Source of the DNA: a virus
Taxonomy: Duplodnaviria > Heunggongvirae > Uroviricota > Caudoviricetes
Reading direction: 5' to 3' (one strand)
Length of the DNA: 47,228 bases
IMG/VR virus record: IMGVR_UViG_647533161_000007
Positions within the stretch are counted from its first letter, which is position 1; each line of letters opens with the position of its first letter. Positions 1 through 47,228 of this stretch are shown here, one piece after another. The notes beneath the pieces are model-generated. The model saw only the letters and a program-made list of their open reading frames with translations, ran no database searches and had not been told where the DNA came from. Made by a program: the position numbers and the translations under genes.

Positions 1-1284
1 TTACAGACTTCTTGAAGGTTGCGCAGCTGTTACAACACGCGGTTGATCTTCCGCGGCATCTTCCAGTGCACTTAAATCACGGTCTCTCACTTCTGGCATT
101 TTCAGCGCAGAGATTAAACCAATCACTGAATATGCCATGATCATAATGGCGATCGGATACCAGGATTCCGTCATGGTGCAGAAAATACCCGCCAGGATAG
201 GACCAAAACCGGAAGCGATAAGACCACCAATTTCTTTAGAAATCGCCATCCGGGTAAAGCGGTTTTTACAGCCGAACATTTCTGCCATGGTAATGTTTTC
301 CAGAGCAAATAATCCCAGCACCGCACAGTTATGAATCACAATCAGTGCAACCATAATGGTGCTCGGGGCATAGCTTTTATCTACGATGATAGAAAGCATT
401 GGCCACGCCAGCACAATCGCAGAGGTATTCATAATAATATACGGGATCCGGCGACCTATTTTATCGGATAACCAACCAAGGAACGGAATGGTCATAAAGC
501 CGAGAATCGAACTGATCATCAATGCATCTGTTGGAATTGCTTTGTTAAACAATAACGTCTGCACTAAATAGCCTGCAAGGAAAGTCTGAATTAAACCGGA
601 GTTACCAGCCTGACCAAAACGCAGCCCTGTTGCCAGCCAGAAGGATTTGCTCTGGAACATGCTACCAGCAGGTGCAGGTTTTGCTGTCGGTTGGTTGCTG
701 TCGTTAACCTTCTCAAAGACCGGGCTTTCTTTCAGATTCATACGCAACCAGATAGCAAAGACCATCACGACAACGCTCGCCAGGAACGGTATACGCCATC
801 CCCACGCAAGCAGTTCCTCTTTACTGAGAATGAAGAACATAAAGGCCCAGATTGCCGTTGCGCTCAAGGTTCCGCAGTTAGTCCCCATAGCAACAAATGA
901 GGAGATAATTCCGCGCTTACCTTTTGGTGCATATTCCGCCAGCATCGTGCCGGCACCGGAAATTTCCGCGCCTGCCCCCAGCCCCTGAATAATACGCAGC
1001 GTCACCAGCAAAATTGGCGCAAACACACCAATTTGTGCATAGGTCGGCAGCACACCAATTAAGGTAGTACAGATCCCCATCATAGTGATGGTAATAAAGA
1101 GCACTTTTTTACGCCCGATTCTGTCGCCCATTTTGCCGAAAATAAATGCTCCGACAATACGCGCCACATAACCTGCACCGTAGGTTCCCATTGCCAGAAT
1201 TAACGCCATTGCCGTTGATGATTCAGGAAAAAATATTTCATGAAACACTAACGCTGCGCCGAGCGAATATAACTGGAAATCCAT
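1..1284 (-). CDS. ydfJ: MFS transporter of the ProP/KgtP metabolite:H+ symporter family, apparently lacking ~30 N-terminal residues (start of TM1)
   Basis: 427-aa ORF with MFS signature GDRIGRKK after the second hydrophobic segment; N-terminus begins inside what is TM1 in KgtP-like proteins; stop codon at window position 1-3. Confidence 0.8.
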   Translation of the reverse strand: MDFQLYSLGAALVFHEIFFPESSTAMALILAMGTYGAGYVARIVGAFIFGKMGDRIGRKKVLFITITMMGICTTLIGVLPTYAQIGVFAPILLVTLRIIQGLGAGAEISGAGTMLAEYAPKGKRGIISSFVAMGTNCGTLSATAIWAFMFFILSKEELLAWGWRIPFLASVVVMVFAIWLRMNLKESPVFEKVNDSNQPTAKPAPAGSMFQSKSFWLATGLRFGQAGNSGLIQTFLAGYLVQTLLFNKAIPTDALMISSILGFMTIPFLGWLSDKIGRRIPYIIMNTSAIVLAWPMLSIIVDKSYAPSTIMVALIVIHNCAVLGLFALENITMAEMFGCKNRFTRMAISKEIGGLIASGFGPILAGIFCTMTESWYPIAIMIMAYSVIGLISALKMPEVRDRDLSALEDAAEDQPRVVTAAQPSRSL

Positions 1285-1529
1285 AATTCACAGGTGTTTT
1301 TTCCCATCCTGTGGTTTCCTTGGCGTTTTCTAGGTTTTTTCAGATAGTTGCATTTTTTAAAAAGCATCCTAAGTTCGATCTCAGTGTCTATCTGGGGCCT
1401 ATTTCTGTCCCATATATGCCCCAAAAAAACTCCCCAACAGATAAGTAGTTTTTTCATGGATTTATGCGTAAAATCAAGAACGGCTGGAAATCATTCAATA
1501 CTCACACTATCGAAAAATTTACCAGCCAA

Positions 1530-1568
1530 CCGCAGCACGTTCTTGCATAAGGCGTGTCTGCGGTTTTT
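1530..1568 (+). terminator. Orphan intrinsic terminator-like hairpin with T5 tail
   Basis: Stem ccgcag-cacg / cgtg-(t)-ctgcgg with 13-nt loop, followed by ttttt (1564-1568); no convincing upstream plus-strand CDS. Confidence 0.4.
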
Positions 1569-2069
1569 CAACTATTCAGATACATCACTCCCATCACATT
1601 CATTCCTCCGCATCAAAGGCATATAGGCTATATCACCTTGATATTTTTCTTCTTCAGATAAAAACTGTTATCTATGTATACTTTTAAACCCAATCCGTGT
1701 AGAGTCTCTGCATAAGATAGTTTGCAGTTGCCGCTTCAGCTTGCGCCATAAACCGCCTGATTTTTGCTGCCACCTGTTAGCATTCCTGTATACCTGAAAC
1801 GACAATGTTTATCTACGAACTTTAAGAACACCCAAGATAAAAATTGTCAACTATATCATATATAACACATTACTAATTCGAGGCTATATGAACAGCATAC
1901 TGATAATCACTTCTCTCCTTATCATATTCAGCATTTTTAGTCATGCCCTAATAAAATTAGGGATTGGCATATCCAATAACCCAGACAAAACCGATGTATA
2001 AGCCAACATATCCTGAATCAGACATACAATATCGCAATGAAAATCAATAATATTTTAAGGAATATCTTC

Positions 2070-2303
2070 ATGAAATCAAAAGACACCCTAAAGTGGTTCC
2101 CTGCGCAGCTTCCTGAAGTAAGAATTATCCTAGGGGATGCTGTAGTGGAAGTAGCAAAACAGGGAAGACCTATCAATACCAGAACATTGCTTGATTACAT
2201 TGAAGGAAACATAAAGAAAAAATCATGGCTGGATAACAAAGAATTATTACAAACAGCGATATCAGTTCTTAAAGACAACCAAAATTTAAATGGTAAAATG
2301 TAA
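2070..2303 (+). CDS. ydfK: YdfK-like small protein (77 aa)
   Basis: ORF 2037..2303; internal ATG at 2070 preceded by AAGGAA (2056-2061) gives 77 aa MKSKDTLKWFPAQLPEV..., matching recalled K-12 YdfK length and sequence. Confidence 0.7.
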   Translation: MKSKDTLKWFPAQLPEVRIILGDAVVEVAKQGRPINTRTLLDYIEGNIKKKSWLDNKELLQTAISVLKDNQNLNGKM

Positions 2304-2619
2304 TATAATAAACTTACTTTTTTATCATTTTTCCACTTTAACAACATTTTGCTCCACTTTTCCACGACCAAACAACTTGAAATCTGGTTAAAATAACACG
2401 CAACACTATTCTTCTTCCTTGAGTCCGCCCGGAACTCGAAAAACAAACCGAGTTAAAGCCATTTTTCACAAAATCGATTTTGGGTCTCACCAAAATTACG
2501 GGGTTGCATACGCATTCGTTTATTTTCGAACGTGTACATACAAATATGTACAAAAATAATCAAAATTATTTTCTGAGATGCATTATGATATGAACACCAA
2601 TTTCGTATAGAATCTCACT

Positions 2620-3210
2620 ATGTCTCGAATTTTTGCTTACTGTCGGATATCAACGCTGGATCAGACCACCGAAAATCAACGCCGGGAAATCGAAAGTGCA
2701 GGTTTTAAAATCAAACCTCAGCAAATAATCGAAGAACACATTAGCGGCTCAGCAGCAACCAGTGAGCGTCCTGGTTTTAACCGGTTGCTTGCTCGCCTGA
2801 AATGTGGTGATCAATTGATTGTGACAAAACTGGATCGCCTTGGTTGTAATGCAATGGATATCAGGAAAACAGTGGAACAACTGACCGAAACAGGTATCAG
2901 AGTGCATTGCTTAGCATTGGGGGGCATTGACCTGACCAGTCCAACAGGAAAAATGATGATGCAAGTAATTTCAGCAGTCGCTGAATTTGAACGAGACCTT
3001 TTACTTGAACGCACTCATTCCGGGATAGTAAGAGCCCGCGGCGCAGGGAAACGTTTTGGTCGACCACCTGTGTTAAATGAAGAACAGAAACAGGTGGTAT
3101 TCGAACGAATTAAGTCAGGTGTAAGTATAAGTGCCATTGCCCGGGAATTCAAAACCTCGCGGCAAACCATTTTAAGAGCCAAAGCAAAACTTCAGACACC
3201 TGACATATAA
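2620..3210 (+). CDS. pin: Serine recombinase, DNA invertase of the Pin/Gin/Hin family
   Basis: 196-aa ORF; N-terminal catalytic motif RISTLDQ (Ser nucleophile), resolvase fold, C-terminal HTH; located beside tfa/stf as in Qin and e14. Confidence 0.9.
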
Positions 3211-3307
3211 AAAATAATCTCGGTGTGAGATGCTTTACGTCTTCCAAGCCCCCTTCCTTGCCGTAAATGGAAAGATACATCTAATTATAGAATTTATATG
3301 TTTTACC

Positions 3308-3883
3308 CTACGGCAGTGCTGGCCATTCAATATCCTGTGCAGTTGACGTATCAACACGGTTCAGCAATACCCGATACTTTTTCCATGCTTCCAGCAACGA
3401 GATTTCTTCCTCCGTTGCAATTTCCAGATCTGCAGCATCCTGAAGCGGCGCAATATGCTCACTGGCTACCTGCATCAGGTTGTTTTTTGTTTCTTCCGCC
3501 TCCCGGATCCGGAACAGTTTTTCTGCTTCCGTATCCTTCACCCAGGCTGTGCCGTTCCACTTCTGAAACTCCCCTTCCGGGGATAACCAGGTGACATTTT
3601 CCGGTAATGGGCCAAGTTCAGAAATAAATAACGCGTCGCCGGAAGCCACGTCATAGACGGTTTTACCCCGATGATCTTCAACGAGATGCCACGATGCCTC
3701 ATCACTGTTGAAAACAGCCACGAAGCCAGCCGGAATATCTGGCGGTGCAATATCGGTACTGTTTGCTGGCAGACCTGTATGAGGCGGAATATATGCGTCA
3801 CCTTCACCAATAAATTCATTAGTTCCTGCCAGCAGATTATAAATTTTTATGGTCCGTGGTTGTTCACTCATTCTGAATGCCAT
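3308..3883 (-). CDS. tfa: Tail fibre assembly protein (Tfa)
   Basis: 191-aa ORF immediately downstream of stf with TAATG stop/start overlap at 3881-3885; typical Tfa size and position. Confidence 0.85.
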
Positions 3884-6799
3884 TATGCAAGCCTCACAAT
3901 GTAGTTAAATGCGATGTTTTTGACAGTGTTTTCCGCGTTACCAGCAGCGTTAACGGTGATGGTGTGTCCATGTGAGCCAATCGCAACAGAGTGCGTATGA
4001 GCACCAATACCGACAGTATGTGCGTGAGCACCTGCAGATGCAGCTGTGCCGCTGACACTATGAGTGTGCGCTCCTGCAGCACTTGTATTCACACTGGCCG
4101 CAGACACTACCTTATGTACTGACCCATTTTGTGACCACTGGCTGACTGCTGATGCGCCTGTGACACTATGAGTATGGTTTCCGGCACTTGCGGCTGTACC
4201 GCTCACACTGTGCGTATGCGCCCCGGTGTTATTCGTGGATTTAGTGCCGTAATCAAACGACGATGTGGTTTTCGTCCCCAAATCCGTACTGGATGCACTG
4301 GCGCTGTGGGTGTGCGATTTAATGCCGTCCTGTTCCTGAGACAATACGGCCCGACCACTGGCAGGTTTGCCCTTAATCGTCCAGCCACGCATATCAGGGA
4401 TCACGCCTGACGGATAAGCGGTTGCAAGTTTCGGGTAAGCGGATTTGTCAAAAGTCTGCCCCTGCATCAGGGCATAACCAGACGGAACGGTATCTGATGG
4501 CCACGGGATTGGTGCGCCAGGCGGATAAAACTGCTCTGATGGCGTATAGAGTGAATAAACTGTACCGTCCGTTAACCCTTCCGGCTTATTAGCAGAATAT
4601 GCTGGTGACGTATGAATAGTCACGCTGGCATTACTGGTATAATCCCATTGAATATTTACACCAGTCGCATAATTTCCGATTGCAACGTAAATATCGTAAG
4701 TATCACCAGATGTATTGACCCAGGCAAAATTTGTAAACCCTGTCGATGTGCGCTGCCATAAAGCACCAGTAATCCCCTTCGGATTACCATTACCTGCACG
4801 CAAAACAAGTTCAGATATACCTGCCTGTTGAGGTGACCCCACGTTAAATCCCGCGCCACCAATCAACGTAATTGAAACAACAGAACTCGCCTGTGGCATG
4901 GTTACCGTTGCTAATTTGAACCAACCAGCACCACCGCTGAATGACATTGTTGTTGAGTTAAGCGTACCAATATCTTTCGGCGTCAGTGTTATATCCGCTG
5001 AAAGCGCCTTACCATTCACCTTACGGGCAGAAGGTACCCGACCATTCGCATTATCATTAGCTGCTTTCACTGCTTTCGGTGTCGCGGCAAGCGTTTCAGA
5101 TGCGCTGTTGGTTGCACTACTGAGCTGGACAATTCCTTTTTGTGCTGTCGTAGCGTCCTGAGCAGTATATTTCCCGTTAGCAAGGTCATAGGCTGCCTTT
5201 ACCGACTTTGGCGTTGCCGCCAGCATTTCAGATGTGCTGTTGGTCGCGCTGCTGAGCTGAACTATCCCTTTTTGTGCTGTCGTTGCATCCTGTGCGGTGT
5301 ATTTCCCGTTAGCCAGCTCATACGCGGCCTTAACGGCTTTTGGCGTTGCCGCCAGTGACTCGGAAGTGCTGTTAGTCGCACTGCTGAGCTGTACTATCCC
5401 CTTTTTCGTCGTGCTCGCATCCTCAAGCGCCACGGCGGATGCAATATCCTCTGCCCGTTTTGCCGCTGTCTCGGCGCGCGTTGCCGCGGATTCCGCCGTA
5501 CTTTTGCTCTGAGCTGCCGCCGTCGCACTGCCAGCTGCCTCTGTCGCCTTCGTGGATGCCGTCGTGGCGCTGCCCTTTGCTGCTGACGCCTGTCTGGTCG
5601 CCTCATCTTTTGAAGCAGACGCAGATGATGCCGATGACGCCGCCGAACTGGCGGACGATGCGGCAGCCGTTTTTGAGGATTCTGCGCTGGTTTCCGACGC
5701 TTTCGCGTTCGTCTCGGATGTCTTCGCTGCGGAAGCAGACCTCGCTGCTGCGCTGGCCTGTTCAGTGGCTTCGCCAGCCTTCGTTGTGGCTGTTGAAGCG
5801 GACGATGCGGCGCTTTCTGCCGATTTTCCGGCAGCGGTGGCACTGGCTGAGGCCTGCCCGGCACTTGTTGACGCGGCACTGGCAGACGACGCAGCCGCTG
5901 TTTTTGAGCCTGCCGCAGCTGAGGCGCTCTGTCCCGCTGCCGTCTCAGAAGACCTGGCGTTCGTCTCGGACGTTTTTGCCGCCTTCGCGGAATTTGCTGC
6001 CGCCGTTGCCGAGGAAGCTGCGCTACTGGCGCTCGAGGATGCGTTCGTTTCTGATGATTTTGCCGCCTCTTTTGAAGCCGACGCATCCCGGGCTGAGGTG
6101 GCAGCTTCTGACGCTTTCGTGGTCGCGGTGGATGCAGAAGTGGCGGCTGATTGTTGTGACGCTGCAGCATTCGTTTCTGACGTTTTCGCGGCAGCGGCAC
6201 TGGTAGCTGCCGCGCTTTTTTGAGGACTCTGCAGCGGCAGCACTTTTTTCCGCTTCAGTGGCCTTTGTTGATGCCGTTCCTGCGCTGGAAGACGCTGACT
6301 GAGCCGACGAAGCGGCCTGTCCGGCTGACGTGCTGGCTGCACGTGCTGAATCTGCAGCATCAGTCGCATGGGTTGCCGCCTCACGGGCAGATGTGCCGGC
6401 ATCACTGGCTGACTTCTTCGCGGCTGCCGTGTTCTGTGCCACCACGGACGCGTTACGCGCCACCTCTTCCACCATCTGTTCAAAACGGCGCAGTGCCTCC
6501 GGACGGGCATCATCCTCCGTCATGGCACCGAGAAAATCATTCAGCGTACCGGGTTGAGAATCTTCATACACGGTGATGGTCCCGGCATGTGACGGCGGGA
6601 ATCCTTCCACCAACAGAATAACGCTGTACTGCCCGTACTCAACGTCCATGCTGTAACGCCCGGCTTCATCCGGATTTTCTGAGGCCAGCGTGTTCACCAC
6701 CACCGTGGTGCTGTTACGTTTTGCTTTCAGCTGGATTGTGCAGTTCTGTACCGGTTTTCCTGTGCCGTCTTTCAGTACACCTGAAATCTTTACTGCCAT
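3883..6799 (-). pseudogene. stf: Side tail fibre (Stf), split by a +1 frameshift near 6217-6232
   Basis: N-terminal frame (ATG 6799; MAVKISGVLKDGTGKPVQNCTIQLKA...) and C-terminal frame (3883..6513, ending ...[22 protein letters not shown]) both resemble lambda Stf but are in different frames; switch maps to tcctcaaaaaagcgcggc (minus strand), plus-strand T6 at 6226-6231. Confidence 0.75.
5060..5455. repeat. Three tandem ~132-bp (44-aa) repeats inside stf
   Basis: Repeat landmark ctgagctg at 5120, 5252 and 5384 (period 132); protein repeat [41 protein letters not shown] x3. Confidence 0.8.
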
Positions 6800-6809
6800 A
6801 TTCACCCCA

Positions 6810-6837
6810 CAAAAAAGCCCGCCTGAACCGGCGGGCT
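6810..6837 (-). terminator. Intrinsic terminator downstream of lom
   Basis: Perfect 8-bp stem agcccgcc/ggcgggct (6816-6823, 6830-6837), 6-nt loop, then U6 on the minus strand (plus-strand A6 at 6811-6816). Confidence 0.55.
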
Positions 6838-6863
6838 GTCATAACACTGTGTTACCTGGCTAA

Positions 6864-7463
6864 TCAGAACTTATAACCGACACCCACGATGAAACCGTCA
6901 GTGCGCCAGTCGCCACTGCCGGAGCCTTCATAAGCAATATCAATGGCCACGGATTCGGTCGGGTTAAACTGCACGCCAGCTCCCCACGCCAGAGACGTGT
7001 TGCTGTGGCGACCGTCATCACTTCCGGTCAGCACGTCGTGCGTTTTCCCCTTGTTGTCAGTTACGCGGAGATAATCCCCGGAGAAAGTCGACACACGGCT
7101 GTAAGCCATACCCGCCATCGCATACGCGCTGAACCATTCATTCACGCGCACAGACGGCCCCACCATCACGCTGAACCAGCGGTTACGCACGGAATCTTCA
7201 TGCCAGCGGGTATCGCTGTAACGGGTAAGCTGGCGATTCTTGTCTCCTGCATAGCTGAATGACGTCACCAGCCCCAGTGTGTCCGTAAACTCATAACGGT
7301 ATTTCACGTTAATCCCGTTCAGATCATCACTGCCGGGAACGTTCGTCCGGGCATGAAGATACCCCGCGCTCAGCGTGGACTGATGTTCAGACGCCCATGC
7401 AGGCGCACCGGATACGGCCAGACAAATGGCTGCGGACAAAATGGCGGCATAAAGTTTACGCAT
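6864..7463 (-). CDS. lom: Lom-like outer membrane beta-barrel protein (Ail/Lom/OmpX family)
   Basis: 199-aa ORF with signal peptide and C-terminal ...GYKF; located between J and stf as in lambda. Confidence 0.85.
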
Positions 7464-7487
7464 AATTACCTCTCGCTTTTCTGCAAT

Positions 7488-7511
7488 AAAAAAGGCGTCA
7501 TTTCTGACGCC
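7488..7511 (-). terminator. Intrinsic terminator-like hairpin between J and lom
   Basis: 7-bp stem ggcgtca/tgacgcc (7494-7500, 7505-7511), loop tttc, U6 on the minus strand (plus A6 7488-7493). Confidence 0.5.
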
Positions 7512-7529
7512 CGTTCTGGGTTATAAAAT

Positions 7530-11180
<3,651 letters not shown>

Positions 11181-11240
11181 TCCTCACGCTCCATAAACGA
11201 TAAAACCGCCCGGAGGCGGTTTCACATAAAACATTTTGCA

Positions 11241-11888
11241 TCAGCGACCAATCACCACAACCTGACCACCATCCCCTTCGTCTGCCGTGCTGATCTCCTG
11301 AGAAACCACACGTGACCCCACGCGCATTTCACCGTACAGAACAGGCAGAACATTGCCCTGGGCAACCATGTTATCCAGTGAGGAGAAATAGGTGTTCTGT
11401 TTGCCGTTATCTGTACTGGCTGCCGTGGGCGTCCTGGCTTTCGGTGCCAGCATCTGCGCCACTCCGCCCAGGATCATACTGGCCCCTGCCGCATACATGC
11501 CCGATACAGCCGCGGCCCCCAGCCAGCCCACAGGGTTCCACCATGCCACCGCAATCAGCGCCGCCCCAAGCACCACCTGAAACACACCGCCACTTTTAGC
11601 TCCCGCCAGACGCGGCACGATGTGGATCACGGCACCATTTGCCAGCGGCTCATTAAGACGGGCAGATAATTCATTTTCGCCTGCATCACGCCCGGCAATG
11701 CGCACCTGATACCAGCCCTCATTCAGTTTCTGACGAAACACCGGGAGCTGTGTGGCCAGTGCCCGGATGGCTTCAGCCCCCGTTTTCACACGAAGGTCGA
11801 TACGGCGACCAAATCGTTGCAAATCCCCGTAAAGGCAGATGCGTGCCATGCCCGGTGACGCCAGAGGGAGTGTGTGCGTCGCTGCCAT
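11241..11888 (-). CDS. I: Tail assembly protein I
   Basis: 215-aa ORF (ATG at 11886-11888) resembling lambda gpI, Gly/Ala-rich hydrophobic C-terminal half; position between K and J. Confidence 0.8.
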   Translation of the reverse strand: MAATHTLPLASPGMARICLYGDLQRFGRRIDLRVKTGAEAIRALATQLPVFRQKLNEGWYQVRIAGRDAGENELSARLNEPLANGAVIHIVPRLAGAKSGGVFQVVLGAALIAVAWWNPVGWLGAAAVSGMYAAGASMILGGVAQMLAPKARTPTAASTDNGKQNTYFSSLDNMVAQGNVLPVLYGEMRVGSRVVSQEISTADEGDGGQVVVIGR

Positions 11889-12529
11889 TTGTCGGTGTAC
11901 CTCTCTCGTTTACTCAGTTGTTCAGGAATATGGTGCAGCAGCTCGCCGTCGCCACAGTAAATGGCGGCATGATTCGGCACCGATGAACCAAAACAGCACA
12001 GCAGCACATCGCCCGGCTGGGCCGCTGACAACGGCACCTGATACAACCCCGTTGCCTCCATATTATCCAGATAGAGATTCTGGCCGTGACGCCACCAGTC
12101 ATCCCCGCGATGAAAATCCGGCATCTCAATTCCCGCCAGATGGTAAGCGTCCCGGAACAGCGTGTAACAGTCCGTCACCCCGTGCTCAAAGCGCCGCCCG
12201 GTGAGATGCGGCACACAGCGGAATTTATGAATCGCCCCCCGGCAGACCAGCCACCACGGCAAATCACTCTGCACCTGCAGCCGCCGGTCGGCCTCACTCA
12301 GCCAGGGCAGACCACCGGGGTGGCTGTGGACCAGCGCCACAATCTCTCCCTGCATTTCTGCACTCAGCCAGTCCTCCGGCGACATCCGGAAATACGCCTC
12401 CGGCTCACCAGAGATATTCACGCAGGGAAAATATCTTTCCCCCTCCGGTGTTCTCACCACGAAGCCGCACGACTCCGCTGGCGCACATCGCCGGGCGTGC
12501 GCCAGAATCGCTGATTCTGTCTCTGTCAT
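11786..12529 (-). CDS. K: Tail assembly protein K (JAMM/MPN plus NlpC/P60-like)
   Basis: Resembles lambda gpK; HSHP motif (JAMM-like); first ATG at 12527-12529 (track start 12538 is GTG). Confidence 0.85.
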   Translation of the reverse strand: MTETESAILAHARRCAPAESCGFVVRTPEGERYFPCVNISGEPEAYFRMSPEDWLSAEMQGEIVALVHSHPGGLPWLSEADRRLQVQSDLPWWLVCRGAIHKFRCVPHLTGRRFEHGVTDCYTLFRDAYHLAGIEMPDFHRGDDWWRHGQNLYLDNMEATGLYQVPLSAAQPGDVLLCCFGSSVPNHAAIYCGDGELLHHIPEQLSKRERYTDKWQRRTHSLWRHRAWHASAFTGICNDLVAVSTFV

Positions 12530-12534
12530 GGGAT

Positions 12535-13233
12535 TCACTGCGAAAGTTTGTTAATGGAAAGGAAGCCGCCAAAGTTGCCGACGTTATTGCGAAACTTACA
12601 GCCGCTCAGGCATTTGCTGCATTTATCCTTCGTGATATCGGACGTCGGCTGATCATATTCATCCGCGACCGCCGGACCGTGATAACCGCACTCGTCACCG
12701 CGATAGGTCCAGGTGCAGGTGTTGGCCAGCATGATGCGCCCCGGAAAAACGGCACCGTCCGTTTCCGTCGGCGTGGACAGTACAAAAGAGGCACTCACCG
12801 CGCTCAGTTCGCTGCACTGCTCGATGCGCCAGCGGCTGATCACCTCCTGCTCAGGATCGGCGTCACTGTTTCCGTTGACGAAGTTCACCGCATCCAGAAA
12901 ACGGGCGTAAACCTTACGCCTGACCACCGTTCCGCCGACCAGACTCTGCAGATCTTCCGCCATCCCGGTGACCATGCCGTGCAGGTTAGAAACCGTCAGT
13001 GTCGGACGGGCAGCACTGCCCTTGCCATTCAGTTCAAATCCCGTCCCCTGAATGGGGTATGCCTGATACTGCCGCCCCTGCCAGGTAACCGGCTCACCTT
13101 TTTCGTTCTGCTCATTACAGAAAAAATAACGTTCACCACCGACCTCTGTCAGATCGATTTCCCAGAGCACCACCTGGGCTGACTGAGTGAGGCGTGTCGT
13201 CTCATGATGTGTTTCCTGTGGAATATCCTGCAT
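12535..13233 (-). CDS. L: Minor tail protein L
   Basis: 232-aa ORF resembling lambda gpL, Cys cluster near C-terminus; ATG at 13231-13233. Confidence 0.85.
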   Translation of the reverse strand: MQDIPQETHHETTRLTQSAQVVLWEIDLTEVGGERYFFCNEQNEKGEPVTWQGRQYQAYPIQGTGFELNGKGSAARPTLTVSNLHGMVTGMAEDLQSLVGGTVVRRKVYARFLDAVNFVNGNSDADPEQEVISRWRIEQCSELSAVSASFVLSTPTETDGAVFPGRIMLANTCTWTYRGDECGYHGPAVADEYDQPTSDITKDKCSKCLSGCKFRNNVGNFGGFLSINKLSQ

Positions 13234-13242
13234 CAGAGCCTC

Positions 13243-13572
13243 CTATGCCACGACCTGTTCAAAATCTGCCGTTATGGTTACCCACAACGCCCCCACGCTT
13301 GCCGACCATTTACGACAAACCACCCTGATCGGCTTCCAGTCATAAGGTGGCGTCCACTGAAATGCGCGGACGCCACCGTGCCGTTCCAGAAAGGCTTTTA
13401 AAGATGGGTGTTCACATTTACGAACACGTATCGTCACGCTGTAAGTCGACAACTGGTTATTCAGTCCCGCCGCACGACGCTGTTCATAACCATCGCCAAG
13501 CTTCACTGTCACCACTTTCGGCTCTGATACCACATTCATATCCGGGCGCACTTTCCAGTGAAACGTCTCCAT
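13243..13572 (-). CDS. M: Minor tail protein M
   Basis: 109-aa ORF resembling lambda gpM; TAATG overlap with the H stop at 13570-13574. Confidence 0.85.
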   Translation of the reverse strand: METFHWKVRPDMNVVSEPKVVTVKLGDGYEQRRAAGLNNQLSTYSVTIRVRKCEHPSLKAFLERHGGVRAFQWTPPYDWKPIRVVCRKWSASVGALWVTITADFEQVVA

Positions 13573-16500
13573 TACCGATATGCTCCACTTAACCGACCAC
13601 CATCACGGGCCTGCTGTTGCATAAAGTCCGCTGCCGCTTTTTTCCCGAGGTCATAAACCGCCTTCAGGGCAGCCGGACCTATCTGCCCGTTCGTGCCATC
13701 GTTATTGATCTCGATGTTGTACTGCGGGGAAAACATCGCCATACCTGAACCCCCAATATCCGCCACAACCCCCAGCTTACCGTCAGCACCACGACGCAAT
13801 GGCAGAATGGCTTCAGGTCCCGCTTCCCCCATCACACCCGCGCCTTTTGCAAAAGCAAAAAACGTCGGACGGTTAACCACCGTGCCACTGTAACGACTCA
13901 AATCAGCAGACTGATAAATCCCCCCATTGGCATTCAGGGAAAGGCTGCTGAGATCAAATCCCAGCACACTGCCAATCCCTTTTATCGATTTCATCATGGT
14001 TGCCTGCGCCAGGATTTTCGCCATATCTGACAGCACAGAAGAGGTGAAGGATTTGAAATTGAGTTTGCCGGTAGTGACAAAAGTTGCCAGGCCATTTCCC
14101 ATGTTGCTGAAGGCTGACGAGAACACCTGTTCTGCTGTTCCTGCCGTATTATCTGCATCCACGGTAAAATCCTGAAATGCACGCAGGACTCCGTTTTTCC
14201 AGTTACCCTGCACAACTTCAAGCTGTTGCCAGTAACGGCGATTCTCATTCAGTTGTCGGTTCAGGCTCTCCGTCAGCGCCTGCTCGGCCTTTCTGTAGTC
14301 ATCCGTGTTATATGTTCCTTTCTGCTCACTATCCCGCCTCAACTGCTCCAGCTGTTGCTGGTATTTCTGGCGAAGACTCAGTTGTACCTGATATCGCTGC
14401 CGCTGCTGATCACCCATACCCACCGTGGCGATATCCAGGTCATGTTGCTGACGCTGAGCGCGCTCTTCTTCAGCCAGTTGACTGGTCAGCTGAATTGTTT
14501 TTTTCTTCAGCTCGTTGAGTGCCGTCTGTTTCTGAAGCTCCTGCTGTTTTACATCCAGCAGCGTCAGTGCCTGAATCAGTTCATCTTTACGGGCCAGCAC
14601 ACTCTTTTCATCTGCCGTCAGTTTTTTCCCGTCCAGGTCGCTGATGCGCTGCTGCAGAGCCAGAAGCTGTTTATGCGCTTCTGTCATCCTTTCCGTGGCA
14701 ATGCCTGCTGACTGTCTGGCAGCAGCAATCTGTCCTTCCACCTGTGCCTGTTGCTGACTGTACTGCAGCAATAACCGGGTGGCCTCATCATTACGGGGTT
14801 CGCGTGTTTTTTTCTTACCGGATGCCAGGGCTTTCTCGTAACGTTCATTTTCACGTTGTATCGCTGCATCCCTGACAGCCTGATCGGCGTACTGCATGGA
14901 ATTAATACGCGCAATTTCACGCTGATGTCGTGCTGCTTCCGTTTCATTCATCCGGTTCAGTGCAGCATTTTCAGCATTACGTCGTTTCTGTTGCTCCTGA
15001 TAATTCCGCTCTGCCTGCTCTTTTGCATCCTGCAAATCCTTCTGGCGTTTTTTCTCCTGAAGATCGTTAAGACGCTGCTGATCGTATTCAACCTGAGAAG
15101 ATGATGCCGTCCAGGGGAGTCTTTTCGCCCGCGACACTTTCTCCTGTAAAGCGGCAATCTGTTCATCCAGCGAGTCTTCACGACCAATATTCATGGCCGC
15201 ATCCCAGAAACGACTCCACAAATCAGACAGATACTTCAGCGTACTGCCAAGCGCATTGAGGTTATTATCAATATCCGCAGTACGCCGACCGGTTTCCTCT
15301 GCCAGTGCAGACATGGCTATCCGTGCAGCATCACTGGACCGTCCCTGATCCCCAAGGACACGTATCTGCTCAAGCTGAGTGGCAGTAAGAAAATGCAGCT
15401 CATTGTCCAGAGCCTTCGCGGCATTTACAGGATCATCCTTCAGCCGCTTAAACTGATTTATGGTATCGCTGACCGACTGGCCAACCGATCGCTCCATCTG
15501 TGCGGCAGCTCTCGCCACCATACCGATATCGTTTCCACGAAATGCACCACTCCCCACCACCTGAGCCAGCGCACCGGCTGCAGCATGTTGCGTGATACCA
15601 TTCCCGGAAATAGCACGACTGAGCGTCCACAGCTGCCCGGCAGTGACTCCGGCATAATGCCCCGTCAGCGACAACTGGCGGTTAAATTCTTCCCCCTCCT
15701 TCTGACCGTCATACCAGGCTTTACCCAGACCATAGACGGACGCGGCAATACCGCCAATAACCCCGCCAAGCATCATGCCTTTCGGTGACATCAGAGTGTC
15801 TATCCATCCGGCACGGTTAGCCAGCGTTATCCCGGATCCCCTCAGCGCCCCTAAATTGCCGCGGGCCAGTTCACCTATCAGAACGCCAATCTCCTGGCGG
15901 GCCGCTGCACTTTTCAGACCCAGCGAATGCGTGGCTTTTCCTGCCTGCTCCATTTTGCGGATATACACTTCTGCAGCACTGCTTACCCCCAGCTGGGCAG
16001 CCTTAGCACGAAGCAACTCAGAAGAAGAAAGATTCTGGCGGGTTGCCTGCTCTTTAAGCTGACGGATAAACGCCACTTTCTGTCGGGTAGCCTCTTCCTC
16101 AGCCTGCGTAAGAACACGGGTTTTCGCCGTAACCTCAGAAATCAGCGCCAGATAATCCTGCTGACCAATCCCGCCACTGTTTCTGGCCTGTCGGATCTGC
16201 TGCTGAATACGCTGTAATTCCTGCAGCCCCGCACTGGCCTGTTTCACACTGTCAATCTGACGATAAAACGCGGCAGCCGCTTTATCCTGAGCCTCCGCCA
16301 GAGCCATGGCCTGCGCCTGTTCCTCGCGCATTTTCTGGCTCAGTGCCTCCATACGCTGGCGGGTTTGCTCCACCTCGCGGGCCATGCGTTCATGAGCCTG
16401 TGCGCTCTTCTCCACCGTCTGCGCATGGACGGATGCGGCTGTTGCAGCCGAAGAAGCCGCCTGCATTGTCTGCCGGGCGGCCTGAGTCTGACGCTCCATA

Positions 16501-16637
16501 AAACGCTGCATACGGGCAGAAGACCGTTCTGCATCGCTGGCTGCACCATTCAGAAGGTTTTTGATACGGGGAATTTCATTTTTAAACTCTGCCGCATCAA
16601 TCCCCAAATCAATGACCAGGTTGGCTATCTGGTCCAT
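13572..16637 (-). CDS. H: Tail tape measure protein H
   Basis: ~1021-aa coiled-coil-rich ORF, C-terminus NNDGTNGQIGPAALKAVYD resembles lambda gpH; ATG at 16635-16637 preceded by GGAGGTG. Confidence 0.85.
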   Translation of the reverse strand: MDQIANLVIDLGIDAAEFKNEIPRIKNLLNGAASDAERSSARMQRFMERQTQAARQTMQAASSAATAASVHAQTVEKSAQAHERMAREVEQTRQRMEALSQKMREEQAQAMALAEAQDKAAAAFYRQIDSVKQASAGLQELQRIQQQIRQARNSGGIGQQDYLALISEVTAKTRVLTQAEEEATRQKVAFIRQLKEQATRQNLSSSELLRAKAAQLGVSSAAEVYIRKMEQAGKATHSLGLKSAAARQEIGVLIGELARGNLGALRGSGITLANRAGWIDTLMSPKGMMLGGVIGGIAASVYGLGKAWYDGQKEGEEFNRQLSLTGHYAGVTAGQLWTLSRAISGNGITQHAAAGALAQVVGSGAFRGNDIGMVARAAAQMERSVGQSVSDTINQFKRLKDDPVNAAKALDNELHFLTATQLEQIRVLGDQGRSSDAARIAMSALAEETGRRTADIDNNLNALGSTLKYLSDLWSRFWDAAMNIGREDSLDEQIAALQEKVSRAKRLPWTASSSQVEYDQQRLNDLQEKKRQKDLQDAKEQAERNYQEQQKRRNAENAALNRMNETEAARHQREIARINSMQYADQAVRDAAIQRENERYEKALASGKKKTREPRNDEATRLLLQYSQQQAQVEGQIAAARQSAGIATERMTEAHKQLLALQQRISDLDGKKLTADEKSVLARKDELIQALTLLDVKQQELQKQTALNELKKKTIQLTSQLAEEERAQRQQHDLDIATVGMGDQQRQRYQVQLSLRQKYQQQLEQLRRDSEQKGTYNTDDYRKAEQALTESLNRQLNENRRYWQQLEVVQGNWKNGVLRAFQDFTVDADNTAGTAEQVFSSAFSNMGNGLATFVTTGKLNFKSFTSSVLSDMAKILAQATMMKSIKGIGSVLGFDLSSLSLNANGGIYQSADLSRYSGTVVNRPTFFAFAKGAGVMGEAGPEAILPLRRGADGKLGVVADIGGSGMAMFSPQYNIEINNDGTNGQIGPAALKAVYDLGKKAAADFMQQQARDGGRLSGAYR

Positions 16638-16971
16638 AACGCACACCTCCGGAAATACCTTCCCCAAGATGCATCAGTTCTTCGTCCGTTCGCTCCGGTA
16701 TCCCGTTCTCTTCCGGTAAAAGGCTGAAATCAGCCACCGCAGCATCACTGCTACCGGACACCATTCTCACGATCAATGCCTTCAGCGAGGCAAACTGCGC
16801 ATCCATCCACACATCACTGAAGCTCTGCATCCGGAAATAATCGCCCCACTCACCAAGCTCAGTGGCCGACATTTCCGACAGCATCCGCCGCCAGTCTGCC
16901 CGCCGGAACTCCCGGGCAAGCCGCATGACAAACTGCATTTCCCGCGTCAGGACTTTTCCGGCGTCAGCACC
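16609..16971 (-). CDS. T: T segment: -1 frame C-terminal extension of tail assembly chaperone G (GT fusion)
   Basis: Frame open from 16971 to stop at 16609, overlapping the 3' end of G in the -1 frame; candidate slippery heptamer GGAAAAG at 16953-16959. Confidence 0.7.
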   Translation of the reverse strand, partial: GADAGKVLTREMQFVMRLAREFRRADWRRMLSEMSATELGEWGDYFRMQSFSDVWMDAQFASLKALIVRMVSGSSDAAVADFSLLPEENGIPERTDEELMHLGEGISGGVRYGPDSQPGH

Positions 16972-17336
16972 TCATGCTCCAAATCCCCGGCATTCTCAAT
17001 GACTCCCATACCGCTCAGCGACAGAACCATCTCCGCCCCCGCTCCCAGGGCATCATACGACCATGTTGTAATAACGGATGCGCAAAGCGTCTCAACATCC
17101 TGAGACTGTTCCGCATTCCACAGTGAGCGGGAAACCAGCCAGGCATTGATATCCATCCCCATCCGCAGAAAAGCAATCTGTCGTTCAGCCTCCGGCAGTT
17201 CTCCCTCTTCGGCATCAAACTTTGCCGTTCGCTGCTGAACAAACGCCAGATATTCAATTCTCTGCAGCCCGGACAGCTCACTGAGCACCACGGACTGCTT
17301 TTCATAATTAAACGTGCCCTGTTTCAGAAACATCAT
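16947..17336 (-). CDS. G: Tail assembly chaperone G
   Basis: Resembles lambda gpG (MFLKQGTFNYE...); ATG at 17334-17336 preceded by AGGTGGAG; track start 17375 is TTG and would include the V terminator. Confidence 0.8.
   Translation of the reverse strand: MMFLKQGTFNYEKQSVVLSELSGLQRIEYLAFVQQRTAKFDAEEGELPEAERQIAFLRMGMDINAWLVSRSLWNAEQSQDVETLCASVITTWSYDALGAGAEMVLSLSGMGVIENAGDLEHEVLTPEKS
16953..16959 (-). other. Putative -1 programmed ribosomal frameshift slippery site (GGAAAAG)
   Basis: Heptamer G-GAA-AAG in the G frame, 2 codons before the G stop; -1 shift enters the T frame (GGA-AAA). Lambda uses G-GGA-AAG at the equivalent point. Confidence 0.5.
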
Positions 17337-17349
17337 GTTCTCCACCTGC

Positions 17350-17373
17350 AAAAAAGCCCCGGATAACCGGGGC
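17350..17373 (-). terminator. Intrinsic terminator/attenuator between V and G
   Basis: 7-bp stem gccccgg/ccggggc (17356-17362, 17367-17373), loop ataa, U6 on minus strand. Confidence 0.5.
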
Positions 17374-17393
17374 AAATGATGAGTATCGTCCTG

Positions 17394-18137
17394 TTAACCT
17401 GCGGCGCTGACAGCCACCGCAGCCACTGCCACAAAATCGCCGTCAGAAGTCATGCCCACAATGCTGACACTGCCCTGCTTCACGCCTTTCACCGTGGCCA
17501 CAAGCCCGTTCAGGGTCACCGTGGCAGTCTGTGGATCTGTCGAATGCACACTGATCGCTTTGTCACTGGCTCCGTCAGGTTTTACTGTAAAGGTCAGCGT
17601 GGTGGTTGCTCCCACTTTTACACTGGCAGATGCCGGTGCCACCGTCAGCCCGGTAACGCTCACTGTTTCAGTGCCTTCCTCTGCCAGATACGGACGCCCC
17701 ACACCGCTGATTTTCACTGTGCGGGTCATCACGTCTTTTGAGGCAATGGTTTTACCCAGTGAGCTCAGCCAGCCACGGAAAACATCAACAGTGCCGTTGG
17801 GATATTTGATACGAAACGCGCAGACTTCACCGGAGTCGAACAACTGAACCAGTTTTTTCTGCCCGCTGTCACCCGGACGCCAGGCCAGCGTCGCCGAAGT
17901 ATCACCGACGGATTTCTGCCCCTGGGTTGTCGTTTTCCAGTCTGCATCTTCATCATCGAGATAAGTGTCATCTTCTGCATCAGCGGTCATTTCGCCAGGT
18001 TGCAGATCCTTCACCATCGCAAGACGCAGCCAGTCAGTGTCCGATAAAGGGTTCGCAAACGCATCGCCCTTGCCGGTGTACATCCAGAACGTCGTTCCCG
18101 CACCTTTCGTTTTTGCCAGTGGATTTGGTGTGGTCAT
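17394..18137 (-). CDS. V: Major tail protein V with C-terminal Ig-like domain
   Basis: Resembles lambda gpV; ATG at 18135-18137 preceded by AGGAGGTG. Confidence 0.85.
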   Translation of the reverse strand: MTTPNPLAKTKGAGTTFWMYTGKGDAFANPLSDTDWLRLAMVKDLQPGEMTADAEDDTYLDDEDADWKTTTQGQKSVGDTSATLAWRPGDSGQKKLVQLFDSGEVCAFRIKYPNGTVDVFRGWLSSLGKTIASKDVMTRTVKISGVGRPYLAEEGTETVSVTGLTVAPASASVKVGATTTLTFTVKPDGASDKAISVHSTDPQTATVTLNGLVATVKGVKQGSVSIVGMTSDGDFVAVAAVAVSAAG

Positions 18138-18148
18138 TGCCACCTCCT

Positions 18149-18550
18149 TTAATTCGTGTACGTGATCTGGTACGTGATTTCCGCCATCGCCCAGGTGGCC
18201 ATCTCATTATCACGTTGATAGTTAAAACCGAGAGGGATCAGGGTGTCGATGAGTCCGGAAAGTGCCGGTATATCATTCAGGGCCGGGAAAATGGTGCTCT
18301 CCATCCACATATCCAGCTCTGAATCCGGTGCCTGTGCCCGGATGAAGACAGCAATATGCAGAACAGCCTGCCAGTCATCTTCATCCGTCATTTTTCCGGT
18401 GTACTGAGCATCACTCAGCCACACCGCCACGGCAGGCAGTTCCTGCGCATCAATAAATGCCGGAAGCCCGTCAAAAAACGTGGCGCTGTCTCCACACTGT
18501 TCCCGAAGGCGTGCCAGTACGGCCTGGCGGATTTGTGTATGTCGGTTCAT
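18149..18550 (-). CDS. U: Tail terminator protein U
   Basis: Resembles lambda gpU; ATGA overlap with Z stop at 18547-18550. Confidence 0.8.
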   Translation of the reverse strand: MNRHTQIRQAVLARLREQCGDSATFFDGLPAFIDAQELPAVAVWLSDAQYTGKMTDEDDWQAVLHIAVFIRAQAPDSELDMWMESTIFPALNDIPALSGLIDTLIPLGFNYQRDNEMATWAMAEITYQITYTN

Positions 18551-19125
18551 CGGGTCAGCCATAACCTCAGTTGTTGTTTCAGTGCATACCCCAGCTGTTT
18601 CGGCATTTCCGCAGCAATAATGCGGTCGCGGGCATCTTCAAATGCCTGTGTCAGCGGTCCGGACAGCGGGACTTTCACCACATCAATGGGGTAACGATTT
18701 TTGCCATCAATACGCCGCATCACATGCCAGCGACCATTCGCCAGTTGCTGAATAAACGCATCCCGGAAAAGATATTTACCCACCTTCAGCACACTGCCAC
18801 GGTACTGCAGTTTTCCACCACGCCGGGCCAGTCTGACCCGGGCTGTCCCCAGCTTAATAGCGGGCAGATTGCCCCGGTTAACGCGGATCCTGGCCGTCAT
18901 TTTTCCTGACGGACTGGCTTTAAACACCCGGACACGCTGACGTACCAGTTTCAGGGGGATCCCTTTCACCTGGTTATCTCCCGCAACGGTATTCCCGGCA
19001 ACCTGCCGGGTGGCGACCGAGACCGCTTTCTGTGCCACACGGTTTATCGCCCATGCGCTGGCCTGTGGCACCATACGGGTATCAAGGCTGTTCAGATTAC
19101 GGATGGCATTCTCAAGCCCCTTCAT
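18547..19125 (-). CDS. Z: Tail completion protein Z
   Basis: 192-aa ORF resembling lambda gpZ; lambda-like position. Confidence 0.8.
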   Translation of the reverse strand: MKGLENAIRNLNSLDTRMVPQASAWAINRVAQKAVSVATRQVAGNTVAGDNQVKGIPLKLVRQRVRVFKASPSGKMTARIRVNRGNLPAIKLGTARVRLARRGGKLQYRGSVLKVGKYLFRDAFIQQLANGRWHVMRRIDGKNRYPIDVVKVPLSGPLTQAFEDARDRIIAAEMPKQLGYALKQQLRLWLTR

Positions 19126-19136
19126 CCCACACCTCT

Positions 19137-19412
19137 TTACTCAATAAAGATCATTGGCTTACCGTTAAAACGTTCATGCCGTGTGACCGTCCATTGTTGT
19201 CCGTCATAAACAACGCGATCCCCGCGCCGTGGGCGGTATCCCGAAGAAAACACCACCAGAGAGACCGCAGGTCCGGACAGAGCATTCAGCTCTGCCAGTG
19301 TTTCTCCCGGGATCACAGTCATATCGACATCATTAATCGAGGCTGTCTTTCCCATCTTTCTGACCGTGATAGCATCCATACGCGCTGCCAGCCGGGAAAA
19401 GGGATCAGACAT
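19137..19412 (-). CDS. Head-tail joining protein (FII position)
   Basis: 91-aa ORF between head and tail modules; assignment by position and size only. Confidence 0.5.
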   Translation of the reverse strand: MSDPFSRLAARMDAITVRKMGKTASINDVDMTVIPGETLAELNALSGPAVSLVVFSSGYRPRRGDRVVYDGQQWTVTRHERFNGKPMIFIE

Positions 19413-19728
19413 TGAGTTTTACCGGCACTTCTTCTGCACTGGTTCCGGCATCTGCCCAGACAACCCCGACCAGCGGATCAGAGCCGCTGTTAGTCAGCTG
19501 AACTTTTCCGGACTTCAGATAAACCTTCTTACCCGTTTTCATGTCATCCGTTTTCAGCTTAGGCAGCATAAACACACCTTCGGTCATGCCGTCGCCTGTT
19601 TCACCCTGTGGAATATCGGTCAGCGCCACCGCAAAAACATCGCCCACCTGCACCAGATCTCCGCTGCTGATGGCTGCACTGGCAACAATCGCCACCGTTT
19701 TTCCTTCTTCTACAAAATTCTTTGCCAT
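19405..19728 (-). CDS. Conserved small phage head-associated protein (DUF2190-like, possible decoration protein)
   Basis: 107 aa from ATG 19726-19728 with GGAG SD; directly downstream of the capsid gene; family name from memory. Confidence 0.45.
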   Translation of the reverse strand: MAKNFVEEGKTVAIVASAAISSGDLVQVGDVFAVALTDIPQGETGDGMTEGVFMLPKLKTDDMKTGKKVYLKSGKVQLTNSGSDPLVGVVWADAGTSAEEVPVKLNV

Positions 19729-19814
19729 AACTGTCTCCGCACAGCCCCGTTCAGGGGCTGATTTCAGGTACAAAAAAAGCCCTTACGGGCCATCAGAGTT
19801 GTTGTCTGCGACGT

Positions 19815-21773
19815 TTACGCCGTACATTTCACCAGACCGCGGTGATCAACTGGCGCGACACCGGCGTCAATACGCACTTTCGTTGTCACGCCATCCACAC
19901 TGAAGCCCTCCATCTGATCAATATATGGCGTATCCACACCGTTGAGATAAGCCACTTCAATCGTATCGGAGCCTTTTGACGCAGCCAGGTAGAAGGTGGT
20001 CTGGCTGTTATCATCAAGACGAGGCTCTGCAATAACGGTCGCAAAATCTTTCACCGGGTTAATAATACCGGCGTTAATGTCAGCCCCCTTGACACTTGAG
20101 GAGCGAATGACCTGGTTAGCAACAGACTCCATCGCCGTCGGTACCAGTACGAACGCAGGACGAATATTCAGATGACGCTCCCCCTCTTTCTGAACGCGCA
20201 TCAACTGGCGGGCTTTATCCAGCGATGCCACGTCCATTGCAGCGCTCTCCAGTACGTTTGCATGTTTCGCTTTATCGAACAGACTTACATTATCTGTGGA
20301 GATTTTCGGGTTAGACGTCAGAATGGCATAAACCAGATCGGCAATAGTGGATTTCGCCGCACGGCCCAGTTTCATCGGGACATCGGTCAGCATATTCAGA
20401 TCATCATTGATAATGGCCTGACGGGTGATACTGAACAGCTCGCCATAGGTCGCCAGTGCAATAGTGGCCTGTTTATCTCCGGTGGTGACGTATTTATATT
20501 CCGCCCCTTCACGCACCTGACGTAGAGCACTGAAGCCCCCCATACCCACACGATGGGCAATTTTAAAATCAGACAACTGACCTTTCCGCGTCCACTGTTC
20601 ATAGGTTTCAGGGGCATCTTCCCAGCCCTGCAGAATGGCTTTGTTCGCAACATCCAGCAGAATATTACCGAAGTCAGACGTACTGTGTGTGAACGCCGCA
20701 CCGACCATCTGCATCGGGTTATAACCGGAAACCCCAATACCCCGTTCAGTTAGTGACATACGGGCATATTCACGCAGGGTCATCCCGTTGTAGACATTAT
20801 CACGTTCGGTTTTTTCAAATCCGGCACGCGCCATCAGCGCCTGGCGAATCCCGTCCCCCACAAAATTACCGTTACCGGCATAAATATGAGCCGGGGTATT
20901 TTTATTGGATGGCGTGGACTCGCGCCCCATCTCGTTCAACAGCTTTTCACGGGCCTGCTCCAGCGAACATTCAGGATCGGCAAGACACTGGGCCTGCAGC
21001 GTCTGATAACGCCCGCCAAACATGGCAAACAGATCATTAATACCGTTTACACGCGCTTTTTGCTCTGCCAGTACCTGCGCACGGATACTGTTTTCATCCA
21101 CCACGGGTGCTGCTGCCTGCACTGGCGTCCGGGAGGCTGCAGGTTCATCATCCTGTACGCGTGGAGCACTGTTGCGTGGCGGAGTAATCATGTTTCGAAT
21201 GGATTCCGGCATCTTTTTAAATTCCTCTGTACGTTTTGACTGAATACATGCCATTGCCTTAACGGCTGGTGTCACCTGATCAGCAAATCCCTGTGCCAGA
21301 CATTCGGCACCGGACATCCAGGTCTCATCCGCCAGCATGGCAGCAATTTCATCGGTGGTTTTCCCGGTTTTCTGTGCATAAGCGGGTAACAGAACCGCCT
21401 CAACTTTATCGAGCAGGTCGGCATAGGTGCGCATGTCCTCCGCATCACCGCCCGTAAAGCCAAATGGTTTATGAATCATCATGAAGGAGTTTTCCGGCAT
21501 AATGACCGGGTTTCCCACCATCGCAATGACCGACGCCATTGACGCCGCCACACCGTCGACATAAACGGTAATGGACGCACCATGTGTTTTCAGTGCATTA
21601 AAAATGGCGATGCCTTCAAAGACATCGCCACCCGGTGAATTAATATGGAGATTAATGTGGGTGATATCGCCCAGTGCATTCAGATCACTGATAAACTGCT
21701 TCGCTGTAACACCCCAGAAACCAATCTCGTCATAAATATAAATATCCGCGTCACTCTGGTGACCTGCCTGCAT
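19815..21773 (-). CDS. Prohead protease (ClpP/S14-like) fused to major capsid protein
   Basis: N-terminal protease-like region (HINSPGGDVFEG...) and long C-terminal capsid-like region in one ORF; start ATG at 21771-21773 just after the portal stop (track ORF extends upstream into portal). Confidence 0.8.
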   Translation of the reverse strand: MQAGHQSDADIYIYDEIGFWGVTAKQFISDLNALGDITHINLHINSPGGDVFEGIAIFNALKTHGASITVYVDGVAASMASVIAMVGNPVIMPENSFMMIHKPFGFTGGDAEDMRTYADLLDKVEAVLLPAYAQKTGKTTDEIAAMLADETWMSGAECLAQGFADQVTPAVKAMACIQSKRTEEFKKMPESIRNMITPPRNSAPRVQDDEPAASRTPVQAAAPVVDENSIRAQVLAEQKARVNGINDLFAMFGGRYQTLQAQCLADPECSLEQAREKLLNEMGRESTPSNKNTPAHIYAGNGNFVGDGIRQALMARAGFEKTERDNVYNGMTLREYARMSLTERGIGVSGYNPMQMVGAAFTHSTSDFGNILLDVANKAILQGWEDAPETYEQWTRKGQLSDFKIAHRVGMGGFSALRQVREGAEYKYVTTGDKQATIALATYGELFSITRQAIINDDLNMLTDVPMKLGRAAKSTIADLVYAILTSNPKISTDNVSLFDKAKHANVLESAAMDVASLDKARQLMRVQKEGERHLNIRPAFVLVPTAMESVANQVIRSSSVKGADINAGIINPVKDFATVIAEPRLDDNSQTTFYLAASKGSDTIEVAYLNGVDTPYIDQMEGFSVDGVTTKVRIDAGVAPVDHRGLVKCTA

Positions 21774-21786
21774 CCTGAACCAGGAA

Positions 21787-23295
21787 TTATTCTTCGGACT
21801 GGTCGTCGGTGTGCTGCGGCTCCTGTCGTTTCGTTGCGGCACTGCTGCCTCCTTTATCACTGGCCGGATCGGTATCAAATACCAGATCCAGCTTGCGGTT
21901 TTCATCAATTTCGGCCTTGCGCCGACGTTTGACATCATCCGGATTACGACCACCTGCACGTACCCAGTCTGATTCTGTCGCCGCTCCACCACGAATCTGA
22001 ATTTTCCAGGCCTCAGCCTCCTTAACAGGGTCAATCCACGGCATCACCGGTCCGGAATACACCGCGGTATACAGTGAAGAACGATCAAGATCGCGGGGTA
22101 GCCTGATAACACCGGATGCCACAGCCTGTTTCAGCCAGGCACGATACATCGGGCGGGTGACGGCACCAATAAACCAGTCCTGCAGGATCAGGTAGCCATC
22201 AGTGGATTCAACCAGCTCCTGACGCTGGGCGCTGTAAGTGCCGTTATAGTTGCGTGCCGTACTGGAAAAACTCAGACGACTGCCCGCCGCCACGGCACGC
22301 AACTGACCATTACGAAAAGTTTCAAGGTTAGGATTGGGACGATCCGACTTCACCATTCCGATTTCTTCGCCGGGTTTCAGATCGTCGTAAATAATGCCTG
22401 GCTGAATGGTAAGCTCGCGTTCATTCTCCTTGCTGCCATTACCATCCGGTTCATAGCTCTGCCCGTCGCCTTTCCGGATGTACATCCCCAGAGCAGCGGC
22501 GATCCTTGCTGCAGTCAGCTCAGAATCTTCATACTCTTTCAGGGCACTGAGGCGGATCAGCACACCGGACAACAAAGACGTCCCGCGCATCTGGTGCAGA
22601 CGGCGAACAAATTTAAGATGCAGCATTCGCTCTGCATCCACTTCTTTGGTTTCCATCTGCCGCCCGGATACGGGACGGCTTTTATACACCAGATATTTTT
22701 CGGGACGCCCCCAGTCATCAACAAACACGCCCTGATTCAGCCTGTTGCTCTCATCACTGGTCATGGGAATAAAGTCCGGCTCGAGCGCCTCCAGCCAGAA
22801 ATGAACACCGGCAGAAGGCGTCAGGCTGTTTATGCGCCCGGAAACCATCTGGGCAAACACCTCACCATCGCGCAGCCAGGTACGCAGCATCAGACGTTCC
22901 AGCATCGGACGGGTAAACTGCCCGGTGACTTCCGGACTGACAGACCATTCACTCCATCGGGTGCGTATCTCCGCTGCCAGATCACGGGCAATGGCCCCAT
23001 TGCGTAATACCGGATGTGGCTCGACAATAATCCCGTTTTTCCCCACCACCCGTTCTTCCAGCTTGTCAAATACACCAATAACCAGATCGTGGTTGTTATC
23101 AAGGTAACGGGCCTGCTCACGTAACGACACGGCCCCGTACTGGCTTAACTGGTCGGCAGTTCGGTTTTCCCGCCGGGCTTTGTGTGTCCGTGTCGTTTTT
23201 ACGGCCTCATAAGCCTGGATCACCGCACGGGAACGCAGCCTTGCCGCTTTCCATCCTGGTGAAAAAACGCCAATCACATCATCAAGAATTGCCAT
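21787..23295 (-). CDS. Portal protein (lambda-family portal)
   Basis: ~502-aa ORF between terminase/gpW and capsid; ATGA overlap with gpW stop at 23293-23297. Confidence 0.8.
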   Translation of the reverse strand: MAILDDVIGVFSPGWKAARLRSRAVIQAYEAVKTTRTHKARRENRTADQLSQYGAVSLREQARYLDNNHDLVIGVFDKLEERVVGKNGIIVEPHPVLRNGAIARDLAAEIRTRWSEWSVSPEVTGQFTRPMLERLMLRTWLRDGEVFAQMVSGRINSLTPSAGVHFWLEALEPDFIPMTSDESNRLNQGVFVDDWGRPEKYLVYKSRPVSGRQMETKEVDAERMLHLKFVRRLHQMRGTSLLSGVLIRLSALKEYEDSELTAARIAAALGMYIRKGDGQSYEPDGNGSKENERELTIQPGIIYDDLKPGEEIGMVKSDRPNPNLETFRNGQLRAVAAGSRLSFSSTARNYNGTYSAQRQELVESTDGYLILQDWFIGAVTRPMYRAWLKQAVASGVIRLPRDLDRSSLYTAVYSGPVMPWIDPVKEAEAWKIQIRGGAATESDWVRAGGRNPDDVKRRRKAEIDENRKLDLVFDTDPASDKGGSSAATKRQEPQHTDDQSEE

Positions 23296-23513
23296 CAGAA
23301 CCTCGCCAGCCGGTACCCGGGATGCCCCCGTCGTCGTGTAATCAGAGCCGCAAGGCGGCGCTCCCACTCCTGCCGTCCCTGCCGGATCTCAGATAAGTTT
23401 TCCATGGTCATCTGCTGACCATTAAAGGTGACGGATTTTCCGTCCAGCACCGCCATTTCAGCTTCCGTATAACGCTGAATCATGGCTTCGATATCATTCT
23501 GGTTCATAACCAT
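23295..23513 (-). CDS. W: Head-tail joining protein gpW-like
   Basis: 72-aa ORF with C-terminal RRRGHPGYRL resembling the lambda gpW C-terminus; lies between terminase A and portal. Confidence 0.6.
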   Translation of the reverse strand: MVMNQNDIEAMIQRYTEAEMAVLDGKSVTFNGQQMTMENLSEIRQGRQEWERRLAALITRRRGHPGYRLARF

Positions 23514-25606
23514 CCTCCGGAAGTCAGCCAGGGGTTAACATCGTCAGTTACTGTTTTCTTCCGTTTTTGTTTTTTAACAGGCGTGGATACCGGTTCCGGT
23601 GTGGGTGACGGTTCGGTACTGTCCGGGACACACTCCAGCCAGGTTTCCCGGCTCGCCCACTCCGGTGCATCCGGCCAGCGGATCTTTTCGTATCCATGCA
23701 GAATGACCAGAGCCTCGGCATACACCATCAGGTCAAAAGCTTCGTTGGCACCGCGACCCGGCTTACTCCATTTCCCGTCACTGCTCCGCTCTTCATACGT
23801 CAGTTCGTCGTAAAACCAGCTCCCCAGCCAGTCAGGGAAATGCACATAGCCGGGACCTGGCGAGTCACGCCATAACGCGTTATTCACCCGGTCTTTCAGG
23901 GCATCCGTCTGAAGAAGCCAGAGCGGCACATCACCTGCGGCCTGCGCCCGGCGGCCCGTTCGTCCGGTGTTATCAGGGAATGTACGGCTGATCAGTTTTG
24001 CGCGCCGGATGCTGTCACCCTTAAACAGGTAAATACGTTTACCAAGGCCATCACGACGGCAACGACGCCAGAATTTATAGGCATTATCAGTGACCCCGTC
24101 TTCACCGCCGGAGTCCACCGCCATTGCCATCAGTCGCATTTGTTGAGAAGGATCGGAGGCCAGCGGCCAGCTTTTATGAAAAACATCCGTCAGCAGGACA
24201 TCCCAGTCTTCCGGATAGCTGGCCGGATCAATTCGCTGGCTCTCCCCGTCGCTGTCACCGCGCAATGACTGCGTGATGTTGTAACGATCAATAATCCAGC
24301 GTTCGCCACGGCTGCCATAGCCCGTTACCTGAACCACAAAACGGCGATGACGTCCCGCCTGCACATCCACTGTCGCCACAAGGAAATTAACGCCATCCGG
24401 CACACTGCGGGAAGGAACTGGCTCTGCCCGCTGCTCAAGCAATTCACTTTTTCGTTGCTCCATGCTGGCGCGGGGAAGATAAGGTAATCCCCAGTCGGTA
24501 TTGATAACCGTCTTGAGTGTCTCTTCACTTCCGGTTGTCTCGTATTCCTGTTCTGCAGTAAGCAGTTTGTAAACGAGTTGCGAGAGTGTCTGATAAGCAG
24601 CTGCCGGACCCTCCATCCAGAATGACGCAATACGTGAACGCCGGGGATCACCATAACGACTGCCATCTGCATTGATGGATTCACCATCCCGTAACCAGAC
24701 CCCACGTCCGTTCAGCTCGCGTTTTTGTTCAGGCAAAATCCGTCCTGAACAGGAAGGACACTGAATATAAGCCGCCTCACTTGCCAGCACAGGATCGGCA
24801 ATATCACGGAAACCAGCAACCACATCGCCGCAGGGCTGAAAATACTCACCACAGTGTGGACAGGGCCAGTACCAGCGACGGCGATCGCCACGGTTATAGA
24901 GCGACAGGATCCCCGTGGTTGGTGGAGCCTCATGCGGTGAAGTCCGTCGCCATTTCACATCCTTCACATCCCTGCCGGGGGAACTCTCCACCAGCGTCAT
25001 ACCACTGGACATAAATGTGGTGGTACGTTTTGAGGCAAGAGAGAAGGCATCCCCCTCACCATCAATATCTTCCGGAAAACGGTCATAATCCGTCAGCGCC
25101 ACGCATTTATAATCTGATGAAGACATGATATTGACTGACGGCCAGCCGATTTTCAGGTAGTTGCCAGCAAGGAATGTTCTGTCATAAACGTTGTTGTCAT
25201 TTTTGTTCGGACTCAGGCGACTGACCACTTCCGGGCTGACGCGAAACGTTCTGGCGAGTCGTTTTTTGGAGTGTTCGCGGGCTTTTTCCTCCGTCATCTG
25301 AATGATCAGCATATCAGCAGGATCGCAAATCACGTTGTAAATCACCCAGCCGTCAATCAGGCCGATAGTCTTGCCGGTTCGTGCCGGGCCAACAAATATC
25401 ACTGCGTCGTATTCACGCGAGGCCAGGCAGTTCATAGGCTCAATAACATACGGTGCCACCAGCGGATCCCACGGGACTGAGTTCCCTGCCCCCATAGGCA
25501 CCCGCATATACTGAGCAACGGCATCAGCAACCCGCATTCGTCTCGGTGCGCGAAGGATATAACCTGAATCGGTTCGTGCTGCCTTTGCGGTTTCCTGATT
25601 CAGCAT
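23504..25606 (-). CDS. A: Terminase large subunit (GpA family)
   Basis: 700-aa ORF with ATPase region (GPARTGKT Walker A) and C-terminal nuclease region; lambda-like position. Confidence 0.9.
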   Translation of the reverse strand: MLNQETAKAARTDSGYILRAPRRMRVADAVAQYMRVPMGAGNSVPWDPLVAPYVIEPMNCLASREYDAVIFVGPARTGKTIGLIDGWVIYNVICDPADMLIIQMTEEKAREHSKKRLARTFRVSPEVVSRLSPNKNDNNVYDRTFLAGNYLKIGWPSVNIMSSSDYKCVALTDYDRFPEDIDGEGDAFSLASKRTTTFMSSGMTLVESSPGRDVKDVKWRRTSPHEAPPTTGILSLYNRGDRRRWYWPCPHCGEYFQPCGDVVAGFRDIADPVLASEAAYIQCPSCSGRILPEQKRELNGRGVWLRDGESINADGSRYGDPRRSRIASFWMEGPAAAYQTLSQLVYKLLTAEQEYETTGSEETLKTVINTDWGLPYLPRASMEQRKSELLEQRAEPVPSRSVPDGVNFLVATVDVQAGRHRRFVVQVTGYGSRGERWIIDRYNITQSLRGDSDGESQRIDPASYPEDWDVLLTDVFHKSWPLASDPSQQMRLMAMAVDSGGEDGVTDNAYKFWRRCRRDGLGKRIYLFKGDSIRRAKLISRTFPDNTGRTGRRAQAAGDVPLWLLQTDALKDRVNNALWRDSPGPGYVHFPDWLGSWFYDELTYEERSSDGKWSKPGRGANEAFDLMVYAEALVILHGYEKIRWPDAPEWASRETWLECVPDSTEPSPTPEPVSTPVKKQKRKKTVTDDVNPWLTSGGWL

Positions 25607-26100
25607 TACTCCTCCTGCTGTAATTCCTCCTCATCATCCGCACCTGCTTCAGTCACCCGCAGGGCTATCTGATCGCGCAGATCATCAATAATGGACTGAA
25701 CACGGCTCACAGCGGCAGGCTGCAGACCGCAGTCACGTTCAAGAATATCCGGTAATGTCTCCAGCACCTGCACGACCGCTTTTGCCCAGATGGCAAACTC
25801 CCGTCTGACATCACTGGCCGGAATGAGTTGTGCCGTTTCCTGTTCGAACTTAAGACGCTCACGTTCAGACTGATACCAGGCTTTGCGCTCATGCGCGTCC
25901 ATTTCGCCTTCTGCAACCGGCGGTGGTAATGCCAGAAATGCCGACACAATATCAACCACCCGATAAAGCTTGAGGTTGCTTTCATGCCCCCCTGCAACGG
26001 GTAGATTTTGCAGCCTTGCCGCAGCAGTCTGGCGATGTACACCTGACAATGCCGCCAGTTGACTGATATTCAGCGTCAGATTTTTTAACTCTCGATCCAT
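25606..26100 (-). CDS. Terminase small subunit (Nu1-like, HTH)
   Basis: 164-aa ORF with N-terminal HTH (ISQLAALSGVHRQTAA), acidic C-terminus; immediately downstream of the cos-like site and upstream of A. Confidence 0.75.
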   Translation of the reverse strand: MDRELKNLTLNISQLAALSGVHRQTAAARLQNLPVAGGHESNLKLYRVVDIVSAFLALPPPVAEGEMDAHERKAWYQSERERLKFEQETAQLIPASDVRREFAIWAKAVVQVLETLPDILERDCGLQPAAVSRVQSIIDDLRDQIALRVTEAGADDEEELQQEE

Positions 26101-26199
26101 ACCCGCTCCAGAATGTTTTAAACATGCATCTTGCGAACAACTTTAGGCAAACGGTGTTAGTGATGAACAAAAAACAATCAGAATCGACACCATAAAAAT

Positions 26200-26345
26200 A
26201 AATCCACTGTAATATCAATCAATTACAGTAGTGGTGATGACGAATAAAATTTCAAAAACTAGCCTTTTTCCGCGACGCTCCCGCCCCGTGGCAGGGGCCC
26301 CCACCGGGAGGACCCGACAGCCTGACAGCCTGACAGCCGTGACGA
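26200..26345. other. cos region: cosB-like IHF site, cosN-like 12-mer, cosQ-position 8-bp triplet repeat
   Basis: Minus-strand acg-GGGCGGGAGCGT-CGCGG (plus 26275..26286) is a 1-mismatch-rich relative of the lambda cohesive end GGGCGGCGACCT; IHF consensus TATCAAtcaaTTA at 26213..26225. Confidence 0.55.
26316..26339. repeat. Tandem 8-bp direct repeat gacagcct x3 beside cosN
   Basis: gacagcct gacagcct gacagccg read directly. Confidence 0.7.
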
Positions 26346-26662
26346 GCATCTGATACAGCGCTTTACATAATGGCATAGGAATAATTCAGAAGGACATCAC
26401 AGCATGCCCACACAAATTAGTGTGAGTGTCCTGTTTCTTCCTACGCACAGGACTGACGAGCATGAGGGGAAAATATGCGAACCATAAATGCCTCATCTTC
26501 AGCAATGCAGCCGGCATCCGAACAGGACGATATTGTAAATTCACCTAATTACGAGGACATTGCAGTAGTTGAATTGCAGCTCTGTATTAGCCTGACAGTG
26601 ACAGAATGCGATATTGACTCTGTCACAGGTGAAATAGTTTGAATGATTAGCAGTTATGGTGC

Positions 26663-26869
26663 TCAGTCAACCACCAGGGAATAATCCTTCGAATTCTTAT
26701 CGTGCTTCACCAACGCTGCCTCAATTGCCCTGAATGCTTCCAGAGACACCTGATGTTCTATACATGCAATTACAACATCCGGGTAACTCATAGAAATGGT
26801 GCTATTAAGCATATTTTTTACACGAATCAGATCCAACGAGAGTTCATCAGCAGATTGTTCTTTATTCAT
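26663..26869 (-). CDS. Hypothetical small phage protein (68 aa)
   Basis: ATG at 26867-26869 with GGAG SD 9 nt upstream; occupies the ynfO position of K-12 Qin. Confidence 0.45.
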
Positions 26870-27169
26870 TTTGTCGCTCCATGCGTTTGCTCGTCATCTA
26901 GCGGTTAAAATATTACTTCAAATCTTACTGCATAAAAGAGGAAAAGTATGAAAGTTTGAGTACATCGACCTTACATACATCTGTCGGTTGCATATCCCTC
27001 CTGGATGCCAGCAAGGCTCAATTTTGTTACGCAATCAACACTATTCATTAAAAACAGGCTTAATATTTGACATAAATCATCAACAAAACACAAAGAGGTC
27101 AGACCAGATTAAAACAATAAACACGATAATGCAAACTACGCGCCATCGTATCACATGGAAGGTTTACCA

Positions 27170-27580
27170 ATGGCTCAGGCTGCCATTTTTAAAGAAATAT
27201 TCGATCAAGTGCGTAAAGATTTAAACTGTGAATTATTTTATTCTGAGCTAAAACGTCACAATATCTCACTTTATATTTACTATTTAGCCACAGATAATAT
27301 TCACATTGTGTTAGAAAACGACAACATAGTGTTAGTAAAAGGACTCAAAAAGGTTGTAAATGTTAAATTCTCCAGAAACAAACATCTTATAGAGACCTCC
27401 TATAATAAGTTGAAATCAAAAGAAATCACATTTCAACAATACAGGGAAAATCTTGCTAAAGCAGGAGTTTTCCGATGGGTTACAAATATCCAGGAACACC
27501 AAAGATATTACTATGCCTTTGATAACTCATTACTATTTACTGAAAGCATCCAGAAAACTACACAGATCTTACCACGCTAA
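27170..27580 (+). CDS. YdfO-like protein (DUF1398 family)
   Basis: 136 aa from ATG 27170 (SD GGAAGG 27157-27162); same position and length as recalled K-12 YdfO. Confidence 0.6.
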
Positions 27581-27732
27581 ACCATAACGTCCGGCTTCTC
27601 TCACTCCTGAGCCGGACTGCATTGGTTTAATAAAAACCATCAACAATTGTGATTTAGATATTCGGAACCATTCAAATATAACAAAACCCCGTAAAAACGA
27701 GGTTTATGGATAAATTTTATTATTGAATACAT

Positions 27733-27905
27733 CAGATTAAATTAATCTTGACATCATAGCTTTCAAGACCCGTCATTTTTTCCCGTGCGGTAAACTGAAT
27801 ACTGGTAACTTCTTTCCCGGTCTTTTTCTTAAGTTCAATAATTTTTTTGTTATATATTCAGAAATATCTGCTTCTGCTTTTGTTTTTAAGTTTTCAATAT
27901 TCATC
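27733..27905 (-). pseudogene. GnsB-like gene disrupted by a -1 frameshift in an A7 run
   Basis: ATG 27903-27905 with AAGAGGAA SD; N-terminal frame MNIENLKTKAEADISEYITKK stops after 43 aa; downstream frame encodes ...IIELKKKTGKEVTSIQFTAREKMTGLESYDVKINLI*; restoring one A (plus-strand T7 at 27843-27849) gives a 57-aa Gns-like ORF. Confidence 0.6.
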
Positions 27906-28075
27906 ATTTCCTCTTTTAGTCTGTTATGACTTTCCAGTTACACAGTAAGTCGATTATATGGTGCAAACGTGTAAAAGATAAGATGAAACATCGCAATAAT
28001 CAACATACGATAGTCTAAATTTTACACAAACAGACAAAGAGAATTTTCCTGAATTATCAATACAATAGCATCAAA

Positions 28076-28231
28076 TCAACTCAAGAGCCTTATTGCTGCT
28101 TCCAGAATTTCTTCTGAAGTAACATGTCGATCCGCGGCTACATAAATGACTTTATGATCTCCGGTCAGAGATGGAAACCCTGCGGCCATTACAGTAAGGT
28201 GTGTTTTTTCGCCATTTGGATATTCACGCAT
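28076..28231 (-). CDS. YnfN-like small protein (51 aa)
   Basis: ATG at 28229-28231 gives 51 aa MREYPNGEKTHLTVMAAG...; matches K-12 YnfN by position and length. Confidence 0.5.
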   Translation of the reverse strand: MREYPNGEKTHLTVMAAGFPSLTGDHKVIYVAADRHVTSEEILEAAIRLLS

Positions 28232-28575
28232 GATGGTGTTAACTCCAGTCATCGCTGGCACTACCACTGCTGGTTCAGAGTTAAAAAAACTATGATTTTT
28301 TCATGATGTTACCGTAGTATGTGAGTATCCATCGAATAGATACCAAGCAAAAAAGCTCCCGAAGGAGCCTTCATTTTCACTTTTTTAAATCCAACGACAG
28401 ACGGCTGGCATTTAAGTATTGTGAAATATTATCAAATGTAATCATCATTGATTTACAAAAGATACATTTTGCCCCGAAAGGATTCATGTCAGAAACATCA
28501 AAAGATGATGTTCTATACTGGGAACCATGACAACACGGGCATCTAAAGTGAATATGGTTTGTAATATTGTCTACC

Positions 28576-28788
28576 TCAAAGCGCCACTACATGAACAGCG
28601 GCAGGACCTTTAGGTCCGTTCTCAATACCAAATTCAACTTCCTGATTCTCAGTTAATGTTTTGAAATCGTTGCTCTGAATTGCTGAGAAATGGACAAACA
28701 CATCTTTGCTGCCATCTTTCGGCGTGATGAAACCAAAACCTTTTTCAGGGTTAAACCATTTCACTAAACCAGTCATTTTGTTAGACAT
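28576..28788 (-). CDS. cspI: Cold shock protein (CspA family)
   Basis: 70-aa ORF with cold-shock domain motifs KGFGFI and VFVHF. Confidence 0.85.
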
Positions 28789-29151
28789 AATTATTACCTT
28801 TTGAAGAAATTAGCCCTTGGGCAGAATGGTCCGAAAAAAAATATCAGAGAGAAAAACCAACAAGGAAATCTCAAGAGGTACAAATAATAAAATTATAACA
28901 ATGACTGCTTCAGATAAATTTGTAACAAACCAGAACACCATTAACGCATGATTAACCACCCATAGCAAGGATTACTTTTGTAAAGAAAAACACAGCAATG
29001 AAAGAATAGCTTTATTTATTAATAATAACGTGTCATTCTGATTAAGACCTTTTATCTTACCCTTAAGATTTCAGGAATTTTGGCTCATGGAAGAGTCCTT
29101 TTTATTTAAATTTTACATTCCGCGATGTAAATGTTCCGATTTAATATTACC

Positions 29152-30175
<1,024 letters not shown>

Positions 30176-30179
<4 letters not shown>

Positions 30180-30463
30180 ATATATTTATGATGAGGACGC
30201 TCGTGCTTATTGGCAGGATTTTCAATCTTAAAGGAGTACTGATGCTGCAGATAAGACTCAACTTTTTCTGACAATTTTTCTGCTACTTCCAGGAAGACTT
30301 GCCGGACGCTCCTTCTGGCTGCTGCCTCATAAAACTCCAGCGCAGCTCCTTCAACACGGTCCATGGCGACATCCAGGTCAAAAATTTCACCGTCAAAGCG
30401 TTCTTTGTCCTGTAAGGCTACAGTTACCGTAACTTTATTCTCAAAATTACGGACTCCTTTCAC
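30176..30463 (-). CDS. YdfR-like small phage protein (DUF1327-like)
   Basis: 95-aa ORF between holin and endolysin, as ydfR is in K-12 Qin; ATGA overlap with endolysin start. Confidence 0.5.
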
Positions 30464-30491
30464 AACCAGTTCATAGTCTTGAGTCGTTGGA

Positions 30492-30707
30492 TTACTCTCC
30501 TCTCGCAGCCTTACGCCTGTCTTCTTTAATCTTGAAATAAAGATTTGTCAGATACGTCAGCAGGCCAAAAACCAGGCTACCCAGCACACCGATTGCAGCC
30601 CACTGTGACGGAGTTACTTTATCGAGTAACTGCAATGCCCAGAAACCAGCATTACCCGCCGATGTGCCATAGGCAACACCTGTTGTTAACTTATCCATTG
30701 ATTTCAT
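30492..30707 (-). CDS. Pinholin, phage-21 S-type class II holin
   Basis: 71 aa from the dual-start motif MKSMDK...; closely resembles phage 21 S ([37 protein letters not shown]). Confidence 0.8.
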
Positions 30708-30926
30708 ATCCTCACCCCGATGTACACGGATGGTGCAATATGTTTGAAAAGATCGGAGTCTACGGGGTAGTTTTGACAGCACACGTTGTTCTCAACGGCG
30801 CTAAAAAAACATACACATTAAAAATGTGGGTAATTATTTTGAAAGAAAGTCATATATAAAATAATAATACGAGAAATGTTTTCATATTTAGTGTACTGTA
30901 TACGGCCATTTATACAGGAAAAGCCT

Positions 30927-31097
30927 ATGTCAGAACGTAAAAACTCAAAATCACGCCGTAATTATCTCGTTAAATGTTCCTGCCCAAACTGCACCCAAGA
31001 GTCAGAACACAGTTTTTCAAGAGTACAAAAAGGTGCCCTTTTGATCTGCCCTCATTGCAACAAAGTATTCCAGACAAATCTTAAAGCTGTAGCCTGA
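30927..31097 (+). CDS. Small zinc-ribbon protein (56 aa)
   Basis: ATG 30927 with AGGAAA SD; two CxxC pairs (CSCPNC, CPHC). Confidence 0.45.
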   Translation: MSERKNSKSRRNYLVKCSCPNCTQESEHSFSRVQKGALLICPHCNKVFQTNLKAVA

Positions 31098-31156
31098 TTG
31101 ATTTTATTAGTAACAAGTATTTTTTATATTTTAATAATATATTTAAAGCAGATAAT

Positions 31157-31178
31157 AAAAAACCCGCCTGAGCGGGTT
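31157..31178 (-). terminator. Intrinsic terminator downstream of cspB
   Basis: 7-bp stem aacccgc/gcgggtt (31161-31167, 31172-31178), loop ctga, U-run on the minus strand. Confidence 0.5.
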
Positions 31179-31460
31179 TGAGATTGTGGTGCTTTTTGTG
31201 GGAGTCATCCACTTACGCACTTTGTTTTGCCATGCCAGCAGTTAGCTTCTGCTGTAAAACTATTCATGCAGCAAACCTGCACTTCACCACAATGGTTAGC
31301 ATACTTTTCCTGATTAAGATTTTGCCAAATATGCTAGCCATTGTTTCATGTATTGGACCTCCTTACTTTTTATTAAAGAGATCCAATATTCACTACTCTG
31401 TCCGTATCTCTACTCAGGCATCAGCCTTCTTCGTTATCGTATACAGACGAGCGATGAATT

Positions 31461-31676
31461 TTAATCAGTAATGATGACATTTGCTGCTGCAGGACCTTTA
31501 GCACCACTCTCTATAGAGAAGGTAACCTTTTGACCTTCAAATAAGGTTCGATAATTATCATTCTGAATCGCAGAAAAATGCACAAACACATCTTTACTAC
31601 CATCAACAGGAGAAATAAAGCCGAAACCTTTATCAGCGTTAAACCATTTTACTAAACCAGTCATTTTATTTGACAT
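31461..31676 (-). CDS. cspB: Cold shock protein CspB
   Basis: 71-aa [41 protein letters not shown]...; ATG at 31674-31676. Confidence 0.85.
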
Positions 31677-31976
31677 TCTACATTCCTTAACTTGAGCCTT
31701 TCGGCATAAATGGTTTGCATAACAGAAACGACTTCGTACTTAATTGGAGAGACTCAAAGAAGGAATAAGTGAATAACACCTGAAATGAGAACTGCTTTAG
31801 TAAACTACTTCGTATATCGTCTGTTCTTCAAACCGACGCAATCATTAACGCATAGTTGAACATATGAAGCAATGTTTATTTTAGACATCCAGCCATCTTC
31901 AACCCCATCAAAAAACTATAGCTTTCTTCAGGAACGTGTGTATAGTGCGCCAAGTTATCAGTATTAAGGAATTTTT

Positions 31977-32189
31977 TTGTCCCGTAAAATGACAGGAATT
32001 GTCAAAACCTTTGACGGCAAAAGCGGCAAGGGTCTTATCACCCCATCCGATGGTCGTATCGATGTCCAGCTTCATGTTTCAGCGCTCAATCTCCGCGATG
32101 CAGAAGAAATTACCACCGGATTACGCGTGGAATTTTGCCGGATAAATGGTCTGCGTGGCCCTTCAGCTGCCAATGTTTACCTTTCATGA
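31977..32189 (+). CDS. cspF: Cold shock-like protein CspF
   Basis: 70-aa [16 protein letters not shown]...[17 protein letters not shown]; first codon is TTG with AAGGAA 6 nt upstream. Confidence 0.8.
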
Positions 32190-32483
32190 GCTATATTAAA
32201 GCTTTAATTTCAGGCCCCATCGGATCACACATGGAGAGTTTTTATGAATAACCCCGTCTGTCTTGATGACTGGTTGATTGGCTTTAAAAGCTTATGCTGT
32301 ACTTTGGCCGTAATAGCTCTGCTAATAATATAATAAGCAGACTCATTGTGTTTAGGGACATTGTACTGGAAGAAAATATTTTAAACATCAGGCAAATAAC
32401 CAAGTCACCAGCTAAATAATAAGTTAACAGACATGAGTCCCGGGATGAGATTCAACATTACCATTGCCCCATTTAAAGCACAA

Positions 32484-32503
32484 AACCCGCTCATCAGCGG
32501 GTT
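32484..32503. terminator. Hairpin terminator downstream of late promoter (tR'-like), possibly bidirectional
   Basis: 8-bp stem aacccgct/agcgggtt with 4-nt loop; T-rich on the plus side, ttgtgcttt on the minus side. Confidence 0.45.
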
Positions 32504-32550
32504 TTCTACTTTTTCTTAACGTCGGGTATACAAAGCCCATCGTTGAAAAA

Positions 32551-32579
32551 ATTTTATCCATATTTTTTGAAAAATGCAA
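32551..32579 (-). promoter_or_regulatory. Late promoter (pR'-like) just downstream of Q
   Basis: Minus strand TTGCAT (32574-32579), 17-nt spacer, TAAAAT (32551-32556); about 30 bp after the Q stop. Confidence 0.55.
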
Positions 32580-32610
32580 ACATCATGTCGCCATCTTCAG
32601 CAAAAATCAT

Positions 32611-33363
32611 TTATCTCGTCACCTTCCTCAATTGCGCTTCCGCGTATGCTTCTTCCTGCCAGCACTTTGTTACCAGTTTATCAATGACGTCCGCATACCC
32701 CTTATACCACTGATAATCGGTCAGGTCTGGTACCAGCTTCTGGACATGACGTCGTGCCAGCGTGGTCGGTAAACGACTAAATCGGTTTCCATTACAACGC
32801 CCACAAATCTTATATACCGGTACGCCATGAAACCGGGTTCTTTTTTCATCCAGAACAATCCCTTTACCCTTACACCCTCTGCACGCTGTGCTGACTTCGC
32901 CCTTACCATGGCAATGCTGACATAGTTCCTTCACCCATTCTTCCTTGATTACAGATTCCCCGCGTCTGTAGTGTTTCACCACTTCGCGCAATACATTATA
33001 AAATCCCGTACCTGAACAATGCTCACAGCGAGCCTTACTTGCCGCAGACCTGGAGTAATCAGCAAAGGCAAAATTCACAAGGTAAGGAATAATCTGTAAC
33101 CGGATTTCTTCACTCAATTTGTTCAATGTCGGGTTATCCAGTGCCATCGCGTAATTTAGCAGGCCTTCAATCGCAAACTGAGGGTCCTGAACACCAACTT
33201 TTGCCAGAAATAAGGCCAACCCAAGTGGTGCTTTCGACTGCACCATCCCCTGCGCTGCCATTACATCCGTAATTGTTAAACAACCGGTGCCTGTCGCTGG
33301 AGCGTCATCGCTCAATTTTGGAGATTTTGGGGAGTAATATTTTGGTAAGGCTTCAAGGTTCAT
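32611..33363 (-). CDS. Q: Late antiterminator Q (phage 21/82 type)
   Basis: 250-aa ORF with Cys clusters (CEHCSGTG, CQHCHGKG, CRGCKGKG, CGRCNG); upstream of late promoter and lysis genes. Confidence 0.85.
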   Translation of the reverse strand: MNLEALPKYYSPKSPKLSDDAPATGTGCLTITDVMAAQGMVQSKAPLGLALFLAKVGVQDPQFAIEGLLNYAMALDNPTLNKLSEEIRLQIIPYLVNFAFADYSRSAASKARCEHCSGTGFYNVLREVVKHYRRGESVIKEEWVKELCQHCHGKGEVSTACRGCKGKGIVLDEKRTRFHGVPVYKICGRCNGNRFSRLPTTLARRHVQKLVPDLTDYQWYKGYADVIDKLVTKCWQEEAYAEAQLRKVTR

Positions 33364-33376
33364 GCTCGTTCTCCAC

Positions 33377-34465
33377 TTACGCCAGTACGCCAGTTGCCAG
33401 CGCGCGATCGATAAAACGAAATATCAGCTCCAGTTGGGAGCCATACTTCTCTTCAAATGCCACTGTATCCGTATGCAGCTCGTTGTGATGCTTTCTGCAC
33501 AAAGGCAACACAAAGAGATCATGTGCTTTTGTTCCCATTCCGCCCTGCCCGTGACCAATCAGATGATGCGGATCGTCGGCTGGCATACCGCAGCAAGCAC
33601 ACGGCTGTGTCTTAACCCAACGAGTGTATTTCTCCTTAACCCAGCGGCGACGTTTAGGCAGCTTCATGAAAGATTCCGGAGACTCTGGATCAACGGTGAT
33701 GCTTACCACCGTCTTTTCCTGTGGTGGTTTTTGTTGCTGGTGGGCGTAAGGCAACGGTGCAAGATTTTCTGTGCGTTGTTTCAATATGCTGGTGGCGGTC
33801 TGCTCTCCCTGTACGATGTCGCTTTCGCGGTACACCGAGCAGATTTTTTCCGCTGGTAATCCCAGCGAACGACGCGATACAGCCTCAGGTAGTGCATCCA
33901 CCACCTGATTGCAGACCGCCCACCAGGATAATTCAGCCAAAGATAATTCCCGCTCCTGCGTACCGCTTATTGCGTGACGGATGACGTCAATCACCCATGC
34001 TGTCAGATTTTGTTGAGCAAGCAGCTCCAGTGATTCCGATGTCTGGTCACGCAGTTGGTTGTCGCAGTGCCAGCACAACACCATTGCGCCGGTACCATAA
34101 CGGTGAATGACTGTTTCAGTGTGATGGTAATCGCCATTAGGCCACTGGCAGGATGTAACATGACGTAATAGCCAGTCAGACAATGCGCCAACGCCGCCAG
34201 TAGCACGAATCACCCGTTCGTTACTAAAAAACGGCAGCAATGTTTTGTCTTCTGCCAGCGGCTGGCGAACGGCAGGAACGACTCCGGATGGCAGATTTCG
34301 CATGCTTTTTGGTTCCGGTTCCACCAGCACTCGAGGATTATGAAATATCTGTATGGATTCACGGCCCGGCTTAAGGACCACCAGCCCAAGCTCAGGCACC
34401 AGAACAGGTCTAAGTAATACCCGCACGTTACCTCCAGATCCGTTGCTGGAAAGTGCGGGACGCAC
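33377..34465 (-). CDS. YdfU-like protein (DUF968) with C-terminal Cys/His zinc-binding region
   Basis: 362-aa ORF; C-terminal CACCGMPADDPHHLIGHGQGG...CRKHHNELH; true start may be internal. Confidence 0.7.
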   Translation of the reverse strand: MRPALSSNGSGGNVRVLLRPVLVPELGLVVLKPGRESIQIFHNPRVLVEPEPKSMRNLPSGVVPAVRQPLAEDKTLLPFFSNERVIRATGGVGALSDWLLRHVTSCQWPNGDYHHTETVIHRYGTGAMVLCWHCDNQLRDQTSESLELLAQQNLTAWVIDVIRHAISGTQERELSLAELSWWAVCNQVVDALPEAVSRRSLGLPAEKICSVYRESDIVQGEQTATSILKQRTENLAPLPYAHQQQKPPQEKTVVSITVDPESPESFMKLPKRRRWVKEKYTRWVKTQPCACCGMPADDPHHLIGHGQGGMGTKAHDLFVLPLCRKHHNELHTDTVAFEEKYGSQLELIFRFIDRALATGVLA

Positions 34466-34706
34466 GTGGTGGGCGTTCGGAATAAGGCAGCCTGACAGAG
34501 ATTATCCAGTGCCGATAGTCGAGACTGAGAGCTTTCTTAACCTCGAACCCGCGCCTGCGGTAAGAATGAATCAGCCATTCGGCCTGTTCTGCAGTGCATG
34601 GAGGGTGCTGGAACCATTCAGACTTGAATGCGTGAGAATACCGCCCGTGCGTGCAGGCAAGAACGGGCGAATTATCAGAATTGTAATATTTTACGTTGCG
34701 TGCCAT
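34428..34706 (-). CDS. Hypothetical protein (92 aa)
   Basis: ORF overlapping the annotated ydfU start; no recognisable family. Confidence 0.3.
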   Translation of the reverse strand: MARNVKYYNSDNSPVLACTHGRYSHAFKSEWFQHPPCTAEQAEWLIHSYRRRGFEVKKALSLDYRHWIISVRLPYSERPPRASRTFQQRIWR

Positions 34707-34772
34707 CGGTTTTCTCCGGTGGCACGGTGTTACTCAGCGGGAGTTCAGCCCCGCGCAAGATTGTAGATGAGT

Positions 34773-35024
34773 TTATTCTTCTGCAAAAGCAGAAAAGCCA
34801 GCTTTTATTCCGATCTCTTTCAATGCCTGTAATGAAGTGACAAACTCACCTTCGCGCAAGATAAATCCGTCCGTGACCCGAGCATCCACAAAATTAATTA
34901 ACGCAGCCCCATTCTTTCGCAAACACATAATGCGGTAATGACTAACAAGATTTCCATTTTCAACGCACACAGCATAGAGGCCATCTTCACAAAAAATTTT
35001 ACGCAGTTCTTCGATGTTCATCAT
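34773..35024 (-). CDS. Rem-like hypothetical protein (83 aa), copy inside duplicated gap flank
   Basis: 83-aa ORF in the rem position of K-12 Qin (between ydfU and hokD); identical second copy at 35332..35579. Confidence 0.45.
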   Translation of the reverse strand: MMNIEELRKIFCEDGLYAVCVENGNLVSHYRIMCLRKNGAALINFVDARVTDGFILREGEFVTSLQALKEIGIKAGFSAFAEE

Positions 35025-35214
35025 CAGAATCCTTCCGGATAATTAGCTCTCCCCTTTAAGGGACCATCCCTCTTATCCCTGCGCGCTACTTAAGTATTTT
35101 TGATTCTATTCCGGCACCGTCCAGATCTTCAAACGCGTTGAAAATAAAAACAAAAACCCGCCGAAGCGGGTTAAGTGCGGGTGCGTTGAGGATGCCTGCC
35201 ACATCAGAGGTGGC

Positions 35215-35312
35215 NNNNNNNNNNNNNNNNNNNNNNNNNNNNNNNNNNNNNNNNNNNNNNNNNNNNNNNNNNNNNNNNNNNNNNNNNNNNNNNNNNNNNN
35301 NNNNNNNNNNNN
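35215..35312. other. Assembly gap (98 N)
   Basis: Run of N characters. Confidence 0.98.
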
Positions 35313-35331
35313 GATTGTAGATGAGTTTACT

Positions 35332-35579
35332 TCTTCTGCAAAAGCAGAAAAGCCAGCTTTTATTCCGATCTCTTTCAATGCCTGTAATGAAGTGACAAAC
35401 TCACCTTCGCGCAAGATAAATCCGTCCGTGACCCGAGCATCCACAAAATTAATTAACGCAGCCCCATTCTTTCGCAAACACATAATGCGGTAATGACTAA
35501 CAAGATTTCCATTTTCAACGCACACAGCATAGAGGCCATCTTCACAAAAAATTTTACGCAGTTCTTCGATGTTCATCAT
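35332..35579 (-). CDS. Rem-like hypothetical protein (83 aa), copy adjacent to hok
   Basis: Same ORF as 34773..35024. Confidence 0.45.
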
Positions 35580-35700
35580 CAGAATCCTTCCGGATAATTA
35601 GCTCTCCCCTTTAAGGGACCATCCCTCTTATCCCTGCGCGCTACTTAAGTATTTTTGATTCTATTCCGGCACCGTCCAGATCTTCAAACGCGTTGAAAAT

Positions 35701-35727
35701 AAAAACAAAAACCCGCCGAAGCGGGTT
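35701..35727 (-). terminator. Intrinsic terminator downstream of hok
   Basis: 7-bp stem aacccgc/gcgggtt (35710-35716, 35721-35727), loop cgaa, U-rich tail on the minus strand; duplicate at 35155..35172. Confidence 0.5.
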
Positions 35728-35795
35728 AAGTGCGGGTGCGTTGAGGATGCCTGCCACATCAGAGGTGGCGAGGGATTTCTCCCTCGCCGGGTCTC

Positions 35796-35951
35796 TTACT
35801 CCTCAGGTTCGTAAGCTGTGAAGACAGCGACCTCCGTCTGGCCGGTTCGGATTCGTACCTCGCAGAGGTCTTTCCTCGTTACCAGTGCCGTCACTATGAC
35901 GGTTAAACAGATGACGATCAGGGCGATTAACATCGCCTTTTGCTGCTTCAT
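35796..35951 (-). CDS. hokD: Hok-family type I toxin (HokD/RelF-like, 51 aa)
   Basis: MKQQKAMLIALIVICLTVIVTALVTRKDLCEVRIRTGQTEVAVFTAYEPEE from ATG 35949-35951 with AGGAG SD. Confidence 0.85.
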   Translation of the reverse strand: MKQQKAMLIALIVICLTVIVTALVTRKDLCEVRIRTGQTEVAVFTAYEPEE

Positions 35952-36625
35952 AGCCTGCTTCTCCTTGCCTTTCGGCTCGTAAGAGGCTAACCTACATGTG
36001 TCTAGCATGAAATTGGCCTCAGATTAATGTTAAGCGTCTTGCAGGACGCGTAATGTTAACTGGGGCTTTTCTCTATCTGCCTTTGGTGTTCATGCCCGAG
36101 GCAGATAGCCTCAAGCACCCGCAGCCATTCTACTTAACTACCGTTACCTCGCCAATATGAAATCAGTCAGAAAGGCGATCCATAAGAACAATAGCAAGAC
36201 AATAAATCGCCATTACAGCCGTAATAGCCAGCGCACATTTGAGAACCAGCACCACAACCTCCTGTATTGGACGTAGACCAGTCCTGATGAATATGAGGCT
36301 GTCTCGTCAGTGATTCAATACAACTATTGGGTATAGTTTCTCTGATTTTTTCTGTGGAAATGGGGCACAACCACTAGTCACCACCAGCACTTCTTTTAAT
36401 ACGCAAAGTCCGACACAAGCTAACCTTCTAGTCCGCTTTGAGCGAAAAACAGCCATAATTTAGTGCCACGTATATAATGATAGAGCTATTCAAGCTAGCA
36501 ATTCACATGTAAAAATTCAGAGGGTAGAAGCACATAGTTATAAATGTTGGCTCCATCGACAAATTGCGGTCTCAAGTACATTTATTAATGTTGCCCCCGC
36601 ATTAACAAATCATCAAGGTGACGAC

Positions 36626-38413
36626 ATGGACGATATTAATATCAGCCTCGACGAACTTAACACTATTGATTTATCCCCCTTAATCCAGAGTAAGCTGCCA
36701 GTTACCTGCTTTGATATCACAAAGTATCTTTCTAGCCTAGGTGATGGAAGAGCGGAGATAAGACTGCTAACCCATATTTGCGGTTTTCACTTTCGTCCCG
36801 AAAATCCACAGGTACCATTTGGTCCGTGCTTTCAAAGCAGCCAAGGTAGATCTGCAATTCCGGATGACATTAACGGGTTGTCGCTGGAGGTACTTTCTCA
36901 ATTTTGCCCGACGATAGAGCTACCCGAACTTCAAGCTCGTATTGCTGATACACTTTGGGTTCGTAAAATTGGTGGAATCCGTTTTCCTTTGCTGGCAGTC
37001 CGTGCTTATTATGCGTCCAGTATAGCTATTATGACATCGCAAGGGACGTGGGTTAGTGCTTTAGAACGCCTAGAGCGTGCGCTTAGGCTGTGTTGTTTTT
37101 TTCGAAAGAATACTGATTTCAGGGATGAATTTGATCAGCTTTCGGCACATCTACTAGCAGAGTATGAACGTACCAGAGAACAAGGCGATTCACCTTATCC
37201 GCTGCGACTCCTGCAACTCGATATCGACTGTAAAGTGAGTGAGCCATCTTTTATTGCCCAGGAACTCCTGTTTCTGACAAAAAACTATCTGGCTCAAAAA
37301 TTATTTTCATTTGCCGTCGATGCCTGTAAAACCGCAATCACGATTGCGAATAGGTGCTGTGACAGAGATACACAGTTTGAATTCTGGCGGCTTCTTGCCG
37401 ATACACATCTGGAAGAGTCAAAATTCCAAGATGGCGGTATGATTTCGGCAGCCTGCATGCAGAATGCTATTGAAGCACTGGCTAATATTCCAGGAACCCG
37501 AATAGAACGTCTTGCGCTGTATGAAGAAATGCGTGATTACCAAATCGAATCCCGTCACCAGATGTCTATCCTTCAGTCTCCCCCTCAAGATATTAGTGAG
37601 ATTGTCCATCAAGCCAAGAGTCGGGTAGTCGGAAGAGATATGTTTGATATGGTTTTCAGACTTGCGATGCTGGTCTGTCGGCCAACCAGCATTGAGAGAC
37701 TTAAGGCTCAAGCAATAGAACAAAAGGCCAACAGCATAGCTTGGATGTTTGGATCAACACATATTGATCATGAGGGAATGACACTTGCTCGCATACCCGC
37801 AGGATTGGGGATTGATGATGCAAATGGGGCAGTTATTTGGCCCATAATGATGACGAGAATGCGTATCGACCATGAGTTGGCAGTAGCTGGGCAAATTATT
37901 CCTGCTACAGATGAGATCACAATGAAATATCCAATCTCGGAGGCGTTTTTTCGCGATATGTTCATCAATCATCCCTTCATCCCGTTTGGGCATGAAGAGT
38001 TTTTCATCAAGGGTATGGTTTGCGGTTTCAATGGAGATTTTATGACGGCATGCCACGTGTTGATTCCCCAGATCGAAAATAGTCTGAGATATGTGGCTAA
38101 AATTAAAGGTGAGGAACCATCGCAGCTTCACGGGGACGGTTCGCAAGAGCGAAATGGACTCAAGGGATTACTAGATAATCCACTGATTATTGAAGCTTTC
38201 GGCGTAGACATAATTGGCAATCTTCAGGCCTTACTGGTAGATAAAATCTATGGTGATTTACGAAATCAACTAGCTCACGGATATGTGCCTGCCGGTTACT
38301 ACAATCAACCTCCCTGCATTTTTGCATGGTGGCTTGTATTGCACATTCTAATGAACCCTACGGCGAGATACTGGCAAGCCACTTATGGCCAAGAGAGTGA
38401 GGCTCAGACTTAA
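36626..38413 (+). CDS. Uncharacterised 595-aa protein with C-terminal HEPN-like R-x4-H motif; candidate defence/abortive-infection cargo gene
   Basis: ATG 36626 with AAGGTGA SD; RNQLAH encoded at 38261-38278 (aa 546-551); on the strand opposite to flanking early genes; visibly AT-richer than phage structural genes; no recognisable phage core function. Confidence 0.8.
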   Translation: MDDINISLDELNTIDLSPLIQSKLPVTCFDITKYLSSLGDGRAEIRLLTHICGFHFRPENPQVPFGPCFQSSQGRSAIPDDINGLSLEVLSQFCPTIELPELQARIADTLWVRKIGGIRFPLLAVRAYYASSIAIMTSQGTWVSALERLERALRLCCFFRKNTDFRDEFDQLSAHLLAEYERTREQGDSPYPLRLLQLDIDCKVSEPSFIAQELLFLTKNYLAQKLFSFAVDACKTAITIANRCCDRDTQFEFWRLLADTHLEESKFQDGGMISAACMQNAIEALANIPGTRIERLALYEEMRDYQIESRHQMSILQSPPQDISEIVHQAKSRVVGRDMFDMVFRLAMLVCRPTSIERLKAQAIEQKANSIAWMFGSTHIDHEGMTLARIPAGLGIDDANGAVIWPIMMTRMRIDHELAVAGQIIPATDEITMKYPISEAFFRDMFINHPFIPFGHEEFFIKGMVCGFNGDFMTACHVLIPQIENSLRYVAKIKGEEPSQLHGDGSQERNGLKGLLDNPLIIEAFGVDIIGNLQALLVDKIYGDLRNQLAHGYVPAGYYNQPPCIFAWWLVLHILMNPTARYWQATYGQESEAQT

Positions 38414-38631
38414 AGTGAATAAGTTTACGAAGTTGGCACTTCCGGATGCATGTCCATATGAGTTGAGGCGATTTGGTTAATAAGGTTGAGTGCTGCTGAA
38501 ATTATTCGATGTCCGCTTTTGGCACAAAGCGGACAACCACGCCAGATCTACCCTGTGCCATGAAAAATGAGAATGTCAATTCACTCCTGAACTAATGCTT
38601 TTTAATCTAGTAACGTCTAAAATACCTAACA

Positions 38632-39033
38632 TTATCCCTGATAAAATGCCAGTATGCGCTGCATAACTTCACTCATCCGGCACTCGCGACAGATTATGTT
38701 TAGGCGACTGTCGTAGCGACGTATTTCTCCATCAGGTAACGACCAGATAAGGTCCGGATCAACCACAGCTGTTTTCTTCACCTTTGCCCTCGAGAGTTTT
38801 TTGCGGGCGTTTTGCCAGTCCTTACGCGCCTGTTCAGACGGGAATAACCCGTAGCCGGAGTTGTATACATCGCCACTGGCTACCAGCTCTCTGGCAAGAA
38901 CGCTCATCAGATATCTAGTCGCACCTGTTTTAGCTTCCAGTTGCCGTAACGTCTCACGACCGCTCTGGCGCACGAGTTCCACCACCTGCCCTTTAATTTT
39001 TTCCCGCTCTTCTTGTGTAAAAACTTTTGCCAC
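38632..39033 (-). CDS. Hypothetical protein (133 aa), possible DNA-binding
   Basis: GTG start with GGGGGA SD; basic, downstream of the replication gene in the same orientation; no family recognised. Confidence 0.45.
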   Translation of the reverse strand: MAKVFTQEEREKIKGQVVELVRQSGRETLRQLEAKTGATRYLMSVLARELVASGDVYNSGYGLFPSEQARKDWQNARKKLSRAKVKKTAVVDPDLIWSLPDGEIRRYDSRLNIICRECRMSEVMQRILAFYQG

Positions 39034-39073
39034 AAGTCCCCCTTAAAATTACCTCATGACCTGAAATCAAAAC

Positions 39074-40039
39074 TTATCCTCTGAAACCAGGCGGAATTTC
39101 TGTATCCGGTTCAGAAATATGATTAACACAACGCTGTACAGGTGAACGCCCCAGGCGGATGACCAGTTCGTCCCATTTTTCGCGGAGCTTTGACGGGCTC
39201 ATGATGTTTTTTACCCAGAATGGATCCCGCTGTACCCGACCAAACATTTCACAAATTTGTCTGTGGCTTCTGCCATCCAGCATCCGCATTGTGCGCACAT
39301 CATTGGCCCAGACAGTCCAGTTAGGCTCTTTTGGTCGCATGATCTCGCCATCATCACTGGCGGCCTGTTCGTAGAGACCCACGATCCGCCCCCATATCCA
39401 CTGCGCACACGCCAGATCCTCCTGGCTACCCCACTGGCGTTTTTTCGCACTAAACACAACTGCGCCAGGGTGCCGGATTAAAAAATCCTGTTCAGCCGTC
39501 TGCGGGTCCGGTTGCGAAGCTTCCGGACGAAAAGTGTTTTTATTCTCTGTAGTAATCTCTGTTGTATTCTCTGTAGGATCATCGGGCCATTTTGACCCGA
39601 TGACATTGGGTCGTTTTGAACCAATGGAGCGTTTCATTTTGACCTCTTCCATCGTGTCATTTTGACCTGATGGAGCGGCGCATTTTGAACCGATGGATTC
39701 GCTCAATTTGCCATCATCTAAAAGCTCGCTTCCATAGTTAATCGTGTAGAAATTGGTCATATCGCGCTTTGATTTATTGAGCTTTTCACAACGCAAAAGC
39801 CCCAGCGTTTTCAGACTTGCAAACGCGCGCTTTAACGTTGACTCTGACCAGAATGGGAACTGTTCCAGCCATTGTTCCGTTGTGTTGTAAATCCAGCGAA
39901 CACCATCACATTCCATGCCGGAATTGGTATCTCTCAACCAGTAATGCAACTGCTGCAACACAATGGCTTCATTTAAGCCAATCTTCATCGCAAGCTGTGT
40001 GTTTATAACCAGTGGGCGTTCAGCAAAAAGAAGGCTCAT
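39074..40039 (-). CDS. Phage replication initiation / replisome organizer protein (O-like)
   Basis: ATG 40037-40039; N-terminal region typical of replisome-organizer proteins (ERPLVINTQLAMKIGLNEAIVLQQLHYW); position after cro/cII-like genes. Confidence 0.7.
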   Translation of the reverse strand: MSLLFAERPLVINTQLAMKIGLNEAIVLQQLHYWLRDTNSGMECDGVRWIYNTTEQWLEQFPFWSESTLKRAFASLKTLGLLRCEKLNKSKRDMTNFYTINYGSELLDDGKLSESIGSKCAAPSGQNDTMEEVKMKRSIGSKRPNVIGSKWPDDPTENTTEITTENKNTFRPEASQPDPQTAEQDFLIRHPGAVVFSAKKRQWGSQEDLACAQWIWGRIVGLYEQAASDDGEIMRPKEPNWTVWANDVRTMRMLDGRSHRQICEMFGRVQRDPFWVKNIMSPSKLREKWDELVIRLGRSPVQRCVNHISEPDTEIPPGFRG

Positions 40040-40541
40040 AATTCCATCCAGCTTTTTGTTGGTATTGCTGTCGATACGCAAGTTTGAAAGCAATTGCTTT
40101 TTCTATAAGTTCGTCAGTTTCACGATCCACTACGGCAGGATCAGCAAAAAGCAGTCCGGACTCCACCACATCGCCATATTCTTTGTTTAACCCGGCGATC
40201 ATGTACGTGATGCTTTTTCCGTCACTAATTTCACGATACAACCTGAAATCATTAATCCGGATAGCCTCCATAATTGCAGGCACTAGCGCCGTGAACTTTT
40301 CACGCTTATCCCTGGTGTCGATAGCCTTCCAGCGTTCGAATATCTTCACTCGATTAACGCCAAGCGCTCGCTGATCAACCGCGCCACCTTCATCTGTGAC
40401 ACGCTGAACATCGATGTTCGGGCGCTCTTTCAAAGCCCAGAATGCTTCAGTGATTAATATCGTCGCCTGCTCCTGTGTCATTCCTGGTCGACATATCCAG
40501 GCATCCAGAGCCTCACGAGCCTGTTCAGGAGTGATTTTCAT
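40020..40541 (-). CDS. YdaT/CII-position regulatory protein
   Basis: 173-aa ORF directly downstream of the Cro/DicC-like gene; assignment by position and size. Confidence 0.45.
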   Translation of the reverse strand: MKITPEQAREALDAWICRPGMTQEQATILITEAFWALKERPNIDVQRVTDEGGAVDQRALGVNRVKIFERWKAIDTRDKREKFTALVPAIMEAIRINDFRLYREISDGKSITYMIAGLNKEYGDVVESGLLFADPAVVDRETDELIEKAIAFKLAYRQQYQQKAGWNYEPSFC

Positions 40542-40752
40542 TGTTCAACCGCCCCGCCCGCTTCGTCTTACGATATTCGTCATAAACCTTGGGATCATAC
40601 AGAAGCTCGCCGCCAGATGCCTCCTGTAGACGCATCGCGCGACCTTCAGGAACCAGCTCTTGCCATTGAGAAACAGCAGATGGGTCAACGCCAGCAGCTT
40701 TCGCTACTTTGGCTTTCGTACCGTAAAAATTAATTACGTCTGATTTAAACAT
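40525..40752 (-). CDS. dicC: Cro-like repressor (DicC-like)
   Basis: 75 aa from ATG 40750-40752 with GGAGGTG SD; divergent from the DicA-like gene; HTH region GTKAKVAKAAGVDPSAVSQW. Confidence 0.6.
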   Translation of the reverse strand: MFKSDVINFYGTKAKVAKAAGVDPSAVSQWQELVPEGRAMRLQEASGGELLYDPKVYDEYRKTKRAGRLNNENHS

Positions 40753-40764
40753 CGCACCTCCAGT

Positions 40765-40780
40765 ATTGAGTTTTCTCAAT
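40765..40780. promoter_or_regulatory. Candidate operator palindrome in the dicC/dicA divergent region
   Basis: Perfect inverted repeat ATTGAG-TTTT-CTCAAT; a second palindrome AGATATCT lies at 40818..40825. Confidence 0.4.
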
Positions 40781-40829
40781 GCTAATCACTCAAGGAATCT
40801 CAAGTCAAGGGTTATTAAGATATCTAAAT

Positions 40830-41237
40830 ATGAACGAGAAAACTTTAGGTCAACGCATTAGAGAAAGACGTAAGCAGGTAGGTTTAAGTCAAAACGGTTT
40901 AAGCAAAGCTGCTGGCGTATCTGGCTCATCAATTTCATTATGGGAAAGTGACCATACAGCCCCGCGCGGGCAAAATTTGCATCGCCTCGCCGAGGTATTG
41001 CAATGTTCACCAACCTGGATACTGTTTGGCGACGAGGACAAAACACCAGCTCCCCCTGTTTCACTCGATAGTGCCTTAGACTTATCGGAAGATGAGTTAG
41101 AGATGCTGCGTTTGTATCGCGCACTTCCTAAATCAGAGCAACAAGCACAACTCAGCGAACTCCGCGCCCGCGTTGAGAATTTTAATCGCCTGTTCACCGA
41201 GCTATTAGAGGCTCGCAAACGCAACAAGCATCAATAA
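40830..41237 (+). CDS. dicA: CI-like repressor DicA (XRE-family HTH)
   Basis: 135 aa from ATG 40830; HTH (LSQNGLSKAAGVSGSSISLWE) and C-terminal LQCSPTWILFGDEDK...LFTELLEARKRN closely resemble K-12 DicA. Confidence 0.85.
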   Translation: MNEKTLGQRIRERRKQVGLSQNGLSKAAGVSGSSISLWESDHTAPRGQNLHRLAEVLQCSPTWILFGDEDKTPAPPVSLDSALDLSEDELEMLRLYRALPKSEQQAQLSELRARVENFNRLFTELLEARKRNKHQ

Positions 41238-41429
41238 TCATCCCTTCACAAAATTTTAAAGCCTTACATTTCAATGTATTGGCTTTATCTTGCGCCAATA
41301 CTTGAGTTTTCTCATCAAAAAGCCTTGACGAAAAATAATGAGAAAACTAAATTACCTCCATCAACACACCGCACGGTGTTCTCAGCAAACAGTTCCGCTA
41401 CCCCGGCGTTAAGGGGAAATGAGGTCAGC

Positions 41430-41585
41430 ATGGATACTATCGATCTTGGCAACAACGAATCTCTGGTGTACGGCGTGTTTCCAAACCAGGACGGCACGTT
41501 CACCGCAATGACGTATACCAAAAGCAAAACGTTTAAAACCGAAAATGGTGCCCGTCGCTGGCTGGAAAGAAACTCAGGTGAGTGA
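41430..41585 (+). CDS. ydfA: YdfA-like small protein (51 aa)
   Basis: ATG 41430 with GAGGT SD; MDTIDLGNNESLVYGVFPNQDG...; position downstream of dicA. Confidence 0.6.
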   Translation: MDTIDLGNNESLVYGVFPNQDGTFTAMTYTKSKTFKTENGARRWLERNSGE

Positions 41586-41586
41586 T

Positions 41587-42099
41587 ATGGATTTCGACAC
41601 AATCATGGAAAAGGCTTACGAAGAATACTTCGAAGGCCTTGCCGAAGGCGAAGAAGCTCTCAGCTTCAGTGAGTTTAAACAGGCACTCAGAATAAGAATG
41701 CGCTCTCACAATGACGCGGAGCACAAATATGAGAAGCAAAATCAGACCGCAGAAAATTTTGTTCTGGAACCCGGAGAAACGCTTTTCAAAATTCCCGTTA
41801 CGTGCCCCATTTGCGGTTTTACATCAGAAGAACTTGACGACTCCTGTAACAATCAGGAAACAACCAAGTATGTCGAAGATGATACCGAGTGCGCACGAAG
41901 AACGATTATATCCACGAGTCCAAACTCCAGGACCAATAAATCTCACTTTGAGAGGGTGATTAATCCACTCCCCCAAACCAATAAAAAAGATGCCGGAGGA
42001 CAAAAAACCAATGGAACAACGGGATATCTGTCAAAAAAAGACGTTCCATTAAAGACAAACAACGCAGCGCCAACAACTGTAAGCGCTTTATACCAGTAA
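41587..42099 (+). CDS. YdfB/YdfC-like protein with zinc-ribbon motif
   Basis: 170-aa ORF starting 2 nt after ydfA stop; CPICGF motif; K-12 has two shorter genes here. Confidence 0.5.
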   Translation: MDFDTIMEKAYEEYFEGLAEGEEALSFSEFKQALRIRMRSHNDAEHKYEKQNQTAENFVLEPGETLFKIPVTCPICGFTSEELDDSCNNQETTKYVEDDTECARRTIISTSPNSRTNKSHFERVINPLPQTNKKDAGGQKTNGTTGYLSKKDVPLKTNNAAPTTVSALYQ

Positions 42100-42420
42100 T
42101 CAATTTTCATGTTCTTAAGCGGATTTATTGGTGGTTGCGACATTGCTTAATGAATCCTTAAAACTGTGGTGATTTTAAGGATACCACCTCGCCTGACGTG
42201 GTTAAAAGCAGGCACACAACACGAAAGCGCACGGCGAAGTTCGTCTCACTGTACGGTGTCGTCAAATTTAATTCGACCGTGCGCTTCCGGTTGTGGCAAC
42301 CCGCGAAATGGCGCGGCGGTAAGTATGGCGGGGTTATTCCTTCCCCGTTGAGGACACCGAGTTGTCAGGTTGACCATACGCTTAAGCGACAACCCCGCTG
42401 CAACGCCCTCTGTTATCAAT

Positions 42421-42478
42421 TTTCTGGTGACGTTTGGCGGTATCAGTTTTACTCCGTGACTGCTCTGCCGCCGTTTTT
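42421..42478 (+). ncRNA. dicF: DicF small RNA (ftsZ-targeting sRNA) with intrinsic terminator
   Basis: tttctggtgacgtttggcggtatcagttttactccgtgactgctctgccgccgttttt matches recalled DicF almost exactly; ends in GC-stem plus U5; between ydfC-like gene and dicB. Confidence 0.75.
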
Positions 42479-42647
42479 AAAGTGAATTTTGTGATGCGGT
42501 GAATGCGGCTAAGCGCACGCGGAACAGTTAAAACCAAAAACAGTGTTATGGGTGGATTCTCTGTATCCGGCGTTAATTGTTAACTGGTTAACGTCACCTG
42601 GAGGCACCAGGCACTGCATCACAAAATTCATTGTTGAGGACGCGATA

Positions 42648-42836
42648 ATGAAAACGTTATTACCAAACGTTAATACGTCTGAAGGTTGTTTTGAAATTGG
42701 TGTCACTATCAGTAACCCTGTATTTACTGAAGATGCCATTAACAAGAGAAAACAAGAACGGGAGCTATTAAATAAAATATGCATTGTTTCAATGCTGGCT
42801 CGTTTACGTCTGATGCCAAAAGGATGTGCACAATGA
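42648..42836 (+). CDS. dicB: Cell-division inhibitor DicB (62 aa)
   Basis: ATG 42648 with GAGGA SD; MKTLLPNVNTSEGCFEIGVTISNPVFTEDAINKRKQERELLNKICIVSMLARLRLMPKGCAQ. Confidence 0.85.
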   Translation: MKTLLPNVNTSEGCFEIGVTISNPVFTEDAINKRKQERELLNKICIVSMLARLRLMPKGCAQ

Positions 42837-43024
42837 ATTCAGCATTTGCGCTTGTTCTGACAGTTTTTCTTGTTTCCGGAGAGCCAGTTGATATTGCAGT
42901 CAGTGTTCACAGGACAATGCAGGAGTGTATGACTGCAGCAACCGAACAGAAAATTCCCGGTAACTGTTACCCGGTCGATAAAGTTATTCACCAGTATAAT
43001 ATCGAAATCCCGGCAGGTCTTTAA
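42833..43024 (+). CDS. ydfD: YdfD-like small membrane protein (63 aa)
   Basis: ATGA overlap with dicB stop (42833-42836); N-terminal TM segment. Confidence 0.7.
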   Translation: MNSAFALVLTVFLVSGEPVDIAVSVHRTMQECMTAATEQKIPGNCYPVDKVIHQYNIEIPAGL

Positions 43025-43117
43025 AACAGTTCCGTAATAAATATCCGGTTTCATTCTTATATGCCAGCAATGGCAGGGATTTGTTCATCCTTAAATCTGT
43101 CATGAGGTTAAAACAAA

Positions 43118-45589
43118 ATGAGTAAAGTCTTTATTTGCGCCGCTATTCCTGACGAACTGGCAACAAGGGAAGAAGGCGCTGTGGCTGTAGCCACAGCCAT
43201 TGAAGCTGGCGACGAACGCCGTGCTCGAGCAAAATTTCACTGGCAATTCCTGGAACATTATCCGGCTGCTCAGGACTGCGCTTATAAATTTATTGTCTGC
43301 GAGGATAAACCTGGCATACCCCGCCCTGCCCTCGATTCATGGGATGCTGAATATATGCAGGAAAACCGCTGGGATGAGGAGTCTGCTTCTTTTGTCCCGG
43401 TTGAGACTGAATCCGATCCGATGAACGTCACTTTTGACAAGCTGGCCCCTGAAGTACAGAACGCTGTCATGGTTAAGTTCGACACATGTGAAAACATCAC
43501 CGTTGATATGGTTATTAGCGCACAGGAATTGTTGCAGGAAGACATGGCAACATTCGACGGACATATCGTTGAAGCGTTGATGAAAATGCCAGAAGTTAAC
43601 GCCATGTATCCGGAGCTTAAGTTGCACGCCATTGGGTGGGTTAAGCATAAATGTATTCCTGGTGCTAAATGGCCCGAAATTCAGGCAGAGATGCGCATCT
43701 GGAAAAAACGTCGCGAAGGTGAACGCAAGGAAACCGGAAAATACACGTCTGTTGTTGATCTCGCCCGCGCCAGAGCCAATCAACAGTACACTGAAAATTC
43801 AACAGGAAAAATCAGCCCGGTCATTGCTGCCATTCATCGCGAATACAAGCAGACATGGAAAACACTGGATGACGAACTGGCCTACGCTCTCTGGCCTGGT
43901 GATGTGGATGCCGGAAACATTGACGGCAGCATCCATCGCTGGGCAAAAAATGAAGTTATCGATAACGACCGCGAAGACTGGAAGCGTATCTCGGCATCAA
44001 TGCGCAAACAGCCTGATGCCCTTCGCTACGACCGCCAAACTATTTTTGGCCTTGTCCGTGAACGTCCGATCGACATTCACAAAGATCCCGTAGCACTGAA
44101 CAAATATATCTGCGAATACCTGACGACAAAGGGCGTGTTTGAGAATGAAGAAACAGACCTGGGCACTGTTGATGTTCTCCAGTCATCAGAAACACAAACT
44201 GATGCAGTGGAAACTGAGGTATCTGATATCCCAAAAAATGAAACCGCGCCGGAAGCTGAACCATCTGTAGAGCGTGAGGGGCCGTTCTATTTCCTCTTCG
44301 CAGATAAGGACGGAGAAAAATACGGTCGCGCAAACAAACTTTCTGGTCTGGATAAGGCACTGGCTGCTGGCGCCACTGAAATCACAAAAGAAGAATATTT
44401 TGCCCGAAAAAATGGCACATACACGGGCTTACCGCAAAATGTAGATACCGCTGAAGATTCAGAACAACCAGAGCCGATAAAAGTTACCGCTGACGAAGTA
44501 AACAAAATTATGCAGGCAGCCAATATCATCCAGCCTGACGCCGATAAGTTGCTTGCTGCATCACGTGGTGAATTTGTTGAAGGGATTAGTGACCCGAATG
44601 ATCCGAAATGGGTTAAGGGGATCCAGACCCGCGATTCTGTGAACCAGAACCAGCATGAATCGGAACGGAACTACCAAAAAGCGGAACAAAACAGCCCAAA
44701 TGCGTTACAAAACGAGCCAGAAACGAAACAGCCTGAATCAGTGGCGCAACAGGAAGTGGAAAAAGTCTGCACCGCCTGCGGTCAGACCGGCGGCGGCAAC
44801 TGCCCTGATTGTGGCGCGGTAATGGGCGACGCAACATACCAGGAAACATTCGATGAAGAGTATCAGGTTGAAGTTCAGGAAGATGATCCGGAGAAAATGG
44901 AAGGCGCTGAACATCCACACAAGGAGAACACTGGCGGCAATCAGCATCACGATAGCGATAATGAAACTGGCGAGACGGCAGATCACTCAATTAAGGTGAA
45001 CGGTCATCACGAAATCACATCCACCAGCAGGACGTGTGACCATCTAATGATCGACCTTGAAACCATGGGAAAAAATCCTGATGCCCCGATCATCTCAATA
45101 GGTGCAATATTTTTCGATCCGCAAACCGGAGATATGGGACCGGAATTTATTAAGACTATCGATCTGGAAACTGCTGGCGGAGTCATTGATCGGGACACCA
45201 TTAAATGGTGGTTTAAGCAATCACGCGAAGCGCAATCTGCCATTATGACCGATGAAATCCCGTTAGATGATGCACTGTTACAATTGCGGGAATTTATCGA
45301 CGAAAACTCCGGTGAATTTTTTGTTCAGGTCTGGGGAAATGGAGCCAACTTCGACAACACGATTTTGCGCCGTTCATACGAACGGCAGGGGATCCCCTGC
45401 CCGTGGCGTTACTACAACGATCGCGATGTACGCACAATCGTTGAGCTGGGGAAAGCCATAGACTTCGATGCCAGAACGGCTATTCAATTCGAAGGTGAGC
45501 GCCATAATGCACTTGATGACGCCCGTTACCAGGCAAAATACGTTTCAGTTATCTGGCAAAAACTGATCCCGAGTCAGGCTGATTCTTAA
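43118..45589 (+). CDS. Large prophage protein (823 aa) with C-terminal DEDDh 3'-5' exonuclease domain (YdfE-like)
   Basis: C-terminal exonuclease motifs: LMIDLETMG (Exo I, DxE), WGNGANFD (Exo II), HNALDDARYQAKY (Exo III, H-x4-D); occupies the recombination-gene position between immunity and xis/int. Confidence 0.7.
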   Translation: MSKVFICAAIPDELATREEGAVAVATAIEAGDERRARAKFHWQFLEHYPAAQDCAYKFIVCEDKPGIPRPALDSWDAEYMQENRWDEESASFVPVETESDPMNVTFDKLAPEVQNAVMVKFDTCENITVDMVISAQELLQEDMATFDGHIVEALMKMPEVNAMYPELKLHAIGWVKHKCIPGAKWPEIQAEMRIWKKRREGERKETGKYTSVVDLARARANQQYTENSTGKISPVIAAIHREYKQTWKTLDDELAYALWPGDVDAGNIDGSIHRWAKNEVIDNDREDWKRISASMRKQPDALRYDRQTIFGLVRERPIDIHKDPVALNKYICEYLTTKGVFENEETDLGTVDVLQSSETQTDAVETEVSDIPKNETAPEAEPSVEREGPFYFLFADKDGEKYGRANKLSGLDKALAAGATEITKEEYFARKNGTYTGLPQNVDTAEDSEQPEPIKVTADEVNKIMQAANIIQPDADKLLAASRGEFVEGISDPNDPKWVKGIQTRDSVNQNQHESERNYQKAEQNSPNALQNEPETKQPESVAQQEVEKVCTACGQTGGGNCPDCGAVMGDATYQETFDEEYQVEVQEDDPEKMEGAEHPHKENTGGNQHHDSDNETGETADHSIKVNGHHEITSTSRTCDHLMIDLETMGKNPDAPIISIGAIFFDPQTGDMGPEFIKTIDLETAGGVIDRDTIKWWFKQSREAQSAIMTDEIPLDDALLQLREFIDENSGEFFVQVWGNGANFDNTILRRSYERQGIPCPWRYYNDRDVRTIVELGKAIDFDARTAIQFEGERHNALDDARYQAKYVSVIWQKLIPSQADS

Positions 45590-45661
45590 TGTTCAACTGT
45601 CGCCGGTTGTGACTGGTATTCTGCAACCGGCGCTCGTCTAATATAAGAGATAAAGAAATCG

Positions 45662-45913
45662 ATGAGCGAAGTAATCATGATTGTCTCTCCCGGCAAATGG
45701 GTATCCGAAGAGCAGTTAATTGCGCTGAAAGGAATAAAAAAAGGTACGTTAAAAAAGGCCCGGGAAAAATCGTTTATGGAAGGAAGGGAATATAAGCATG
45801 TCGCTCATGACGGTATGCCATGGGATAACAGTCCATGCTTTTACAACCTGGAAGAAATTGATCGCTGGATTGAGCGCCAGGCATCAGCAAGACCAAGACG
45901 TCATCTTACTTGA
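45662..45913 (+). CDS. Putative excisionase
   Basis: 83-aa ORF immediately upstream of the integrase; assignment mainly positional. Confidence 0.5.
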   Translation: MSEVIMIVSPGKWVSEEQLIALKGIKKGTLKKAREKSFMEGREYKHVAHDGMPWDNSPCFYNLEEIDRWIERQASARPRRHLT

Positions 45914-45947
45914 CTAAAAGCCACACTAACTAATGAGAGAAGTTGAA

Positions 45948-47228
45948 ATGAAATATCCGACAGGCGTGGAAAACCATGGAGGGAAATTACGTATCTGGTT
46001 TGTTTATAAAGGCGTAAGAGTCAGGGAAAACCTGGGGGTTCCTGACACAGCAAAAAACAGGCGCGTTGCAGGTGAGCTACGCGCCTCTGTTTGTTACGCA
46101 ATAAAAACTGGTGTTTTCGACTATGCAAAACAGTTTCCCTCCTCACGCAATCTGGAAAAATTTGGTGAGGCCCGACAAGATTTAACCATAAAAGAACTGG
46201 CTGAAAAATTTCTGGCACTGAAAGAAACTGAAGTCGCAAAAACATCACTCAACACATACCGTGCCGTCATCAAAAATATCCTGAGCATAATCGGTGAAAA
46301 AAATCTTGCCTCATCGATTAATAAAGAAAAATTACTGGAGGTTCGTAAAGAGCTACTGACTGGATACCAGATCCCCAAAAGTAACTATATTGTTACACAA
46401 CCAGGGAGATCGGCTGTAACTGTAAATAATTACATGACAAATCTTAACGCCGTGTTCCAGTTTGGTGTTGATAACGGTTACCTGGTAGATAACCCGTTTA
46501 AGGGGATCTCGCCATTAAAGGAATCAAGAACCATTCCGGATCCTCTTTCGCGGGAGGAATTCATCCGTCTTATCGATGCGTGCAGAAATCAGCAAGCCAA
46601 AAATTTATGGTGTGTTTCTGTTTATACTGGCGTTCGCCCTGGTGAGCTGTGTGCACTTGGATGGGAGGACATAGATCTGAAAAATGGAACAATGATGATC
46701 AGGAGAAATTTAGCAAAAGACCGTTTCACGGTACCAAAAACACAGGCGGGAACCAATCGGGTCATTCATCTTATTAAGCCAGCAATCGACGCTCTCCGGA
46801 GTCAGATGACATTAACGAGACTGAGCAAAGAGCATATCATTGATGTTCACCTCAGAGAGTATGGCAGAACAGAAAAACAAAAATGCACCTTTGTTTTTCA
46901 ACCTGAAGTGTCAGCGAGAGTAAAAAATTATGGTGACCATTTTACCGTTGACTCAATAAGGCAGATGTGGGACGCAGCGATAAAACGTGCCGGACTCCGC
47001 CATCGAAAATCATATCAGTCGAGACATACTTATGCCTGCTGGTCGCTGACAGCTGGTGCTAACCCGGCATTTATAGCAAACCAGATGGGCCATGCAGATG
47101 CGCAAATGGTATTTCAGGTATACGGAAAATGGATGTCTGAAAACAATAATGCACAGGTAGCTTTGTTAAATACACAGTTAAGCGAGTTTGCCCCAACCAT
47201 GCCCCATAACGAAGCAATGAAAAATTAA
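45948..47228 (+). CDS. int: Tyrosine site-specific integrase
   Basis: Core-binding and catalytic domains with conserved R (GVRPGEL), H-x-x-R (SRHTYACW) and catalytic Tyr (VYGKW); stop codon is the last codon in the window. Confidence 0.9.
   Translation: MKYPTGVENHGGKLRIWFVYKGVRVRENLGVPDTAKNRRVAGELRASVCYAIKTGVFDYAKQFPSSRNLEKFGEARQDLTIKELAEKFLALKETEVAKTSLNTYRAVIKNILSIIGEKNLASSINKEKLLEVRKELLTGYQIPKSNYIVTQPGRSAVTVNNYMTNLNAVFQFGVDNGYLVDNPFKGISPLKESRTIPDPLSREEFIRLIDACRNQQAKNLWCVSVYTGVRPGELCALGWEDIDLKNGTMMIRRNLAKDRFTVPKTQAGTNRVIHLIKPAIDALRSQMTLTRLSKEHIIDVHLREYGRTEKQKCTFVFQPEVSARVKNYGDHFTVDSIRQMWDAAIKRAGLRHRKSYQSRHTYACWSLTAGANPAFIANQMGHADAQMVFQVYGKWMSENNNAQVALLNTQLSEFAPTMPHNEAMKN

Follow-up and report, generated by a model that had tools for sequence, protein, structure and literature searches.

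A one-base frame break in the side tail fibre gene of a lambdoid prophage at the Qin locus is probably a homopolymer sequencing or assembly error

Several described systems resemble a tail fibre gene split by a single base. Homopolymer errors of 454, Ion Torrent, PacBio or Nanopore sequencing change a mononucleotide run by one base in one assembly, with indels that depend on run length and no accompanying substitutions, and the genes that they split in a draft are intact in identical relatives; false pseudogenes arising from homopolymer indels have been documented as artefacts for several sequencing platforms (PMC10359078). In λ PaPa a frameshift divides stf, the side tail fibre gene, into orf-401 and orf-314, with loss of side fibre assembly and no effect on plaque formation, as recounted in a passage of PMC12617516 that cites Hendrix and Duda 1992. 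A tail-related gene is also frameshifted, in this case in a programmed manner, in the λ-type tail assembly chaperone G/GT. The heptamer A_AAA_AAG is the classic slippery sequence of E. coli, on which the known slip is -1, as in frameshifts of the dnaX and IS type.

The window, i.e. the whole stretch of DNA analysed here (47,228 nt), contains a full-length lambdoid prophage (~44 kb) at the Qin locus, with the layout rspB / int xis exo ... terminase, portal, capsid, tail genes, J, lom, stf, tfaQ, pinQ, ydfK, ynfT / ydfJ'. This prophage is the intact counterpart of the Qin remnant of K-12. The λ-type gene order J - lom - stf - tfa is present, all on the minus strand, and stf is interrupted by a frame break at a run of six A's, where every close relative has five. 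The features of this region are as follows.

2620-3210, plus strand: pinQ, serine invertase, adjoining tfaQ
3308..3883, minus strand: tfaQ, tail fibre assembly gene adjoining the 3' end of stf, chaperone for the Stf C-terminus
3883..6799, minus strand: stf, side tail fibre gene, 2,917 nt as read and 2,916 nt (971 aa) minus one A
6023..6799, minus strand: 0-frame reading of stf as it stands, 258 aa, stop at 6023-6025
6216..6221, minus strand: homopolymer A6 (plus-strand T6), frame break at stf codons 193-194 (TCA AAA AAG)
6864-7463, minus strand: lom
7530-11180, minus strand: J, tail tip gene

As it stands, stf starts at ATG 6799 (an alternative GTG lies at 6805), runs to ...AAAAESSKK and then passes into non-Stf codons before stopping at 6023-6025, giving a product of 194 native Stf residues followed by 64 out-of-frame residues. 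The continuation of Stf is read in the +1 frame, down to 3883 on the minus strand, and the switch between frames lies within TCC TCA AAA AAG CGC (minus strand). A preliminary description of this DNA had assigned both frames correctly; the string that it quoted for the switch, tcctcaaaaaagcgcggcagc, is the minus strand from 6226 to 6206, and the plus-strand T6 run that it put at 6226..6231 is in fact at 6216-6221, so that its position was off by 10. Since the frame break is a direct reading of the sequence and not a statistical pattern, chance is not an issue. Removal of one base, which had been predicted to give a continuous Stf of ~970 aa, yields a protein of exactly 971 aa, which matches throughout the Stf annotated in strain SCAID WND2-2021 (WP_000279113.1) and shared by many complete E. 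coli genomes.

The N-terminal prophage tail fibre domain PF08400 occupies residues 1-134 of both the truncated and the restored protein (E about 6e-73 to 7.5e-72). It is the sole domain kept in the 258-aa reading; restored Stf has PF08400 plus three Phage_fiber_2 repeats and a Collar domain. As read, the repeats and Collar sit in the +1 frame, and stf encodes a single polypeptide once one A has been removed. Inversion by a Pin-type recombinase was considered as the cause of the disruption and was rejected: neither Pin-type crossover inverted repeats nor an alternative fibre and tfa cassette was found around stf/tfa (2000-7000), and the lesion is a single base rather than a rearrangement. pinQ itself appears to be an orphan invertase.

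Intact alleles in related prophages, with which the preliminary description had proposed a comparison, have A5 and a single orf. A segment of 911 nt around the site has 99.9% matches in at least 40 complete E. coli genomes, every one of them 910 nt long, and across the 2,928 nt of an alignment the extra A is all that distinguishes stf from the allele of strain 118UI, which is annotated as intact (2,916 nt, encoding WP_000279113.1). The five complete genomes compared over the prophage likewise have A5. On a larger scale, many E. coli strains with complete genomes, from several continents, carry prophages that match the window without substitutions. Over ~46.1 kb compared with SCAID WND2-2021, the window has six single-base indels but not one substitution. 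SCAID WND2-2021, from Kazakhstan, and three other independent complete genomes, from the USA, Japan and Switzerland, agree with one another at all six indel sites and differ from the window by two substitutions in total, so that the window is the outlier at each site. The six sites, which distinguish the window only, are listed below.

6216-6221: window T6, references T5, in stf
27848 (run 27842..27848): window T7, references T8; gnsB frameshifted, stop at codon 44 of 57
28289 (within 28283..28301): window A7, references A8, in ynfN
28295 (within 28283..28301): window T6, references T7, in ynfN
35330: extra C in the window, absent in the references, in the second copy of rem
42007 (run 42002..42007): window A6, references A7; gene for hypothetical protein WP_000344958.1 frameshifted, stop at codon 171 of 191

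Five of the six are changes in homopolymer length, and the sixth (extra C at 35330) lies 18 nt from a run of N's. The two contractions in ynfN are 7 nt apart and leave a stop at codon 5 of 76. Together with stf, the genes gnsB, ynfN and that for WP_000344958.1 are broken in the window and intact in all four reference genomes. When runs are grouped by their length in the references, two of four eight-base runs and two of 13 seven-base runs are changed, compared with none of 66 six-base runs and one of 177 five-base runs, the last being that in stf; the proportion changed rises steeply with run length.

The window also carries two visible assembly defects, both marked by N's.

8826..9353: run of 528 N's within J, in place of 276 nt in the references
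34759..35769: duplicated flanks around a run of 98 N's (35215-35312), two 457-bp copies, rem included

The 457-bp copies differ by one extra C (35330), such that one rem is intact and the other frameshifted, and in five complete genomes the segment is present in single copy. This arrangement looks like unmerged contig ends, one of them carrying an indel error. A real tandem duplication at the gap was checked for in EH01-18-04-A (NZ_CP063515.1) and discarded, this genome having a single copy at the locus. The part of NZ_CP063515.1 matching 24001-47228 of the window spans 711 nt more than in the other references; the additional sequence, possibly an insertion, lies in the early half of the prophage and not at the rem locus. 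The run in J looks like a wrongly sized scaffold gap; its 252-nt excess preserves the reading frame and lengthens J, as read, from 1,132 to 1,216 aa. Masking by the data provider, in place of scaffold gaps, could in principle account for both runs of N's, but neither their lengths nor the duplicated flanks agree with the references. These comparisons show the window to be a scaffolded and indel-prone draft whose prophage, such defects apart, matches those of many finished genomes base for base.

Of the three explanations that the preliminary description had offered without choosing among them (inactivating mutation, homopolymer error or a recoding site), error is now favoured and recoding fails. 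The extra A at 6216-6221 is probably a homopolymer error of sequencing or assembly, a reading that draws on six indels with no substitutions relative to identical prophages, and on N gaps of which one has discordant duplicated flanks. The change in stf is one of ±1 in run length, is confined to one assembly and is accompanied there by other indels dependent on run length as well as by assembly defects. An over-call of the A-run would have arisen during sequencing or assembly of the draft, placing the stf indel, as we infer, in the same class of error as the other five.

A first alternative is a genuine +1 slippage mutation, from A5 to A6, inactivating stf; any virions would then lack side tail fibres and depend on J alone, like those of laboratory λ PaPa. 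Runs of A are natural indel hot spots, at which rates climb exponentially with run length (PMC8510543). Since real indels also prefer long runs, dependence on run length is not decisive by itself, and it is the ratio of indels to substitutions that decides. The most indel-prone natural background is that of mismatch-repair-defective E. coli. Even there, coding sequences have a mean of 6.02 substitutions versus 0.85 indels, i.e. ~7:1 (PMC8510543). With an indel fraction of ~0.12, the probability of six indels and no substitutions as genuine mutations is, by our calculation, ~0.124^6 or about 4e-6. Given the absence of substitutions between the window and its relatives, far fewer than one real indel would be expected. 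In the same assembly, moreover, five other indels specific to the window occur with no substitutions and alongside visible assembly defects, which argues against a mutation.

The stf event nevertheless differs from its companions, and from typical homopolymer errors: it is an over-call in a five-base run (5 to 6), the sole expansion among the five homopolymer events and in the shortest run affected, while the other four are under-calls, i.e. contractions of runs of seven bases or more (7-8). For this reason, and with none of 66 six-base runs affected, errors at the other five sites would still leave room for a real indel in stf. A real knock-out would also be tolerated, given that stf is dispensable in λ, where PaPa with its split stf still forms plaques. 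The gene in λ PaPa belongs to the same family, occupies the same J-lom-stf-tfa position and is likewise divided into two orfs by a one-base frameshift. However, λ PaPa has lost a base near codon 400, a lesion that is heritable and has been verified, whereas here an A is inserted at codon 194 in one draft and is most likely not real. Against a mutation, too, no other genome with this identical prophage was found to carry A6, and no record of the truncated protein was found. Overall, a genuine mutation is considered unlikely.

A6 was sought in 5,426 complete E. coli genomes, 50,697 phage records and 2.9 million viral contigs. A 61-nt query centred on the run gave no A6 match at 99% identity or above among 2,837 matching E. 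coli genomes (4,017 places), and none at that identity in 22 matching phage records; in this search, A6 combined with a nearby substitution falls in the 95-99% identity band, where it is inseparable from otherwise identical A5 places, a gap partly filled by exact 24-nt A6 scans of viral and metagenome contigs. The exact A6 24-mer had no match in the 2.9 million viral contigs. The A5 form had at least 120 matches there, and all 80 matches listed were the 34-nt A5 form; species-representative genomes gave a single match, also A5. The exact truncated Stf product, with either start codon, was absent from an index of 153 billion genes.

A single A6 match was obtained from the metagenome collection, in contig CYGL01000091.1, which has an stf allele ~93% identical to that of the window. 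A second A-run in this allele is expanded (A4 to A5) 35 nt downstream of A6, and comparison with the closest complete genome revealed eight single-base insertions, each extending a run, within 1.1 kb (4222-5312), including A5 to A6 at the same stf site. This part of CYGL01000091.1 is another error-ridden stretch, in a public contig, and not an inherited allele. An inherited A6 mutation was accordingly set aside: the prophage lineage has no other carrier, and the sole A6 match is this diverged contig with its eight clustered insertions.

λ itself (J02459, ~3084-3100) has an in-frame A6 at the homologous position of stf (TCA AAA AAC GCG). It encodes K-N-A instead of K-S-A and corresponds to a G-to-A substitution relative to A5 alleles, not to an indel.

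Recoding would allow full-length Stf to be made from A6, through +1 slippage of tRNA-Lys on AAA-AAG or through an RNA polymerase that drops one A. The extra A does create A_AAA_AAG in the 0 frame, the same heptamer in the same register as in the -1 frameshifts of the dnaX and IS type, and +1 re-pairing on the A-run would restore exactly ...ESSKSAAATS.... A -1 slip on this heptamer, however, gives a 468-aa product with a tail unrelated to Stf, the productive frame requiring +1 or -2, and the heptamer is owed to the extra base alone. The sequence at the stf run presents neither a slow codon nor a stop codon in the A site, and it lacks an upstream stimulator resembling a Shine-Dalgarno element. 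A modest hairpin is predicted downstream (-27.4 kcal/mol, z = -1.82), but it is not clearly significant, with 10 of 200 shuffled sequences folding equally well and the helix beginning at the site itself. Efficient transcriptional slippage needs a run of about 8-9, and six A's are well below this. Unlike the dnaX and IS-type systems, the window has no conserved stimulators and no conserved arrangement: conservation of two orfs in homologues, which would have undone the idea of a disrupted gene, was seen nowhere, the homologues examined having one uninterrupted orf, with A5 or, in the case of λ, with A6 in frame and a C after it. Recoding was rejected on these grounds (unproductive -1 product from the heptamer register, fold without clear significance, split not conserved) and is regarded as very improbable.

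As a variant of recoding, phase variation could switch the tract from A5 to A6 and back. Strains would then be expected to differ in tract length, as at a contingency locus, but no such polymorphism is seen: only A5 was found among the at least 120 viral contigs and the complete genomes examined, and the tract is 5-6 nt long. It is likewise extremely improbable that A6 is real and gives low-level full-length Stf, by +1 slippage or a dropped A, with a sub-population of virions bearing side fibres.

The same prophage provides a contrast in the overlap of its tail assembly chaperone genes.

~16945-16960, minus strand: tail assembly chaperone G/T overlap (CCGGAAAAGTCCTGA), T in the -1 frame of G

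This overlap is the genuine λ-type programmed frameshift region of the prophage. It is identical in all references, while the split in stf is unique to the window.

Were the mutation in stf real, it would repeat the case of λ PaPa, in which a dispensable side fibre is lost by frameshift, with no new principle involved, and the adsorption rate and host range of the prophage virions would be affected; were leaky expression from A6 true, stf would be a leaky or switchable determinant of host range. If, as appears probable, the extra A is a homopolymer error, the stf of the organism would be an ordinary A5 allele encoding all 971 aa, and the site would be of no biological consequence. A pseudogene or recoding call here would most likely annotate a sequencing artefact, and at least three further genes of the same draft (gnsB, ynfN and the hypothetical gene) would be taken falsely for pseudogenes, along with a false duplication of rem.

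Follow-up and report, generated by a model that had tools for sequence, protein, structure and literature searches.

Positions 26160 to 26315 of the window, the 47,228-nucleotide stretch of DNA analysed here, very probably hold the cos site of a lambdoid prophage of the mEp460 type that is inserted at the Qin locus (ydfJ-rspB), and the site most likely functions as in lambda. The carrier is a common, apparently intact Escherichia coli prophage of the mEp460/Tritos type. The site is already known, the identical 12-mer GGGCGGGAGCGT being base 1 onwards in two published phage records, cdtI and Tritos, and its differences from lambda fall where cos sites naturally vary.

The features of the region are listed in Table 1. 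Base pairs (bp) are numbered from the left end of the 12-mer (bp 1 is position 26286, minus strand) toward the small terminase gene, and conservation was computed per alignment column over 46 distinct relatives.

Table 1. Features of the cos region and the adjoining terminase genes (positions in the window)
Feature	Position	Strand	Remarks
8-bp tandem repeat (GGCTGTCA x2, GGCTGTCG, partial unit)	26316..26343	-	directly upstream of cosQ
cosQ heptamer GGGTCCT	26309..26315	-	starts 29 bp upstream of the predicted top-strand nick
cosN ACG|GGGCGGGAGCGT|CGCGG	26270..26289	-	lambda match, record ends, conservation
I2-like A/T-rich spacer (AAAAAGGCTAGTTTTTGAAATTTTA)	26245..26269	-	between cosN and cosB
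Candidate R3 TCGTCATCACCAC, three overlapping TC(A/G)NCA(C/T) units	26231..26243	-	bp 44-56
Imperfect inverted repeat (ACTGTAAT / ATTACAGT core)	26204..26231	-	encloses the IHF core, T-run after
I1, IHF consensus TATCAATCAATTA	26213..26225	+	bp 62-74, between R3 and R2, strand opposite the packaging direction
Candidate R2 TCGACAC	26184..26190	+	bp 97-103, inverted relative to R3 and R1
Candidate R1 TCATCAC	26160..26166	-	bp 121-127, R3 orientation
Small terminase subunit gene	25606..26100	-	164 aa, Pfam DUF1441 (PF07278)
Large terminase subunit gene	23504..25606	-	700 aa, gpA family (GpA_ATPase, GpA_nuclease)

The site is laid out as cosQ, cosN, the AT-rich I2 and then a putative cosB in which three motif copies in the orientations +, -, + surround an IHF site. 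The original prediction of a lambda-type cos is borne out, with cosQ, cosN and cosB ordered and oriented as in lambda, the IHF site before the small-subunit gene and a large terminase of the gpA family. As a gpA-family large subunit accompanies an apparently complete cosQ-cosN-cosB, packaging from cos is favored and a headful mechanism was rejected. Among the 46 relatives, cosQ, cosN positions 1 to 6, both flanks and the specified IHF positions are invariant or nearly so, and free variation is found in the sequence upstream of cosQ and in the NNNN spacer of the IHF site.

The predicted arrangement ACG-GGGCGGGAGCGT-CGCGG was confirmed on the minus strand, with the 12-mer at 26286..26275. By analogy with lambda, nicks would fall at 26287/26286 on the minus strand and at 26275/26274 on the plus strand, which would give a 5' extension of 12 nt with the sequence 5'-GGGCGGGAGCGT. 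All 14 specified bases of the flanks and the left half of cosN are identical to lambda. The whole 12-mer matches the lambda sequence GGGCGGCGACCT at 8 of 12 positions, namely at all of positions 1 to 6 and at 10 and 12, the flanks ACG and CGCGG being identical and the differences lying at positions 7, 8, 9 and 11. The window contains a single instance of the pattern ACGGGGCGG-N6-CGCGG, free of mismatches, where 0.22 occurrences are expected at up to 2 mismatches. Positions 1 to 6, CCACG and CGCGG do not vary among the 46 relatives, save for one CCACG column with a minor allele. Rotational symmetry covers 8 of 16 bp here and 10 of 16 bp in lambda, the symmetric pairs 2/11 and 6/7 being lost and 4/9 gained.

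Published genome ends fit these positions. The linear cdtI and Tritos records open exactly at the equivalent of 26286, the Tritos record closes at the equivalent of 26287 (...CCACG), and the yong2 record opens at bp 13 (CGCGGG...); record starts at bp 1 and bp 13 are consistent with both proposed nicks. Measured 5' extensions reported for the related phage Cr-LKS3 (PMC9303873) lend indirect support. We found no physical end mapping for the exact 12-mer GGGCGGGAGCGT in the literature looked at, and a literature search with the 12-mer string matched only unrelated eukaryotic papers. The Tritos paper gives no account of how the record ends were fixed, the phi458 paper contains no end mapping, and the ends of LLS and mEp213 are explicitly described as inferred (PMC12315714). 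None of the sampled IMG/VR contigs begins at the 12-mer, which is uninformative rather than negative, because these contigs are mostly prophages from isolate genomes.

The cosQ heptamer is identical to lambda 48473-48479 at 7 of 7 positions and lies at -29, 1 bp closer to cosN than in lambda (30 bp); by analogy, it may act as the packaging-termination signal. All 7 columns are invariant among the 46 relatives, with a sharp boundary, and GGGTCCT stands at -29 in 115 of the 122 IMG/VR sites carrying the 12-mer. The combination GGGTCCT-N19-ACGGGGCGG was found once in the window against an expectation of 0.02. The heptamer, which abuts the 8-bp repeat, had been overlooked in the original prediction. 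The repeat itself, reported there as a triplet on the cosQ side, does exist as three GGCTGTC(A/G) units at 26339..26316, but it is not a cosQ-side element. Tandem Repeats Finder detected the array (26316-26343, period 8, 3.4 copies), which a direct-repeat search had missed. None of its 24 columns is invariant among the 46 relatives, versus 7 of 7 in the adjoining GGGTCCT; the repeat is missing from cdtI and phi458, and mEp460 has about two degenerate copies. It is a variable neighbor and no conserved cos element.

On the other side of cosN, the I2-like spacer is identical to lambda GCTATTTATGAAAATTTT at 14 of 18 positions, and 23 of its 25 columns are invariant among the 46 relatives. The first ~17 bases of I2 are common to Tritos and cdtI, after which their cosB diverges, and GGC.AGTTTTT is also present in LLS, yong2, Fels-1 and the cyanophage Cr-LKS3. 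The predicted IHF-consensus match TATCAATCAATTA proved to be a perfect instance of WATCAANNNNTTR on the plus strand at 26213-26225. The consensus occurs once in the whole 47-kb window (2.66 expected), and this one occurrence falls inside the 175-bp interval from cosN to the gene (~0.01 by position). Eight of the nine specified IHF positions are invariant among the 46 relatives, and variation is concentrated in the NNNN spacer, at 11 minor alleles on average. An equivalent site on the same strand was found at bp 61-64 in Tritos (9/9) and in LLS, VT1-Sakai and Fels-1 (8/9 each), and the best IHF match of lambda lies on the same strand at bp 79.

The whole interval of bp 1-186 is well conserved in the window subtype, so conservation alone cannot part R sites from spacers, and a cross-lineage motif scan was needed. 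The candidate motif TC(A/G)NCA(C/T), derived post hoc, forms a same-strand cluster (bp 42-56) in the window and mEp460, LLS, yong2, VT1-Sakai, Fels-1 and Gifsy-2. We infer that this cluster, the candidate R3, is the small-subunit binding site that would place the large subunit on cosN. The candidate R2 is the sole minus-orientation match in the interval and recurs at bp 96-100 in 6/6 DUF1441 lineages examined, and the candidate R1 recurs at bp 119-123 in 6/6. Across six diverged DUF1441 lineages the candidate R3-I1-R2-R1 geometry thus keeps its coordinates, and it mirrors the published layout of lambda, 21 and Gifsy-1 (PMC9026076). The motif is absent from Tritos-type cosB. The "Nu1 sites" that had been proposed for cosB need a different name, as the small subunit is a DUF1441 protein and at best a remote relative of Nu1.

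An ATG open reading frame does begin at 26100, where the start of Nu1 had been placed (186 bp from the left end), but its product belongs to DUF1441 and matches lambda Nu1 only with a BLASTP E value of 20. DUF1441 (PF07278) is the sole Pfam match (E = 2.7e-41); membership of the Nu1 family was detected neither by Pfam nor by BLASTP against lambda Nu1. Comparison with the Nu1 profile by hhalign gives P = 6.5e-4 and a probability of 27.5%, and the AlphaFold model has an N-terminal beta-alpha-alpha-beta-alpha unit. A PDB sequence search returned zero matches for both terminase subunits. The large subunit matches GpA_ATPase (PF05876, 1.6e-71) and GpA_nuclease (PF20454, 1.1e-85), shares 25% identity with lambda A by BLASTP (E = 3e-19) and is 87% identical to that of Tritos, with a near-identical C-terminal half. 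It would be the enzyme that nicks cosN. A gene near the terminase is annotated by PGAP as [quoted passage not shown], and Gifsy-2 has the same module type, with a DUF1441 small subunit, a gpA-type large subunit and a ClpP-protease/capsid fusion.

The closest relatives of the whole arrangement are mEp460, mEp460_4F5, mEp460_ev081, Ayreon, phi458 and vB_EcoS-569R4, which have the cosB and the R3-I1-R2-R1 candidates of the window. The small subunit is 99-100% identical to those of these mEp460-type phages (Ayreon, phi458 and mEp460 among them), and in mEp460 position 12 of the 12-mer is G (GGGCGGGAGCGG). Tritos (OV696610, prophage 3 of E. coli LF82) and cdtI (AB285204) share with the window the identical 12-mer and flanks, GGGTCCT at -29 and terminase subunits of the DUF1441 (small) and gpA (large) types, and upstream of cosN the Tritos sequence, including the 8-bp repeat, agrees with the window at 99.8% identity. 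Their cosB is unrelated from about bp 35, with a perfect IHF site at bp 64-76 and without TC(A/G)NCA(C/T), and their small subunit is 42% identical to that of the window. With cdtI and Tritos, this cosQ-cosN probably serves a second packaging specificity, like the lambda/21 pair. It is possible, although we hold it with some doubt, that the DUF1441 subunits are remote Nu1 homologues that read their own R3-I1-R2-R1 via TC(A/G)NCA(C/T), the window and Tritos types forming a lambda/21-like pair. If so, window-type and Tritos-type systems share cosQ, cosN and the proximal I2 and differ in cosB and small-subunit specificity, and satellites, for example on IMG/VR contig L011, may exploit the pair through several cos units with different cosB types.

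Lambda resembles the window in the order, orientation and approximate spacing of all subsites and in having a same-strand IHF site between repeats one and two. The start of the small-subunit gene falls at bp 187 in the window and at bp 191 in lambda, and R3 lies at bp 50-65 in lambda, the candidate of the window being at bp 44-56; the R sequences are unrelated, and the small subunit of lambda is Nu1 rather than DUF1441. Feiss et al. (PMC4669245) count the Salmonella phage Gifsy-1 among the lambda-like phages with cohesive ends. Its 12-mer GGGCGGCAGCGT is preceded by ACG, with GGGTCCT upstream, whereas its terminase is a true Nu1/gpA (phage 21-like) enzyme, its head genes are of the lambda type, its right flank is CGCAGG and its R sequences are of the lambda/21 type. 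The phages mEp213, mEp043 and LLS, with the cos sequence GGGCGGCGCGCT (annotated as a 5'-extended cohesive site in PQ299149), have the same terminase lineage and flanks and a DUF1441 small subunit 57-58% identical to that of the window. In mEp043 cosQ lies at -29, and LLS has the R3/R2/R1 geometry of the window. Their differences from the window are the right half of the 12-mer, an R3 formed by a CATCATCATCAT run, an IHF match of 8/9 and a shorter interval between cosN and the gene (129 bp).

These comparisons bear on the claim that the 12-mer is divergent and implies an altered nicking specificity of the terminase. The sequence is the second commonest lambda-like cosN in the IMG/VR sample and differs from Gifsy-1 at position 7 alone, and relative to lambda all changes are confined to positions 7-12, with positions 1-6 and the nick-flanking CG pairs unchanged. 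Feiss et al. (2015) describe natural variation within cosN's right half as common, with no measurable effect on cos cleavage, and report lambda and N15-hybrid terminases without cosN specificity (PMC4669245). Since right-half changes have no measurable effect and Gifsy-1 differs only at position 7, altered nicking does not follow from the substitutions, and we regard it as unlikely that lambda-type enzymes would fail to cut this cosN, or the reciprocal. The low identity of the large subunit to lambda A and the partly moved symmetric base pairs would fit such a change, as would an association in the IMG/VR sample: the 12-mer GGGCGGGAGCGT is followed by a DUF1441 small subunit in 104 of the 107 sites with a callable ORF and never by the Nu1 type, and the lambda 12-mer never occurs with the DUF1441 type. 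Linkage, however, explains this lineage association equally well, and DUF1441-type small subunits adjoin 11 different cosN right halves in the same sample, which speaks against a tight reading of the sequence, while Gifsy-1 combines nearly the same right half with a true Nu1/gpA terminase. Packaging specificity is expected to reside in cosB and the small subunit rather than in the 12-mer. A related alternative is a real cos in which one nick is displaced, giving an overhang shorter or longer than 12 nt. Overhang length does vary within the DUF1441-type terminase lineage: Cr-LKS3, whose small subunit is 40% identical to that of the window (tblastn, E = 2e-15), is reported to have 5' extensions of 9 nt starting GGGC with the same CG flanks (PMC9303873), and 11, 10 and 14 bases separate the conserved flanks, ACG and CGCGG, in VT1-Sakai, CP-1639 and Gifsy-2, respectively. 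In these relatives, however, the flank distance shifts with the inferred overhang, so the nicks appear to track the conserved flanks, which here, as in lambda, Gifsy-1, Fels-1 and LLS, enclose exactly 12 bp. Together with the record starts of yong2 and cdtI/Tritos, which fit both nicks, this makes a displaced nick improbable.

Two further readings were weighed. The conserved block between cosN and the gene could mainly serve transcription, as a terminator-like hairpin or the leader of the late operon, instead of binding terminase and IHF, and the inverted repeat with its T-run does overlap the IHF core, with two weak promoter-like matches within the interval. The repeat pair is 8 nt long and 100% complementary, yet the terminator-like stem has 10 pairs with just 3 G-C, its outer positions vary among the 46 relatives, and inspection of the variants by eye gave no clear pattern of compensatory changes. 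Terminator-like sites are about as frequent as in shuffled sequences (1 versus 0.8), and lineages without the hairpin still have the IHF site on the same strand and the motif copies in +, -, + geometry. A mainly transcriptional block is accordingly most improbable, and both roles can in any case coexist. The prophage could also be an intact-looking relic, defective and with a cos copy that is never used. The Qin locus holds a cryptic prophage in K-12, and the present element is inserted at this locus with Qin-type accessory genes. Against this, no part of the gene set seems to be missing (int, xis, cI/cro, replication, Q, lysis, head and tail), and full-length ORFs encode terminase, portal and capsid. 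Over 6.5 kb, the cos-terminase-portal-capsid module is 98.7-99.0% identical to the isolated phages phi458, vB_EcoS-569R4, mEp460, mEp460_4F5 and Ayreon (98.8-99% for plaque-forming phages; phi458 and Tritos form plaques). A relic is therefore quite unlikely, and should the prophage be defective after all, its cos could still be used by a helper of matching cosB specificity.

A working lambda-like cos, the reading we prefer, suggests the following packaging route, modeled on lambda. During late growth the DUF1441 small subunit would bind the three TC(A/G)NCA(C/T) sites (R3, inverted R2 and R1), with IHF bending the DNA between R3 and R2, and this would hold the large subunit, of the gpA family, in place over cosN. 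The enzyme would then nick the packaging strand after ...CCACG and the opposite strand before CGCGG, producing the 12-nt 5' extension. Packaging would run leftward in window coordinates, taking in the terminase and then the head genes, until cosQ and cosN of the next cos on the concatemer trigger the terminating cut.

For annotation, the site would fix the genome ends, the packaging direction and the mode of packaging (by cos and not headful) for a prophage type with matches in more than one-third of complete E. coli genomes, the cos region being matched, in part, in 2,081 of 5,426. It adds little new biology. For lambda-like phages it is already on record that the right half of cosN varies and that cosQ and the left half are conserved. 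The added value is modest and lies in a coordinate-level map of candidate small-subunit sites in the DUF1441 lineage and in one cosQ-cosN common to two probable cosB/small-subunit specificities. Both could be of use in experiments on packaging specificity and in designing cosmid-based or transduction tools for this group of phages. The mEp460/Tritos-type family also includes relatives with cdt and stx genes.

The window site is a genuine, well-formed lambda-type cos with the cosQ, cosN, and cosB layout, as the original prediction proposed, and both the cosN-like 12-mer between ACG and CGCGG and the perfect IHF-consensus match that it named are present. It belongs to an mEp460-type prophage. 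The cos-element matches are more than chance would give. The window has a single mismatch-free copy of the lambda cosN frame ACGGGGCGG-N6-CGCGG, against 0.22 matches expected even with up to two mismatches, and GGGTCCT-N19-ACGGGGCGG is found once against 0.02 expected. Of the IHF consensus, 2.66 copies would be expected over the 47-kb window; the single copy present falls within the 175 bp that separate cosN from the small-subunit gene, where the cosB motif TC(A/G)NCA(C/T) is confined to the three places listed in the table. We take the GGGTCCT heptamer to be cosQ, an identification with which both its position and its conservation agree.

Features of the cos region and terminase genes, with invariant columns among 46 distinct collinear relatives from IMG/VR (window coordinates unless marked bp; bp 1 is window 26286, and the window coordinate is 26287 - n)
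Feature	Position	Strand	Sequence or match	Invariant columns
8-bp repeat	26339..26316		GGCTGTCA-GGCTGTCA-GGCTGTCG	0/24
cosQ heptamer	26309-26315		GGGTCCT, starts at -29 (lambda: -30)	7/7
CCACG flank				4/5
cosN 12-mer	26286..26275	minus	ACG-GGGCGGGAGCGT-CGCGG	
cosN positions 1-6				6/6
CGCGG flank				5/5
I2				23/25
IHF site	26213-26225	plus	TATCAATCAATTA, perfect WATCAANNNNTTR	8/9 (specified positions)
IHF NNNN spacer			mean 11 minor alleles	1/4
cosB motif, candidate R sites	bp 44-56 (+), 97-103 (-), 121-127 (+)		TC(A/G)NCA(C/T)	
Small terminase subunit ORF	25606-26100		164 aa, Pfam DUF1441, E = 2.7e-41	
Large terminase subunit ORF	23504-25606		700 aa, gpA ATPase 1.6e-71, gpA nuclease 1.1e-85	

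To the left of the nick stands GGGTCCTTTCCGGTG...TTACG in lambda and GGGTCCTCCCGGTG...CCACG in the window, with the window heptamer 1 bp nearer to cosN than that of lambda (48473-48479); the 7-bp cosQ is highly conserved in lambda-like phages (Feiss et al., PMC4669245). The I2 cores of window and lambda are identical at 14 of 18 positions. Of 16 bp in cosN, 8 are rotationally symmetric in the window and 10 in both lambda and Gifsy-1. The +,-,+ arrangement of the cosB motif is also found at bp 42-56, 96-100, and 119-123 in phi458/mEp460, LLS, yong2, VT1-Sakai, Fels-1, and Gifsy-2. The window, Tritos, LLS, VT1-Sakai, and Fels-1 have their best IHF-like site between motif copies 1 and 2, at bp 61-64 on the strand opposing the packaging direction. 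Lambda has its best match on that strand too, at bp 79; the exception is Gifsy-2, whose best match falls on the opposite strand (bp 76). Judged by its motifs, the window cosB would have the published R3-I1-R2-R1 layout (I1 being the IHF site), which is known for lambda, 21, phi80, and Gifsy-1 (PMC9026076); lambda R3 is at bp 50-65. A terminator-like hairpin (26204-26231, minus strand; 10 pairs, 3 of them G-C, 8-nt loop, then ATTTATTTTT) surrounds the IHF core and is oriented with late transcription.

All sequence upstream of cosQ is highly variable among the 46 relatives. The predicted 8-bp triplet repeat is there (26316-26343, period 8, 3.4 copies by Tandem Repeats Finder), but it fails as a cosQ-side element, having no invariant column. 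Tritos also has 3.4 copies of GGCTGTCA, mEp460 and Ayreon have about two degenerate ones, and cdtI and phi458 have none, and we rejected the repeat as a cos subsite in favor of a variable neighbor. The copy-number differences are typical of slippage, with no function evident.

Compared with lambda, the 12-mer has substitutions at positions 7, 8, 9, and 11; compared with Gifsy-1 (GGGCGGCAGCGT), it has only one, at position 7. Such substitutions had been predicted to imply altered nicking specificity, which does not follow, as changes confined to positions 7-12 match documented cosN variation: lambda-like phages commonly differ there, N15 at 9 and 12 and Gifsy-1 at 8, 9, and 11, right-half changes had no measurable effect on cos cleavage, lambda and N15-hybrid terminases showed no cosN specificity, and selection acts on the CG pairs beside the nicks, on the left half, and on cosQ (Feiss et al. 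2015, PMC4669245). The window fits this pattern exactly. Its terminase may still differ from that of lambda in nicking preference, the large subunit being only 25% identical to lambda A, but the window sequence itself implies no such change. Position 11 is not wholly neutral in lambda cosN, where C11G is mild on its own and severe together with G2C.

An ATG ORF does start at 26100, as predicted, but its Nu1 label does not stand: by sequence, the DUF1441 small subunit falls outside the Nu1 family, and BLASTP finds no similarity between it and lambda Nu1 (E = 20). In its AlphaFold model (pLDDT 79), long helices come after an N-terminal beta-alpha-alpha-beta-alpha unit. Foldseek gives no significant match; its top-ranking entries are MerR-type winged-HTH proteins and 6HN7/6HLK, whose titles concern E. 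coli pathogenicity islands redirecting helper-phage packaging. The gpNu1 DNA-binding domain is reported as a MerR-type wHTH. When the subunit's profile is compared with one built from nine Nu1 sequences, the two are collinear over 127 columns (P = 6.5e-4, probability 27.5%), which is suggestive of remote homology between the DUF1441 subunit and Nu1.

In two IMG/VR scans, GGGCGGGAGCGT stands upstream of a DUF1441 small subunit at 104 of the 107 sites with callable ORFs (69 window-type, 35 Tritos-type) and never next to a Nu1-type subunit, and the lambda 12-mer precedes the Nu1 type at 39 of 42 sites. Beside DUF1441 subunits, the right half takes 11 different forms. With positions 7-12 left free, the lambda 12-mer ranks first (51 sites) and that of the window second, in about 11 of 120 loci. 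Tritos and cdtI agree with the window in cosQ, in cosN, and over the first ~17 bp of I2; beyond this, their cosB is unrelated and contains a perfect IHF site of its own (bp 64-76). The small subunit of these two phages is 42% identical to that of the window, and the Tritos large subunit is 87% identical, with almost complete identity in its nuclease half. By analogy, this would be the lambda/21 situation, in which cutting and termination signals are common and initiation specificity differs.

One IMG/VR locus (L011, 1-11983, IMGVR_UViG_2574179916_000005) carries three cosQ-cosN units in one orientation with three different cosB types. The window-type first unit precedes its own small subunit and a large subunit cut off after the ATPase domain, followed by satellite-like genes (integrase with Arm DNA-binding domain, Bro-N, AAA_25, SSB). 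The Tritos-type second lies directly behind a terminator-like hairpin and precedes a ClpP-protease/capsid fusion, and the third precedes a 180-aa DUF1441 subunit. This locus may be a capsid-forming satellite inserted into a terminase gene.

Tritos, the plaque-forming prophage 3 of LF82 (PMC9928086), is 99.8% identical to the window upstream of cosN. Its linear record begins with GGGCGGGAGCGTCGCGG and ends with ...CCTGCCACG; the cdtI record (AB285204) has the same first base and ends with ...GGGTCCTTCCGGTGGGGTGGCCTGCCACG. The Tritos paper (PMC9928086) is silent on whether the ends were measured. The LLS record is annotated with a "5'extended single-strand cohesive site GGGCGGCGCGCT", which was inferred from the putative mEp213 cos (PMC12315714). 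The sole experimental datum within the terminase lineage is cyanophage Cr-LKS3, whose small subunit matches that of the window (tblastn, 40% identity, E = 2e-15) and whose 9-nt 5' extensions, GGGCTCGCG, have the lambda CG flanks (PMC9303873); its left end runs on as CGCGGAAGTCGGCAGTTTTT, as in the window. Since the distance from ACG to CGCGG is 11 nt in VT1-Sakai (L247, ~330-350), 10 nt in CP-1639 (L248, ~330-345), and 14 nt in Gifsy-2 (L133, ~500-520), next to the 9-nt Cr-LKS3 ends (PMC9303873), these spacings suggest that overhang length varies within the DUF1441/gpA lineage with the flanks fixed.

The virion-derived Ayreon assembly (L245, ~165-330; MF807953, 44238-44708) is scrambled exactly at cosN, reading CCACGGGG, then ~150 nt including a small-subunit gene fragment, and resuming at GGAAAAAGGCTAG, which resembles an artefact of assembly at physical ends; the ORF spanning this part is annotated as "putative late gene regulator". 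The mEp460_4F5 record (L003, 1-30; LR595868.1) begins 5 nt ahead of the 12-mer, with CCACG, and lacks 3 nt where 12-mer and flank meet (GGGCGGGAGCG-CGG), a second sequenced-phage-stock anomaly exactly at cosN.

The site is already known, being in public phage records and inside documented cosN variation. Of 5,426 complete E. coli genomes, 2,081 give a match to a 301-bp query across the cos region (at least 80% coverage in 1,187), and the 6.5-kb cos-to-capsid module is 98.8-99.0% identical to the isolated phages phi458, which is plaque-forming, mEp460, mEp460_4F5, and Ayreon. The terminase is followed by a portal of the lambda family and by a fusion of ClpP protease and major capsid protein, which makes this a head module of the Gifsy-2 type (PMC12315714). 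In a PGAP-annotated genome that is 100% identical over the query and imperfectly collinear with the window outside it (e.g., an extra IS200 element), the prophage lies between ydfJ and rspB, the Qin locus, and seems to have a full gene set (int, xis, exonuclease, cI/cro, replication, Q, lysis, terminase, head, tail, and tail fibres). The window (1-47228) holds a seemingly complete lambdoid prophage of the Qin locus, which carries the Qin-type accessory genes hokD, rem, cspB/F/I, gnsB, ynfN, dicB, and pinQ beside this head module and looks like an intact version of the cryptic Qin prophage of K-12.

Follow-up and report, generated by a model that had tools for sequence, protein, structure and literature searches.

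A prophage cargo gene encoding a DUF7380-DUF4209 (HEPN) protein, a candidate single-gene phage-defence ribonuclease

The window analysed here, a 47,228-nucleotide stretch of Caudoviricetes DNA, carries in a variable slot of a Qin-like E. coli prophage a gene whose 595-residue product is very probably a HEPN-type protein and a predicted ribonuclease, and for which we consider a phage-defence function somewhat probable. The plus-strand reading frame and ATG start proposed in the first-pass annotation were verified (Table 1), and the translated protein is identical to RefSeq WP_000340970.1, a common protein whose exact sequence lies on at least 1,000 contigs. From its dN/dS of 0.126 relative to the Citrobacter ortholog, the gene is judged to be under purifying selection. 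With a GC content of 0.447 (GC3 0.403) it is clearly richer in AT than the structural genes (0.54-0.55), as had been remarked before, but only modestly so relative to its immediate neighbours (0.47-0.52). Another plus-strand reading frame (594 aa; 8304..10088), considered as a second copy on account of its size, shows no similarity to the 595-aa protein and has no Pfam hit; it owes its existence solely to a run of 528 Ns that eliminates stop codons within the tail gene J.

The C-terminal part of the protein matches the Pfam HEPN family DUF4209 (PF13910) at 34 bits against a gathering threshold of 22.3, and the model of the isolated C-terminal domain matches HEPN structures, with the HEPN toxins of HEPN-MNT pairs as the best structural matches. 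The R-x4-H motif from which a HEPN domain had first been suspected thus lies in a recognised HEPN family, and none of the in-silico checks contradicted that suspicion. Codon arithmetic places R546-N-Q-L-A-H551 at 38261..38278, where it had been reported. Across an alignment of 44 sequences with identities down to 24%, R546 and H551 never vary, the residue following the motif arginine is asparagine or histidine in all 44 homologs, and DUF4209 scores above the Pfam cut-off in every one of them (best E 2.6e-15). The equally invariant Q482/E484/S486/R488 block probably contributes further residues to the active site or to a substrate pocket. As one R-x4-H motif is seen per chain, a composite active site would require a homodimer. 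Searches of the PDB with full-length and C-terminal sequence profiles retrieved no solved relative, an NCBIfam search of the 595-aa protein gave no match, and PHROGs returned only the 'unknown function' families 5183 and 31613. That the domain instead binds or regulates without catalysis, as those of MtlR and sacsin do, with the protein serving as a scaffold or regulator, is very improbable: loss of the R-x4-H motif is typical of inactive HEPN families, whereas R546, H551, the polar residue after the arginine and the Q/E/S/R block are all kept here over deep divergence, and the family is listed with a conserved motif and predicted to be catalytically active.

The N-terminal DUF7380 domain consists, by secondary structure, of a small alpha/beta head followed by helices, and its residues A104, R105, D108, A124, Y128, R151 and A152 are nearly invariant; we propose that it is the sensor or regulatory part of the protein. 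A putative TPR-like helical repeat region overlaps it in part. No convincing transmembrane segment was detected in the protein, the best Kyte-Doolittle 19-mer (1.75; aa 520-538) falling inside the modelled HEPN domain, of which the C-terminal helix forms a part in the structure model.

Table 1. Features of the cargo module and its flanks (positions in the window)
Feature	Position	Strand	Basis or detail
Left flank: hok toxin ORF and sok antisense RNA region	35796..36120	-	Rfam sok 116 bits at 35946..36120; hokD annotated in the identical RefSeq locus
Cargo-specific upstream region with two weak sigma-70-like candidates and Shine-Dalgarno	36446..36625	+	blastn breakpoints; hexamer scan
Sigma-70-like candidate CAGCCA-17-TATAAT	36450..36478	+	consensus match only; -35 CAGCCA 3/6
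Sigma-70-like candidate TTCAGA-17-TATAAA	36516..36544	+	consensus match only; scores equal to the TATAAT pair
Shine-Dalgarno AAGGTGA	36615..36621	+	
CDS, 595-aa DUF7380 and DUF4209 (HEPN) protein	36626..38413	+	ATG start; RefSeq-identical; PADLOC PDC-S39 match
DUF7380 domain, aa 4-166	36635..37123	+	Pfam E 2e-34; present in 44/44 homologs
Putative TPR-like repeats of alpha helices, aa ~119-312, sharing a stretch with DUF7380	36980..37561	+	
C-terminal HEPN domain, aa ~404-594	37835..38407	+	
Q482-x-E484-N-S486-x-R488 block (PQIENSLR), long HEPN helix	38069..38089	+	Q482, E484, S486, R488 invariant (44 sequences)
Pfam DUF4209 match, aa 484-573	38075..38344	+	
Catalytic-type HEPN motif R546-N-Q-L-A-H551-G552	38261..38281	+	R546, H551, G552 invariant (44 sequences)
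Cargo-specific 3' untranslated tail of the module	38414..38505	+	backbone homology back at 38506-38524
10-bp-stem hairpin across the cargo/backbone junction	38510..38535	.	dG -14.7 kcal/mol, z -2.46
Right flank: DUF977 family gene, prophage early operon	38632..39033	-	Pfam DUF977 E 6.5e-26

The gene occupies a cargo module of ~2.06 kb between hok/sok and the DUF977 gene, and every neighbour is on the minus strand (hok, rem, DUF968/ydfU and Q on one side; DUF977, replication, ydaT and cro on the other), in agreement with the opposite-strand placement first described. Homology on the left to prophages with other cargo ends at 36445, 36424 or 36185 (blastn), and the same slot elsewhere in E. coli prophages holds relBE (K-12), an AIPR/AbiU-like gene, a DUF262/NsnA-like gene, QueH and others. 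Sharp breakpoints in a variable slot support the earlier view of the gene as a horizontally acquired moron, a stand-alone piece of mobile cargo, and the statement that the Qin prophage of K-12 carries relBE at this place was correct, relB-relE adjoining hokD there. The Shine-Dalgarno sequence is present, 4 nt before the ATG and not 5 as had been stated; the TATAAT offered as a -10 element is found at 36473..36478, but its best -35 is only CAGCCA (3/6) and the TTCAGA-17-TATAAA pair is an equal-scoring rival. A standard promoter scan gave no plus-strand site upstream of the gene, with a total for the region not above that of shuffles. Downstream, the hairpin is real and larger than claimed, with a 10-bp stem in place of a 9-bp stem at 38511..38534, and a U-tract is absent at 38510..38535 on either strand. 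Its 5' arm is cargo-specific, and its loop and 3' arm are conserved prophage backbone, as aligned with three prophages carrying other cargo; a hairpin made wholly of backbone is ruled out by this alignment, which puts it across the junction.

No ORF, MNT-like or otherwise, is annotated in the 505-bp upstream and 218-bp downstream spacers, and neither a conserved neighbour nor a toxin-antitoxin partner was found across six diverse homolog loci or in the spacers of the window; the 595-aa gene is a single-gene unit without a conserved partner. The adjoining hok/sok is an independent type I toxin-antitoxin and not a partner of the ORF. These observations bear on the possibility that the protein is a HEPN RNase toxin that stabilises the prophage or locus and has no defence role, held in check by an unrecognised antitoxin, which could be a small protein or RNA or the N-terminal domain of the toxin itself. 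The relBE of K-12 in the same slot, the proximity of hok/sok, the HEPN-MNT toxins as the best structural matches and an overlapping PIN-domain gene that follows one cyanobacterial homolog are in keeping with such an addiction module, yet the lack of any neighbour conserved over the six loci, the ORF-free spacers and a length of 595 aa with a large sensor-like region, unlike small toxin-antitoxin toxins, render it quite improbable.

Most of the gene and its spacers occur in only 148 of 5,426 complete E. coli genomes. The family as a whole amounts to 7,435 clusters at 50% identity, spread over proteobacteria, cyanobacteria and other bacteria, with a length fixed at ~600 aa among the best 150. 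Homologs in other prophages are located between Q and holin or at a prophage end, and distant relatives occupy the P2 old/tin hotspot; one homolog adjoins CBASS and IS elements, and the V. cholerae homolog is flanked by housekeeping genes and shows no obvious trace of mobile elements. Alternatively, the protein could be a nuclease for RNA processing or stress response that serves phage or host, for example in the control of lysogen physiology or in host RNA turnover at induction, and is not immune; it would then be analogous to eukaryotic ERMARD, for which a role in ER-associated RNA degradation has been proposed. The eukaryotic branch of the DUF4209 family is predicted to act in RNA degradation or stress response (PMC3710099), which favours this alternative together with a distant homolog without validated defence and the housekeeping surroundings in V. 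cholerae. We nevertheless consider it unlikely, given the patchy distribution, the accessory slots of unrelated prophages and the IS elements among which homologs are found, the strand opposite to the phage early operon and a slot shared with Abi-like and restriction-like genes.

Both the HEPN assignment, which dates from 2013, and the defence-candidate label already exist, and the present analysis adds little to them as a computational observation. DUF4209 was described as a C6orf70-type HEPN family with predicted catalytic activity that is 'fused to TPR' and occurs in R-M-related operons (Anantharaman 2013; PMC3710099). A PADLOC comparison, suggested as a check in the first-pass annotation, matched the 'phage defence candidate' PDC-S39 through the HMMs PDLC05012 (E 8.4e-103, aa 43-581) and PDLC05011 (E 2.6e-102), and besides PDC-S39 no PADLOC model, AbiJ included, matched at E <= 1. 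PDC-S39 is one of 145 untested candidates in PADLOC and was recognised by 'guilt by embedding' (Payne et al. 2024) from copies lying within BREX, DISARM or type I R-M loci. DefensePredictor places E. coli DUF4209 proteins among its predicted novel defence genes, neither of them in its table of cloned units, and its HHblits comparison links them weakly to the C-terminal HEPN domain of AbiJ (probability 66-67%, ~19-20% coverage). The one assayed relative that was found is a distant protein from the P2 hotspot, the 'Putative HEPN' of pFR103, which is 24% identical and has the same architecture. A clone of it that included the native promoter was tested against eight coliphages, and the system is listed only under 'additional tested systems', outside the validated systems (Rousset et al. 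2022). In the literature searched there was no demonstrated activity or phenotype for any DUF4209 family member of the bacterial or eukaryotic branch, and no publication was found on DUF7380, ERMARD with HEPN, the hokD hotspot or WP_000340970. The defence reading is supported by the PDC-S39 match, the DefensePredictor listing, the hotspot cargo and the accessory prophage positions, and weakened by the place of the pFR103 relative outside the validated systems, the lack of a convincing promoter and the housekeeping context in V. cholerae. From the original proposal of a defence or toxin module, the HEPN family, the mobile cargo slot and the PADLOC candidate match stand, and the defence or toxin function itself stays a prediction.

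In order to account for these features together, we favour an explanation that, taken as a whole, we place just on the probable side. The protein would be a single-polypeptide HEPN ribonuclease for infection-triggered defence, in which a DUF7380 head and a TPR-like helical repeat precede a DUF4209-type HEPN domain at the C-terminus. Its gene would be a self-contained moron that brings along ~180 bp of upstream sequence and lies on the strand opposite to the early operon, in the slot between hok/sok and DUF977. Expression in the lysogen would be independent of the repressed phage early operon, and the N-terminal region would keep the nuclease inactive until an infecting phage supplies a cue. 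The helical-repeat region would most likely sense this cue by binding a phage protein, whereupon two HEPN domains would be released or brought together. On dimerisation these could form the composite R-x4-H active site needed by HEPN enzymes, and the enzyme may then cut cellular and/or phage RNA (tRNA, rRNA or mRNA), thereby aborting the infection. As a more speculative and rather doubtful extension, the DUF7380-helical repeat-HEPN proteins might constitute a very large class of immune sensors that consist of one protein and lack an NTPase. The helical repeats would recognise a phage protein directly and switch on the HEPN RNase, and the members of the class would be prokaryotic ancestors of eukaryotic ERMARD, with the hok-DUF977 interval as an undescribed defence hotspot like P2 old/tin and P4 psu-int. 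If the protein were an active, infection-triggered RNase, this would establish PDC-S39/DUF4209 (~7,400 clusters) as a genuine defence system of one gene. The HEPN domain that it has in common with human ERMARD would become open to biochemical study for the first time, and the hok-DUF977 interval of Qin-like prophages would be worth searching for more defence genes.

Among known systems, the C6orf70/ERMARD-type HEPN proteins (PF13910) share with the 595-aa protein the R-[NH]-x3-H motif and possibly the fusion to TPR-like helical repeats. Their eukaryotic members are described as ER-membrane proteins with a single transmembrane helix, which the 595-aa protein does not convincingly possess; as this helix characterises the eukaryotic branch alone, its absence does not exclude membership of the DUF4209 family. 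The bacterial members were noted in R-M-related operons, whereas the gene described here lies in a prophage cargo slot. The likeness to PDC-S39 consists in a near full-length HMM match and in the single-gene organisation, although the defining copies of PDC-S39 are inside BREX, DISARM or type I R-M loci and not in a lambdoid prophage slot. HEPN-MNT and RnlA/LsoA depend on an antitoxin encoded next to them (MNT, RnlB or phage Dmd), and no such partner lies beside the 595-aa gene or in its homolog loci. Alike in architecture are the DUF4209 proteins of the P2 old/tin hotspot (Rousset et al. 2022 systems #13 and #55, pFR103, and URC09609.1 of phage vB_EcoM-569R9), single genes in a phage accessory hotspot with the same N-terminal DUF7380-like region and a C-terminal HEPN domain with LIPQxE...LRHKLAHG; they are only ~24% identical, and both their phage family and their hotspot (gpA-gpQ) differ. 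The 'HEPN-TPR' of Rousset Table S2B (pFR83, P4 hotspot) was not taken into the same family on the strength of its printed sequence, which has the R-x4-H in mid-protein and a different start. Finally, AbiJ, AbiD/F, HEC-08 and the CBS-HEPN protein DS-11 of DefensePredictor are of other HEPN families with other partner domains, but like the 595-aa protein they are single polypeptides in which a HEPN effector is joined to a non-catalytic domain, and in HEC-08 and DS-11 mutation of the HEPN catalytic residues abolishes defence.

The 595-aa ORF lies on the plus strand, with its annotated neighbours on the minus strand without exception: hok, rem, a small hypothetical gene, DUF968/ydfU and a Q-type antiterminator on one flank, and DUF977, a replication-type protein, a YdaT-family protein and cro on the other. 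This arrangement, like the position of its RNQLAH codons, agrees with the first-pass annotation, whose account of the local signals needed correction. The claimed Shine-Dalgarno is present, at a spacing of 4 rather than 5 nt, and the hairpin is real, with a stem longer than the 9 bp placed at 38511..38534. The TATAAT proposed at ~36471 exists two nucleotides further on, with a weak -35 partner; a second pair scores equally in a hexamer scan, and a standard promoter scan of the upstream region returned no plus-strand site and a total not above that of shuffled sequence. Any promoter named from the sequence is a guess. The gene's AT bias (GC 0.447, GC3 0.403) is clear against the structural genes of the late region (0.54-0.55) and mild against its neighbours (0.47-0.52).

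Coordinates of features in the window
Feature	Position	Strand	Remark
gpJ-like tail gene J	7530..11180	-	
Antisense ORF, 594 aa	8304..10088	+	rejected
528-N run	8826..9353		within J
AT-rich region	26001..32000		GC 0.33-0.44
300-nt copies with rem	34776..35075; 35331..35630		100% identity, spacing 555 nt
98-N run	35215..35312		between the rem-bearing copies
sok antisense-RNA match	35946..36120	-	Rfam, full length (model positions 1-157), 116 bits; beside hok
TATAAT candidate	36473..36478	+	-35 partner only 3/6
TTCAGA-17-TATAAA pair	36516..36544	+	
Shine-Dalgarno AAGGTGA	36615..36621	+	before ATG
595-aa ORF, ATG start	36626..38413	+	ORF call and translation
R546-N-Q-L-A-H551 codons	38261..38278	+	translation
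Hairpin, 10-bp stem	38510..38535	.	-14.7 kcal/mol, z = -2.46; no U-tract on either strand

Elsewhere in the window, the reading frame of J is unbroken through its N run, which accounts for an apparent low-GC patch and, by removing stop codons, for the spurious antisense ORF. The two rem copies look like a scaffolding artefact of unmerged, overlapping contig ends rather than a real duplication. By comparison with an annotated identical locus, the markedly AT-rich region is probably the lysis cassette and cold-shock-gene (csp) morons of Qin-like prophages.

Pfam places DUF7380 at aa 4-166 of the protein (E 2e-34) and DUF4209, with 34 bits where the cut-off is 22.3, at aa 484-573; both domains are found in all 44 aligned diverse homologs. 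DUF4209, whose prototype is human C6orf70 (now ERMARD), is listed as a HEPN family with a conserved motif, with a TPR fusion, "catalytically active bacterial versions" and presence in R-M-related operons (Anantharaman et al. 2013, PMC3710099). Across the 44 full-length homologs, with identity down to 24%, invariance is limited to twelve columns. Among these are R546, H551 and G552, bearing out the motif that the first-pass annotation had proposed as HEPN-like, and a second block on the preceding long helix (Q482, E484, S486 and R488 in PQIENSLR); the position after the arginine is N or H throughout. Such conservation strongly supports a predicted functional active site, and a HEPN protein without catalysis we consider highly improbable.

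The full-length AlphaFold2 model is nearly all helical (pLDDT 89.6, pTM 0.71). Because TPR and designed helical-repeat matches swamped whole-chain fold searches, aa 400-595 were modelled alone (pLDDT 90, pTM 0.85). The isolated domain matched HEPN toxins of HEPN-MNT pairs (7ae2, 5yep, 8xdj), archaeal and bacterial HEPN proteins (2hsb, 1ylm, 1wwp, 1ufb, 1wol), and further Csm6, the sacsin HEPN domain, AbiA, LsoA, RnlA, Las1 and MtlR. A non-immune role in RNA processing or stress seems unlikely.

The locus belongs to a Qin-like prophage of E. coli; its protein is identical to RefSeq WP_000340970.1 ("DUF4209 domain-containing protein"), found on at least 1,000 contigs. Coverage of the gene and its spacers reaches 80% or more in 148 of 5,426 complete E. 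coli genomes, and in 145 of these so does coverage of the surrounding 3.7 kb. In thousands of genomes the same flanks enclose different inserts: a DUF262 protein (PADLOC matches NsnA, PD-T4-2_A), an AIPR protein (AbiU, MzaE), QueH, a methyltransferase, an alpha/beta hydrolase, hypothetical genes and, in K-12 Qin, relB-relE, as the first-pass annotation had said. Homology to prophages with other cargo stops sharply at 36445, 36424 or 36185 and restarts at 38506-38524, which delimits a cargo module of ~36446..38505, comprising the gene, its own upstream DNA (~180 bp) and a ~90-bp tail. The hairpin spans the junction on the right: in each of the four prophages compared the loop and 3' arm are backbone sequence, and a fully complementary 5' arm comes only with the cargo of the 595-aa gene. 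The AIPR, DUF262 and QueH cargos are co-oriented with the early operon, whereas the 595-aa gene is opposed, an orientation that would suit expression not tied to the repressed early transcript.

At 35796..39033 of the window and in four further loci (L012, L013, L014, L016), the hok/sok–DUF977 interval behaves as a cargo hotspot, and our literature search found no paper on it. The hok locus here appears to retain its own sok regulatory region; in K-12, relB-relE directly adjoin hokD. In E. coli FDAARGOS_1290 (NZ_CP070048.1) an otherwise identical gene is interrupted by IS4 and annotated as two proteins, DUF7380 and DUF4209. The protein's 90% cluster also holds several shorter members (151-584 aa).

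At 50% identity, an exhaustive profile search counts 7,435 clusters, 2,854 of them with E <= 1e-30; the best 150 are all ~550-670 aa and matched end to end, so the family is large and its closest members share one fixed architecture. Against a Citrobacter ortholog (81% identical) dN/dS is 0.126. Homolog contexts are unrelated: a V. cholerae chromosomal islet between tauE and carB, unannotated genes in Pseudomonas, a position next to a CBASS operon in Oleispira, flanked by group II intron reverse transcriptases and IS elements, a prophage Q–holin interval in Enterobacter kobei, a prophage end beside S24-peptidase and DinI genes in Citrobacter, and a cyanobacterial locus with an overlapping PIN-domain gene. 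No conserved neighbour gene was found across them, and a toxin that stabilises the prophage, with a cryptic antitoxin, appears quite unlikely, even in a slot that holds relB-relE in K-12.

Individual loci have their own features. In all three V. cholerae loci shown (L002-L004, 9958..10440), a same-strand 160-aa gene lies 172 bp 3' of the homolog, the pair being inserted between tauE and carB; it has no Pfam match and no counterpart in the window. In Oleispira antarctica RB-8 (L006, 6233..17687), DDE and IS66 transposases and the reverse transcriptases bracket the homolog, ~6 kb from the CBASS operon (Cap15 effector and CD-NTase). In Trichocoleus sp. FACHB-262 (L011, 9926..10348), a 140-aa PIN-domain gene overlaps the stop codon of the 642-aa homolog by 4 nt, possibly a lineage-specific two-gene variant.

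The reading with most support is an infection-triggered HEPN RNase made of one protein and acting by abortive infection. HEPN enzymes form a composite active site from two domains, and since the chain showed a single R-x4-H motif, it would have to act as a homodimer, the HEPN domains of two chains pairing into the active site. The large conserved N-terminal region (DUF7380 and helical repeats) would be the obvious candidate to autoinhibit the enzyme and to sense a phage cue, and the activated RNase would abort infection.

The proposal of a HEPN-type mobile cargo gene is thus supported overall by Pfam, motif invariance, isolated-domain fold and the variable slot, and PADLOC returns a "phage defence candidate" match (PDC-S39, E 8e-103), a family defined in 2024 through genes lying inside BREX, DISARM or type I R-M loci. 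DefensePredictor places E. coli DUF4209 proteins among "predicted novel defense genes" (WP_021514655.1, 595 aa, log-odds 4.3; WP_000710784.1, 602 aa, log-odds 7.4), both of which HHblits ties weakly to the AbiJ C-terminal domain; neither is in its cloned-unit table (PMC13092281). A literature search for DUF7380 or WP_000340970 found no paper. Distant relatives (~24% identity) occupy the P2 gpA-gpQ (old/tin) hotspot, with the same architecture and the motif LIPQxE...LRHKLAHG; they are systems #13 (193 occurrences) and #55 (76 occurrences) of Rousset et al. 2022. One, "Putative HEPN" from E. coli S88 (pFR103), was cloned with its native promoter and exposed to eight coliphages; it is listed solely in Table S2B ("additional tested systems") and is missing from the validated-systems table (Rousset et al. 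2022). Because this P2-type relative was negative, we lean only slightly towards a defence function. The finding is not new: the family has been assigned to HEPN since 2013, PADLOC and DefensePredictor had already labelled it a defence candidate, and E. coli commonly carries the protein. Added here are the definition of the hok–DUF977 interval as a hotspot for cargo, its breakpoints mapped, confirmation of the fold at domain level, and the link to a P2-hotspot relative, tested already yet unvalidated.

Follow-up and report, generated by a model that had tools for sequence, protein, structure and literature searches.

Type I toxins of Escherichia coli, including Hok/Gef, TisB, ZorO, DinQ, ShoB, Ibs, and Ldr, are tiny hydrophobic peptides of ~19-50 amino acids that form a single helix with a short charged end. 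The 29-codon small open reading frame (ORF) described here has a predicted product of the same general design, with TisB, ZorO, DinQ, ShoB, and Ibs resembling it in both size and architecture, and it lies on a mobile element beside a true Hok toxin. It differs from these toxins in that searches returned no sequence similarity to them, no antisense or divergently encoded complementary RNA, and no structured leader, and in that its message would be short, with a consensus Shine-Dalgarno (SD) sequence exposed.

A second group of comparable peptides consists of small inner-membrane regulators of enterobacteria such as AcrZ, MgtS, CydX, PmrR, and KdpF, together with the Qin prophage microproteins YnfT, YnfQ, YnfR, and YnfS, which have fewer than 50 amino acids and one transmembrane helix. 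Such proteins are missed by automatic annotation and are found mainly by start-site ribosome profiling and conservation, and the small ORF is like them in these respects; unlike them, it is confined to prophages in one genus, and it has no homology to any of them.

The closest published record is a single catalogue entry. Fesenko et al. ('The Cryptic Bacterial Microproteome', PMC11188072) re-analysed retapamulin ribosome profiling and list in their Table S4 the BL21 peptide VLVLKCTLAIVAVMAIYCLVIVLMDHLSD at NC_012971.2 1591437-1591524(-), in set Entero67K and cluster Escherichia_98807. It was entered there as weakly translated, with a weak retapamulin signal (TIS counts 13, fraction 1), RPF counts of 38 at a coverage of 0.90, and dN of 0.074, dS of 0.161, and dN/dS of 0.46, indicating purifying selection. 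Comparison of the loci confirmed the entry as the orthologue of the small ORF upstream of hokD; the two alleles agree at 86% over residues 2-29, and the distance to hokD is the same in both. The two are the same gene, and the purifying selection reported there has a similar result here as its counterpart. The catalogue gives one undescribed row. It does not tie the gene to hok or to the cargo hotspot, and it is silent on the pINV and DUF1971 contexts, on the putative promoter, and on the two sister families, B and C. A literature search for the peptide sequences or for an ORF upstream of hok returned nothing beyond this row. The gene is already in public catalogues; what is new here is its context, modularity, sister families, and prevalence.

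Genomic setting of the small ORF

The window, the whole 47,228-nucleotide stretch of DNA that was analysed, is a Qin/Rac-like lambdoid prophage of E. coli, and the kilobase around the small ORF is identical to many RefSeq chromosomes. Local gene order is dicB...Cro/CI, YdaT, a replication gene, DUF977, a reversed cargo gene, hokD, rem, DUF968, and Q. Within this order no other conserved gene lies between the small ORF (Table 1) and the hok promoter, or between the small ORF and the highly variable cargo/defence slot on its other side. Read on the minus strand, the ORF region is ...CAATACAGGAGGTTGTGGTGCTGGTTCTC....

Table 1. Features of the small-ORF locus, in positions of the window.
Feature	Position	Strand	Details
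Small ORF (family A) with TGA stop	36163..36252	minus	29 sense codons; product MLVLKCALAITAVMAIYCLAIVLMDRLSD; start GTG 36252..36250; stop TGA 36165..36163
Shine-Dalgarno AGGAGG	36258..36263	minus	5 nt (TTGTG) ahead of the GTG start
Putative sigma-70 promoter of the small ORF	36290..36318	minus	TTGAAT (36318..36313), 17-nt spacer, CATATT (36295..36290)
Divergent promoter-like site (GTGATT-16-TATAGT)	36310..36337	plus	Faces the cargo gene, back to back with the small-ORF -35
Conserved ~190-nt spacer	36253..36445	minus	Common to most family-A loci; meets the variable cargo slot at its left end
hok promoter (TTGGCG-17-TAGAAT)	36127..36155	minus	Position fits the hok mRNA 5' end (~36120)
hok mRNA leader with sok-complementary region	35946..36120	minus	Rfam RF01794
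mok frame	35796..36008	minus	ATG 36008; stop 35798..35796 common with hokD (ATG 35951)
Divergent cargo gene	36626..38413	plus	595 aa, DUF7380 + DUF4209; outside the small-ORF unit

The cargo gene of the window matches PADLOC model PDC-S39 (E 8e-103), which represents a single-gene anti-phage candidate. Its distance from the small ORF had been put at ~370 bp in the original prediction and is 373 nt from the ORF start to the cargo ATG, just as the ~210 bp given for hok corresponds to 211 nt from the ORF stop to the hokD ATG. The same prediction suggested that the peptide might be a functional partner of the cargo gene, and this suggestion fails. Since the small ORF borders a hotspot with at least 37 unrelated cargo families in 117 loci, inserted in either orientation, it is not a cargo partner; the DUF7380-DUF4209 cargo occupies only 8 of these 117 loci, and BL21 has no cargo beside the small ORF at all.

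On its other side, the small ORF stops 7 nt upstream of the hok -35. The hok leader matches RF01794 over model positions 1-157 of 157 with 116 bits, against a gathering score of 59 (E 6.6e-27), and RefSeq annotates hokD at the identical sequence. Because the ORF ends upstream of both the hok promoter and the hok mRNA 5' end, it lies outside the hok mRNA. It was accordingly rejected as a mok-like leader peptide or upstream ORF of that mRNA, being outside the hok transcript and persisting in places where hok is missing. No terminator was found between the small ORF and hok.

Translation signals

On re-reading the sequence, the AGGAGG motif, the 5-nt gap, the GTG codon, the 29-codon frame, and the TGA stop all lie where the original prediction had placed them. 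A program-made list opens the same frame one codon earlier, at GTG 36255, to give 30 amino acids; this start was rejected, as the codon is replaced in other copies by GTC, ATC, or TAT, whereas GTG 36252 is invariant across other copies or switched to ATG. The GGAG core and the start codon are retained in all intact copies.

The length of the ORF is unremarkable by itself, with 75 ORFs of at least 20 amino acids in 4 kb. Its SD context is that of real genes in the window: the arrangement AGGAGG-N5-RTG occurs four times in 47 kb against an expectation of 0.62 ± 0.76, a count of four was reached in 0 of 100 shuffles, and the remaining three sites are the starts of genes of 232, 247, and 675 amino acids. 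Translation would combine this strong SD with a weak GTG start. A terminator-like hairpin within the ORF (36228..36209) was also considered and rejected as weak, the number of such hairpins being matched by shuffles.

Selection on the coding frame

Copies of the small ORF were retrieved from IMG/VR with a pattern anchored on the SD and start region only, and other known loci were added. Exactly 29 codons are present in 125 of 126 complete copies, and frameshifts or premature stops are found in none of these 126 SD/start-anchored copies, most of which are closely related, so that the intact copies are not counts of independent events. The single exception carries a stop-to-Cys change that extends the product to 31 amino acids. 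In the aligned haplotypes, indels are lacking within the ORF and numerous in both flanks.

Among 24 distinct haplotypes there are 20 synonymous, 21 non-synonymous, and one stop-loss change (pN/pS 0.38), and the non-synonymous changes are mostly conservative (A/T/V, V/I, D/E, M/V/T, L/F, and S/T). When the same mutations were relocated by simulation to random sites of the same base, 11.0 ± 2.4 synonymous changes were expected against 19 observed (P≈0.001); the synonymous bias among homologous prophages that had been proposed as a check on the gene is found. Diversity at codon positions 1, 2, and 3 is 0.032, 0.018, and 0.083, respectively, across the 64 haplotypes that are fully alignable. Diverged copies give the same picture. 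The copy on Shigella plasmid pWR100, which has an ATG start and is 77% identical in nucleotides and 72% in amino acids, has a dN/dS of 0.20, and another diverged copy, L093, has a dN/dS of 0.12; over the diverged family-A copies together with the comparison to family B (described below), values span 0.12-0.23.

Other sources of conservation were weighed against these results. The small-ORF frame is the only one of six that is stop-free in the 24 haplotypes, and an antisense ORF of 39 amino acids (36157..36276, plus strand) was rejected on finding stops in its frame in 10 of the 24. Folding the 165-nt putative mRNA gave a z-score of -0.45 relative to shuffles, and folding 301 nt gave +0.13, neither better than chance; an Rfam scan found no family over the small ORF or its upstream spacer, so a structured RNA was rejected as the explanation. 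The substitution, frame, and fold results fit selection on protein, not on DNA or RNA, and the small ORF is very probably a real, selected protein-coding gene.

Putative promoters and transcript

The small ORF may have its own weak sigma-70 promoter, with a predicted transcript start near 36283-36285. The candidate, TTGAAT-17-CATATT, matches consensus at 8 of 12 positions, lies ~32 nt upstream of the ORF, and is the only promoter candidate in the direction of the ORF besides that of hok. Its -35 (TTGAAT, TTGAAG, or TTGAGT), its -10 (CATATT), and the 17-nt spacing are retained in HannyBb, L093, and pWR100 with variable spacer sequence, and CATATT is invariant in 79 haplotypes. Homology between lineages often starts just ~65 nt upstream of the ORF start. 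The site GTGATT-16-TATAGT, on the opposite strand, is in a region conserved among typical haplotypes, and its role as a divergent promoter is speculative.

The putative small-ORF promoter is missing in BL21 and in one further locus type (L063). In BL21, the sequence beyond about -24 has been deleted, and the ORF start is overlapped by the 3' end of DUF977; the BL21 footprints must therefore stem from the upstream operon transcript. A search for minus-strand terminators from DUF977 to the cargo gene found none, so read-through from the early-right operon is also plausible. The mRNA would probably come from the weak promoter of the small ORF, from early-right operon read-through, or from both.

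Distribution and annotation

An SD followed by the ORF, at least 80% covered, is found in 1896 of 5426 complete E. coli genomes (35%). In a search with back-translated patterns of one genome per GTDB species, matches came only from E. ruysiae, E. albertii, S. flexneri, and contaminated MAGs, which suggests that the gene is confined to Escherichia and Shigella. Four cultured phages carry the small ORF, namely mEp460, Evi, Tritos, and HannyBb. It is absent from the Qin and DLP12 prophages of K-12, where hokD occurs without it, and this explains why it is missing from K-12 small-protein lists.

Searches of Pfam, NCBIfam, PHROGs, and PADLOC with the 29-amino-acid peptide returned no match (Pfam and NCBIfam at E<=1), and phmmer against 1.84 billion representatives returned only nine, all at least 83% identical over the peptide; the six match sequences that were inspected are gene-caller read-throughs. 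No RefSeq feature underlies the small ORF among the matches listed, a gap in annotation that extends over the E. coli genomes counted above and Shigella virulence plasmids. GenBank is less uniform: OSK45992.1, a 'hypothetical protein', is identical to the product in the window, and the allelic forms ACT39199.1 (REL606) and ACT43394.1 (BL21(DE3)) were deposited as 'membrane protein' or 'conserved hypothetical'. The description of the ORF as an unannotated small membrane peptide is supported by coding-type constraint, by the start-site signal of the BL21 orthologue, and by the lack of a RefSeq feature among the listed matches, although some GenBank records already name the product. At present the gene counts as one well-supported case out of the thousands of enterobacterial microproteins not yet characterised.

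The small ORF also occurs where hok is gone. A convergent DUF1971 gene replaces hok in 300 E. coli genomes and one S. flexneri chromosome, with a junction ~20 nt past the stop of an intact small ORF. On the pINV plasmids of Shigella and enteroinvasive E. coli, an intact small ORF lies ~290 nt upstream of icsP and is followed by the hok promoter and a stump of only ~70 nt of hok leader; of 143 plasmid records with a match, most are pINV, and 135 match at 60-80% identity. Being intact in both contexts, the small ORF outlives hok, and it depends on neither of its neighbours, hok or cargo.

Predicted peptide and possible function

The product MLVLKCALAITAVMAIYCLAIVLMDRLSD has a GRAVY of 1.74, and its best 19-residue hydropathy window covers residues 6-24 with a mean Kyte-Doolittle value of 2.58. 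This profile fits one transmembrane helix followed by an acidic/basic DRLSD tail, in agreement with the single predicted helix and short charged tail of the original prediction. Residue variability across family-A copies has a helical periodicity, with a peak at ~105 degrees, and positions 7, 11, and 15 are limited to A, T, or V, making a small-xxx-small-xxx-small face. This support for a membrane mode of action is indirect, since a hydrophobic helix reveals little about mechanism.

On balance, the reading preferred here is a stand-alone, accessory, single-pass inner-membrane microprotein that acts by helix-helix contacts, which is rather more probable than not. The gene would be a stand-alone microprotein gene of lambdoid (Qin/Rac-like) Escherichia and Shigella prophages, encoding 29 residues of which almost all belong to one hydrophobic helix. 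Judging from its composition, the peptide is most likely inserted in the inner membrane as a single-pass helix, and it would most likely act through contacts of that helix, either by self-association or with another membrane protein. Membrane insertion, promoter use, and mode of action are inferred.

A toxin, which the original prediction had offered as one possibility, is unlikely. The peptide would in that case be a type I-like membrane toxin, a second one beside hok, held down by its weak GTG start and an unrecognised RNA antitoxin, and a role for it in abortive infection, prophage maintenance, or lysis timing is equally unlikely. Its hydrophobic helix with a charged tail, its prophage location beside hok and a defence hotspot, and the small residues at positions 7, 11, and 15, which suggest helix packing, would all suit such a toxin. 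Against this, no promoter-like site of at least 8/12 is antisense to the ORF or points back from downstream, the sole inverted repeat in the locus pairs 11 nt, no more than chance would give, and the only Rfam antitoxin is the hok leader itself; these promoter, Rfam, and inverted-repeat scans of the locus, which are weak tests, thus found no cis-antisense or complementary antitoxin. The fold of the mRNA resembles that of its shuffles, and a lethal peptide would hardly be expected to have a consensus SD on a message that lacks protection. There is no similarity to any toxin family in Pfam, NCBIfam, PHROGs, or phmmer searches, and BLASTP against the adjacent HokD gave no alignment at E<=100, a result that together with the lack of a Pfam or NCBIfam match led to rejection of membership in the Hok/Gef family. 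On pINV and beside DUF1971, moreover, the gene survives by itself. Beyond size and hydrophobicity, no checkable hallmark of type I systems is present.

Sister families and the prophage hok module

Loci were also collected in a second scan that took the hok -10 and 5' end as its anchor, independently of the small ORF. The spot just upstream of the hok promoter proved to be mostly occupied by an SD-preceded small hydrophobic ORF, which is intact in ~71% of ~118 loci, as far as the loci included in the scan could be reconstructed, and which belongs to one of three families, A, B, and C (Table 2).

Table 2. State of the position upstream of the hok promoter in hok-anchored loci; counts out of ~118 rest on a reconstruction of which loci the scan included.
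State	Length	Sequence	Loci
Family A, intact	29 aa	MLVLKCALAITAVMAIYCLAIVLMDRLSD	~37
Family B, intact	34 aa	MSDDISLAMEGALAVIAVVGVYCLVVFLMDRLGN	~25
Family C, intact	27 aa	MTWPEAFTTVGIAMAVALVVYSICRWG	~22
Family A remnant			~17
Family B remnant			~7
Family C with nonsense codon			~2
Nothing recognisable			~8

Families B and C are like family A in slot and strand, in being preceded by an SD, in encoding one hydrophobic helix, and in showing coding-type substitutions, with variation biased to third positions in both (counts by codon position [4,1,11] in family B and [10,6,24] in family C). Family B is clearly homologous to family A in its C-terminal 23 residues, of which 14 are identical (dS 1.29, dN 0.30, dN/dS 0.23), and differs from it by an acidic N-terminal extension and a 24-bp palindrome after the ORF. 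Family C, unlike family A, has a shorter C-terminus, and it has no reliable sequence similarity to family A. In an O157:H7 prophage, family A is reduced to a frameshifted remnant. Because the gene is so often destroyed, there and in the family-A remnants of Table 2, any function it has is dispensable; the gene is recurrent but dispensable, an accessory that is frequently lost.

These families bear on the possibility that the small ORF is an accessory part of the prophage hok module, with the peptide modulating Hok activity or insertion, or with transcription or translation through the ORF tuning hok. The frequency of intact small ORFs just upstream of the hok promoter speaks for such a role, as do the stop codons of families A and C, which abut the hok -35 (that of family B is ~34 nt further upstream), and the lack of a terminator before hok. 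However, the small ORF is outside the hok mRNA, ~22% of hok loci have ORF remnants only, K-12 hokD has no small ORF, and family A stays intact after hok is lost. The hok modules are near-identical beside all three of the different peptide families, showing no co-variation between peptide and hok, and a role within the module is doubtful indeed.

The broader idea that Escherichia prophage hok modules carry a previously unrecognised extra component, in the form of a single-pass microprotein from one of at least three families (A, B, and C) encoded in a slot immediately 5' of the hok promoter, is just as improbable at present. If it were true, these peptides would work at the membrane, either alongside Hok or in opposition to it, or they would mark and regulate the edge of the defence hotspot, and the unit would be a three-part membrane-active module, not a classical hok/mok/sok locus. 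The small ORF is flanked by a Hok toxin module on one side and, on the other, by a prophage hotspot where anti-phage cargo is exchanged, and either a membrane-active role or a link to Hok, if true, would bear on prophage maintenance, lysis timing, or exclusion.

It is very improbable that the ORF is non-functional, a recombination arm at the hotspot edge or upstream promoter DNA of hok with an incidental frame and ribosome signal, for although it lies exactly at the boundary of the recombination hotspot, most copies are >90% identical, the gene is often lost, and weak pervasive translation of intergenic ORFs is common (the TIS count being only 13), conservation at the DNA level does not predict third-position-biased diversity, the synonymous excess, or the GTG-to-ATG switch, and the lack of indels between flanks that carry them, the 61% amino acid identity of families A and B at near-saturated dS, the antisense stops, and the lack of an RNA-structure signal all stand against it.

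Products of families B and C have no annotation beyond hypothetical or 'bacteriophage protein', and family C is sometimes coupled to the gene upstream of it through an ATGA overlap.

The cargo slot and its constant flank

The cargo gene of the window encodes a 595-aa protein with DUF7380 and DUF4209 domains and matches PDC-S39, a candidate single-gene defence system in PADLOC. It occupies a slot between DUF977 and hok whose content varies widely: in 117 related prophage loci, no fewer than 37 unrelated gene families were found there, in either orientation. A promoter-like site, GTGATT-16-TATAGT, is directed toward the cargo gene and stands back to back with the putative -35 of the family-A small ORF (sORF). 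Because this site belongs to the conserved spacer and not to the DNA specific to the cargo, the constant flank might serve as a source of a promoter for any reversed cargo that is inserted.

In the cultured phages Evi and Tritos and in GZEC065, the junction between cargo slot and conserved spacer is marked by a hairpin, GTCCGCTT-CTCGCTCA-AAGCGGAC, at the left edge of the spacer. No T-run was found at this hairpin on either strand. In the window, its left arm has been replaced and the hairpin is therefore incomplete.

The cargo slot is empty in BL21(DE3) (L137, NC_012971.2, around 1591485-1591524). There, a deletion has brought the sORF region up against a DUF977 gene that is shortened to 119 aa (133 aa in other loci), and the 3′ end of DUF977 consequently shares 40 nt with the start of the sORF, in a different frame.

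Features of the window and of related loci
Feature	Locus	Position	Strand	Details
Cargo gene	window	36626-38413	+	PDC-S39 match, E 8e-103
Junction hairpin of other loci (aligned position)	window	about 36425-36448
Promoter-like site	window	36310-36337	+
isrK-like Rfam match	window	35706-35787	-	25.7 bits (gathering score 50)
rem repeat copies	window	34776-35075 and 35331-35630		300-nt exact direct repeat
N run	window	35215-35312		98 nt
N run	window	8826-9353		528 nt
Prophage-derived segment	L007 (pWR100, NZ_CP037924.1)	2905-3187		icsP at 3381
Family B	L213, L197, L223 and others (IMG/VR)
Family C	L221, L196 and others (IMG/VR)

Sequences downstream of hok

A sub-threshold isrK-like match covers the 3′ end of hok and the terminator hairpins, and most likely reflects generic terminator resemblance. 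The rem gene is duplicated by an exact direct repeat with a run of Ns between the two copies, a configuration that seems to have arisen in scaffolding or assembly and not to be biological; the window also contains a second, longer N run.

Other small ORFs beside the hok promoter

In other prophages, two more families of small hydrophobic ORFs, B and C, are found a short way upstream of the same hok promoter. In some loci an ATGA overlap couples family C to the gene before it, and in two of its copies (L154 and L184) codon 3 is a nonsense codon. The family-B ORF is followed, between its stop and the hok promoter, by a perfect 24-bp palindrome, CCGATATGGGAATTCCCATATCGG (e.g. in L164), which lacks a U-tract and is retained even when another sequence has taken the place of the ORF (L147, L149, L155, and others).

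A descendant upstream of icsP

On the plasmid pWR100, the DNA upstream of icsP, a Shigella protease gene, is a descendant of the prophage sORF-hok segment. It has kept the family-A ORF intact, here starting with ATG, together with the hok promoter (TTGGCG...TAGAAT) and ∼70 nt of the hok leader, after which homology stops; a relic hok promoter thus lies ∼250 nt upstream of icsP.
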